Shown here: positions 1 to 64,000 of the stretch, one piece after another
How the letters are laid out: every line of letters starts with the position of its first letter
Numbering within the stretch: the first letter of the stretch is position 1
NCBI GenBank assembly: GCA_051313645.2
Contig: JBNRSN020000003.1
Coordinates: 422,096,001-422,160,000, forward strand
Reading direction: 5' to 3'
From: Centroscyllium fabricii
Lineage: Eukaryota
Length of the DNA: 64,000 nucleotides
Notes under the pieces: model-generated
The model's database searches: none
Seen by the model: only the letters and a program-made list of their open reading frames with translations
What the model was told of the DNA's origin: nothing
Translations under genes and position numbers: made by a program

Positions 1-175
1 GAGGTCTGTCGAGTGCCTACGTGAAAGATAAGGTGCTGTTCCTCGGGCTTACGCGGGACAATGCAAGAGGCCACAGACAGAGGGGCCTGAATGGGAGTGG
101 GGTGGAGAATTAAAGGGACAGGCCACCGGGAGTTCGGGGTCCCCCTTACGGAATGAACGGAGGTGTTCCGCAAAG
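1..175 (-). mobile_element. Penelope-like element fragment (GIY-YIG endonuclease C-terminus)
   Basis: Reverse strand reads FAEHLRS..DPELPVAC.FNSPPHSH...GLLHC...EEQHLIF, homologous to the copy at 9730-9990. Confidence 0.75.
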
Positions 176-534
176 CAGAGATTTAACCTGCTGGGCTGGC
201 AGCCTGAATGTATCAGCTGCTCAATACCTGAACTAGCTATGTCACCAGAGGAGTCTTATGGCGTCCTTTGAAAATTAAGTACAATTCAGATTCAAATTGC
301 AATCTAATAATAGGATCAATGTTTATAAACTAAGATATTGAGGATTTAGCTATACTGGGCCTGTACCACTGTAATGGCACATACCCTGCTGCAGCCTTAC
401 ACTCATGTAGAGTGAGGAGGTTGACACACAGCGCACCGTATATGAGTCACCGGGTTTTATGTAAAAAGATGTCGAGCATCATTTACAAAACAATGAAACT
501 TTAACTTGTAGAAAGCTTTAAAAGTAACAGATTG

Positions 535-910
535 AGGGAGTGACTGGTGCAGTTGATAAGAACACTCATTCTTTTCCTCTTGGCACTCAGATTTGAACCT
601 ACACCATCCCAGATGAGATAAAAGTGTCCTGTCTGCTTCTACTAGAGCAAAATTAGTTCACTAGTCTCCACATTGTTGCAGTGAGCACAAGCCCTCGTGG
701 TACAAAAGTGAGCAGTTTCACTCATAAGTCATAAAGGTGCTGGAATGAGAAATAGAAAGAAGAAATTAGTGCAGAAGGGGGTAATTTTTCTGCAGCTGAG
801 ATTGAAGTGCATTGTTGGGGTAATGTGAAGGAAGCTTTACTCTGTAGCTAAGCTGTCCCTGTTGACATTGATAATGGTACCAGAACCGGAAAACAAGTTC
901 CAATCCCCAA
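535..910 (+). mobile_element. Ancient LF-SINE-like remnant
   Basis: Degenerate tRNA-like head. The segment gattgaagtgcattgttggggtaatgtgaaggaagctttactctg resembles my recollection of the LF-SINE 3' region. Heavily diverged. Confidence 0.4.
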
Positions 911-2745
911 TATTAGCATAAATAGCATCTCAAAAAGAAAAAATAAGGAAAAGATTTTTTAAAATTAATATTCCTCATGACATGCTCTGTACTATGAGAC
1001 AGTTTTGATTTTTACAATTCAATGTTGGAAGAGAACACTTCTTTAAATTTCAGCAAACTTTCCATTTTAGTAACTCTAAAGCTAAATGGATTTAAACTGT
1101 CATTTTCCCAAGAGCCATTTATTTTGGCGAGCTCTATTGATTTCTTTTTTATTATTTGGGTGCAGGAAATGCAGTTATTTCTGAATAATGGTATGTTACT
1201 ATTACAACTACCCACATCTATTACAATTACACAACATGAACCAGAACCTTCAAATGAGCCCATTTAGTGATTCAAACAGCATTTCAGAATGATTCTGTAA
1301 CATGACCACAAACTATTTCTATTTGGAGCATTCTTCAATTTCATTACATTTTTGAAGCATTGGACCCAAAATATTTTATCTGAAATAATCTGTGTGTTTA
1401 ATTAATATAATTCACTAAATTACCCAAATATTACAAACTCTGTCCTATTTGTATATAGTGTAAAAATGCTGCTTTAATCATTGATGGCTACAGTAACACA
1501 AGCTGTCTTTGTAAATCAATATAAATTCTGCAAAGTGACAGATCATAATCTGTAAGACACTTTAGGATATTACATGTCAACTGGGGGTTTTACCATATGA
1601 GACAGCAGGCACATTATTGCAATTGTAGAAAAATCTGTGTATGCATAAACATGCTACAGCATAGAACCGACAGTGTGCAAGTGTTTGCAGACAATAAAAA
1701 TCACGCAGGCTGAAGCAATGGCCGTACTTTGCAAATTGCTCGTCGCTAAATTACTACAAAGGTCTTATGGTTTTGTATGATTACTGGACGCATTTAACTT
1801 GTGATAAGATTACACATATGTAGAGCTGCACATAACTAAAAACAAATTTTTCTTTCCTTCCCTTTCATTGCACATAAAGCAAGTTTTCTAGCAGTACCCA
1901 TATTCAACATTTCCATTATTTTACAAAATCGGATAAGATGCAGCTGTGATGGAACCTTACCTTCTGTTTGGGTGTATAGTTTAGATGACCCTCAATGTAG
2001 GGAAAAGACAGAGGTTATACTCTTAACAAACCTGGCTTTAAAAAAAAATTCTGAAAAAGGTCTTGGAAACACAACCCATCAATTCTAATTTTTGAACTTT
2101 CACTTTCAGTCAACAACAGAAAAAGGTCCCTTCGAACTTTTATCTTCACTACAAAGTGTTGTTATCTTGTGGTGGTGTCAGGAGCTTTATCTCTCTTTCA
2201 ACTGACAACACAGACAATTCAGTTAAAATTGGAAAAGAATCCCACTTCAGTTGAGTAAATAAATAATCAATACTCATCTAAATGTAAATGAGAAACTAGC
2301 CCCCTCTGATAACAGGGTGCTCATCAAAGATCCAATTTTCTCCAGACAGTTGGATGCAACCAAATCACCATCATCCAGTCTTAAACTAATGGATAAAAAT
2401 CGTAACTAAACTGAACAGATCACCAGATATCAACCAAGTTTCAGGTTTTGGCCACTTCACATTTAACTAGGTTGGCTATCACTCACTTTACAAACCCTTT
2501 TGGTCAGCTTTTCCCTGCTTGAACCATTCAAATCAGCTGCGGTCTTCTTACAAATGTGTTAAAAATAACACCTGGGAACATTATAGCCAAAGCTGTAAAC
2601 GATGATGAAAGTTGCTCCCGGATATGAGGGCTGATCTCGGTAAATAAAAATGGCAAAGAGCATCCTTTTTCGGAAAAGGTAGGAAATAAAAGTGTCAAAT
2701 TTAAGTCAATTTAGATTCCAGTATTAACGTTTCAGGATTCCAATG

Positions 2746-3074
2746 CAGGTTGAGCACTGTTATTCCGGACACCGGTAATCCGCTAACTTCAGTCGTCCGG
2801 AATGAATCCAGCCGACTGGTCTGCGCATGCGCAGGCCTCTCCCCGACTGGTCTGCGCATGCGCGAAATGGCCGCCGCGCTTGGCTGCGCATGCCCGGGCC
2901 TCCCCGAACGATTGATGCCTCGGCGAGCGCATGCGCAGACCATTCAAAATGCCTTTGCGGTGGCCATTTTGAAAGGTCTGCGCATGCGCTCGCCAAAGCT
3001 TCAATCGTTCGGATTTTTCACTAATCCGGCACGGGCCTACTCCCGCCGCTGCCGGATTAACGGTGTCGGACCTG
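2746..3074. mobile_element. Tc1/mariner Tigger-like MITE with GCGCATGCGC cluster
   Basis: Termini CAGGTTGAGCAC... / ...GGTGTCGGACCTG followed by TA; subterminal TAATCCG/CCGGATTA motifs; four full and one partial GCGCATGCGC. Confidence 0.75.
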
Positions 3075-4032
3075 TATTAGGTTCAAAGAGTCAACAAGGC
3101 TAAAATGCTGTTCTGCCACTAGATGCTGTTAACATAGTTTGTAAATATGATGCAACATAGTATTCACAACAAAGAATGCAGCTGAGGATTGCCCTTCAAT
3201 TGCTCAGAGACACAACTCTATAGTATTTCAATGTCAATGGTAGGGCAGAACAAGAAGCACAGCTCTGAGATCGATGCGCGGCCCTATTTCATTTAACAAA
3301 CACAAAAATCAGCCCATGCAATTGAAATCTGAATTTGAGCTGCTTCAGACAGCTGCTCCCGAACCCATGAAAAGTCTGATTCTGGATGCTGAGGCGAGCA
3401 CCAAGTTCACCTCCTTGATACTGATAACGTGCCACCAGCAGCAGAAGTACCAGGTGCCTGCTGCTTATGGCACATCACTAACTTAAATCTAAACTCGGAA
3501 AAACACTCCTGTTTGCACCAAGCTGACTCTTTGACTTCCTGCACTGCCATCCTTCTAACAAGACCAAGCAACTGGTGAAAATTGTGGATGGGTAACTTAT
3601 TACTGACTGATGTTTGCTGGGAAAAAAGTTAGATAAGCACAAGAGTTATATATTTGTATTTGCGCTGGGCAGAACTTCAACTTTGAAGTGAATGCATCAT
3701 AAACTAACCCAGTACACCATGCAGTAAAGCAAACAGACCATTTTTATTTATACATAAATCCTGCTTTTGGGTCAGTTAGAATTACATTAATACAATTAAT
3801 AATATTTCAAGTCTCAATTATCCTGGATGATTGAAATTTTGTTGCGGACTCCAGTGTTAAACGACAAGTTTATCTAACTGGGCACCCTGGTTAAGACATT
3901 TTCAAACAGTAAGTTATGAACAGAAGCACATGCGTGTAATTTAACGCTTATTTCTTGCAATACAGTTGCATTCGTATGCAGTAACTAAATAAATGCAGCA
4001 TTCAGCTCCAAAATTAAGAGTTTTAAAATATT

Positions 4033-4788
4033 GGGCCAGAAATTGCAGTCTGCCCATATCGGGTTTAAGCGAGTGCATCAGAACTTAAACCCGCAGGGAG
4101 CAGCCGGTAGCGCAGCTTTGGGTTTTCCTATGCCGGCCAGCAGGGGGGTTGGAGTTCCTGCGAGGTCCAGCGCAGGCAGCAGCGAACTACGGGTGCGTCC
4201 AGACATTCCGATATTTTTAAAAAGTTTTTCTACGGACCAAGATCAGGATATTCTATGCCGGGAAAAAGCAGTCGTAAGTAGCCGTTTTTAATCTGGTAAG
4301 TGTGTATTTTATTGATTTTAATTGTTGTTTTTTCAGGTTTTTAATTGTTGATGACTTTAAAGACAGGTAAGTATTTTTTTAGACCTGTTGGAAATTGAAA
4401 GAATTTTCTGTAAATTTTTATTTTTTCTTTAAAATAGGTTATTTGTGTTAGTTGGGGTAATGTTAAAAAATGTGGGGTTTGTAAAATTTTATTTTTGTGT
4501 TTAGATGTCTTTTGGGCAATCTCTCCTTTCAGAACTCGCACAGATTTCTCAGTGGAAGTTTTGAACGGAGAATTGGTTCCACTGATTGGCTCCCTGCCAA
4601 TCAGGTGGTCTCAAAAGCCACCTCGAACTAATTACGCCCTTCAGATGCCCATGAAACTCACACGGAGCTCTGACAGGCTGGGCTAACTGCAATTTCTGAG
4701 TGCAAAAAAGCAAAACTGAATATGGGCAGTTCAAGTGCGTTCAGCAGGTACTGCACCCGCACGAAGGCTCCACTGCAATTTCTGGGCC
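4033..4788 (+). mobile_element. Harbinger-like MITE
   Basis: TIR GGGCCAGAAATTGCAGT (16/17 match between ends) and 3-bp TSD ATT (4030-4032 and 4789-4791). Confidence 0.85.
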
Positions 4789-7700
4789 ATTAATAATTCT
4801 CTTGCACTGTATAATGCTCATTGCTCTGAAGTCTCTTCAGGCAGCAGACTGCCCTGGAGAAACACAGTTAAGATGTCGGGTGGTTCAAGTCCTAGTGCTG
4901 TCTGGAACCAGCACGAGCCAAATGCACGTCAAGGATTTTGCAACTGTTTTGTCAAGATGAGCTCTTGCAAGGGGGAGGTATGGGGAAAAGGGTCAGTGCA
5001 TCATCTATTCTGCCCAAGAAATGTATTGAACTTTAGTTTAGCAAGGAGTTGTAATAGAGCCAAATGTGAAGTACAGCCAGTTTATTTGCTTTCTGATTCA
5101 AAGGAAACCTGAATTTACTTGCAATGTCCTTGGCTATCGGCACCCAACTTTCTTCCTGACGCTCTTTCTGAATTCAGTTCTGTGTCATGGAAACAAAATG
5201 CAGAGTGACAGGATTTCCAGTTGTGTCAGGGGTTTCTGACATCTGCTCTAGAGCAGTAAAACAACTCCACTTTAAACCAATTCCAGCTAACATTCTACTG
5301 ACAGCTGAAGTGATCTGGGCTGAAAACCTAACTCTCAGTAAATCTAATATAATGAATATTTTTAACATACATTATATTGCCTTGGGAAAGATACATTTCA
5401 TGCTGTAAACACTTCTACTCGCTGTGTTAATATCCATGGAAAAAGAAATGGTTTTCACTGCCAAATCAAATACACTCACGATAGTTTGTTTCTGCTTTCC
5501 AATCTATTTCAAGTATGTGTCATATATCACTATTCTAACCATACCCAAGTTTGAGACTATGCAATGTATATCAATACAGAGAGCTTCTAGGAATGATTTG
5601 TTTAAAATAAAATGAACATCTGAGAGTGAAGACTTTAATAACCACAGGGCTTTTGTTTAGAAAATCAAAATGAACGGTAGATTACCAAGCAGTAGTGTTG
5701 GTTCTACATAAAGCGAATGCGGAGTTCTTTTCCTGGGGAAGGTCTTTCTGGTTTTTTTTTAAATAACTAAAACGCAGAGAAGTGTGGGATCATACATGGC
5801 TAGACAGAGGCTATCAACCTTCAGAAAACAGAATTATTGTTATGTACTCCACCTCGACCTTCAGAATGGATAATTGGTCAGCGAGAACATATACTGGTCA
5901 GCTCCAACTAGCAAGAGTAGAAAGAATACGACAGGATAAGAGAGGAGGTTAAAATAACATGCATAACATTTTATTTGGGGAGCAGCACAGAAAGGCATCT
6001 TCACAACAACCCTTCCACGAGCTAAACTGAGCTGGAGAGTAAATTCATTTGGAGAATATGGAGAGGAGAAAAAAAAGAGGGGTCAAAATGACCTTCACAC
6101 AAATCCTCCAACAAATTAGAAAATGTAGTTGCTGACAATATATTTCTCTAATGAAGTGTGCCTCAATAAAGAAAGGAAACCTCTCCATACACAGACCACA
6201 TATTACATTCATATTCAACCAGCCAAGCTAGCTTTTGCTTCCATATGCAGCTGTAAATCTCAGTCTTTCTGGCATACACACTTGCGTCTATTTCAAATCA
6301 GTAACTTTGTATACAGATGTCTGCAGCTCAAAGCTTGTCTGTTAACGTAAAAAAAGGGCTAGAAAAAAGAGAGGAAATTAGCTGTTAGATATAAAATATA
6401 GATTGCACGTTAGAAAAGCTACAACCAGTACTTGCAGTATAAAATTATTTTTTACAGAAATCATAGCCACCAAAAAGACTATTGTCTGTGGCAAAAACTT
6501 CAATGGATAAATGTCAGCTGCGGGTGGGAGGGGAAGAAGAAAAACAGCTTGTGCAGCATTCCATTTGCACTGGATGGAATTCTTGTCGGCTTTAACTCGC
6601 ACAAAACACAACACACACACTCTTGATCATTAATAGCCTGAGTCGGGAGAGGAATATGGCAACCTTCACGGGGTCCACTCCGTTATGTGCTCCAACATGT
6701 CCAATGCCATCTACACGGCAACCAAATGCTGAACGACAGCCTCTGGGTCCAAAAAGCAACACAATCGACAAAAGCCTCATTCTTAAAAGACGGGAAAATG
6801 ACTCGTTCTGGCTCCAAAAAAGAGAGAGAACATCAATCGTATTTACAGCTTTTTGAAGATCTTGGCATGCTGATTGCTGCTGTCAGTAGCAATGGCGGTG
6901 GGAGTCACATCCCCAGTGGAGGATGACGATGGTGCTTCTGAGGTACAAGTGATCGTGGAGTACAAAAAAAAGAGTCAAATAGCCAGTCAAGAGTCGCACA
7001 ACTTTTGCCACTTCTGGACAAAGTGCAAACTCTGGAACCAAGCAAGATCTTCCTGTTCGTCATGTTTGTAAGAAACACAGGAACGACAAAAGCAGCTGGG
7101 TACAAATGATCAACTGTTGCTTGAAAGAGGTAAAAGCAAGACAGCATTATGAAAAATAACAAAGAATAAATACAAGAAGAAAATTGAAGAACATAAACTA
7201 AAGGAAGGAAGACGGCGTACTGCTATAGAAGAAAAACAAAAGCAAGACTTCAAGAAGAAAAACCAAACACGAAGCAGGTGTATGTGTCATAATTGAGAAG
7301 TCAGAGGATAAAACCGAAGTCCAACAGATGGTCATGGGCTGGAGCACTGCACTGCAATGCAACAATCACTATTGCACTTTAACATACTGCTTTCTTGAGT
7401 CACATTTCTAATATTTGCTATTTTAAAGAAAAATAATCTAACTCATGTGAGTACCAATACAAGTAAAACCAAATTATATAACAGTGACCTCGCCATGCCA
7501 GATTAAACCTCACGCCAGCCCGATTTCGCCCCCCACCCCACCGTGTCGAACTGAAGAGGAACATTTTGGCTGTGCAGGTTATTCATTTGAAAGATTGGTA
7601 TAAAAAAAACAACCATCACCAATAAAACAAAATATTAAATCTGTCTCTTCCCTATAATTCTGGTAATCTCTCTCCAGGAAAAATGACTGTCAAAAATAAA

Positions 7701-8129
7701 TAAACCTGCACATTAAAAAAAAACTTTCTTGCAGTCAGTTTTGTTTACCTCCAGTTCTTAAAACAGTGTTTCAATTCCTTTTCTCCCCAGTCTAAAAAAA
7801 TACATACGTAGATTCATACCAGAGTACAGCCAAAACCAACTCTACTTTAGGGAGAACTCAAACAGGATAACCTCTCATATTGCTAGAACTCACCCCTCTA
7901 GCTACAAATTCGTGTACAGGGATGTAATTTACCACCACAAATAAGGCTTTGATTATTCCCTATGTCTCCAGGCACAAAGAATGGTAGATAACCTAAAGGT
8001 CATACACTAGCACCCCTACACAATTGGATTTCAACGATTCCAGGCTTTCAGCAGTATAAGCACTGACTGATATCACGAGTGACCTAGTGTAAGTCACTCA
8101 AAGTATTGCTGTAAATGGAATTTCTTTTC

Positions 8130-8310
8130 CTCTCAATTTTCTTTGCCAACTTTCTCTCCCGCCCTCATGAGGGTGCAGGCCCTTACCTAGGACAAGATTC
8201 CGTGGGTGCTGAATGCCCTTTGATGCCTTCCCCAAGCGACCAGTGAGCCTTGACGGTGAATATCTACAGGCTATCTGATCAATCTAAACCTATCCTCACA
8301 TATGCCTTCA
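8130..8310 (-). mobile_element. Old SINE fragment (MER131-like), same family as 29700-30910
   Basis: Reverse complement resembles the 3' half of the element at 29700-30910; diverged. Confidence 0.35.
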
Positions 8311-9021
8311 GTATCTCTGCCTCATTTAATCTTTTCTCTTTCTTTTGTAAAGAATAATTTTTCCACCGTTCCTCTCCTCAATATAGATTGCACGTGCCTT
8401 CAATTTTCAATTGCACGTACTGGTTTAAGTAAATATTTACTGTAATATTGGTAGATTTGATCACAAATTCAAACCAAGTTGTTTAAATGTTGTAAACGGA
8501 GTTGTTGAAGAATCTGTTTGAGGTTAGCGCTATGTGGATGGTGGTCTTCGATGTACCATGGGAGGATAGGGGAGTATAAAAGTGAATGTCGTGTAGGTTT
8601 TCCATTCGATACTTCAAAAGCAATACTCTTCAAATTGAAGTATTCTTCCAATAAAAAGATATGCTTTTGTAAATTAAAAACAAATAGAAGATAGAACCCT
8701 TTATGTTTATATAAAGCAGATGTTTTAAGTTAAAACTGACGGCATAAAGCATCAGTCATGTTTGGAGCAACGGCAGAGTTGATTATTAGCCTGTTCATGA
8801 CTGTGGAAAATACAGATCATGTCTCTGAAAAAGCTGGCTTACATACAAAACTGTCTTTATTCATAACGCAATGATTCTTCATAAATCTGTGGATTGCCTG
8901 ACATTTAAAATAAACTCTTAGCACATTTGTTAGAATAGAAGATGCCATTTAAACTGGTCATCAAAGCTCAATGTATATGCATCACAGCTGCATAAGAATC
9001 CAACATAGTATTGTACACATA

Positions 9022-9179
9022 GGGCGTAAATTTCAACTTTGGTGGGAAAGGGGACGTAAACAGCCATTGGTAAATTGCCTGCCTTCAATGGAGAGGGAGA
9101 CCGGGCGGGATGTAGAACGGGCAGCCAATCCGTTACCGGCCATTTTACACCCCCCGCCAAAGTTAAAAGCTCTGCTCCC
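9022..9179. mobile_element. Short MITE with imperfect TIRs
   Basis: gggcgtaaatttcaactttggtggg vs cccgccaaagttaaaagctctgctccc, with the GGG...CCC termini seen in the other Harbinger-like elements. Confidence 0.5.
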
Positions 9180-9729
9180 TAGATTTAGCTGGGGGTGGGG
9201 GGTGGGCGGTGTACATTAAATATTTACACAAATTAGATTTTCTTTACTATATAAAAAGATGAAATGTGAGAGAAAAACCTTTTGAACCTCTGCACCAAAG
9301 ACTGATCTACCCAAGATATGCAGACTACCAATGTTTATACCAGATACCTACATTTAAAAGCTGGTGTCATATACAGGGTACCTGACCAACACAAACCCAA
9401 CATTTTACAGTGATCATTTAGATTTCTTAGAGTATCTGAGACATACTTTCCAACCCATTCCTAACGGGTCAAAGAAATGATAACAGTCTTCAAACACCTT
9501 GCTGGCACTTTATTCCATGTTTAGTTACTTATTAAAGATAAGGCCATTCCCTTTCTTAGGGATAAAACATGTTAAGATTAGCTACACATATTTAAGTGTA
9601 TCTGCCTCCCAAGTGAGGTTTAGGATTTTCAAATGAATAAGGCCAAGTCAGGTGCTGTAAATCTGCAGAAAATCTCAAGTTTTGAGCAACTTTCAACAAG
9701 TCACACTACATAGTGAGCAATTTAGTATA

Positions 9730-10250
9730 CTGTATTCGCTGCTCACGATGTGGTCTCCTCTACACTGGGGACACCAAATGCAGATTGGGCGACCGCTTTG
9801 CGGAACACCTCCGTTCAGTCCGCCGGTCACTTTCATTCTCTGTTTCAATCCCACTCTGATCTCTCGGTCCTCGACCTCTTACACTGTTCCATGAAGCTCA
9901 ATGTGAGCTCGGGGAACAGCACCACATCTTTCAATTAGGCACTTTACAGCCCTCTGGACTCAACACTGAGTTCAACAATTTCAGATTAGAACCCCTGCCC
10001 CCCCTTTTTTCAGGTTGTAGGATTCTGCCACCCCCATTTGCAACATTTAATCTTCCCTGCCCTCTACCCCAGCACAGACTGTTCCTTCAGCTTCTCCCCT
10101 CCCCCACACCTGCACCTGCTTAAAATATGTTCCATCTCCCGCTTGTTCCAGTTCTGACGAAGGGTCCCAGACCTGAAACGTTAACCCGGTTTCTCTCTCC
10201 ACGGATGCTGCCTGGCCTGCTGAGTGCTTCCAGCATTTTCCATTTGCTCT
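9730..10250 (+). mobile_element. Penelope-like element 3' fragment (GIY-YIG remnant plus pseudo-LTR)
   Basis: Frameshifted LY.G.TK.RLGDRFAEHLRSV...SHSDLSVL.LLHC...EQH.IF.LGTLQPSGLNTEFNNF, followed by a hammerhead-bearing tail and gatgctgcctggcctgctgagt. Confidence 0.8.
10145..10200 (+). ncRNA. Putative minimal type I hammerhead ribozyme in the Penelope pseudo-LTR
   Basis: CTGACGA (10154-10160), stem II agggtc-cca-gacct, GAAA (10175-10178), then palindromic GTTAAC and GTTTC. Confidence 0.55.
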
Positions 10251-10291
10251 ATGGTTTGTTTATTGACTCTGGGAAAGAGACACTTCAAGTA

Positions 10292-10592
10292 CAGGTTGAG
10301 CACCATTAATCCGGCACCCTCGGGACCAGACCATTGAAAATTCCAAACCACTGAAGGTTCGTGGGGAGCGCGTAGGTAGAACACTCCCCCAGGAGGGTGC
10401 CCAGGGATAAAACACAAAGAACCTAAAAAAGCAGCAACCCAAATGCCCGACGCCGTCGGCGCTCGGCCACCCTTCGCGGGAAACGGTGGCGCTGAGCGGC
10501 TGCTCCGCAAAATGAAGAGCGCCAGTTTCCATTCGTGCCGAACTACTGAAGGTGCCGGACCATCGGGTGCCGGATTACCGGTGCTCAACCTG
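10292..10592. mobile_element. Tigger-like MITE (family B)
   Basis: 27-bp TIR CAGGTTGAGCACC..TAATCCGGCACC (25/27 match), TA TSD on both sides. Sister copies at 57352 and 63730. Confidence 0.9.
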
Positions 10593-11039
10593 TATTGATT
10601 TACCCCCTGCAGAGAGAAGTTTTCTAAAAATATTTTCTGGGATATGTTTGGTTTCAGGAGTTAGCCCTGAAATTCCACTGCCTTGGGGCCATGAACGGAG
10701 CATTTTCTGTCAGGACATGGCCAGAATGTGTGGTCAGAGAGAATTCCCATCCCTTCTTTTGCCATTATAAATTCCAGCAATGGGGAGGAGCACATAATAT
10801 GCAGACATAAAATGATGTCATGCAAATGAAGAAAATATATCAAAGGACATATTTCCTACATCTGTGCCAGAGTAAAGTTGGGGTGCAATAAATGCCTAGA
10901 GTCCCTGACATCCAGCTCGAAGAGCCATTACGGAGAATTTTAAAATTCTCTTTACCTTCAGAACCATCATTTTCAACAACCTGCTGAAAACAAAACACTT
11001 TTGACCCATCTGTCCGCTTCAAGTACTGTTCTATATCAA

Positions 11040-11470
11040 AAACTTGCACTGTGCTCCACGATCCTTTAACACGTCAAGGCCATCTGGCTCAGAGACTGCC
11101 CTAGGAAAAAAAATCACCAATGACATCCTCTGCTACTGTGACCATGACCTATTTTCTCTCTCAATGCTCTCGGCCAGTCAACATGGCCGACTATGCCATT
11201 CTCCCCCACTTCCCCTCTCATGGTTACACTACTTGTCTCTGTCACCAGCAAATCTCTAGCCCCTGCACAGTCACCCGTAAAGTGCCACAAGATTACATGC
11301 TTAGCAACCCTTCCCACCCACCCCGTCCTTGTGTTTATTTGTATGCTGCCCCTCAAAGACATTACCTGCAGGGAAGGTGTCAGTTTCCATTTGTGTGACA
11401 ATCATACCCAGCTCTACTACCAGAACTTGCAATTCTGCAACCAATTCTGTGTTGTCAGACTGCCTATCTG
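11040..11470 (+). mobile_element. Decayed L2-clade LINE RT fragment
   Basis: LFICMLPLKDITCREGVSFHLCDNHTQLY corresponds to the L2 'LF.IYMLPLGDII..HGV.FH.YADDTQLY' region. Confidence 0.6.
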
Positions 11471-11471
11471 A

Positions 11472-11925
11472 CATAGAATGGTTCCAGGGATCAGGGTCTT
11501 CAGTTATGTGGAGAGACTGGAGAAGTTGGGGTTGTTCTCCTTAGAGCAGAGGAGATTTGATAGAGGCATTCAAAATCACGAATGCTTTTGACAGAGTAAA
11601 TAAGGAGAAACTGTTTCCAGTGGCAGAAGGATCGGACACAGATTTAAGATGATTAACAAAAGAACCAGAGACGACATGAGGAAAAAAAAAATTACTATAC
11701 AGCGAGTTGTTGTGATCTGGAATGCACTGCCTGAAAGGGCGGTGGAAGCAGATTCAATAGTAACTTTCAAAGGGGAACTGGATAAATACTTGGAAGGGGA
11801 AAATGTACAGGGCTATGGGGAAAAGAGTAGGGAATGGGATTAGTTGCATAGCTCTTTCAAAGAGCCTGTACAGGCACGATGGGCCAAATGGCCTCCTTCT
11901 GTGCTGTATCCTTCTATGATTATAT
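11472..11925 (+). mobile_element. CR1 LINE 3' fragment
   Basis: TRDDMRKK...QRVVVIWNALPERAVEADSIVTFKGELDKYL plus tail gggccaaatggcctccttctgtgctgt. Confidence 0.85.
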
Positions 11926-12869
11926 TGCCCAATGAATTATTGAGACATCAAACTCATCTTATTTGGTTTGTACCAACAACGTTTGCAACGCTGTTCCAAT
12001 TCTATCGCCTCGCCAACTGTGACTGCGAGCTGAGTTCAGAACTCCATGTCCTATCTTTCCTAAAGACTACTTACTTTTACCTGCACACTGCCCACCTCCA
12101 CCCTTAGTCATCCCTACTACCACTAAAACACTTACCCATACTTCTGTTACCTCGAGGTTCACCTTCGCCAACACCCTACTCACCAGCCTCCACAAAATCC
12201 ACATTTTTCATAAACCATCTTTACCATGTTACTTAGCTCCATGCCTTTTCAACTGTGCATTTGATCATCATTCCTTATTAATTGTAATCAGTGGCTGCTG
12301 ACTCCTATATGAAACGCTGTGGCTTTCATATATAAAGAGCAAATTGTTGTTTTTCAAGGTTGGTTTCAGATTGCAGTCACAGATTAACGTGGCAAGTAGT
12401 AAGGAACAACAGTTCTAAGTTTAAAATTTATATTTAAATGTAAAAGTTTCATGATAACTGTAGGCCCACTCTGTGTTGGGAATATTGTACAAGTAGATGT
12501 TGCTAGTTTATATTGAAAAAAAGTGCAGCAGTGAACTTTAGTAACTGAATAGTGCATACTTCCACTTTTTCTTTTAGAAATGTTAGCCTGTTGGGTATCT
12601 CACTTCCAAGAGGAGCAAATCATTGAAACCTGCCAAAAATGTGAAAACATTCACCCCTGGGTACTGGATCACTTGCATCACTGAAGTCACCATCCCATTT
12701 CTTTTGAGAGTGGGGCGTTGCTAAACTGGGACAGTGCCAGCTCGAGTCCTGCCAGAAATAAATCAGTGTCACCTGAAGTACATAACTTTATCAATTTTTA
12801 CTACTACTACTCTAAGTAATAAGGCTGGCAGAAAATTTCTAATAAGTAGCATTGATGGGTCTCTTGTGG

Positions 12870-14310
12870 CCACTGACTCTGCTCCACATCTTTCGGAACT
12901 CCTCCATCACTCGTTGCCGCACAGGATCCTTAAGCTCTATTTGCATGTTAATTTTGGCTGCCAATCCAGACTTATGCCCTTTCCTTCTTTCTCCCCCAGG
13001 CTTCTGATCTTGTTTCCTTCCCTGTCCTGTCACCTAGCCATGTCTCTTAATTTCTCCCCAGTTACTTTGTTCCCATCCCTACCCCAACCCACAATACTCC
13101 TTTGCCTTCTATTCACCCAAAAACAAGGTTCTTGCTATCTGTGACCTAACTGTGGATGGTTGCATTGGCAGCCTGGCTTTGAGTGAAACTTAGTTCATAG
13201 GTGGCGACATCTTGCCTCATACTGAAGCCTCTCAACCTGGATATATTTTCCACCACTTTACCCACCCAAACCGCCACAGTAGCGGCATAATTCTTATCAC
13301 CAGTTATACTTTGGTCTATCTCCATCTCCTCGAGCAACTTCTCAAACTTGGAGCACCTCATCCCGTTCCACCACCTCCTGCCGATCTCATTGAGGACATG
13401 ATTTTAGGAGAGGACATGCAGGAAGACGAGGGGAGGTTTGGCTCATTTGTTTCCAGGACATCTTTAGCGATGGCTTCTCTTCTCACCCCTGCACCACCCA
13501 CTTTGAATCCTCCAAGGATCCATCCTTAGCCCCCTGCTCTCCCTCATCTGCATACTGCCCGTTGGCGACATCATCCGCATACATAGGGTCAGCCTTCACA
13601 TGTACGCGGGTGGCACCCAGCTCTTCCTTTCCACTCCCCCTTTTGACCCCTCCACTGCTTCTTTGATGTCAGACTGTGTCTCCAACATCCAGTCTTAAGA
13701 GGAACCGAACTTCCTCGGCATGGGCGGCATGGTGGCATAGTGGTTGACACGGTTGCCTTACAGCACTAGAGACCCGGGTTCGAATCCGGCCTCGGGTACT
13801 ATCTGTGTGGAGTTTGCACATTCTCCCCGTGTCTGCGTTTCCTCCCACAGTCCAAAGATGTGCGGGTTAGGTTGATTGGCCATGATAAATTGACCCTTAG
13901 TGTTAGGGAGATTGAATATGTGGGGTTACGGGGATAGTGTGGGATATGTGTTGGTGCAGGCTCGATAGGGATCGAGGGATATGGGGACAAGGCAGGGACA
14001 GGGTGCTGGGTTTGGATGATCAGCCATGATCTCATTGAATGGCGGAGCAGGCTCGAAGGGCCGAATGGCCTACTCCTGCTCCTATCTTCTATGTTTCTAT
14101 GTTTACCTCAGCCCATCTGCCACTGAATCCTTCAGTCTTGCCTTTGTCACTTCCAGACTTGACTGTTCCAAAGCTCTCCTGAATGGCCTCCCATCCTCCA
14201 CACTCCTCATCAATTCAGCTCATCCGGAGTTCTGCTGTCTGTATTCTATCCCACCCCAAGTTCCAATCATCTATAATTCTTGTCCTCGCTGTCCTACATG
14301 GGCTGAGTGG
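12870..14310 (+). mobile_element. Fragmented old L2-clade LINE (endonuclease and RT remnants) interrupted by a V-SINE
   Basis: EASQPGYIFHHFTHPNRHSSG (APE-like) at ~13220; RT remnant atgtacgcgggtggcacccagctc at ~13600; AFVTSRLDC at ~14140 after the SINE. Confidence 0.55.
13722..14103 (+). mobile_element. HE1-like V-SINE (tRNA head, V-domain, CR1 tail)
   Basis: A-box tggcatagtgg, B-box ggttcgaatcc, V-domain gtgtggagtttgcacattctccccgtgtctgcg (with an internal deletion) and CR1-type tail ending (ctatgttt)n. Confidence 0.92.
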
Positions 14311-15310
14311 CCTTCCTCATCTGTAACATTGCGCTTGGAACAGAAGAAAATGAAAACGCATTGAAATATGAGATTTAGAGTATTATTACACAATTAATGC
14401 AAAACTGAAATTAACAGTCAAAATAAGCATTTAAACCTCCACAAAAAAGCTGCTTGGTGAAAAAGGCTATAGAAACACAAGTAAAGTTTTTTTTTGACCC
14501 TTTAAAAAGGTAACAAAAAAGAGAAATATTATTGTGGAGAATAGTTTGACTATATTAACACCATGCAAAAAATTCAGCATTACAATGTTTTCCTGAATGC
14601 TGGGGAGCTGGGGGAAACAAAATCTACTGGTGAAAAATCACTGATTTAAAGTATTAATGGACAGCAGAGATCATTACATACAAGCAGCGTTTCTCTGTGG
14701 TGTGTGCAATCCCGTAACTCCCCCAGTCATGCTCAATTGATGTGCGTCCAGCCATCTGGGTGCGCATCAAGTCTTATCTCTCTGACCAACACTTACAAAG
14801 GACACCTAAAATAATTAGCAGACATCTGTTATAGCTCCAAATTGTGCTCTACTTCCTTGGCATTATACCAGTATGTCCCTTATTACTGGTTAAATACTTT
14901 TCCGCAATACTCTCTTCTCCATAATGATCATTTTGTCCTTCTACATTATACTTTTGGAGGAGGGTGGGGAGGGGAAAAAAGAAAGGCCCTGAATTTGCGG
15001 TGGAGGCTTCCCGGGGGGGAAATGCCTCTGATCCACAAATAAAATGCCCCTGTACCTGGTGGTTTGGAGATTCGTGGTCCTGGGCCTCACTGGGTACCCG
15101 CAGACAGAGGCCCACGTATCCCGGGGCACAGGCGGTTTGGAAGCGCCCCATGGATCACATGGGCCAGCCCAACGAATGAAAGAAGGGAATGTCCATTCAT
15201 GATTATGGGAATTCTGTATGTACAGAATCCTCAGAAGCATGAATGGGAATACCCCAAAAAATACATCTACATGTCAAATAAATAAAACGTTACATATTTA
15301 AAGTGCCATT

Positions 15311-15539
15311 TGATGTGACAAAAGCGACTTACACATCAAATACTTTAAGCAAAGCTTTAATCAGCTATTTACAGAGTTGAGAGTTTTAACATATTTACAT
15401 AGAGAAGCATTATCTCAGACTGAATAGTAGCAGAATTTATACTACTACACAGGAAGTGACATGTACAGGAAGTGATGTCACTGGAAGTTCATAAGCAGAG
15501 TTCATCCGACTTCCTGCCGGAAGTCTCAATATCATTACA
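15311..15539 (-). repeat. 3' LTR of Gypsy element
   Basis: Direct repeat of 20809-21037, immediately preceded on the minus strand by polypurine tract AGGAGGGAAGAA (15540-15551). Confidence 0.96.
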
Positions 15540-15763
15540 TTCTTCCCTCCTGGAAGATTATGAGGCAGAAATCAAATATTCTGAAGTAGATGTATGAGGA
15601 GGAGCCGCATACGTTTAAGTTTGCTCTCTTGGGTTGGTAGACTGTCTTGATGGTCAATGTCTGAGTTACTGGGCCGTTTGCGGGTCTTCGAATCTGGGTC
15701 AAATCCAACATGGCCTGGATTACCCGGCGATGGGTAGTGGAAATCATGGCTCCGTGTGCGAGA

Positions 15764-16204
15764 TCAAACAGGTTCAGAGTTGATCTGCCCTTGGTCGGGA
15801 GAAGGTATCAAGCTTGTCGATGGCCCATTGGCATTTTGGCGTGGGGCACAGGGAGGATCATGACTCCGCGTACGAGCCCCTATGGGCTCCGTGTCAGTCG
15901 AGGATTGAGCAGCATCCTGGAATGAGGTACCAGGTGAGTCGAAGCTCAGAGTGCGGGATCCTACCGGCTCAAAGGTCATTGGTGCCTGATCGGGGTCCTG
16001 AAGAGTGGTACCCAGTGGTTCTCTGGAGGTTCCCGGTAGGGTATTATCCCTAGATGACCCTCTAGGTCCTGATGGGCAGGGTGCCAGGTCCCGCAACGAT
16101 ACTGTAGACTCTCGTCCGTCAGGGTGTCGTATGTGAGCGTAGGTGGGGTTGACCTCCGTTAGTTCTACCTCGTCCACAAGAGGGTCATGCTTGGAGGTTC
16201 GGAC
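15764..16204 (-). pseudogene. Integrase C-terminal continuation beyond an in-frame TAG
   Basis: The same frame continues after the TAG at 16207-16205: VRTSKHDPLVDEVELTEVNPTYAHIRHPDGRESTVSLRDLAP, typical of a Gypsy integrase C-terminus. Confidence 0.8.
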
Positions 16205-18298
16205 CTATCTCCCGAGCAATACGGGCCCTGGAGTGGTCAGCCATGAAGGGAGTGATGCTCCATACGATGAGCGACGCTGGAAACTGAAGAACCGTTCATG
16301 AGGCGTCGTGTTCGTGGCTGTGGAAAGCAAGGACTGTATGGAGTGCAATGCATCTGGTAACACCATCTCCCATTGCTGGTTGTGTAGACCCTGGGATTTC
16401 AGGGCAAGGCGGACAGAGTTCCATATGATGCCATTATATCTTTCTACCTGGCCGTTACCGATGGGGTGGTATGGTGTTGTTTTGCTTGTCGCGATACCTC
16501 TTTCCGAGAGGTAGTCCTTAAGTTCAGTGGACATGAAAGATGGACCCCGATCTGAATGGATGTAAGCTGGCATGCCACAGAGCGTGAATACTTGCTCGAG
16601 ACAATTGATTACTGTGGAAGACAGCATATGAGAGCAGGGGAAGGCGAATGGGAAACGTGAATATTCGTCGACCATCGTAAGCAGATATATGTTCCTAGTG
16701 GACGAGGGTACTGGGCCCTTAAAATCAATGCTCAGTCGTTGCATTGGTTGTGTCGCATGTATAAGTACACCATCCGGGGGCCGGAAAAAGTGGGGTTTTA
16801 GCTCAGCACAGGTTCTGCATTCCGAACACATTTTCTTGATGTCTCCGGTTGAGAATGGGAGATTTCGTGACCTTACAAAATGTAACATACGTGTCACACC
16901 AGGATGACATAATCCATCATGAATATCTGCGAGAGTGGAGGGTGATGTAGCAGCGCAGAATGCTCGAGTAAGTGTGTCCGGGGCCACATTATCTTTACCA
17001 GGGCGATAGTGAATAGTATAGCCAAAAGAGGCCAATTCCATCCTCCACAGTTGTATTTTATTGTTCTTGACTTTGGTTCTTTTGCGGTTGTCCAGCATGA
17101 ACGCTACTGATCGCTGGTCCGTTATCAGCGTGAAGTGTCGGTGAGCTAAAAAATGGTTCCATTTTCGTACAGCCTCAATGATGGCCGTGGCTTCTTTTTC
17201 CACCGGTGGATAGTGCACTTCGGCACCCTGTAGGGTCCTAGACATGAAAGCTACAGGGCGACCTTCCTGATTGAGGGTAGCTGAGATCGCCACCTCTGAA
17301 GCGTCACATTCGACCACGAATGGGAGGTTCTCATCGATGGAGTGGAGGGTTGCTGTCTTCAAATGTTGTTTAAGGGTAGTAAAGGCTGTAATGGCCGTTG
17401 TTCCTAATGGAAATGTCCTGGCATTCAACAAAGGTTGAATTTTGTCAGAAAAATCCGGAATCCACTTCGCATAGTAGGCAAATAGGCCGAGGGCCCGACG
17501 CAAGGAAGCAGGACTGTTAGGTGGAGGAAGCTCCTGGAGGGGCCGAAGTCTTTCAGGATCAGGCTTGATGATGCCATTACCCACACAGTAGCCGAGAATA
17601 TTAATGGTTGGCTGTGATTCCACGGATTTGGTTTCATTTAAAGTCAGATTGCGACGATAAAGTGCATCCCGAAATCTTCGAAGGTTGTCGTCGTGTTCTT
17701 GTTGGTCATGGCCAGCAACCGTAATATTGTCGAGATAAGGGAAAGTGTCCCTCAAGTCTTCTTGCTTCACCAAGCCATCCATGGCTCGTTGAAAGACAGC
17801 TACTCCGTTGGTGACTCCGAATGGGAGATGGCAAAATTGATACAATTGTCCGTTAGCCTCAAAGGCTGTATATTTCTTATCCGAGGCCCGTAGGGGTACC
17901 TGATGGTAAGCACTCTTCAGGTCATAAGTTGAGAATACAGAATATTCAGCCAGTTTATTCACCATGTCATCGATACGTGGCAGTGGGTAAGCATCCAAAT
18001 CTGTATATAGATTAACGGTCTGAGAGTAATCGATACATAGGCGTTTCTTCTGAGGTTTCAAAGAGTTTTTAACAATGACGATCTGAGCCCGCCAAGGCGA
18101 TGAACAAGGTTCAATGATGTCCTCGGCCAGGAGTCGAGAGATTTCTGTATTAATGAAGGATCGATCCTCCTGACTAAAGCGCCGAGACTTAGTTATTATC
18201 GGCTTGCACTGAGGCGTAACGCTGGTAAATAACGATGGTTCGTCCAGAGAGGCTGCTGACAGTGCACAAAATGGCGTTTTGGATGATGATTTAGAGAT
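16205..18298 (-). pseudogene. pol: Gypsy pol: reverse transcriptase, RNase H, integrase
   Basis: RT motifs (IDYSQTVN, YPLPRID, DLKSAYHQ, LPFGVTNG, YLDN), RNase H (CDAS, EKE, TDQ, D) and integrase HHCC plus D,D,E (IDFKGP, HSDRG, GQVERYN). In frame with gag-PR once the insertion and one TSD copy are removed (GGA CTC ATT|ATC TCT AAA). Confidence 0.93.
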
Positions 18299-18301
18299 AA
18301 T

Positions 18302-19411
18302 GGGCCCTGTCTTCCTGTGGCCTGATTGCTGCGGGTGCGTGCAGATTTGCACCCGTCCGAGATTTTTTATTTTTTTATCTGCTGGACTTCCTGTGTGAAA
18401 TGTCGATTTTTTTTCGTGGGCAGGGGTCTGTTTTTTTTTGGTGCTTAGTGCGTTGGTCGGGTGCAGGACACGCCCCCTGAGGTCGGCTTTTTGAGACCAC
18501 GCCCCCACAGAACGCACAGATCAAAGAAAATCAAGTGTTCAACTAAAGAAAAGAACAGGTAAGGAAGAAGTTTTTCTTTGTTTTTTTTCAGTTTGTAGGA
18601 AGCTGGTCTTACAGCTTGTAAAGCTGATGGTTTTTATATTTTTTGGTGATAGGTCAAAAATCGGCGATTTCAACCCCTCGCAGCTCTCAGCTGAAACAGC
18701 TCAGCTCTCAGCTGGAATCGCGTAGAAATCGGCGATTTTTTAACTTTCACCAAAAAGTAGATAAAGCTTCATGTTTGTGGTCTTACAGCTTGTAAATCTG
18801 CTGGTTTATATATTTTTTTGTGATAGTTTAAAAAATCGGGAATTTGAACAGCTCAAATTCCCGATTTTTTAAACTTTCACAAAAAAATATATAAACCAGC
18901 AGATTTACAAGCTGTAAGACCACAAACATGAAGCTTTATCTATTTTTTGGTGATAGTTAAAAAATCGCCGATTTCTACGCGATTCCAGCTGAGAGCTGAG
19001 CTGTTTCAGCTGAGAGCTGCGAGGGGTTGAAATCGCCGATTTTTGACCTATCACAAAAAATATAAAAACCATCAGATTTACAAGCTGTAAGACCACAAAC
19101 AAATATCTCCAAAGGAATAATTTTTTTAAAAACTTTAAACCTGTTTTTTTCACTTCTCAAACCTGCCTGCACTCTCTTAAGACTGGTATTTACGTGGGCA
19201 GAAAAATGGAGGCTTCCCCACGTTGTACACCTGAATTTTGAGCATCAGAGTACAGGAAGTCTGCAGCTCAAAGTGCTTCGTGGGGAGGAAGCTGAAGCCC
19301 CTTGCCCATCAGCACAGGAAGTTCACGTTTCTGGTAAGCACCTGAGCTGCCTCCCCACAAAGCATTTTCGTGGGGGGGGCAGCTCTTCTGGAGCACAGGA
19401 AGACAGGGCCC
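18302..19411. mobile_element. Non-autonomous DNA transposon (PIF/Harbinger-like) inserted in Gypsy pol, with ~490-bp internal palindrome
   Basis: Perfect 18-bp TIRs GGGCCCTGTCTTCCTGTG (18302-18319 and 19394-19411), 3-bp TSD AAT on both sides, no coding capacity, palindrome at 18604-19095. Confidence 0.92.
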
Positions 19412-20731
19412 AATGAGTCCGGGTTTAGAACCCCCGAACTCAATGGTCAGCTTGTTATGTTGTCTTTGGAAATCTAGTCCCAGAATGATATCACTACATA
19501 GATCCTTAAGGACTGAGAGACGGGTGGAGGGATACAGGCGCCCATTAAGGGTTAAGTCCACAATACAGAAGCCCGAGATTCTAGTATTAAGAGAAGATTG
19601 GGCCATTGCAATTGCCTGGTCTGATGGATAAGTGTGCAGTTTCAATTTTTTAACGATTTGCCCCTTAATAAAGCTGTCAGTGCTACCAGAGTCAATTAGG
19701 GCATCAAAAGCATGTCCATTAATTCTGACCCTTGTGGCTGCCTGGACCAGATTCTGAGGGCATGCAGCTGTTATTGGCATGATAGCACAGAGTGCAGCAG
19801 TGATTCTAGACGAGCTCCTTCGAGTGGGAGCCTGATAGGTCCTGGCTGGTGCGTCTTGATAGGGCCTAATTGATGCACCCTGGCAGGCCCTAATTGGAGC
19901 AGCTCTGTAGGGCCTAGCTTGATTAGCTCGTGCAGAAGTTCTGGATTGGCACACCTTTGCAAAGTGCCCTTTTTTGCTGCAGTAGCTGCAGATTGCATTA
20001 CGGGCTGGGCAGAATTTTCTTGGGTGGAAGATATCTCCACAAAAGAAGCAGTTTTTCCTGGACTGCCAAGAGGCTGCTAGTGTAGGGTCATCCTCCTCCT
20101 CATCACTAAGCTCATCAGGGCTAGAGTCGTCTATGATTGGGTTCACCTGTGGCTCCTTGAAAGGTCTGCTTGAAGTTACAGCAGCACTTCGAGCTCTGGG
20201 CCACTGATAAAGATCTGAGTTTCTTTTTGCTAGATCAAGAGAGCAAGCCAGTTTGAAAGCTTTTTGCAACTCTAGGGCCTTACTCTCCAGTAGACGCTGG
20301 CGTATCAGTGGGGAGGAAATCCCGCTGATGAAGGCATCGCGGATCATTTCCTCACGGTAAAGCGCGGCCGAGGCTGCCTGAAAGTTACAGTTCGTACTGA
20401 GCCTGCGCAGTGTCTGCAGGAATTCACCAATATACTGGCCACGGCCCGGCAAGGGCCGGAGGAATCTATGTCTAGCATAAATCTCGTTGGGTGGCTTTGT
20501 ATACAGTTCTTTAAGAGCTCGGATTGCTTCATTAAAGTTATCCCAATTGTCCAGATATTCATACACGTTAGGGGATACATAGTTTACCAGTAGCCGGAGT
20601 TTAGCAGTATCACTCGCACCACATTCTTCCAGGAAATTTTCAAAAATATGATACCAGTGCTTCCATACCTTTGCGGCTGATGGCGAGTTCGGATCCAGGT
20701 CAAGAGTTCTGGGTTTGAAGAGGCTCTCCAT
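19412..20731 (-). pseudogene. gag: Gypsy gag-protease part of a single gag-pol ORF (interrupted at 19411 by a DNA element)
   Basis: ORF 19268..20731: MESLFKPRTLDLDPNSPSAAKVWKHW..., two CX2CX4HX4C knuckles (CFFCGDIFHPRKFC, CSYCSKKGHFAKVC) and aspartic protease LIDSGS. The last ~47 aa of the ORF call come from the insertion. Confidence 0.9.
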
Positions 20732-20808
20732 GATGGGTGGTTCCCTGGGTCCTCAGTTTCTTTTTGTCCGAAGGTTTCAAAAATTTTGAGCGTAGTAGCT
20801 GATTAAAT

Positions 20809-21037
20809 TGATGTGACAAAAGCGACTTACACATCAAATACTTTAAGCAAAGCTTTAATCAGCTATTTACAGAGTTGAGAGTTTTAACATATTTACATAG
20901 AGAAGCATTATCTCAGATTGAATAGTAGCAGAATTTATACTACTACACAGGAAGTGACATGTACAGGAAGTGATGTCACTGGAAGTTCATAAGCAGAGTT
21001 CATCCGACTTCCTGCCGGAAGTCTCAATATCATTACA
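20809..21037 (-). repeat. 5' LTR of Gypsy element
   Basis: Minus strand begins TGTAATGATA and ends GTCACATCA. Identical to 15311-15539 except 20918 (t) vs 15420 (c). Contains ATTAAA and a cluster of GGAAG motifs. Confidence 0.96.
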
Positions 21038-21527
21038 CCATTTAATTAAATATTTTAAACTAAAATATATTGTTTTGAAAAATAAATTTAAAAGAGGCTA
21101 AAAATAAACTAACCTTATTGTACAGGTTTTTTAATGTATAAATGATTGCTAAAAATGTATTTTAATGTTTTTTTAAACTCTTACCAGCCGTAAGAATTTC
21201 ACAGGCATTGGCTGGGCAGAAGTTGGGCAAATTGCCCCACCCCCCCACCACCACCCCCCCCCCGGGATGCCCTTTTCCCAGGGATGCGGATGATCTGTCA
21301 AGAAGTTTCTCGACAGATCGTAAGTTCCGGGTTTTCACGCATGTGCTTCGCATGCCTAAATCCGGAACTTGCGCGTGTTTTTACAGGCGCATACGCACCA
21401 GGTATGCGCCCATAGGGGCCACAAATTACGGCCCATCAGTGTTAGTTTTCCTAGGCCACAACTGTACACCTCCAAACAGCTAGCTATAAAGTACCACTAG
21501 CAAATGCATAGGGCCCGGTTGATTGAC

Positions 21528-21587
21528 CACCCTCTTGGCCACAATAATATGTTGAGCACCCTCTTGGCCACAATAATATGTTGAGCA
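21528..21587. repeat. Perfect 29-bp tandem duplication
   Basis: caccctcttggccacaataatatgttgag x2. Confidence 0.85.
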
Positions 21588-21619
21588 AGAATCGACAGAA
21601 AAAGTTATGCATTCTTTTT

Positions 21620-22133
21620 TATAGAGAGCTAGAGAGAGAGCTAGAGAGAGAGCTAGAGAGAGATAGAGATAGAGAGAGATAGAGAAATAGAGATAGAGAG
21701 AGATAGAGAGGGAGATAGAGCATGAGAGCGCGAATGAGAGATAGAGAGATAGATATTGTTATTACGTCTATTAATGTACTATTTTTGTGTATATTACAAT
21801 GCTTTGGCAACAACGGTTGATACCATTCATGCCAATAAAGCTATTTGAATTTGATAGATATAGAGATATAGATAGATATATATACACACACACACACACT
21901 CTCATGAGCTATNNNNNNNNNNNNNNNNNNNNNNNNNNNNNNNNNNNNNNNNNNNNNNNNNNNNNNNNNNNNNNNNNNNNNNNNNNNNNNNNNNNNNNNN
22001 NNNNNNNNNNNNNNNNNNNNNNNNNNNNNNNNNNNNNNNNNNNNNNNNNNNNNNNNNNNATAGAGCGTGAGAGAGCGATAGAGAGAGAGCGATAGAGAGA
22101 TAGATATAGATAGATAGATATACACACACACAC
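21620..22133. repeat. (GA)/(GATA)/(CA) microsatellite complex containing a LINE 3' tail and an assembly gap (N 21913-22059)
   Basis: Simple repeats flank a non-repetitive ~100-bp piece ending catgccaataaagctatttgaatttga. Confidence 0.8.
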
Positions 22134-22907
22134 GAGCAATTTGCCAACTATCAAGACGTTCCGTTCTAGCAATATTTGAAGCAAACACTCTAAATAATAT
22201 GTAGCAAGATGATTTTACTGCACCACAAGATCAAACCATTGTGTTTATAAGGTTTTGGTAAAACATACGATCTTACTTTATTTATATACAAACATTTCTT
22301 TATATAGAAAGAGAAAATGGTTCATCAATATTTGCATGTTCCATCCACGACTGTGGGTCACATTAGTTGCCTTCCATCATACACTACACTCCCTACCACT
22401 ATGTGGTTAAGGACAGCACTTCTGTTTAAGTAGTAAACCATTTTCCACCCGTGACTGCCAGGAAAGCTATCAACCAAAAACCTGAACATGTCCACTGAGA
22501 CAAGCCGCTTTGGATTTATCCAACGTGACTGCTTCTAATTAAATATCTGCCGTAACTGCTTCCTTTGCACATTTATCTTGTGCTGTAGAAAAGAGATCAT
22601 TGGAATCAGGTAGCATTGTTCACTTTTTATTTAAACTTCCCCCCCAAAGTTCTGGCACTAGACATGTAACCTACAATGATACAGTACTTCCATTAACCCC
22701 CTACTGCTTTCCCTGGTGAAGCTGTTGTTGTTGATAAAACTGCCGTACATAGCAATGCTAGTTACAGATCCTTTCTTTGTCCTTTCCTTCAGACCTCGAG
22801 TGTATTAAAAAATACAAAGTATTAATTCGGGGGTAATAAAATAACAAAAGCTCAGAAATATAACTAAGCAGTATGCATATAGTTTAAGCTCAGTGTTTTA
22901 AAATGAT

Positions 22908-23600
22908 CTCAACAACTTGTATTTATATAGCGCCTTTATCGTAGTAAAACGTCCCAAGGCACTGCACAGGAGTGTTATAAAACAAAAATTTAACACCGAG
23001 CCACATAAGAAGAAATTAGGGCCGATGACCAAAAGCTTGGTCAGAGGTTGGTTTTAAGGAGCATCTTAAATGGAGGAGAGAGGGGCAGAGATTTAGGGAG
23101 GGAATTCCAGAGCCTGGGCTCTCGGCAGCTGAAACATAGAAACTAGGAGCAGGAGTAGGCCATTCGGCCCCTCGAGCCTGCTCCGCCATTCAATGAGATC
23201 ATGGCTGATCATCCAAACCCAGTACCCCTCCCCTGCCCTCTCCCCATATCTCTCGATCCCCATCGAGCCTGCATCAACACATATCCCACTCTATCCCCGC
23301 AACCCCACATATTCAATCCCCCTAACACTAAGGGTCAATTTATTCTGGCCAATCAACCTAACCCGCACATCTTTGGACTGTGGGAGGAAACCGGAGCACC
23401 CGGAGGAAACCCACGCAGACACGGGGAGAATGTGCAAACTCCACACAGATAGTACCCGAGGCTGGATTTGAACCCGGGTCTCCAGTGCTGTGAGGCAACA
23501 ATGCTAACCACTGTGCCACCGTGCCGCCCTGAAGGCACGGTCGCCAATAGTGGAGCGATTAAAATCAGGGACGCTCATAAGGCCAGAATTAAAATCATCT
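22908..23600 (-). mobile_element. L2-clade LINE 3' end, split by a V-SINE
   Basis: Reverse complement of the 48120-48762 tail (caacaacttgtatttatatagcgcc..., ggcagctgaa|ggcacgg). Confidence 0.8.
23134..23529 (-). mobile_element. HE1-like V-SINE
   Basis: Full reverse-complement copy with (c)tgaa duplicated at both ends. Confidence 0.92.
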
Positions 23601-26600
23601 CATCTAATCTAATCTAGTACAATTCGGAGATAACACAGGAAGGTTTAATGAAGTTTTCAGGTTATAGTCAAACTGAGAGTTAACAGAAATACGTTTTTCT
23701 ACAATGGTGCCCTCCCACTATCCCCATACAAACTGCATCCTCAGAGCAAAGATTACAGGACATGGCCCACAGTAAATGGACACACTCTGAACATACTCTT
23801 TCTTCTATTACTCCTAAGGGGCCATGGTAGATAGCATTCATAAAGTCTACTCCACCTTCAGAGAGTGTATCCAGTACATGGATACATTCACATTCATTTG
23901 TATAGCTAAGCAAAATAAATATTCGGGAGAAGGAGAGGCTTTGCAGAAAGTATTTTCAGGAAATTTTTGCCTTAATTGCTATTGACCACTATCCCAAAGA
24001 GTAACCTTCCTATTTAACAACAACTTGTATTTACATAGCACCCGTAATGTAGTAAAACATAAAAAATATATTGTTCAATAGTTGGCAAATAACTCATGAA
24101 AGTGTGCAGCAACATATATTAAAACCTTTAACTTTTATATGAAAAATATGCGTAACATTGTGTGTTTAAGGGAGACAGTACTGTTAGGAATAAACATTCT
24201 GTGCATGAAGTGATGACATCAGATATATTTTGAGTTTGGATTTGTTGTGGTCAATTTATATTTTGATGTACAAATCAAAATGTATTTAGGGGGCTCCTCT
24301 GATGGCATGCCATTCCCTGCTTGAAACAGCAAAGTTATAGGGAATCCACAGTGGGTATCTAAAAAACACAAACGGATCAAACACGTCAACAGCAATGCTT
24401 GGAAATGAACACACTTGTGGGAATCCTCTGTTCTGCCATCATCACATCAATTATGCTTCACTCTTTCAGTGAGGCAACTGCTCTTCCTTCAAGGCTCCAC
24501 TGTTTGAAGGATCTGTGCTGTAAAGATTAACCCACCCAACCCTGATCCATCCCAGTGAGCTGCAAATTAAAAATGGTGGAAAGCTCTCTAAATGATTTAA
24601 TTAATTGTAACTATCGATAAACATTAAAAAATATGTACGTGATTAATAATGTTGCCATTAAAATGTAGGTGATTTTTTGTGCAAAGAATCTTCAAGAACA
24701 ATTTACCACACCCAATAATGTTTTGCACCAATATTTATATAGAAATAACCCCAAGGAGAGCAGGTTTTGTTAGAAAAGCCTCTTTTTAAACCTTATAATT
24801 CAGTATATCTACATATAATGACGTGGGGGAGTCGACTTGTACACTCCGGATTCCCCACAATTTCAAAGTTTTGCTCTGCTTCACTGTTGAGATGTGATTA
24901 CTTCAGGACATTTTGATCAATTATCTTGGACTTCTATCTAGTGTAGTTCACATCAATTGTTGAAGGCAAAAGATAATGGACCAAGTATTCTTGAGCAATA
25001 ACACTTCATCCAGCACTAAAAGGAAAAAGATTTGTCAGCTACTTGCATGTTGAAGATAGTGTAACATTTTACCAAGCCACCTCTGTTTTTCATAAAAGTA
25101 TAGCTGAAGGATTGTAACATTTTTAATACCTCTGCACTGTGATTATGTTGTGTATTTTCTGTAACTTTATATACACAATTAATGCAATGCTTTCTATGCT
25201 AGCACTTACGTAACAGCTTCCAAAATTACCACTGAAGATTAAGAACTTGAGTTTGCCCAATTGTCAGTCTAAATGTTTTTCCAGTTTCAGTAGCTCCAAA
25301 CTTTGGTCATCAAAGTAATTTTCGATGGCCTAGCAAAGGGAGCCAAATCCATAATCTGGTTGCTAACAATTTGAACAGTGCAGTCTGAAAGAGTCAGTCA
25401 TAAACAACGACAAATGCCATTACCATTTCCTAAAAAAAAGTTAATTAATTTCCAATAGCCCAAAGTTAATAATTATTTCTACGAAATTTTGCTCCAACAC
25501 GTAAAACTTTGCAGAAAGTTCAGTGTCGATATTCATGAAATTAGTAAACAGATGAGAATTTTACGGTGTCAACTTAAGGAAGGTCACTTAGCTGACAAAA
25601 GGTACCCAAAAGTTTCATAGGTTGCTTTACAAGAGCAGCTCTTAGAAATCCTGCTTTTTGATGCTAGGGATTGACAGGCAATTAAATCAGTGCTCTCAAA
25701 ACACAGAAGTTAGTGAGAAACCAAAAATAACTAGTCACCTTCATAATGGGTAATAAAAATTGCACACATGAACATTATTTAACCAGAGGATCAGTGCAGT
25801 TTTACTAGTGTGGGCACAGGTCCCCGACAATGGGCTGAAATATTCTTGAGTACTAATGGTACACACCAAAGAGAAAAAGTAAACTTTCAAATCACAGAGA
25901 AAGCTCAACGCAGATCAATTAAACGCACTGATTTTTAGCCTATGACATGTCGTCAGTCAGTAAGATGTAGCATTTTCATTCATGTGTATGGTGTACTTAG
26001 GTTACTCACTCAGTTAGCTGAACCATTTATATATTTTAGTAGATATATAGCACCAGAATGGTCATTGTAAGCTCATTAATTCAAGTACTTAAACTGAAGA
26101 ACATCTTACAATGGCTTTGTAGATGAATCGATAGGGATATACAATATTTTCTGTACTTTATCACTTTTTGCACACTTCATCATTTTCTTCCTTTCAGCTG
26201 AAGGACACACAAGTGAGATATGGGCTTTTCAATGACAGAAGACACACTTGCTGTTGTGAAAAACTGCTGGTCTCACTCTTTTCTTTGCTCGGACTGATGA
26301 AACATATTACGAGTGTGACTGGTTGATTTGATTTCTTTTTGAATGCTTAAATGACTTTTATAAAGCCATTACACAACCCATTCCTTAACAAGTTAACCAT
26401 CAGTCATCTGAAACAAAAAGTTTCAAAGCTGTCCAACTCAAGTTTGTTTCTTCCCTCACTCCTCCTCCAGTGTACTGACATCATATTCCAATCTGGGCAT
26501 CGACTCATTTTTTTTGCAAACATGAAAAGCCCTTTGAAAATATTGCTTGTTTTTCAGTCTCTTTGTGATGTACAGGAGGTATTAAATTGAGCTAACACAA

Positions 26601-27179
26601 TTGATAAAACAGTAATTATTAATTCTGTAATGTACCAAAATACCAATACAAATTATTGACACGAGGTACAAGAGTTATACTTCAAAACTATTTTTGGAAC
26701 ATTTTTATTGATGCATTTAACTTTGCACTTGGAAAATGCTACTTGTGCTTTCATCATATACCAGAATTAGTGTTAGTCAATATTTAAATTTTTAAAAAAA
26801 CATTTAAAAAGAAATGTTTTCTATATGGGATGTAATATTTTCATTTCATGTACCTTTATGCACTGGTATTGCAGAATGCAGAATTTACTCATTACTGTAG
26901 AATGGCTTCACCTACTTACTAAAGCCACTCCAGGTACTACACTTCCAGAAATAGTAACCAGCAAAATAAAAATGAACTAAAATTTCAAAGTGGATTGAAA
27001 TGCACAGGTTAAGTAATGTTTTTCTGGTCATAGCTGAGAGCCCTCTAATGCAGGCGAGAACTGTTTAAACATTACCCTGGCACGATGAACTAATCTCTCC
27101 CTTGCTAGTGAGATAATGTGACCCCCAGAATGCATAAAGTCACCCAAAAAGCGAACAAAAGCAGCTCTCAAAAATACAG

Positions 27180-27391
27180 NNNNNNNNNNNNNNNNNNNNN
27201 NNNNNNNNNNNNNNNNNNNNNNNNNNNNNNNNNNNNNNNNNNNNNNNNNNNNNNNNNNNNNNNNNNNNNNNNNNNNNNNNNNNNNNNNNNNNNNNNNNNN
27301 NNNNNNNNNNNNNNNNNNNNNNNNNNNNNNNNNNNNNNNNNNNNNNNNNNNNNNNNNNNNNNNNNNNNNNNNNNNNNNNNNNNNNNNNNNN
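27180..27391. other. Assembly gap
   Basis: Run of N. Confidence 0.99.
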
Positions 27392-29069
27392 GTTGGCACA
27401 TCTGGACTGCAATGCCACAGCTGAGGGTGAACAATGGCTCTTGGCAAGTGGCCAAATTGCTTGCAGACGCTAGCAGGTTTGATCCACAACCACCCTACCG
27501 GCTTTTTATGTGAATCAGATTTCAGAGTGTTAAATGCTCCTCTGCCGTTTTTTTACAGCCCTTATCGGCCCCACCGAATATGGCCTTGAGACAGCTCATC
27601 CATGTCCTTTTCCACTTTATCTGTCGAAACTTTTAATAAAACTTCACGTTTCATCCCTAGATAGTTAATTAAATCTTTTGACAGATTATACTCCAGAAAA
27701 GGCTTTTAAAAAAGAAAAATTGCTGAAAATCTACTTTTACAATCTGATGGTATTTTGTGGATGAGGTTTCAATGTTAAACCTTTTACGTAAAAGTACTCT
27801 GATTGGTAACACAGACAGAAACGGGAGTATATTAGAAACCATTAACCCAGGCGAGAATGGATCTGTATGCTTAAAACATCAGATTGTGAGAGCGTGTTTT
27901 ATTTTAAACTTCAGCGGTGTATGGGATTTAAAAACAAATCCATGACAAAAATATATCCAAAATACATGTACCTTTGTCCACAACTAGACAGTTTTACATG
28001 TTGTAGTAGCTAATGATGTTTTACTATTTCGCATTCAGGTATAGAAGATTAGAAATATTCATTTGGTCAGTGTTTTAAAGGTCTACCAACTCCCGAGTTT
28101 CACATTAAAAAGGCTAAAGGACTTCAAGAATAAACATTAGATTCTTAGCAAACCTTTTTTTTCCCCTTCCAACAAAAAAGTAGTCTTATTTTAGAATTCA
28201 TATTTTCGGACCCTTCCGTAGAGCCCTGAAGGCTATCCATCTGGTGCATTAAAAAGTCAAGCCGACATGCTCCGATGATATCGACTAAGGGGATCCCCAT
28301 GGACTGCAGCCACTACCTAGCACTAACAACACTGTAGTTGGTACGTTTCCAGACCAATCAGGAGTGGTCTTTTAAGCTCAGACCCCACTGAGATTTGAAT
28401 AAGTTTTTGCAAAATCTCTACAGGGATTACACTTTTCTAGGTATTTTTTGAAAAAAGTTACCAATTAGTCTTGAAATGAACCAAACTATGCCACCAACAA
28501 TGCCAGCTCGCGGACATGGTCTGCTGGAATCCCCTTGATGGATGTCAGAGCAAGTCGGTTTGTCTTTTTAAATGCATCCCTAAAAGATCTGCAGAACAGC
28601 TTGCAAGAACTTTTAAAAGATTGAATTAATTACTTACCCCATTTTACAGTTTGTTTGAAAAGTGAACTGAACATCATAATACAATGAATGAATGTTAATG
28701 TCATAGTCTGTTTTTAAATGTATTGGGGTACCATTATTAAATGCTAAAATGGAGCCAGTGCAGGTAGTTCCAAGATAGGTTCATTATTACAAAGAATATT
28801 ATTACAATCTTGTTTCCATTATCCCAACTTCAAGATTATTTTCTCATTTTGCAATGGTCATCAATGGTAATGGATCTATATTACTGAGTACTAAATAGTA
28901 CCTGCACATAATTAAAAAGACTAGTAAATGACAGCATTGGAGCACCAGTCAAAAGAATTACAGAACTACTCGCACAAACGGAGGCCAATGTGCCAACTGC
29001 ACCTGCTAACTCTTGAACCAAAACTCTCAACTCTAATCTAATTTTCCTGCTCTTTTCCTCACATATTAC

Positions 29070-29432
29070 GGGGCGGCACGGTGGCATAGTGGTTAGCATT
29101 GTTGCCTCACAGCACTGCAGACCCGGGTTCAAATCCAGCCTCAGCTACTATCTGTGTGGAGTTTGCACATTCTCCCCGTGTCTGCGTGGGTTTCCTCCGG
29201 GTGCTCCGGTTTCCTCCCACAGTCCAAAGATGTGCGGGTTAGGTTGATTGGCCATGATAAATTGACCCATCGTGTTAGGGGGATTGAATATGTGGGGTTA
29301 CGGGGAGAGGGCAGGGGCGGGCTCCTGGGTTTGGATGATCAGCCATGATCTCATTGACTGGCGGAGCAGGCTCGAAGGGCCGAATGGCCTACTCCTGCTC
29401 CTATCTTCTATGTTTCTATGTCTATGTTTCTA
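29070..29432 (+). mobile_element. HE1-like V-SINE (lacks the middle tail block)
   Basis: tRNA head, V-domain and CR1 tail; shorter than sister copies between ggggttacgggga and gagggcagggg. Confidence 0.92.
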
Positions 29433-29699
29433 TTATATTCTTCCTTTTCAAAGAATGATCCAATTTCCTTTTAAACACTGTTATAATCTTTGCCTCAGCA
29501 GCTACCGGTGGTAAAATATTTCATGTTCTAACAACAATGGGAAAAAATGTCTTGTAACTTCCCCCTTCATTGCCCAGTGATAATCTCAGACTATGACATC
29601 TTGTTACCAACCTGTGGAAACAACCTTGCACTATTTACCCTCTTGGAACTTTTCAGATTTCTGAAAGTTTTTTTTAGGTCCCCCTTAACTCTATCTCCT

Positions 29700-30910
29700 A
29701 CATATCATAGGATATTAAGCTACAAGATGCAGAACGTCTCAGGTTCAATTCCCAGTCTGTTATCCGTTCTCACTGGGTTAGCTGATCTCAGCCAGGATGC
29801 GATTATTGCTGCAGTCTCCCTGAGCTGGGCGTAGGATGAAGAAATGTCAGGTTTCCCACCCCTGATTGCGATTCAGCAACTCCTACTGAAAAGTTTGTAT
29901 AAAAGTTAATTGAGGACAGGATTGGGCTCAGTAATCTTGCCCATGAGACCCACGTCCTGCTCACTCAACTCTATTCCCACTAAAGTGCTCACTACCCAAC
30001 TTCCTTTTTTGGCCCCCATGCCAGCTGACATTGTAAACAGTTCCCTCCCCTCACTGGCCACAGTCTCAAGCTCAACCGAGTATTGGTAACCTCAGCACCC
30101 TATTTGACCCTGAACTGAGCTCCCAACTCCATATCCTCACCATCACAAAGACTGTCGGCTTCCACCTCCATAACATCGCCCACATCCAACCCTGCCTCCA
30201 CACTTGCTTATTCCAATGCTCTCCTGGCTAGCCTCCCAGCTTCCACCATCCATAAGCGTGAGCTCACCAAACTCTGGTCCCCGTATCCTAACCCACACCA
30301 AGTCCTGCTCACCCGTTACAACTGTGCTTGCTGACCTACATTGGCTCCCCATCCGCCAACACCTCAAATTTAAAATTCTCATCCTTGTGTTCAAATCCCT
30401 CCATGGCCCTTCACTGTAACCACCTCCAGCCCTACAACCCTCCAAGAACTCGGTGTTCCCCCAACTTTATGGACATATGCATCCTACACCCCACCATTGC
30501 CGGTTGTACCTTCAGCCATCTAGGCCCCAAGCTCTGGAATTCTCTCTCTAAACATCTCTGCCTCTCTGTCTCCCTCTCCTCCTTTAAGACCCTCGTTAGA
30601 ACCTACCTCTTTGACCAAGCTTTGAATCACCCATCCTAATATTTTCTGCTTTGGCTCGGTGACAATTTTGTCTGATTATGAGTATCTTGGGATGTTTTCC
30701 TCCATTAAAAGGCCTATATGAATGCAAGCTGCGGTTGTTGTAGTTGTGATGCCTCATGATTGACTAGCTTGCCGACATTCATCGTTCAGACTCGCACAGC
30801 TGTATAATGGATGACCATTTGGCCAAAGTACAGCTCCTGTGAACCATACCCTAGAAAGAGTAGTATCTAAAGATGAAAAATGTGGAAGGGAGAAAGTTGG
30901 ACAAAAAAAA
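29700..30910 (+). mobile_element. Old SINE (MER131-like) interrupted by an L2 fragment
   Basis: ggttcaattcccagtc...gggttagctgatctcagcc...gaggacaggattgggctcag stops at ~29932 and resumes as tgtgatgcc at ~30745. Family name is from recollection only. Confidence 0.45.
30060..30745 (+). mobile_element. L2-clade LINE 3' fragment
   Basis: RILTHTKSCSPVTTVLADLHWLPIRQHLKFKILILVFKSLHG and LWNSL...SFKTL.RTYLF; tail matches 48120-48762. Confidence 0.85.
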
Positions 30911-31301
30911 AATCAATCAAACATATAAAAATAATGTCAAAGGGGAAGGTCAAGAGATCCTAAATATATGGATAAGTATAAAGAATCAGTACTTTCTCTG
31001 CCTAGAAGGATAAGTAATTAGGCTCCCCCCAAAATTAGTTTTCTTAGAAATGAGTTTTTATGTTACCCCCACAAAGCTCCGGATACATCTATTTTAATGA
31101 AGCAAGTGTTTTGAAATTGTGTCCAACAAGGCGACTCCCTTGCACCAAATCCACAGCAACTTTGCTGGTGTATTTTTGTTAACTGTCTGTTTACAAATGA
31201 ATCTTAGGCCTTTTTAATACGGAAAAAATAAAACAGTGAAGCGAACCACAAAGTTCACTCATCCAGATGCACTCTTCCTTCTCGGGTTGTCAATAAGAGA
31301 C

Positions 31302-31447
31302 TCATCCTTGGGCAGCCGGTTCTTGTTTGACACAGATGTTAACCTTCAGGCCTTTGCCATTTGATTTAAACCAGCCTTTGGTTTTACCCAACCATGTGGT
31401 CGTGTTTTTTTTTTGTAAATAAGTTGCTCCCAGCTCGAAAATAGATG
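31302..31447 (-). other. Candidate alternative MAPKAP1 exon (48-aa terminal extension, or 60-bp cassette ending at 31388)
   Basis: Long polypyrimidine tract plus ctcccag| acceptor, phase 1 like the donor at 32323. Open frame ASIFELGATY...QEPAAQG*. Possible donor TGG|gtaaaa at 31388; ATTAAA near 31213-31218. No transcript evidence available. Confidence 0.3.
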
Positions 31448-31894
31448 CTGGGAGCATGGAAGACGGAAAAAAAAAAACAGTGTGTGGAAAAAGGAGATGG
31501 CTAGAATAGAATAAAATTAATAAAATAAAGGGTAAGGGTAAAGAATAACTAAGGAGGGAGAAACACCAATTGCGAGCACAGGCAATGTGATTTTTTACTT
31601 TTATGTAAAATTGTGGTTTAGCTATTTTGATTTGTAGCTCAGGGTAATTTCTCTGATATTTCTGTATCAATATATTACACCTTTTTTCAGCATCAGTGCA
31701 TTTGCTGAAAATGTACAAGTATGGGCAGCAAAAGTTTTTCTGAACCGATATGCAATCTAAACGTTAACAATGGGAAGGCTAGTTTTAACAATGCAAAGTT
31801 TAAAGATCCAAATGTACCAAAAATGCCATACAATTACAAAAGCACAGATGCAAGAGTCACTAGTCACGTTACATCAATGTCCATTGAAACACAA

Positions 31895-32262
31895 CATACA
31901 GAAACACAGAAGATTGGAGCAGGAGTAGGCCATTTGGCCCTTCGAGCCCGCTCCGCCATTTTGATGAGATCATGGCTGATCATCCAAACCCAGCAACCCC
32001 CTCCGACCCTCTCCCCATATCACCCAACACCAAGAACTATATCTCACGCACATACCCATGGGCAATTTTTAGTATCTCCAATTCACCTAATCTGCATGTC
32101 TTTGGGTGGTGGGAGGAAACCGGAGTACCCGGAGGAAACCCACACGAACACAGGGAGAACATGCAAACTCCACGCAGAGGGGTCCCGGGCCAAGCAGGAT
32201 TCGAACCCAGGAGGTCCTTATTGCGAGACAGCAGTGCTAACCACTGCGCCACCATGTCGTCC
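31895..32262 (-). mobile_element. V-SINE, divergent subfamily
   Basis: tRNA head, V-domain (ggagtttgcatgttctccctgtg) and the same CR1 tail, but a different middle. Ends ~60 bp from the MAPKAP1 donor. Confidence 0.85.
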
Positions 32263-32322
32263 AAATTGTATATTACTGGACTCAATTTAGTCACTTTAAA
32301 ATTCTTGGCTTCTCATTTTTAC

Positions 32323-32435
32323 CTGCAGCCTTTTGTGAACCTTTTCTCCTTTTCAGAGCCTTCTGCAGCATCTCCTTCATGGTGACATTCATACTGTCAA
32401 CTTGAATGAGAGAGAATCCACTCTGCGGTGCATTA
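32323..32435 (-). CDS. MAPKAP1: MAPKAP1/SIN1 next coding exon (113 bp; start of Ras-binding domain; corresponds to human exon ~7)
   Basis: Not in the ORF track. Reads T|[37 protein letters not shown]|G, matching SIN1 [37 protein letters not shown] (recalled). Acceptor cctctcttattgcag|, donor CAG|gtaaaa. Its phase-2 start joins the AT ending the upstream exon (ATT=Ile). Confidence 0.95.
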
Positions 32436-33495
32436 CTGCAATAAGAGAGGAATAATAATCAATTATAAAAGTCAGTTGAAGAACATTTGAAACTCTTTCA
32501 GCAAGTTTAATAATTTCTAGATTATATTGACTACATCTAGATCGAGATTAAAACAGTTTAGCAGAACAGACTACATTACCTGTTTTAATACAGATTGCAT
32601 TTTAGTGTAGACAACTGCATAGCTGTGCCTGGTTTAATTTAAAGCTGCTCACATCAGATAGTGTTTAGACTGAGACGGATAAACCCAACTCACAAAGAGC
32701 AGTAATTAAGATCAGATGAAAAACTCAGTTATAAAATCAATTTGTGAAGTTCTAAATTGACAGATTGTTGCAACATATGAAGTTATGACACTTAGAGAAA
32801 ATATATATCCTCTATAACAAAAGTGAATTTATCAGAAGGTGCAAAGTACAATATTCACCCAGTTATCTCTTCTAGAAATATAGACAAGCAAACAGATAGT
32901 CAAATTATCCCAATAATTTTTCAGAAATACAGAGAGTAATTTGAGTTTTAGTTCTATGTGGAAGTGTATGATCAGATGAAGTATAACAGGCATCAAAAGC
33001 TGTATGAAGTGATTTGCATAATACTTAAACAAATCAGTGAGTCAATATTTAATTATTAAGATTGCAATATTCCATTCTAAATTGGTGTCAAAAAGGATGC
33101 GCTGGACTTTGGAGATCTAAAACAGCAATCATTTTTTGTGTCATGATTCGTGTAGCTGTCAGCTACTTTTTTAGTACCAATTCTCTCGCTCTGGAATTTA
33201 AACAGAATGAAGTGAACAAGACTGAGAATTTGTCAGATCAGCTGTTCTTGACACCCACTGAAGATTGTAGCATTTTTCTGCTTTAGATATGAATACATCT
33301 GAAACCCATTTGAAGATTGTGCTTAAAACTCCCTTAGTCAGATATTAAACTTGCAAATCCGCGTCCTTTAAAAAGCATTGACTTGACAATAATTCTCAAC
33401 CACAGAAAAGCTCTGGGGAAGTGATATGAAAAATCCAAGTAGCTCTGTTCTGTGGACTCATAAAATTAGGATTATTTAAAGATAGCCAGCAACTC

Positions 33496-33899
33496 GGGGC
33501 GGCACGGTGGCACAGTGGTTAATTCTGTTGCCTCACAGCACTGGAGACCCGGGTTCAAATCCAGCCTCAGGTACTATCTGTGTGGAGTTTGCACATTCTC
33601 CCCGTGTCTGCGTGGGTTTTCTCCGGGTGCTCCGGTTTCCTCCCACAGTCCAAAGATGTGCGGGTTAGGTTGATTGGCCATGATAAATTGACCCTTAGTG
33701 TTAGGGGGATTGAATATGTGGGGTTACGGGGATAGGGTGGGATATGTGTCGGTGCAGGCTCGATAGGGATCGAGGGATATGGGGAGAAAGCAGGGACAGG
33801 GTGCTGGGTTTGGATATCAGCCATGATCTCATTGAATGGTGGAGCAGGCTCGAAGGGCCGAATGGCCTCCTCCTGCTCCTATCTTCTATGTTTCTATGT
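33496..33899 (+). mobile_element. HE1-like V-SINE, full length with TSD
   Basis: Complete copy flanked by AACTC (33491-33495 and 33900-33904). Confidence 0.94.
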
Positions 33900-34659
33900 A
33901 ACTCCTTGCATTTCTGATCCTTAACAGATTACAGAGAGGTCACGGATTTTCCCACATCTGTGGAACTGATCGGAGCTCAGACCTTTGGATCTATGTCATA
34001 AGTCCAACTTTATAAATTAGTTCTTCATCTCCTACATCTAAATTAAATTGTCATTTCAAAACATTTCGCTTAACGGCGAGGGGTAACTACTTATTCAAGA
34101 TTTTGTATGAAATTTTCATTAAAAAGGACACACAAAACCCTGTAGAGTAGTTTAAAGTCAAGCTACATTTCAATTTATACCCTAAGCTTGGAGGTGAAAG
34201 TGAATTCCAATTAGCAATGAAGATCAAAAAGCCTGGTTTCTGAATAGGGATGGTTCGCATTGTTTAACATAGTTACCATATTGGAGATTTTCTAGAAAAG
34301 TTTTTTGATAAACTGTTGGGAGGCTACATTTATGTGGAAATAAGTTTTTTTTTTTTTTGCATTCTTATTTGGAGTTGACAAATCTGTAAGGGCAGCAGGG
34401 AAGAAGTGAAATATCTTCCAACGGTTGGTATAAAATTCAACCTTCATCTGGTTACTCCAAAGATTTGCTTTGTAACTTTCCTTCCAAGTTGCATTTCCAG
34501 CATTCATAAAGTACTTTTTGTCAATAGGTTTACACGAATAATAGTAATTTACATTTTTAAATCTGTACAGTCATTTTGACTTTCATGTGTTTTGTTCTGA
34601 TTTTACAATCCAGAAACACTGACCACGGATGCAAAAAAGACATTAAGCTTGTAAGCTAA

Positions 34660-34855
34660 ATGTCAACCTCGACTCAGTGGCAACACTCTTGCCTCAGAGT
34701 TAGGTCATGCATTCAAGCCCCACTCCAGGATTTGAGCACATAATCTAGGCTGACATTTCAGTGCAGTTCTGAGGGAGTACTGCATTTTTGGAGGCGTCGT
34801 CATTTGGATGAAATGTTAAACCGAGGCACCATCTGCCTCTTCAGGTGGATGTATA
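34660..34855 (+). mobile_element. Deu-domain SINE (SacSINE1/AmnSINE1-like) 5' part
   Basis: ttcaagccccactccagga.ttgagcacataatctaggctgaca...cagtgcag..ctgagggagt.ctgca; homologous to 53260-53580. Confidence 0.65.
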
Positions 34856-35237
34856 TTCAATTCAATTCAATTTTATTGTCATTGCAGTGTACTAGTACAA
34901 TACAACGAAACGTAGACTCGCCGCTCCCCAGAGTAGTGCAAATAAGTTACATGGGTTGCATACAATAAAGTACATTTCAGGTGTGCAGATAATGGAGTTT
35001 TTTGTTAGAGTTCAGGAGACTGACAGCCCTGGGGAAGAAGCTGTTCTTGAATCTGGTCGTGCGGGTGCGAATTGAGCTGTTGCATCTCCCGGAGGGCAGG
35101 GGGGTGAACAGACTACGGCTGGGGTGTGTGGGGTCTTTAATAATGTTCCGAGACCTCCGTAGGCAGCGTTTCAGGTAGGTGAATTCAATTGATGGTAGCT
35201 GGGTGCTAGTGATTCGTTGGGCAGTGACACTGCTCAA
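34856..35237 (-). mobile_element. Rex1/Babar-type LINE 3' fragment
   Basis: AQRIT.TQLPSI...Y.KRCLRRSRNIIKDPTHPS..LF..LPSGR....IRTRTTRFKNSFFPRAV.LLN; tail gacaataaaa(ttgaa)n. Confidence 0.88.
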
Positions 35238-35401
35238 AAAAGAACTGAGAAAGTGTGAAGTATATGCGAGTTGGATCTCCCTCTGGACTCTTAATAGTGT
35301 GCCTCATTCTGAAAATTCGGAGCAGTATCCTACCACCGCTCCCCCACCCCCGCTGCACAAAGTTACCTCCAGCCAAATTACTTACAAAATAGCCATACAA
35401 T

Positions 35402-37415
35402 GGCCCAGAAATTCGGCTCTGAACGCGGGAGTAGTACGCACGGAGCAGTAGGCCCATCAAGAGTGCCGGTTTCGTGCATGCATTGCGTATGCGTGCGAAA
35501 CCGGGACTTCCGTTCTCCCGAACTAAGGGGTTAAGAGGTGAAGCGCATGCGCGGGAGTGGCAGCGTATGCACATTGAACATGCGCTTTAAAAAAAATTAT
35601 ATATATATTTTTTTAAACAGGATTTTCTGTCTGGATAAGTGTGTATATTTTACACTTGAAAAAAGCAGGTGTAAGGCCTGCTTTTAACAAGGTAAGTGGT
35701 GAATTAATTCAAATTAAAACATTTTTCCCCACAGGTTTATTATTTTTAAATACTCTAAAAGGAAGGTAAGTTTATTTTATGCCCAATTAGAAAATAATTA
35801 ATTTTTTCAAAAATTTAAATTATTGTTTAAAAGTTATTTCATGTAATTTATAGTTATTTTAAAAATGTGTTTTTTAAAAATTTATTTGAAGTTTTAATGA
35901 TGTTTTGAGGCTTGTAAAATTCATAGTTTTGACAGCACTCCCTGTCAAACTTATGAATGGAGCATTCTCTGCTCAGATTGGCTCTCCATGGCCCACGTGA
36001 TCCCAGGGGACGCATCACACTGGGAAAATTGATCAGGGAGAACCAGTAGATGTGGTGTACTTAGATTTTCAGAAGGCGTGCGACAAGGTCCCGCACAAGA
36101 GATTAGCATGTAAAGTTAGGGCACATGGAATTGGGGGCAAGTTATTGACTTGGATTGAGAACTGGTTGGCGGACAGAAAGCAGAGAGTAGGAGTAAATGG
36201 GTCTTTTTCCGAGTGGCAGGCAGTGACTAGTGGAGTACCGCAGGGATCGGTCCAGGGACCCCAGCTATTCACAATATACATTAATGATTTAGAAAAGGGA
36301 ACTAAATGTCATGTCTCCAAGTTAGCAGATGACACAAAGCTGGGAGGGCGTGTGTGCTGCGAGGAGGATACCAGGAAGCTCCAGGATGATTTGGACAGGT
36401 TGGGCAAGTGGGCTGAGACGTGGCAGATGCAGTATAATGTGGATAAATGCGAGGTTATCCACTTTGGGGGCAAAAACAGAAATGCCGACTATTATCTGAA
36501 TGGCAATAGATTGGGAGAAGGGGAAGTACAACGCGACATGGGTGTCCTTGTGCACCAGTCACTGAAGGTGAGCGTGCAGGTGCAGCAGGCGGTTAAGAAG
36601 GCAAATGGTATGTTGGCCTTCATAGCGAAAGGGTTCGAGTACAGGAACAGGGAGGTCTTGCTGCAGTTGTACAGGGCCTTGGTGAGACCACACCTTGAGT
36701 ACTGTGTGCAATTTTGGTCTCCTTATCTAAGGAAGGACGTTCTTGCCATGGAGGGAGTGCAGAGAAGATTCACCGGGCTGATACCTGGGATGGCAGGAAT
36801 GACGTATGAGGAGAGACTGGGTAGACTGAGTTTGTACTCTCTGGAGTTTAGAAGACTGAGAGGGGATCTCATTGAAACGTATAAAATTCTAACTGGTCTG
36901 GACAAACTTGATGCAGGAAGAATGTTCCTGATGATCGGAGAGTCCAGAACCAGGGGTCATAGTCTAAGGATAAGGGGTAACTCATTTAGGACAGAGATGA
37001 GGAGGAATTTCTTCACCCAGAGAGTGGTGAACCTGTGGAATTCTCTGCCGCAGAGGGCGGTGGAGGCTACTTCATTCAATATATTCAAGAAGGAGCTGGA
37101 TGTATTTCTTAAGGCTAAAGGGATCAAGGTAATGGGGAGAAGGCAGGGACAGGGTACTGAGTTTGGACGATCAGCCATGATCTCATTGAATGGCGGAGCA
37201 GGCTCAAGGGGCCGAATGGCCTACTCCTGCTCCCGTCTTCTATGTATCTATGCACTAACTGCGTCGCTGAGACACGCAAGCACTGCGCACCGGCAGTTGG
37301 AGTAGGCACAGGAATGGAATTCCACACGGGCCCACAGCTCAACGGCCGGCGCGCAAGGTAAATGCAGGTTGGAGGCTTGCACACGCAGGAAGCCTCCGAC
37401 CCCAATTTCTGTGCC
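35402..37415 (+). mobile_element. Harbinger-like MITE hosting a CR1 insertion
   Basis: Ends ggcccagaaatt / aatttctgtgcc with flanks AAT/ATT; AT-rich core as in 4033-4788. Confidence 0.7.
36025..37251 (+). mobile_element. 5'-truncated CR1 (HER1-like) LINE, RT C-terminal region nearly intact (ORF 36052..37305)
   Basis: YLDFQKA.DKVPH, SGVPQGS, ADDTK, RPHLEYCVQFWSP, RTRGH, WNSLP; a frameshift near the end runs the ORF into the 3' UTR; (tatgtatc) tail. Confidence 0.95.
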
Positions 37416-40119
37416 ATTATATTTCAGTCCAAAGTATATTTCAGAATAAATCCCTTTTTTTTTTTAGGTGGGGGAGGGAAAAGATTACATTTGCCAAATT
37501 TTAATAAATGTCATCTTTACTTTAAATCAAATGCTGTGCAACTAAAATACAGAATATGAACAATGAAATGCCAAATGTATTCCACTCAACCAGAAGGTGT
37601 ATTTGACCAGCGCCGTCGTCCTCAATCTCAGAATAAATCCGATCCCTCCAGACACATTAGCTTGCCCTTTGAACTCGGTCAGCCGTCTTTAAAATTTAAG
37701 TTGAACTACAAAAATGACTTTAAAATTCCAATTTTAACCCTTGAATTGGATACAAAAGCAGGTATTTGGATGCACCACAAGCATTTTGGTGACTTCTTGC
37801 TCTGCCTTATTGTGTGGCCAACTGCAAATAATAGTTGAATTTGATAATTACAATCCGTGAACTGAAACAAAAGACAAAACTATAGTACAATTTGTAAACC
37901 ATTGCGGTTACTGCCAGCAGGTATTATGAACCCACAGTCTCTACCCAACAACATACCATTGTTAATTATCCAATGGAATGAAGTAAAAATTCAGAAAGAT
38001 TGAGATGTACTGACTAGAAGGAAACTGGCTGTTTCTCACTTTTCATGTTTTGTCTTAATTTAAAAAACACACTAAACATGGAGAAGATATATGCTAAATT
38101 GAGAATGACTTTGTTCAAGTGATTAGTATTTGAGAGAGACAACAGTCTTTGTCTGGGTTTTTAAACTTCCTTCTCCCTCTACTCTTCGTTCTTGTGCTAA
38201 TTCCAGGCAGGTTTTTTTGCCCCCTCCAATTCAAGCATCAGCAACACCTTCGAGATGGAAACGTGGCCAACAATGCTGCAGAATCTGAACAATGTACCAT
38301 CACCAGATTAAACCAACAGGAGAAACTCTCAGTGAACAGCACATTCACAACCAGCTTGCTGGGCGTTAGCAAACGGATTCTCTCATTTTGCCAATCTGTT
38401 GGGCTAGTTTACCATGGTCAAATCCTTCCCACCAAGCAGCCGGCTGAGAACTGTCAAACTAATCACACATTACACTCTGTCACTGAATGTATGCTGAACC
38501 ACAGCCATCATTTACATCAAGATCTGGAGCGGATCCCAGACTGCTCATTGCAGACAGGTTTACAAGCCAAGCCACCATCAGAATTTCTCCTTTCAGTTAC
38601 ACAAGATATTTATTTTTAAACTTCACTATGTTAGCAGTGTAGAATTTTTTTTTAAAACAATCATTTTAAATGTTGCTAAATAATAAACCTCTGTACAATT
38701 ACAGAAACAGGCAATGGAAAAAAAATCTGTCGTAGCTACAAACCCTTAAGCACCACAGTATATACCATGGTACAGTTGACACATACAAAAGCTGCCGTTT
38801 GGAACGCTCATGTAAATTTAAGTCATACAGATGGTAAAGTTTCAGCTTTCTTTGTTGCCGGGTAAATATAAAATCATACTACAGGTATTCCAGAACACAA
38901 GAATCCTGCAAAGAATTTGAGATGGCACGCAAGGATTTTCTGTGCATCTTATGAGACATATAGCACTGTGAAAATACAAGGTCTTGTGCATATAAAAAGG
39001 CTCAATTATGACCGTTCCATGCCGATTATAATTCACAGTTATCACTATAATGAAAGAGACAGTGTAACTGGGGATATTGTGTTGTAATATTAGAATATAG
39101 CTGATAGCTAATTTTCCTCTAGTCTATCAAAACAATTCAGCACCAACCCCCCCTCCCACCCCAAGCAAAATTAAATGCATGTCCTGTCATGTCTAATACA
39201 CCTTCAAGTAATGAATCAGAAAATTCGCAATATCCTTTGCTTTAAGTTATATTTCAAACGTACACCAGGAAATCTCTGGAAATAATAATACTGCTGCAAG
39301 AAAACAGAAAATAAATTTAAAAAATAAAAATTCTCCATCTGGGTATGTTATGAATGATACCCGAAAGAAAATATGAGGCAGTAATCCAAACATAGGGTTC
39401 AGATAACTAACAGTTGACAAAAGCTTTGTTTTTTTGAGTTTATGAGGTCATCTGCACCCCTTAATTTGATTACTTAAGGGTTGTCGTCATCGTTTTGTAG
39501 ATTATGACATCCCTAATTGCAAATACTTCCTGCCGGCTGACTAGCAACATTAGATGACAGGAACATTTTCAGCATCAAGGCTCTTGCACTGAATATTTGT
39601 CATGATCCTATTATTCAAGGCTACTTGCATTAATACTTATAATACATGCACAGATGATCACAGGTTGGGTTGCAACTGATTACAGTTGATTGCAGAAGTT
39701 ATTTCACAATGATTGAAGACCCATGTGGTTCCTCTCCTGATAGAAATAACAGTTTATTCAAGTTGCAGTGCCTGACAAACGTATGCGTTTCTGAAAACAG
39801 AATATACAAGAATGTGAGTAGAGTGCCTTGGAGCCCTAACAGACTGCTCAACAAAATAATGGGAGGTGGGCTAATGTCTGAAAGCTCCTGAAGAGAAGCT
39901 ACATAAACATCAACAACTGTAGTTGGTACATCAGTGAGACCAGAAAAAAAGGGGAGTAAACAATGGGGTGGGGGTTTAAACCAGAATTCAGAGTGGGGCA
40001 AATATTTTAAATTGTTTACGAAAAATACATTTGTATTTAAATAGCATCAAATCTCTCAGACATCTCAGATACACACAATAACTTGTGGGTCAATACGCTG
40101 GACATGCCAGGTACAGAAA

Positions 40120-40340
40120 CATAACGTCTTAAAATGGAGGAAAGAGAGGCGGAGAGGTTTAGGCAGAGAATTCGAGAGCTCAGGGCCTTGGCAGCTGAAG
40201 GCACAGCCACCAATGGTTGAGTGATTAAAATCATAGATGCTCAAAATGCCATAATTAGAGGAGCGCAGATATCTCGGGGGGGGGGGCGGGTGGTTGTAGG
40301 GTTCGAGGAGATTAGAGAGATACGGAGGGGCAAGTGAGAT
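40120..40340 (-). mobile_element. L2-clade LINE fragment
   Basis: LAPPYLSNLL.PYN....YLRSS...TIGGCAFS; homologous to 48400-48560. Confidence 0.7.
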
Positions 40341-41559
40341 CATCTGTTTTTGGCCGAGGAAGAATGTTGAATGGTGCACCAGGAGAACTTCCTGTTTTTC
40401 TTTGAATAGCGCCATTAGATCTTTTAATTTCACTGAAACCACTGAGCAGGGATCTCTATCAGTGGCTCGATGTAACTGACCTCAGGAGAAGAAATATTTC
40501 TCATCAGTGACTTTGCTACAGTAAGCAACAATTTTAACAGCTGGCTTGAACATTTAATTAATGGTTTATCTTCACAGGCTTACATTACTGACTTTCTTGT
40601 GTGGGTAATAAAAAGACCAGTTATGTGGGACAGAGGTGGCCATGACAATAAAAGCTTACTATTCACATTGTTTCAGATGCTGATGTGGGCCCTTGTCTGG
40701 GAAGTAGCACCACGTGGGCCTTCTGTGCAATAGCAGTCCTATCCACCCAGTCATAACATTTTTAATTCCTGAAAATAATTCTCAGCTTCATTAGATATAT
40801 GTGTGTTTTTCTGATCTTTGAAAACAGCCTGGGATGTAGTCCTAGTTAAAAACATCCAGGTGACAGGGCTAAAATAGGGGGAAAAAACAGAGTGCTTATC
40901 TTCTAAGGACATTACTGACAAATTGCGTGGTGCAGGAATAAAGAATTACCTTCTGTATTTTTTCATTAGACTTTTCTTTTGTAACCGAATACATAAATCC
41001 ATTGTGGCACAATGTTATATGTATCATCTTGCTACACCTGCAGACGTTTCATAAAGGCTGCCATGTCTCTGCAGTCAGAAATGATAAGTGAACCACCCGT
41101 GAATGTTAATGATAGTGATCATTCTGAGGTAACTGTGCTCTCCATCTTCCTCTACAGCTTCAGCGGCAGATCCAGGGTGGCAGGGTTTATTGGAATAAAA
41201 TGAAAATAACATACAAGGAAATTGCCACAAAATGCAACAGAAAAGTTACGATTATAATAAGCCTCCATGAAAGATATTATGCTGTCACCATCAAAAAAAT
41301 AGAAAATATAATGCTACCATTATGTCCAAATTAACTGTAAATTATGTAATTTCCGGTCAAACTATAAACTTCAAATACCTACTTTATTTGTTTTCTTAAA
41401 ATTATTGCAAACTGGAACCTTTTTGTAAAATTAAATCCCATTTTTGGTTTACTGCAGATGTAATGAAGCTTGTTTAGCATCTTGGAATGCAATTTTTGAA
41501 GCTATAGTTACCACTTTGAATCATTTACCATTTGGAAGTGAACTCTAGGTCGAAGCAGC

Positions 41560-41768
41560 AGAACTCACTGCCTGAAAGGGTGGTCGAGGCAGGAACGCTC
41601 ACAACATTCAAGAAACATTTAGACGAGCACTTGAAATGCCATAGCATACAAGACAACGGACCAAGTGCTGGAAAATGGGATTAGAATAGACAGGGCTTGA
41701 TGGCCGGCGCAGACACGATGGCCGAAGGGCCTCTTTCTGTGCTGTATAACTCCAAGATTTTGATTCTA
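41560..41768 (+). mobile_element. CR1 3' tail (subfamily A)
   Basis: Near-identical to 54492-54690. Confidence 0.88.
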
Positions 41769-41984
41769 AGTGGGACCGAATGTTATCCTAGATTATTGCC
41801 TTAACCTCCGATCTGGGGGTCAAAATACTATTTTCTGACCCAGGGTAAGTGCGTTATCAACTGAGCAAAGCAGATAGCTAATGCATGGCAATTATGATGG
41901 TCTTCCATTGAAACAAATTTTAATGGGTATCTGACATGCATGGAAATCCATTGCCATGCTCAAGAATCTCCAAAATAAAATAAT

Positions 41985-42685
41985 GGGTCAGAAATTGCTG
42001 CAGCATCTGCCGTTAATTGAAGTTGCCCCATGCACCTCAAAATGTTTGCCCCAAAAAGTTGGTGAAAGTGCGAGCTGATACAGCGAAGGAAATAGGGTAT
42101 CTGGGAGTGGAGTAAACAGGGCAAACAACAGGGTATCTCCTTAACCAATAAGATTTAAGATTGAGAAATAAACACAGGAAGGAATGAGAAGGAGGGCGAA
42201 TTCAATGTCAAATCAGGTACAGAAAGAGAAATAGAGAGGGAAAGAAAGACTTGATTGAGAGAGAGAAAAACAGAAAGGAAAAAAATAAAACAATTTTTAC
42301 ATTAAAAATTTGAAAATCTCCCTGAAAAATTCGAAACCTGAAGTAAATGAGACTCCCCACTTGTAATAGTTAATTTTCAGTGCCAGAGAGGTTGATTGGC
42401 AGTAATTAACCCATACAATCTTGTTAAAAGGGTACTTACGCTTGTAAGGACAAGACTTAATTTTCAGGGCAAATTTAATGGGCAATTAATGGGCTAATAC
42501 AGCAAGGTTTTGAAAAAGAAAATCAGGGAGGCCAAGGACGAGATGCTATTTCGCAAAGCTCACAGAGGAGTGGCGCAACTTGGACAGCAACTTTTGGATA
42601 TTCACATTTAACTGCGCATCTGCTCCTCGCCTGAAGTTGCTGTGCCGTTTAACCCATAAATAACAGCAAGTGCAAATTCTGACCC
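41985..42685. mobile_element. Harbinger-like MITE
   Basis: TIR gggtcagaaattgc / gcaaattctgaccc; flanks aat/aag. Confidence 0.7.
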
Positions 42686-43339
42686 AAGAGGAATCTACAG
42701 AGGTATAATTTTTGCATGTTCAACGAAGAGTATTTTACTCACATGACAGGCAACTTAACCAGTTTCAAGTTGGCAAGAATCAAGGCTTAGGAATCCCCAA
42801 CTGTTTGCAGTAATAACCAGTTAAAACCATGCAGAACACCAGTAAGCTTTCGGCTGTTTTTCCAGGGAGGACCACATTAGTGTATTAGCTTGCAGTAATC
42901 TTGAAACGAGTGGGAAAAATCCCAGCCCCCCAGTAACATGCCTACCCTCCAGGTCACATTAATAAGCTAAGCTGGCTGGTCAACCATCCTAGAGTATTGA
43001 GGATCTGCCTGGTGAAGGTATTAGATTGGATTATTGAGTCTGCCACAAAGAGTTAATTCAGTTCCAACCTTGCAGCCATTTCAACCCCAAAGACAACCTG
43101 CCAACACCCTTCCCAAGAGGATACTCACATGAACTAAAACCAAAACCATTCTTGGAATGCTTGTTCATTAGTAAGCTGTTCTTGGAGTGACTTACTGGTG
43201 GTAAAACCTTAAGCTTGCCTTCCAGTGAATGCTGAAACACCACACACCTGCTGCTAGCCATTAAGTTACTTGAAAATCAGAAATGACAATTCACAGAAGT
43301 CAAAAGAATGTGGCAAGTTCATCATCACAGTAATGATAA

Positions 43340-43719
43340 GGGCGGCACGGTGGCACAGTGGTTAGCACTGTTGCCTTACAGCACTAGAGACCCGGGTTCA
43401 AATCCAGCCTCGGGTACCATCGGTGTGGAGTTTGCACATTCTCCCCGTGTCTGCGTGGGTTTCCTCCGGGTGCTCCGGTTTCCTCCCACAGTCCAAAGAT
43501 GTGCGCGTTGGGTTGATTGGCCATGATAAATTGACCCTTAGTGTTTGGGGGATTGAATATGTGGGGTTACGGGGATAGGCTCGATAGGGATCGAGGGATA
43601 TGAGGAGGAGGCAGGGACAAGGTACTGAATCTGAAAGATCAGCCATGATCTCAATGAATGGCGGAGCAGGCTCGAAGGGCCGAATGGCCTACTCCTGCTC
43701 CTATCTTCTATGTTTCTAT
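43340..43719 (+). mobile_element. HE1-like V-SINE
   Basis: Complete head, V-domain and CR1 tail. Confidence 0.92.
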
Positions 43720-43774
43720 TAGGAATCACACCAATAATTTAAGCTACAACAAAGATGATAAAATATATTTTTTT

Positions 43775-43950
43775 TAATGCTGAAAGTGCGCAACAGATCA
43801 GTCAGCATTGGGAAGAGAAAGCTAGATTAATATTTTGGATATGACCTTTCATCAGAACATTTAACCTACATTTCTCTTCAAATGCTGACTAACCTGTTGT
43901 GCATTTCCAGCCTTTACTCTTCAGAATTTTCTGTTTTGATTTTGGATTTA
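43775..43950. mobile_element. Decayed inverted Penelope pseudo-LTR remnant
   Basis: Minus strand ttctgatgaaaggtcata..aaaatattaa (degenerate hammerhead core), followed by the same tail in plus orientation (atgctgactaacctgttgtgcatttccagc). Confidence 0.45.
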
Positions 43951-45632
43951 GAGACTTGTCAGATGTTATTCAAGAATATGTATTAGTTTACAGATTTATT
44001 GCATCACTAATCAGCTTCATAAGACAGCCATCAATCACTAAATGAAGTTTCTTTTCACACACATTAGCTAAAGCTTATAATCAATAATACAGACAAACTA
44101 AATTCAGATCTTTTTATTCTGGTCTTCAGAAATTACTGGGATAATTTTTGTGATAAACTATTCACTGGAACAAACATGAGCCATACATTCTTGCTCTGTC
44201 CAATACCAATTATATTTTCAATGTTCTACATATGCATATCAAAAACCAAACATGTTACTTTTGGCCAAAAGTAGAAATCTGCATTCTATTCGTATTTAAA
44301 AAGTTATCTGTTTTAAGTTAATATAACGTAATTACAGCAATTGCCCATTTCTTTCGATGGTATTTTAAGCTAACTCTGCTTGTGCTCCTAGAAATATGCG
44401 GAAGAAATCAATTCCACTTCCAGTCAGCATTGCAATCACTATGGAAAATGTGGTTGTAACAGACCTTTTTAAATAAGTAAGATGAAAGAAAAAAAACTTG
44501 TTAAAACACATTTCACCAGGAAAATCTGTACTTTATTCAAACCACTTCCCTCTGCAAAATGGACTGGTTTTAAACAAAGCGTTCAATACACTAATGATGG
44601 CACACAGGAGCCAAAGTAACTGGCCTCAGACTGTTCCTTAAAAACACTGCTGCATGACTTTGCCAAAGTCCACAGAACTTGCCAAATTTGGTCATGCCTG
44701 CTTAGCTTGCTCGACTGATTGTGCCAGAAAAGAAAATAAGACACAGATGTATTTGAGCTCTTTGTGGTGCCAGTAAAAGACAGTTAATGGCTTTATCTCA
44801 ACCCTCCCCTCCAGCTGGGCACAGGTGGAGGATAATGAGGGCTCTCTCCCTATTCAAACTCAATTATTTACCAGTCATGATAACCAACATCTTGCACAGA
44901 CAACCACATTAAGCTCGGCATCAAACACACACCAAGAACTACTTCTGCTGACAACCTCTGAGCTTTGCTTACAAACTGAAGTGGGTAATAGTTTTCATTG
45001 GCACAAATTTAACTCTTGACATGTCCCCCAACAGCTTCTGTTGAAATACTTCCTACTGAAACGGTATCCCAGAAACAGACCGACTCGAATGTTTCCGTCA
45101 TTTCAGTTAATCCCGCTTTTCCTATCTGTATTCTTTAAAGTAGCCAACTCATTTTTATTCCTCATTCCACCAACTTGAAATGAAATGGTGCATACAATCT
45201 GGCAAGATATAATAGATTCCATTGGGAGAAACAAATATAATTGAGCTAGGTTTATTTGAAATCGGTTGCTGAGGAAAATGGAATGATGCAAAAAGGTACT
45301 GAAACGACAAAGAACAATTTGGGAGAAATGTAATAAAAAACGGAACCTGCATCCTTTAGCTGAAGGACATATAACTGCTGGTTGACAAAGATCTAAAGCA
45401 TTTTGTTTCATATTTGTAAATATTTGATACATTGGGAATTTAATGTCCTCCATAAACTGTATACTAATTCTAATTACCTTTTGCATTTTAATCTGCATTG
45501 TATATAGATGATGCAATATCAACTGATGTCTGTGCATCCTGGGCCCTAATGTTTTAAATAAATGCCTGGCTCCAGAACAGCTGTCCTGAAACTCACGTTA
45601 GCCAAATAGGTAGCTACTTGTACAACTTATTA

Positions 45633-45874
45633 CAGTAAACTCTTACGTATCCGGCACCCACGGGACTGGGATGGTGCCGGTTGATGAAAAATTACGGCTA
45701 ACAGAGAGGTAGGCCATTTTTAACAAAAAAAATAAAAACCACGGACTAACTCGGCCACCACGGGAAATTCAGAAAAACAAAAAATGGATGGATTCAGCGA
45801 GATTACTGGTTATCTACTTTGCCGGTTATTAAAGAATTCCGGATGATTAAGTGCTGCTTGAACAAGTTTAACTG
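45633..45874. mobile_element. Tigger-like MITE
   Basis: TA|CAGTAAACTC ... AGTTTAACTG|TA; internal atccggcacccacgggactgg and gtgccggtt motifs. Confidence 0.7.
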
Positions 45875-46399
45875 TAATACACTACTGACCAGTTAGTCTA
45901 GAGGACTGAGGAAATTTGATTTTAATGTTATTTAACACTTCAGAGTTAAAATCTGGAAGGGTGCAACAGAAAACTAATTAATATTGTGGTATTACTGGGC
46001 TTTTATACTCGGGGGGGGGGAGAAATTAAAACACACACACACAGAATTGCCTAACCTAGTGCATCAAACTAAATTACATGTTTTAAAACTCTTTAAAATA
46101 TTAATAACACAAAGGGAGACCAGTCAATTCCTGGAGTGCACATCCAGCAACAACTCTCTCCTGTTGTGCCTCATCAGAAGGCTTTCCCAAGAATTTGACA
46201 ATCATTATCATTTACCCCACCCCGCCCGCACATCTCCCTTTCAAGACCAGTCCTCGATGGCAGTTTCACTGGCAGCCGCTTCCCTCTTGCCTATCTTCCC
46301 TAGATAGTATCAAACTGCAAATGAGGCAATTTCTGTCAGCTCTGCTGGAACTACAATGCTGAAAGTCATCAGGAACCACATCCGAATGAGTTTGATGGT

Positions 46400-46687
46400 T
46401 AGTACAACCCCTTATCCGCAATCCAAAAGTTTTTTCGTGGGGCGTCACTCGTGTGCACGACCTGACCCGAATTGCGCCAAACATGACCCGACGCGGCCGA
46501 CGCTTGACCCACGCAGGTGTGAGGCGTCAGTTGTGTCTCAGCGCTGTTACCAGTCTGCTGCTGCTCTGATATTTGTTATTTTGAGTTTAATTTCACTGTG
46601 AAAATAGCAAAATTCTGAAATCCGAAAAATTCCAAAATCCGAAAAACATCTGGTCGCAAGGGTTTCGGATAAAGGGCTGTGTGCCTG
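46400..46687. mobile_element. MER46/Tigger4-like MITE
   Basis: caaccccttatccg ... cggataaagggctgtgtgcctg|TA; repeated aaatccgaaaaa. Confidence 0.65.
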
Positions 46688-48119
46688 TATTTTCTTTGAG
46701 AGAAGACTATGGCGAGAAAAAAAAGTCCAACGGAATTGGATACATATGCAGCTTGTGAACCTTATTCTCGTCATACATAACTTTAAAAACTGTATCCAAC
46801 AGGTCTCTGTTATACATATTTAACTGCAGCATAAATAAAGATCATGCAGACTTTAAAAACAAGAGGGGGGGGGGGGCATGTGAACTCAGTTTCAATAACT
46901 GGAAGTTAATCTTTCGAAAAGTGACATGATCTTCACATCCTTTCAAGTCCTGAGATTTGTATGCGCACAAATTTTGTCGGAACACCAGACTCCATTTTGG
47001 GAGATTTAATTTACAGTACAGTACTGCAACCTAATTTTATCAGGAAAGTATGAAAGTGGTTGTTACTTTCACTTTTTTTTGGTTGGGGTACGGCAGTGCT
47101 GCTTATCCCATCATGGGTTAAGCGCTGTTCTCTAAAATTTTTGACCTCACTGCTTCAACATGATCGAAAGCGTTGTTTTCACATTTCCAGACCCAGGGTT
47201 TTTCCACGACCTTAAGTTACTGGTTCCCTCCTCTTTATTTTTGCAGTCTTCATTTCAAATTAAACATGAAAAAGACTAGACTAGTCCTATTTATCATTTC
47301 AGAGTATTGTACACATGCATCTGCACGTCATTCTGCAAATTTCCAGAAATGTAAAAATCTGGTGGTGGGGGGCGGGGGGGGGGGTGAAATCTTTTTCCAG
47401 ACAGAATCTCCTGCCAAAAAGGAAACCGTGTCAGTTTTACTTATACTAAATCTATGTTAAGTCCATATGTAAGATTTCTGACTGGAACAACAATCTGGAT
47501 TTAGAATAACAAACTATTGTCATGCTCTAAAAATGTAAAGGGCAAGATCTGCAGCTGGCACGCAGCCAGATCAAATACCGGTACACAGTGCAAGGCATTA
47601 ACAAAGCACTTTGGCTCGTAGAAAGACTTTACAGCTGCAGTATCTAATTTCTCAAAGTAAGGAAAGATGACCAATAAAAATTATGAAGCAAAAAAAGTAC
47701 TGCAGCATCAAAATATTTTGAGTTAATCCTAAGGGTATAAAGTAAATAAATCGTTGAACAAATACAGTCACCCTAAAGCACCTCCCTGTTTACACATAAT
47801 TTGGCTGCAAATAAGCTTACAACTGCATTTTCAACATTGTTAATGTTGTATTGGGATTTATCTAGTCTTCTAGGTTACATTGACACATTGGTAAAAGCAT
47901 TTTAAAGTTTGTTGAAGCTTCAAAAAGTAATTTTCCCAAAAATTTGTGTTACGCATGTTTTCCAGTTTTGAGTGCCCTAAAAATGCTCTTTCTCCATCAC
48001 CAAAATATGCAGATAAAAGTTACACATGGGTACAAATAGCTCTCCTGCTCTCAAAGGATTCTACTTTGCATAACAATGTTGATTTATATGAGGACTCTGT
48101 GTTTAGAGCTGAAAGCTCA

Positions 48120-48762
48120 CGACGCCCATCTCCGCCCTTGCCTCAGCTCATCCGCTGCTGAAACCCTCATCCATGCCTTTGTTACCTCTAGAATTGACTA
48201 TTCCAATGGACCCCTGGCTGGCTTCTCACATTCTACCTTACGTAAACGTGGCGATCCAAAACTCTGCTGCCAGTGTCCGAACTCGCACCAAGTCTCGTTC
48301 GCCCATCACCCCTGTGCTCGCTGACCTATACTGGCTCCCGGTTAAGCAACACCTCGATTTCAAAATTCTCACCCTTGTTTTCAAATCCCTCCATGGCCTC
48401 GCCCTTCCCCATCTCTGTAATCTCCTTCAGCCCCACAACACCACCCCCCGCCCCCCCACATATCTGCGCTGCTCCAACTCTGCCCTCGAGCATCCCGAAT
48501 TATAATCGCTCAACCATTGGTGGCTGTGCCTTTTGATGCCGAGGCTCTAAGCTCTGGAATTCCCCTTCTGCCTCTCGTTCCTTCTTTAAGGCGCTCCTTA
48601 AAACCTACCTCTTTGACCAAGCTTTTGGTCATCTGCACGATCTGCCCTATTTCTCCTTATGTGGCTCAGTGTCAAATGTTTGTGTCTTTCAACAGTCCTG
48701 TGAAGTGCCTTGGGATGTTTTACTACGTTAAAGGCGCTGTACAAATACAAGTTGTTGTTGTT
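48120..48762 (+). mobile_element. L2-clade LINE 3' fragment
   Basis: LSSSAAETLIHAFVTSRIDYSN, IQNSAA..RTKSRSPITPVLADLYWLPV; tail aaaggcgctgtacaaatacaa(gtt)n. Confidence 0.9.
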
Positions 48763-49844
48763 GAAAGAAATCGGTATTACAACACACCAAGCAGTATTAA
48801 CCAAGCAGTATTAATCTCCTCACCAGCCCATTAGAATAGGGTCAGTATGTCAACGTTCTGGTTAGTTGAGGTCATCTTTGTTAGTTACGGACAATTGTAC
48901 AAATCTGCTAATATTTGTACTGAGTTATATTAGTTTCAGATTTTTCATTCACAGAATGTCACATAGGTAGGGAAAAAACAGCAGCACTACCAACAAACTA
49001 AGCCAATACCAATTCTGTTCAATCCTAAATATAAATTTATAACAGCTAATTATACCAGTTATTTTCCGAGTGTCTGTTACTCTTACTTTATTTAGCCTGC
49101 CAATAGAACTGCAGTTTCTGACTGCATATTCAACATCAAGGTTGTAGTTCTAACCAATGTATCCCAAAGATCTTATGTAGAATTAAAACGGACGTGAATA
49201 TTTGGTAATTATATAAAAGCATGACCCAACAATATGGACAACTAAAACCAAACACAGCAAATGTTGATCTTAGATTTGAGTTTGTAATCGGGAGAATAAA
49301 ATCAGAAGGATCATTTAAAAATCTTTAAGAAACCATGGCCATAGATATTTGCACAGTTGGCTGCTGACCGTTAAACATGAACTTCAGAGATCCTTAAGAG
49401 AATTCTCCAATATCTCAGGAAACAGCAAGAATGGTACAAAATAAACACTGCAAAGGAAACCCAAGTAATTATAATTAAAAGCAAAATAAAACAGAGATCA
49501 GTCTCGCATGAATGTCACCCCCAGATTAAACTGCTTAAAAAATATAATGCATGTTGCATTGCTGTTTTTACATGTGCTTATTTTGATCAAGTTGGGGAAT
49601 TTGCACAAGGTTCTGCACAGCTGAGAAAAAGGATGTTCTATATTAGCTGCTATTTCTAAAAACAAAATTTCACACATGGTAGAACATCAGTTAACTGGTT
49701 AAACACTTAAAATGCATAATGAAAATTTAACAAACCTATTCAAATGGATTTGCATTCTGCAATGTGCTCTTAACAAAATACAGTAGGACAAAATGAAAGA
49801 CGTGCCCAAGTTGAAATAAAAGGTTAATTTTTTTTTAAACTTAC

Positions 49845-50021
49845 ATTCGAACAAAGAGAGACTGTTTTGTTGCCAGCCCAGGCGGTGAGTACTTCTCAAC
49901 TAGTGCCAGCGTACTGAAGCCGAACTTGTGAATAGGCTCATTGGAATCCAATGGTGGAAAATCTCCATCGACTTCTCCATCGTCCTCAGCAATATGAAGG
50001 CAGTAGACATCCACATTTTCA
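49845..50021 (-). CDS. MAPKAP1: MAPKAP1/SIN1 internal coding exon (177 bp; C-terminal part of CRIM domain; corresponds to human exon ~6)
   Basis: Translates [58 protein letters not shown](I), near-identical to vertebrate SIN1 ([59 protein letters not shown], recalled). Minus-strand acceptor ttcttcactgcag| and donor AT|gtaagt; phase 2-2. Confidence 0.96.
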
Positions 50022-51554
50022 CTGCAGTGAAGAAATAGCAAGCATGTAAGAAAGTGTCAAATTGACAATGGTCAAGTAACTGCAGTGGTCTAGGACTGGC
50101 TGCAGTAACCTCCTGCTGAGGAAGGAAAGTCTGATTGGCCGAGAGAGAGTGCACTGTGCAGCAAAACAAATCCCAGAAAGTGGTTTGTTTTCAAATATAA
50201 AACAAGCTAATTTGTTTAAAAAAAAGAAAAGTTCAAATAAATAAATCTAACATTGCATTAGCTTACATGTTAACGCATTAGCCTCGCATTAGTGTTTGTA
50301 AGCAGAGCAGAGACTTTGGCAGAACACAAGAGAAAACCCACCATGCAACTAGTATTTTTGCCAACATATCCCTTGGCATTATTCCCACTCTTGTCTAAGC
50401 AAACTGCATCATGGTTCACAGATTTGAAATGCAAGAATACCTGACTGCTATTAAGCATTAAGAAAGCACAATGTTCAGCAGAGCACGAGAGTTTTTAAAT
50501 ATCTATTTAACTAGGAACAAAACGCTTCCAAAATAGACCAGACCCATATTTAATGTTTAGCTAGCATCTTATTTTTGAAGACTAATAAATATTTACAATC
50601 TTTTGGCTTTCGAGTACAGCAGACAAGCAGAACACATGCGTTTTACAGAAACATGCTGACAGATGAGACACACATCAGCCAGAAGACAGACTTAGAATGC
50701 TGTGGCTGGTGGTACAAAGAGGCAGAAGCTGCTGGCAGAATGAGGAACTGGTTAACTTTGTGCATAGGGGTGAAAAAGTTAATACTCAAAATAAAATATA
50801 GCATGTAACAGGGAATGGCACAAATATAGAGGCTATTGCACAAACTGCTGTTATTCTATCAGGAGCATAGAAGTCGTTTTAAGCACTACAGATGCAAGCT
50901 AATGTTGCAGATTTGAGTGGAACTTCACAAAATCACTGTCAATAGCATTTATTCTACAGAGCTCAGAGAAACTATGGAATATCGATAAATTCATTTGGTC
51001 TTCTACTAACTATTAGCAACATTTCAGGCAGAGGAAAACAGTCTCCTCTCACATTCTACCTATGTTTCCATTTGAGTTCTTCCTTCTCCCACACCAGTGT
51101 CCAACAGTCAGTATACGGGAAAGTCCAACAGAAATTTGAATAATACACTAAAGGAACAATCTAAACCACACAAATTGGGCAACCAGACAAGTAGTGCAGT
51201 GTTGGTGTTTTGCCACGAGATGTGATCAGCACAATTAGCAAACATCACTAAAGGATTCTAACACATTTTCTTTCCATGAAATCTTTGCAAGATAGCTTTA
51301 GATCAGTGTCCTTTATTTATTTTTCTCCATGTACCTGATATACTCTTCACTGAAATGAAGTGCCTACAAATATATGCATTAAAAAATTTGATTTTCTTTC
51401 GCATGCTTTTGGAAAAATGTATAAATTTTAACTTGAAAACACTTTTGCACGAGACTCAAACTATTTATCATTTTAGCCACTTAAATGCAGCACAGAAATT
51501 AAAAAACTATCTTTTTGGGTGACCATCCCTCTTTGCCATCGGCCATGAAATATA

Positions 51555-51886
51555 CAGGAAGCTCTTTTTTATTCTCACCGACGGGACCAGCGTGGTGCCG
51601 GTTTATCAAAAGGTCCAGATTACAGAGAGGTACAGTTTAAAAGTACGAGAGCCCCGTACACAACAAACCCAGGCGTCCCTGTTGCTTAGCAACAGGTGCA
51701 GGAACACCGGCCACAAGATCAGGCGTCCCTGTTGCTTAGCAACAGGTGCAGGAACCCCGGTTACACGGACACAGATCCAGGAACGGCCACTAATATGAAG
51801 TAAAACTTAACTGAACCTACTCCTGAATTTTGCCGGTTAACAGAGATTTCCGGTTATTTAGGAGCTGGTAAATTGAAAGTTTCCTG
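51555..51886. mobile_element. Tigger-like MITE with a 50-bp internal duplication
   Basis: TA|CAGGAAGCT ... AGTTTCCTG; duplicated caggcgtccctgttgcttagcaacaggtgcaggaac at 51670 and 51720. Confidence 0.6.
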
Positions 51887-51887
51887 T

Positions 51888-52176
51888 TGTAGCATAACCA
51901 CTAGGGGGAGACACCTCTGGTCTCCCCAGGACGTTATAATCCCCATTCCAGAGTTGGTCCCGCCCCTGTTTCCCCATTGGGCAGTTGGATCAACAGTCCC
52001 GGTTCCTGATTGGTTCTGCGGGCTGCCAGTCAAACGCCCCATGATGCTTTGCGGTTTCGCGCCTTTTGTCAGTCCATCGTTTTTGGATTTGAACTAATAA
52101 AGACCTGTTAAAGTTTGCTCTGCCACCTTTCGACGCTTTATTGAATTTAAAGAGTGGGGAACGGCCGTTCCCTACA
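51888..52176 (+). mobile_element. Solo LTR (289 bp)
   Basis: TGTAG...CTACA termini, 4-bp TSD CTGT (51884-51887 and 52177-52180), AATAAA at 52096-52101, GC box and two ATTGG. Confidence 0.85.
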
Positions 52177-52791
52177 CTGTATATCCAAACTGTACAATAA
52201 GGGTACATAGTAAACTCAAGATAAGGGTAACCCCCAATCACTGAACCTCCATCAACAGTGTCATTTGGTCCGACAAGCTGGTCTTGACCATCAGGTCAGC
52301 AAACGGAAATACTTTGTTCACATGATAGTTTATGGCATACTCTGAACTAAGCTCCCAATTTCAGCAGCGAAGAGATAGATGCCTGCAACTGATGAAATCA
52401 GGACAATGTTCAAACAGGTGTATGAAAGAAAGTAAAGTATTCTAAAACTAAAGTCTCCATCAACCTCATTTAGGAAGACTTGCTCAAATTCCATTACTCA
52501 ATTATAGAGCAAATCAATGCATAAACTTGTTGTGGAAGCATGGTTTATAATACAGTACAATTTGTTTTAGTTGACAGTTTCCAATAAAAATGGAAGACCA
52601 TAATATTGTAAACCATGCTCATTTACATTACTTGGAAGGTGGTCCCTGGCTCACCAAGAGAGGTATGTATTGCAGATCAGGTCAACAACATACCCTGAAA
52701 ATGTCAACGAGCAGCTCAGAGAACATTTTCTGTTTAGTGCTATAAAATTATCAATGGTCAATACCTTTCTTATAGACCGGAGGTATATATA

Positions 52792-53142
52792 CAGGTTGAA
52801 TACCGTATAGCGAAAAAAACGGAAGAACGAAGCTGGCCAATGCACGCACCATTCAAAATGGCTGCGCGCATGCGCATAATATTGGAAATGGTCGCCAAAG
52901 TTTTGAATGATCTGCGCATGCGCCGCCGAATGGTGAGCGCATGCGCAAATCATGCGAAATGGCCGCCAAACGTTTGAATGGTCTGAGCATGCGCTCACCA
53001 TTCGGCGGCGCATGCACAGATCATTCACCAAAGCAGCGATCACGGCGGCCATTTTGCGCATGCGCAGGGCAGTCAGGGCGATTTGTGCCAGACGACTGAA
53101 ATTTCCGGCTTTTTGGTGACCGAATAAACGGTGTTCAACCTG
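52792..53142. mobile_element. Tigger-like MITE with GCGCATGCGC cluster
   Basis: TA|CAGGTTGAATACCGT ... ACGGTGTTCAACCTG|TA; four full and two near GCGCATGCGC motifs. Confidence 0.85.
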
Positions 53143-53259
53143 TATGTAGCCCAACAATGCATAAAGTGCTTTTCTACAGCACATTTAAACACCAGGGGGA
53201 AGAAAAGTACAGTGCAAGCACATCACCAGGTCCACTCCACATCTGTACTGTTACCAAGT

Positions 53260-54800
53260 GTCAGCCGTGGCTCCGCGGCAGCACTTTTTGCCCGAGTCAG
53301 CCCCACTCCAGAGACTTGAGCACCTAACTCAGGCTGATGCATCAGTGCAGTACTGAAGGAGTGCTGATCTATTAGATGTGCTGTCATTTAGATGGGACGT
53401 TAAAAGAAAACCTAGTCCTTGCTCAAGTGCAGATACAAGATCCCATGGCACTATTTGAAGAGGAGATGGGGAGTTTTCCTTGTGTACTGGCCGATAGTTA
53501 TCCCTCAACCAAAACAGATCATCTGAGCATTGATCTCATAGCTGTTTGTGGAAGCTTGCTGTGTGCAAACTGGCTGTTGCATGGGATCCAGGGCACGTTG
53601 GCACATTGGATCCAAAACTGGCTTAGTGGCAGGAGACAGAGGGTGATGGTCGAAGGTTGCTTTTGTGACTGGAAGCCTGTGTCCAGTGGGGTACTGCAGG
53701 GATCAGTGCTGGGTCCCTTGCTATTTGTAGTCTACATTAATGATTTGGATATGAATGTAAAAGGTATGATCAGTAAGTTCGCCGATGACACGAAAATTGG
53801 TGGGTTGGTAGATAGCAAGGAGGGAAGCCTCAGGCTACAGGACAATATAGATGGGTTGGTCAGATGGGCGGAACAGTGGCAAATGGAATTTAACCCTGAA
53901 AAGTGTGAGTTGATGCATTTTGGAAGGACTAACAAGGCAAGGGAATACACAATGAACGGTAAGACCCTAGGAAAGACAGAGGATCAGAGGGACCTTGGTG
54001 TGCATGTACATAGATCCCTGAAGGCAGCAGGGCAGGTGGATAAGGTGGTTAAAAAGGCATATGGGATACTCGCTTTCATTAGCCAAGGCATAGAATATAA
54101 GAGCAGGGAGGTTATGATGGAGCTGTACAAAACGCTGGTAAGGCCACAGCTGGAGTACTGTGTGCAGTTCTGGTCGCCACACTATAGGAAGGATGGGATT
54201 GCTTTGGAGAGGGTGCAGAGGAGATTCACCAGGATGTTACCTGGGCTGGAGCGCTTCAGCTATGAGGAAACACTGGACAGGCTGGGGTTGTTTTCCTTGG
54301 AGCAGAGAAGGCTGAGGAGGGACCTGATTGAGGTGCAAAATTATGAGGGGCATAGATAGGGTAGATAGAAAGGATCATTTTCCCTTAGTAGAGGGGTCAA
54401 TAACCAGGGGGCATAGTTTCAAGGTAAGCGGCAGGAGGTTTAGAGGAGATTTGTAGAAGAACTTTTTCACCCAGAGGGTGGTTGGAATCTGGAACTCACT
54501 GCCTGAAAGGGTGGTAGAGGCAGGAACCCTCAGAACATTCAAGAAGCATTTAGATGCGCACTTGAAATGCCATAGCATACAAGGCTACGGACCAAGTGCT
54601 GGAAAATGGGATTAGAATAGACAGGGCTCGATGGCCGGTGCAGACACGATGGGCCGAAGGGACTCTTTCTGTGCTGTAAAACTCTGACTCTGCATTTGCC
54701 TACATTGCAACAGTGACCACACTCCAAAGTACACCATTGGTTGTGAAGCACTTTGGGATATCCCGAGATGTGAGGGGTCATATAAATGCAAGTTGTTTCT
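53260..54800 (+). mobile_element. Deu-domain SINE split by a CR1 insertion
   Basis: 5' part 53260-53580 and 3' part 54691-54800 (ttgcctacattgcaacagtgac...gaagcactttggga...ataaatgcaag). Confidence 0.7.
53580..54690 (+). mobile_element. 5'-truncated CR1 LINE (subfamily A) RT fragment
   Basis: WIQNWL..RRQRV, SGV.QGSVLGPLLF, FADDTK, RPQLEYCVQFWSP; candidate TSD TGCAT (53578-53582 and 54691-54695). Confidence 0.93.
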
Positions 54801-55982
54801 TTACTAATTGGCAAGTGGGATGCAGAGAACAAACACTCGAGGACCCCAATAAACATTAAGACGGCCATTTTACCCAACGCACCGTCCCTCCTTTAAAACT
54901 GAAGGGCACCTCAAATAAGTCGCCAGTTTCTCTGCCACACTATTTTTAGTGTTCAGAGAATCTGTCTTGAGGTCCAAAGTTAGAGGTCTGTCAAACTGCA
55001 TTGTGAGCAATACTGCCCAGTGCTAAAAGAATATCTGTGCAGTATGTCCCACACGGCAACACCGCATTCAGTCACAGGAAAAGTACAAACTCAATCATTA
55101 AATCCAAAAAATGCAAGCAGAATACATGCGGAAATGCTTTTGTAAGTTGTGACAATACCTGCAATCCAAAGTATGCAGTCCCCATGTGATCAAGTAGCAT
55201 GAAAGCATGAAATTCTACCATAAAGATACACAGTTTTTTGTGCTCATAATTTAGGTTTCCAATCATGATGTTTATCTTGCCGTTAATATTTTGACGTGGT
55301 ATTATCCAGCAATACTGAAGATCAGTGATGTATAAAATTGACAAAATTATAATATGTAAAAACTACAGGGCCAGAAAATTAAGATGGTGTACATTATCTT
55401 ATTTGAATGTAGTAACTCGGTTGAAAAAATTTATGTTCGCAAGCAGCTATATTTCTGTTTTCCATTTTTACTTGGAAAAGGGGTCAATAATTAGAACCAT
55501 TCATAAATATATTGCAAACTCAGCTATATCTTTACTGCATCATAACCTTCTGAATATAGAAATGTGTTTTTGATTTCTCCCTTTTCCTCTTTTAATTTCT
55601 ATTCAGTTATAAAAATCTTTTAAAATTCAAGTTTTTCTTCCCCTCCACTAGCTCATTTCTTTCTCTTTGATTGTTGTCCCTACCTTTTGCCCATCTCCAT
55701 TGTCCAATAACGAAGGAGGTATATTCTGAAACATAGGGTCTTCCTAACCAGTGTTGGCATTTTTCTTTGCTGTATCTACTGATCATAAGACTCGCTTCAA
55801 CTAGGGGCATTACAAAAAGCAATTTAATTGCATGGAGTGGAAGTGCAATGAAGAATTAGACGCAAACGAGAGATGCTAGAAAAACCGCTGAGGAATTTAA
55901 GAAAACTTGGCAGTCAAGAGAGGTTACACACAGCACGGACGCGATGGGCCGAAGGGCCTCTTTCTGTGCTGTAAAACTCTAT

Positions 55983-56962
55983 GGGGGCTAAATTCATCAG
56001 CGCACGATTGGCCGCTAAATTTGGCACATTGCACCGGCGCTAAATTAGCGCCAACAGGTCAGATATTGGCGCTAGCGGCGGCCTTGAAGATTTCGGCGCA
56101 AATTCACACTTTGTACGAGAGTCAGGCAGCCAATGTACCGGCGCTAATGGCCGTTCCCGGGCGCAGCGCTCCCTGACTAACTGCTTGCTTCCCCATGGCC
56201 TCTGCAGCCGATGAGGCCTTAAAGGGGAAGCAGAGCAGCAGCTGTTCTCCGTGCTCTCTGAGCAGTTGCGTCTCGGTGGGTCGCGGCGACCCCCGATCGG
56301 TGGGTTAAGAGAGCTAAAGCTGTGATACTGAAACTCTGAATTGGGTTATGCAGTGTTAAATTTCATACAATTAATTAAATTGATTCTGAATCCTAAAATA
56401 ACCCTTCCTCTTCGGTCCGAGCACAGCCAGCTGATGGGGGGAGTTGGCCTCAGCGGCCAATTGATGAGAGAGCGGGGAGGGGGGCCGGATCTCTGATCAT
56501 TTGCGTCTTGGTGGGTCGCCGCGACCCCCCGATCGCGGGTCGCCGCGACCCACCAAGACGCAAATGATCAGAGATCTGGCCCCCCTCCCTGCTCTCTCAT
56601 CAATTGGCCGCTGAGGCCGACTCCCCCCCCCCCCCCCGCCCCGCCCCAATCAGCTGGCTGCGCTCGGATCGAAGAGGGAGGGTGGCCCTTTCAGCAGCGC
56701 AGAAGCGGCCACTCAAAGCCGCTGCAGCGCTTGCAAAAGCTGCCGCTGATCGTGCGAAGGCCAATATCAGGCGCAGCCCGCCGGTGGCCGTTGCACACGC
56801 GTTGCCACGACGATTGTTGATCGTCAGGTGGCGCAGCGCTAGCGTTTAGCACCGGCGCTAACCACCATGCCAATTTAGCGCCCGGCGCTAATTTGGGCGC
56901 TACCCCATTAGCACCGATTTTCGGCGCTAAAGGCCCGGCACTAAGGCGCCAGTTTTTCGCCC
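55983..56962. mobile_element. GC-rich Harbinger-like MITE with ~280-bp internal palindrome, inserted in a CR1 tail
   Basis: 3-bp TSD TAT (55980-55982 and 56963-56965), GGG...CCC termini, many GGCGCTA/TAGCGCC subterminal motifs, palindrome at 56402-56682. Confidence 0.8.
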
Positions 56963-56974
56963 TATGACTATGAG

Positions 56975-57955
56975 TAAGTTGGACAACTATGTAACTGGGC
57001 AGAACAGCAGCAAATAAAATTTAATTCACACAAATGTTAAATATTGCACATAGGACGGAAGAAAAATTAAGCAATACATATATTTTGTGAATGGTCTTGA
57101 AATAGCTAAGGATGAACTTGAAAGAGAGCTAGGAATCTCAGCAGACTCAACACTCAGCATGTCCAACTAATTCAGAGCAGCAATCAACAAATCAAATGGA
57201 AGGCTGAACTACCATAGCCAAAACTGTAGAATGTAAGTCAGGAAGTCATGACTATAATCTATACAGCGCTCTGGTCAGATCACACCTCGAGTTCGGTGTC
57301 CTATTCTAGTCGCCAAGACATAGTGGTGACATTCAAGTGCCCAAGGCAGTACAGGTTGAGCACCAGTAATCCGGCACCTGTTGGTCCGGCACCTTCAGTG
57401 GTCCAGCACGAATCGAAACAGGTGGTCTTCAGTTTGCGGAGCAGCCGCTCAATGGTACCACTGTTTCCCGCGAAGGGTGCGCGAGCGCCGAAGGCGTCGG
57501 GCGTTTGGGTTTCTGTTTTTTTAGGTCTTCTAAGTGTTCCATCCCCGGGCTCCCTCCCGGGGAGTGTTCGACCGCGCGCTCCGGGCCCCGGGGAGTGTTC
57601 TGCCCGCGCGTTCTACCCGAATCTTCAGTGGTTCGGAAATTTTAGTGGTCCGGCACCGGCCTGGTCCCAAGGGTGCCGGATTACTGGTGCTCAACCTATA
57701 CATAGAAGAGCCATGAGGCTGATCCATAATGTCAAAGGTCTGTGTTATGAGTAACGACTAGAGAAACCTAGGCTTTTTATCCTGGAAAAGAGACATCCAC
57801 AAGGTGATCAGATACAAATAAGTAGCATAGTTAAGGGAATGGAAAAGGTAAATCTGGAAGATCACTAGTTTAAATTGCGAGAGTAAGACATAGATACAGA
57901 TTCAAACTAATAAAAGGCAAATTTAGGATGGATATCTGGAAATTATTTTTCAAAG
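56975..57955 (+). mobile_element. Ancient decayed CR1 fragment interrupted by a MITE
   Basis: Remnants such as tatacagcgctctggtcagatcacacctcgagt and aaggcaaatttaggatggat. Confidence 0.55.
57352..57698. mobile_element. Tigger-like MITE (family B, opposite orientation)
   Basis: TIR CAGGTTGAGCACCAGTAATCCGGCACC at both ends (terminal base mutated on the right); TA flanks. Confidence 0.9.
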
Positions 57956-58327
57956 TCAGCAACAGGATAAGAGGGAGCTGTTACGTTTGCACGGGCTTCA
58001 CTTGAATCATGCTGGGGCTGGAGTCCTGGTGAATCGAATAACAAGGGCTGTAGAGAGGGCTTCAAACTAAATAGTGGGGGAGGGTTCAGGTGGGTGGGAA
58101 TTTAAGAAGCCAATGAGAAATGAGAAAACAATAGAGCAGGATAGAGAGGGGGGAAACAATAACCAGAGTGTGACAGGAAGGGACAGAATGTTTAAAAATA
58201 AGAGTGCAACAGAAAATGGGGTCAAAACAAGAAGAAATGGTAAAATGACGAAGCTCAATGCTCTGTAACTGAATGCACGCAACATTCGTAACAAGATGAT
58301 GAGCTAATGGCACAAAGAGATACAAAT

Positions 58328-59123
58328 GGGGGCAAAAACGGGAGGGCAAATTATTATTTAAATGGCAATAGATTGGGAGATGGGGAAGTACAGCGAGACC
58401 TGGGTGTTCTTGTGCACCAGTCATTGAAGGCGAGCATGCAGGTGCAACAGGCGGTCAGGAAGGCAAATGGTATGCTGGCCTTCATATCAAAAGGGTTAGA
58501 ATACAGGAACAAGGACACCTTACTACAGCTGTACAGGGCACTGGTGAGACCACACCTCGAGTACTGTGTGCAGTTTTGGTCGCCTCATCTGAGGAAGGAT
58601 GTTCTTGCCATGGAAGGAGTGCAGCGGCGATTCACCAGGCTGATACCAGGAATGGCAGGAATGACCTATGAGGAGAGACTATGTAGTTTGGGGATGTACA
58701 CACTGGAGTTTAGAAGATTGAGAGGGGATCTCATAGAAACATATAAAATTCTGACAGGCCTGGACAGACTAGATGCAGAAGGAATGTTTCCGATGGCAGG
58801 AGAGTATAGAACTAGGGGACACAGTTTAAGGATAAGGGCTAAACCATTTAGGACAGAGATGAGGAGGAATTTCTTCACCCAGAGAGTGGTGAACCTGTGG
58901 AACTCACTGCCACAGAGGGCAGTGGACGCCAGCTCATTAAACATATTTAAGAGGGAATTAGATATATTTCTGCAGGCAAAAGGGGTTAAAGGTTACGGAG
59001 AGAAGGCAGGGACGGGATACTGAACTGAAGGATCAGCCATGATCTCATTGAATGGCGGAGCAGGCTCGAAGGGCCGAATGGCCTACTCCTGCTCCTATCA
59101 TCTATGTATCTATGTATCTATGT
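58328..59123 (+). mobile_element. Young 5'-truncated CR1 (subfamily B) nested in the older CR1 endonuclease region
   Basis: Intact ORF end (YYLNGNRLG...KGYGEKAGTGY*), close to 36470-37250; (ctatgtat)n tail; host resumes at atctgattgccatt. Confidence 0.92.
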
Positions 59124-59614
59124 ATCTGATTGCCATTCGAGACGTGGTTGCAAGGTGACCAGGGCTGGGAACTGAATATTCCAGGGTATTTGACAATTCG
59201 GAAGGAACAGAAAGGAAAGGGAGGTGGGGAGGCTTTGTTGGTAAAGGATGGGATCAGTGCAGTGGTGATAAGTGATATCGGCTCAGAAGATCAAGATGTA
59301 GAATCAGTTTGGGTGGAGATAAAAAATAATAAGGGGAAGAAGTCTCTGGTGGGCGTAGTCTACAGGCCCCCGAACAGTAGCAATGCTGTTGGACAGAGTA
59401 TAAATCAACAAATAATGAAGGCCTGTTTACGGTAATAATCACGGGTGATTTTAATCTCCATATTGATTGGACAAATCAAATTGGCTATGGTGGCCTTGAG
59501 GAGGAGTTCACAGAGGGTATCCGGGATGGTTTCCTAGAACAGTCTGTAATGGAACCAACCAGGGAGCAGGCCATCTTGGATCTGGTACTGCGTAATGAGA
59601 CAGAATTAATAAAT

Positions 59615-60672
59615 AAGTAATAAGTAAATTTTATTGTCACATAACTGAACAAAATTCAGACAGTGAAATGCCTACTGCCAATTCCACACGTGCTACACAT
59701 CAACCAACAACAAAAGAACATAAGATACAAAGCACGCCCGGAACCCGCAAGACGTCAAGCCATTCTCCGGCGCCATCATTGAGGGTCTGCTAATGCTCCA
59801 GCTCTATAATTCGATGTTGTTAACCTTCTTCCTTTACTGCAATACACTGCTGAATCGAGGATCTTGATGGTTACAAGACTAAATTCCCGCACTCCGTGAG
59901 TGAAGAATGGAGTCCAGTGCCCGACCTTCGGTCCACGAACAGGCCCAACGAACCGCCAGAACTCCCGCACTCAGGGAGTTAAGATTGAATTCCTGCTGAC
60001 CGACCATCGGCCCGAGGACAATGAACCGCCGAACTCCAGTATTTTGGTAGCGAAGAATAGGAAGGCTGATTTGCAACCTTCATCCAGAGAACGGGCCCAG
60101 CTGATCTACCAGCTCCCACACCTCCGGACTGAAGAAAGGACGTTCCAGGACCTAACCTTCGGCTCGAGAATGGGCCCAGCTGATCCATGGTCTCCTGCAC
60201 CTAGGGATTGAAGAAACGGCTGTCCGAGGCCTAACCTTCGGCTTGAGAACGGGCCCAGCTGAACTACCAGCTCCCGCACCTCGGGAGAGAAGAAACGGCG
60301 ATCTGGGGCCTCCCCTTCGGCCCGAGAATGGGCCCACCTGTTCAACGCGCTCCTGCACCTCGGGAGTGAAGAAACGGCGATCTGGGGCCTCCCCTTCGGC
60401 CCGAGAACGGGCCCAGCTGATCAACGCGCTCCCGCACCTCGGAAGAGAAAAAACGGCGATCTGGGGCCGACCCTTCAGCTCGGTCTCCGAAACCATCAAA
60501 ATCCCCCAAAACTTGAAAATTAAATTTAAAATTCAAACTTAAACCATCGGCCAGACTCTCCCCTGACTTTCCGAGGCCGATGTTTTAAATTTAAATTCAA
60601 AATATTGATGTAAATAATATCAAATTTGAATTCTAGCAGCGCTCCATCGTACCAACCGCTCCAGCGCCCCCT
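59615..60672 (-). mobile_element. Non-autonomous retroposon-like insertion with Rex1-type 3' tail and 79-bp tandem array
   Basis: Interrupts host CR1 at ...ataaat|gatctt...; minus-strand 3' end catttcactgt...gtgacaataaaa(ttactta)n; no transposase or RT coding. Confidence 0.7.
59885..60485. repeat. ~79-bp tandem repeat, ~7.5 copies
   Basis: gaagaa anchor recurs at ~59902, 59980, 60052, 60131, 60210, 60289, 60368 and 60447. Confidence 0.88.
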
Positions 60673-60979
60673 ATGATCTTATAGTAAAGGATCCTCTCGG
60701 AAAGAGTGATCATAGCATGGTTGAATTTCAAATTCAGTTGGAGGGTGAGAAAGATGTATCTCAAACCAGTGTCCTGATCTTAAACAAAGGCAAATACAAT
60801 GGCATGAGGGCAGAACTGGCTAAAGTGGACTGGAAAATAAATTAAAGGGTAAGACAGTTGAAATACAGTGGCAGACATTTGAGATGATATTTCATAACTC
60901 AACAAAAATATATTCCAGTGAGAAAGAAAGATTTTGAGAGAAGGCAGCACCATCCGTGGCTAACTAAGGAACTAACGTT

Positions 60980-61362
60980 CGGCACGGTGGCGCAGTGGTT
61001 AGCACTGCTGTCTCACAGCACTGGAGACCCGGGTTCAAATCCAGCCTCGGGTACTATCTGTGTGGAGTTTGCACATTCTCCCCGTGTCTGCGTGGGTTTC
61101 CTCCAGGTGCTCCGGTTTCCTCCCACAGTCCAAAGATGTGCGGGTTAGGTTGATTGGCCAGGATAAATTGACACTTAGTGTTAGGGGGATTAAATATGTG
61201 GGGTTACGGGGATAGGGTGGGATATGGGTCGGTGCAGGCTCGATAGGGATATGGGGAGAGGGCAGGGAGCTGGGTTTGGATGATCAGCCATGATCTCATT
61301 GAATGGCGGAGCAGGCTCGAAGGGCTGAATGGCCTACTCCTGCTTCTAGTTTCTATGTTTCT
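60980..61362 (+). mobile_element. HE1-like V-SINE nested in CR1
   Basis: Head, V-domain and tail; host resumes at aaggatcgtataaaattg. Confidence 0.92.
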
Positions 61363-63729
61363 AAAGGATCGTATAAAATTGAAAACGAAGGCATACAATG
61401 TTGGCAAGATTGGTGGGAGGCCAGAGGATGGGAAAAAATTTTAAACCAGAAAAGGATGACTAAAAAAATAATGGAGAGAGAAGATGAATTGAGAGAGTAA
61501 AGTGGCAAGAAATATTAAAACTGATAGTAAGAGCTTCTACAGGTATATAAAAAGGAAGAGAGTAGCTAAAGTAAACATTGGTCCCGCAGAGGATGAGACT
61601 GGGGAATTAATAATGGGGAACGGGGAAATGGCAGAGACTCTGAACAAATATATTTTATATCTATCTTCATGGTAGAAGACACCAACAACATCCCAATAAT
61701 GGATAATCAAGGGGCCACAGGGAGGGGGGAACTAAAGACAGTCAGTGTCACCAAGGGAAAAAGTACTTGGGAAAATAATGGGACTAAAAGATGACAAGTC
61801 CCCTGGACCAGATGGCCTACATCCCAGGGTCTTAATCCCAGGAAGTGGCTGCAGAGATAGTGGATGCATTGGTTGCAATATATCAACATTCCCTGGACTC
61901 TGGAGAGGTCCCAGCGGATTGGAAAGCCGCAAATATAACACCCCTATTTAAAAATGGAGGGCGACCAAACAGGAAACTATAGACCAGTTAGCCTAACATC
62001 TGTCATTGGGAAAATGCTGGAGTCCTTCATTAAGGAAGCAGTAGCAGGGCATTTGGAAAATCATAATGCGGTTTTATGAAAGGGAAATCACGTTCAACAA
62101 ATCTGCTGGATTTCTTTGAAGATGTAACGAGCAGGGTGGACAAAGGTGAGCCAGTGGTGTATCTGGATTTCCAGAAGGCATTCAATAAAGTGCCACATAA
62201 AAGGTTACTGCAGAAGATAAGAGCTCACGGAATTGGGGGGAATATATTAGCATGGATAGAGAATTGGCTAACAAACAGAAAGCAGAGAGTCAGGATAAAT
62301 GGGTCATTTTCCGATTGGCAAACGGTAACCAGTGGGGTGCCACAGGGATCGGTGCTGAGGCCTCAACTATTTACAATCTACATTAATGACTTGGATGAAG
62401 GGACTGAGTGTAATGTAGCCAAGTTTGCGGATGATACAAAGATGGGTGGGAAAGCAATTTGTGCAGAGGACTCAAAGAATCTGCAAAGGGATACAGACAG
62501 GCTAAGGGCAAACATTTGGCAGATGGAATATAATGTGGGAAAATGCGAGGTTATCCACTTTGGCAAGAATTTTAAAAAAGCAAAAATTATTTAAATGGAT
62601 AGATATTACAATAGATATTACGGAGGGACCTGGGGGTCATTTTGCATGAAACACAAAAAGTTAGCATGCAAGAAATCAAAAAGGCAAATGGAATGTTGGC
62701 CTTTATTTCAAGGGGGTTGGAGTATAAAAGCAGCAAAGTCCTGCTACAACTGTACAGGGTATTGGTGAGACCACACCTTACTGCATAGAGTTTTGTTCTT
62801 ATTTAAGGAAGGATATACTTGCATTGGAGGCAGTTCAGAGACGATTCACTAGGTTAATTCCAGAGATGAGGGGTTTGACTTATGAAGAAAGGTTGAGCAG
62901 GTTGGACCTATACTCATTGGAATTTAGAAGAATGAGAGGTGATCTTATTGAAACATAAGATACAGAGGGGGCTCGACAAGGTAGATGCAGAGAGGATGTT
63001 TCCCCTCATGGGGAAATCTAGAACTCAAGGGCATAGTTGCATAGTTTCAGAATAAAGGGTCACCCTTTTAGAACTGAGATGAGGAGGAGTTTCTTCTCTT
63101 AGAGGGTCGTAAACTCTGCCCCAGAGAGCTGTGGAGGCAGGGTCACTAAATGAATTTAAGGTGGAAATAGTCAGATATTTGCAAGATAAGGGAGTGAAGG
63201 GTTAGGGGGAACGGGCAGGGAAGTGGCTTTGAGCCCAAGATCAGCCATGATGTTATTGAATGGTGGAGCAGGCTCGAGGGGCCAAGTGGCCTAATCCTGC
63301 TCCTATTTCTTATGTTCTGATTAACAGCAAGATGACTGCAACTTGCTTTCGAAGTTCAGTCATCCTGATAACAAAAAACAATCATCTAAATCCTTACTGA
63401 CACACCAATATCTGAAGTGGAGTAACAGAAATAGCTCAAGCATTCTAGTACTCGAACAATAAGATCAGGAAATGTTCACTCTTTTCTGATAATGTGAATT
63501 GATGCTTGTGAAAATGAACAAGGGGGTCTACTGACAAAAACTAGCGATGAACCAACAAACAAATCTCTGGTTTGGACCACTGCTCCACTGGGGCCAACAA
63601 GCTTTAGATCTATAATCTATTTGCAGATCCACACAATAGATTAAATCATCAATAAAAACAAGTAATTTCTTACTCATCTTGAAGAACATTGGCATTTCAC
63701 TTTGTTTATAAAAACACATAGGTTCATAC

Positions 63730-64000
63730 CAGGTTGAGCACCGGTAATCCGGCACCCTCGGGACCCAGCCGGTGCCGGACCATTGAAAATTCCGAACCAC
63801 TGAAGGCTCGGGGGGGGGGGGGGGGGGGGGGGAGCGCGCAGGTAGCACACTCACCAGGGCCCGGAGCGCGCGGGTAGAACACCCCCCCCAGGGCCCGGAG
63901 CGCGCGAGTAGAACACCCCCCGGGAGGGAGCACGGGGATAGAACACTTGGAATACCTAAAATAACAGCAACCCAAACGCCCGACGCCTTCAGCGCTCGCC
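63730..64000. mobile_element. Tigger-like MITE (family B), truncated by window end
   Basis: CAGGTTGAGCACCGGTAATCCGGCACC start; body matches 10292-10592, with three copies of an internal ggagcgcgc..gtagaacac unit. Confidence 0.88.

Follow-up and report, generated by a model that had tools for sequence, protein, structure and literature searches.

The 3' end of a tRNA reads CCA, so TGG is expected at the primer-binding site (PBS) of a tRNA-primed element. To our knowledge, self-priming has been proven for Tf1 of fission yeast only; elsewhere it has been linked with the chromovirus relatives of Tf1 and with a few lineages of plants. The groups named as self-priming in the excerpted literature are Tf1/sushi, Tcn1, TAR copia and possibly Skipper (PMC6317226, PMC6238403, PMC6934838, S. 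osmophilus preprint, PMC3601003, PMC7175516, PMC11042837, PMC4600332, PMC5371799, PMC8556966, PMC5341516, PMC5006619, PMC5443660). According to excerpts on Tf1, the primer is cut after base 11 (PMC7175516), and a DNA copy of it is made at the cDNA end (PMC11042837). For the TAR copia elements Houba and Osr-1 and the plant Tcn1 chromoviruses, self-priming was predicted from LTR-PBS complementarity, as it is here (excerpt of PMC6317226). These elements belong to another superfamily or lineage and have plant hosts, and they show that self-priming arose more than once.

Here we describe a compact gypsy lineage without a chromodomain that carries the self-priming signature almost without exception. 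Judged from sequence, this clade has no tRNA site and likely uses an 11–19 nt stretch of its own LTR as the primer of reverse transcription.

Element architecture and the PBS position

The window, the whole 64,000-nucleotide stretch of Centroscyllium fabricii DNA analysed, contains a Ty3/gypsy LTR retrotransposon on the minus strand (Table 1). Gag, protease, RT, RNase H and integrase follow one another in this order between LTRs of the TG...CA type, and a polypurine tract (PPT) and a target duplication complete the Ty3/gypsy arrangement. Pfam matches to the window ORFs place protease, RT, RNase H and integrase in the gypsy order, and ESM Atlas groups the N-terminal region of the element with retrotransposon Gag. 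The two LTRs differ by a single mismatch at LTR position 120 in the direct-repeat comparison. The copy is young but broken. It is interrupted by a 1.1-kb MITE-like insertion between protease and RT and by an in-frame stop. The insertion contains a 208-nt inner palindrome (98%) and may be PIF/Harbinger-like. Two further window ORFs (36001–37305 and 53376–54359) have an RT match alone and are probably non-LTR fragments. No tRNA gene was found by ARAGORN within the 64-kb window.

Table 1. Features of the element and their positions in the window
Feature	Position	Strand	Basis or remark
Target-site duplication AATGG, partner at 15306–15310	21038–21042	-	Sequence repeat
5' LTR, 229 nt, TG...CA	20809–21037	-	Direct repeat with 15311–15539, 1 mismatch
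Perfect TATAAAT, 74 nt upstream of the arm; competing promoter clue	20933–20939	-	Motif search
TATA-like ATGTAAATA, one-mismatch TATA	20890–20898	-	Position not conserved among relatives
Predicted self-primer arm, LTR positions 173–184; terminal hexamer ATTAAA (20854–20859)	20854–20865	-	Complementarity to the PBS position
Small hairpin starting right after the arm; predicted cut site and predicted strand-transfer region	20840–20853	-	Folding; -1.3 kcal/mol, weak in this copy
Inner U5 stem, 20830–20837 with 20808–20815	20808–20837	-	Present in this copy, not clade-conserved
1-nt spacer (A) from the LTR end to the PBS position	20808	-	Offset 1 in 22 of 25 families, 2 in 3
PBS-position arm, complements the LTR arm, without TGG	20796–20807	-	Exact reverse complement
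gag (two Cys-His knuckles) and protease; ATG 77 nt past the LTR	19412–20731	-	ORF, Pfam, ESM Atlas
MITE-like insertion splitting gag-pol between protease and RT	18302–19411		18-nt terminal inverted repeats, 3-nt duplication
RT, RNase H and integrase core; RT motif YLDN at 17726–17737; in-frame stop at 16205–16207	16205–18301	-	Pfam, ORF
Integrase C-terminal remainder	15764–16204	-	No Pfam match, no chromodomain
Polypurine tract, GAA end before the TG of the LTR	15540–15551	-	Sequence
3' LTR with second arm copy at 15356–15367, no PBS behind it	15311–15539	-	Direct repeat

In the transcript, the 5' LTR end is followed by one A (20808) and then by 12 nt (20807–20796) that pair with 20865–20854. 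On the plus strand, 20796–20807 (TAGCTGATTAAA) is the exact reverse complement of 20854–20865 (TTTAATCAGCTA), and 45 nt separate the LTR arm from the LTR end. When the LTR was shuffled with dinucleotides preserved, complementarity of 12 nt or more turned up in 2 of 20,000 shuffles. The junction region folds with z = -3.25 and -3.37 in two runs. A published rule for self-priming, as given in an excerpt of PMC6317226, calls for at least 10 nt of complementarity to the 5' LTR, starting 0–5 nt past it, and for no TGG of a tRNA 3'-end site there; this element has 12 nt at offset 1 and lacks TGG. The initial annotation had reported the 12-nt complementarity, and that observation is confirmed. The ATTAAA it placed in the LTR 12-mer forms the last 6 nt of the arm. 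Comparison of 20300–21200 with the contigs of four runs finds a many-copy family in run X2 (3,169 contigs) but no starts or ends, and a loose contig end in run X1 holds a related LTR carrying an altered arm.

Self-pairing in the related families

Searching among longer proteins returned 1,035 relatives. The 120 matches listed are single Gag-Pol ORFs, 54–74% identical to the window Pol, and six of them are named, from a shrimp, a nematode, a ray, a cockroach, a snail and a leafhopper. Among the 120 listed homologues, ORF length is 1212–1350 aa in 116, two Cys-His knuckles are present in 106, and no domain list includes a chromodomain. A Pfam chromo rescan at E <= 1 also gave no match in the C-terminal piece of the window element, in line with the absence of a chromodomain claimed for it, or in six homologues. 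A search of viral contigs found no relative.

Two scans yielded 74 DNA loci of relatives (65 and 9). Before counting, 35 of the 74 were dropped for want of a locatable 5' LTR-PBS junction, mostly through 5' truncation. The other 39 junctions and that of the window make 40, which were sorted by eye into 26 families, with intact copies picked as family representatives (L022 over L011, L071 over L069). The RT-RNase H regions of the 26 families are 50–82% identical to one reference protein where covered, and related families are not independent samples. The junction is set independently by the end of the LTR direct repeat in 9 families; for the rest, the PPT, the terminal CA and the gag start served to locate it, and the helix was in view while this was done. 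In 21 of 26 families, the last bases of the PPT before the LTR are GAA, with several LTR starts uncertain.

Some loci are of interest in their own right. A member of the lineage in L007 (4094–11696) is nested in an element of Gmr1 order, with integrase before RT. At L061 (94–260), the LTR end and PBS junction occur in a tandem duplicate ahead of gag. L044 (1–400) has a 14-nt self-pairing junction and a typical RT, but the 120 homologue queries recognised no Gag N terminus there.

The self-complementarity is real and clade-wide. A perfect complement of 11–19 nt lies in the element's own LTR in 25 of the 26 family representatives, that is, in 24 of 25 related families and the window. When PBS and LTR are paired across families, 3 of 650 pairings reach 11 nt and none reaches 12. 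All copies counted, 38 of 40 junctions reach 11 nt, the misses being L069 (10 nt) and L002 (6 nt). The LTR of L002 is incomplete in its contig; this locus is among the nearest relatives of the window in the tree and counts against the self-priming reading. In L051, the arm copy in the 5' LTR is degenerate and the match is found in the 3' LTR copy only. No TGG occurs in the first 8 nt after the LTR at any of the 40 junctions, that of the window included, as the initial annotation had claimed for this copy; the Gmr1-order element in L007, from the same locus set, has an ordinary TGG primer site.

In 22 of 25 families the helix begins 1 nt past the LTR, and in the other 3 it begins 2 nt past it. 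The arm is oriented with its 3' end towards the LTR end, which is the geometry needed for copying U5. The arm itself lies 23–77 nt from the LTR end, and the 25 families have 24 distinct PBS 11-mers. Pairing is found in 25 of 25 families at positions 2–11, falls to 23, 22, 19, 15 and 13 of 25 at positions 12–16, and is at background from position 17. There is no sharp end at 11 nt, which counts against Tf1-like self-priming. In one family, 4 of 7 copies keep a mismatch at position 14, a hint that its primer is at most 13 nt long. The decay by position 17 and the position-14 mismatch point to a short primer.

The initial annotation had proposed a covariation check between the two 12-mers. In a MAFFT alignment of 17 families, 98.3% of cells are paired, 13 of 14 pairs are altered on both sides, and 60 double changes stand beside no single-sided change; none of 500 shuffles scored as high, and slid registers are 27–45% paired. 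RNAalifold recovers the same helix unaided. The cross-family control carries more weight, because related sequences can beat the shuffles of the covariation tool. Over positions 1–11 in 25 families, there are 272 Watson-Crick pairs, 2 mismatches and no G-U pair, whereas the adjoining hairpin has 13 G-U among its 88 pairs (Fisher p = 5e-9). An RNA stem kept by selection only should tolerate G-U, and a PBS recopied from its primer should lack it; the absence of G-U thus fits PBS copying better than selection on an RNA stem. Individual copies agree with this. In L013, both LTRs and the PBS are altered together at a paired base, which is what recopying of the PBS from the primer would produce. In L006, both LTRs are altered and the PBS is unchanged, as expected for an error during copying of the 3' LTR.

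In 19 of 24 families, where 4.6 would be expected, a small hairpin opens at most 2 nt away from the arm's 3' terminus, so that the predicted cut would fall at the junction of helix and hairpin. The bases after the arm are conserved as G, C and C in 16, 20 and 19 of 24 families, respectively. The inner 8-bp stem noted by the initial annotation is real in the window, but it uses the spacer A and is not a property of the clade (4 of 24 families against 3.4 expected). A duplex 3' of the PBS occurs in 11 of 24 families, with 9.6 expected. Stems were scored in these tests as perfect complements of at least 5 nt, which G-U-rich stems would escape. With counts near expectation, the inner U5 stem and a third duplex of the Tf1 type were rejected as clade features.

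Of 25 families, 15 have AATAAA or ATTAAA as the last six bases of the arm; in one the arm is cut by the contig end, and 9 carry other hexamers. A second role of the 12-mer as a poly(A) switch is plausible but dispensable. The TATA-like ATGTAAATA does lie 33–25 nt upstream of the arm, but it is a one-mismatch TATA at a distance that is not conserved among families, and it is not the sole candidate, as the perfect TATAAAT at 20933–20939 had been overlooked. A start driven by that motif would lie some 40 nt upstream of the arm, which counts against a start at the arm. A TATA-like match 25–36 nt upstream of the arm is present in 4 of 24 families, versus 1–4 in every other 12-nt window, and no enrichment of the motif was seen at any distance from the arm start or end; a TATA at fixed distance from the arm was rejected for this lack of enrichment.

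U3 holds other motifs. In the window copy, five ACTTCC/GGAAGT motifs, presumably ETS-like, lie at 20955–21022 on the minus strand, upstream of TATAAAT; the relatives are mostly without a TATA. Pyrimidine tracts with YAG that resemble splice acceptors occur upstream of the arm in U3 of L008, L016, L024, L044 and L061, and by eye in L070, L072 and L073. They reach p <= 0.05 in 5 of 25 families, with a combined p = 1e-4 by a crude score, and are weak in the window. Such tracts might be used for a spliced gag RNA, for trans-splicing or for read-through from the host, and could imply that the RNA has another 5' end. Use of the AG within the arm as a splice site was rejected, as pairing continues through the AG and 9 of 25 families have T, and one C, instead of A. 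An Rfam match to GcvB (E 0.13) fell below threshold and was discarded.

Predicted priming steps and rival readings

The helix in 25 of 26 families, its fixed register, the two-sided covariation and the absence of TGG together give strong support to tRNA-free self-priming without a chromodomain. The interpretation in the initial annotation as a whole is partly supported. Self-priming in some form is very probable, and priming from the RNA 5' end, as in Tf1, is the version we consider reasonably likely. In this scheme, transcription would start at the arm or a few bases before it, and the arm would fold back onto the PBS. The RNA would then be cut behind the terminal AAA, at the base of the small hairpin, leaving a free 3' OH beside the LTR end. 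The enzyme would probably be the element's own RNase H, as in Tf1; the acidic residues of RNase H are in place. The freed 3' end would then copy U5, and the resulting strong-stop DNA of 23–77 nt would jump by way of the sequence after the cut. The RNA would end within that same stretch, through poly(A) cleavage downstream of the hexamer. Since the hexamer ends at the cut, the strand-transfer stretch would roughly coincide with the small hairpin.

Plus-strand synthesis would copy the primer, and the PBS would thereby be rewritten from the LTR arm. The GAA end of the PPT, the 1-nt spacer and the retained terminal A would give a two-base extension at each cDNA end. HIV-1 has two-base extensions at its cDNA ends. 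Hiding of the hexamer at the 5' LTR is probably a side benefit in about two-thirds of families and not the reason for the helix.

Self-priming need not start from the extreme 5' end of the RNA. The transcript may begin upstream, for example from TATAAAT, giving a primer that carries a leader. Alternatively, the arm copy of the 3' LTR may prime, with a start just after the hexamer and the 3' region of a circularised or co-packaged RNA pairing with the PBS. Both versions draw on the fact that the arm is common to both LTRs, so that sequence cannot tell which copy primes, and all the covariation fits them equally well. The perfect TATA 74 nt upstream of the arm in the window copy favours a start outside the arm, and the bases after the arm are conserved as a start site or a cut site would be. 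A long primer, however, would leave plus-strand copying no natural stop at the PBS boundary, and pairing has sunk to background by position 17. In addition, the families share no conserved TATA upstream of the first base behind the arm (2–3 per scanned window), and a local loop of 24–78 nt would form first if the arm is transcribed at the RNA 5' end. We regard self-priming from elsewhere than the 5' end as rather unlikely. An independently evolved animal-wide system unlike that of Tf1, in which R starts directly behind the hexamer, a 3' LTR primer is cut at the hexamer end, the PBS is rewritten in each cycle and the RT carries Asn where a catalytic Asp is expected, seems distinctly improbable.

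The remaining readings deny the helix a priming role. It could act as a poly(A) switch only, hiding the hexamer of the 5' LTR while another, unseen primer is used; the hexamer lies within the arm in 15 of 25 families, and the partner strand exists solely behind the 5' LTR; the arm at the 3' LTR folds differently. Yet the helix is kept in the 9 families without a canonical arm hexamer, occlusion requires neither the fixed 1-nt register nor the absence of G-U, and no alternative primer site is left beside the LTR end, making this reading very unlikely. Priming by a host tRNA half or another small RNA, the LTR match being a secondary copy of the site, has a precedent in the half-tRNA priming of copia-type elements, and the PBS core is loosely conserved. 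In the excerpt of the plant survey PMC6317226, however, that mode is reported for Ty1/copia lineages only, and the 25 families have 24 different 11-mers that match their own LTR and almost never that of another family. Such priming is extremely doubtful. The same low standing falls to a by-product at the DNA level, in which template switching between inverted repeats keeps the arms identical. Such switching would likewise remove G-U pairs and give concerted changes, but G-U pairs persist in the adjoining hairpin, the register is fixed at precisely the spot required for primer binding, and no second primer site is apparent.

The RT active site and comparison with known elements

The RT motif of the window element is YLDN. 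Among the 120 listed homologues, which are uninterrupted, the motif ends in DN in 97, DD in 21 and another pair in 2, and its fourth residue is N in 17 of the 23 family representatives in which the motif is covered. In Ty3, the D214N mutant still polymerises in vitro, at lower processivity, but no longer transposes (excerpt of PMC5371799); in this lineage, YxDN is the common natural state. No compensating residue stood out between the YxDN and YxDD sequences. Self-pairing occurs with both motifs, so the two traits are not tied, and a natural YxDN polymerase, with the change that blocks Ty3 transposition, poses a question separate from priming. Among PDB structures, Ty3 (7q5b, 4ol8) also gives the best match to the RT-RNase H region (E 3.6e-58). 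It is tRNA-primed and has YLDD, whereas this lineage has no tRNA site and mostly YxDN.

A quick tree sets the lineage apart from three Gmr1-order outgroups with a support of 100, on long branches; L035, L073 and L070 are left out for short coverage. Cigr-1, with its short LTRs, two Gag knuckles and a single ORF of about 1,210 aa, may resemble this lineage. A circumstantial case, drawn from host overlap and these general features, links the lineage with the Cigr-1 clade of the Mag branch. The supplement of PMC6238403 places the Cigr-1 clade (LTR/Gypsy-Cigr) under the Mag branch, and an excerpted account describes Cigr-1 as a large Gypsy clade in Biomphalaria glabrata, where this lineage has an 18-protein cluster. 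The words 'PBS' and 'primer' are absent from the main texts of PMC6238403 and PMC8556966. In the literature searched by title and the start of the abstract, no account of self-priming in this lineage was met; that scope leaves out the original Cigr-1 paper, Repbase and most subscription journals, and an earlier description is possible.

If self-primed, these elements would be independent of host tRNAs and would lack the site targeted by tRNA fragments. Annotation tools that require a tRNA site would miss or mislabel them. The G-U-free covariation offers a sequence-only sign of a PBS recopied from its primer.

The closest described systems are Tf1 and Tf2 of Schizosaccharomyces pombe, Tj1, Tosmo/Tcry and the wider Tf1/sushi group, which are alike in their Ty3/gypsy domain order. 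In excerpts of the sources, that group shares with this lineage a PBS complementary to its own LTR, with a primer of about 11 nt (PMC7175516, bioRxiv 10.1101/2022.12.06.519325, PMC4600332, PMC5341516), and a predicted RNase H cut. Unlike the Tf1/sushi group, this lineage has no chromodomain, its RT motif is mostly YxDN, and its arm ends in a poly(A) hexamer in most families, 23–77 nt from the LTR end. The three-duplex 'pretzel' of Tf1 (excerpt of bioRxiv 10.1101/2022.12.06.519325) is not found here, and a small hairpin follows the arm instead. With neither a chromodomain nor the pretzel found, the lineage is not filed in Tf1/sushi. Its fold differs from that of Tf1, and the clade thus offers a test of which RNA features the priming cut needs.
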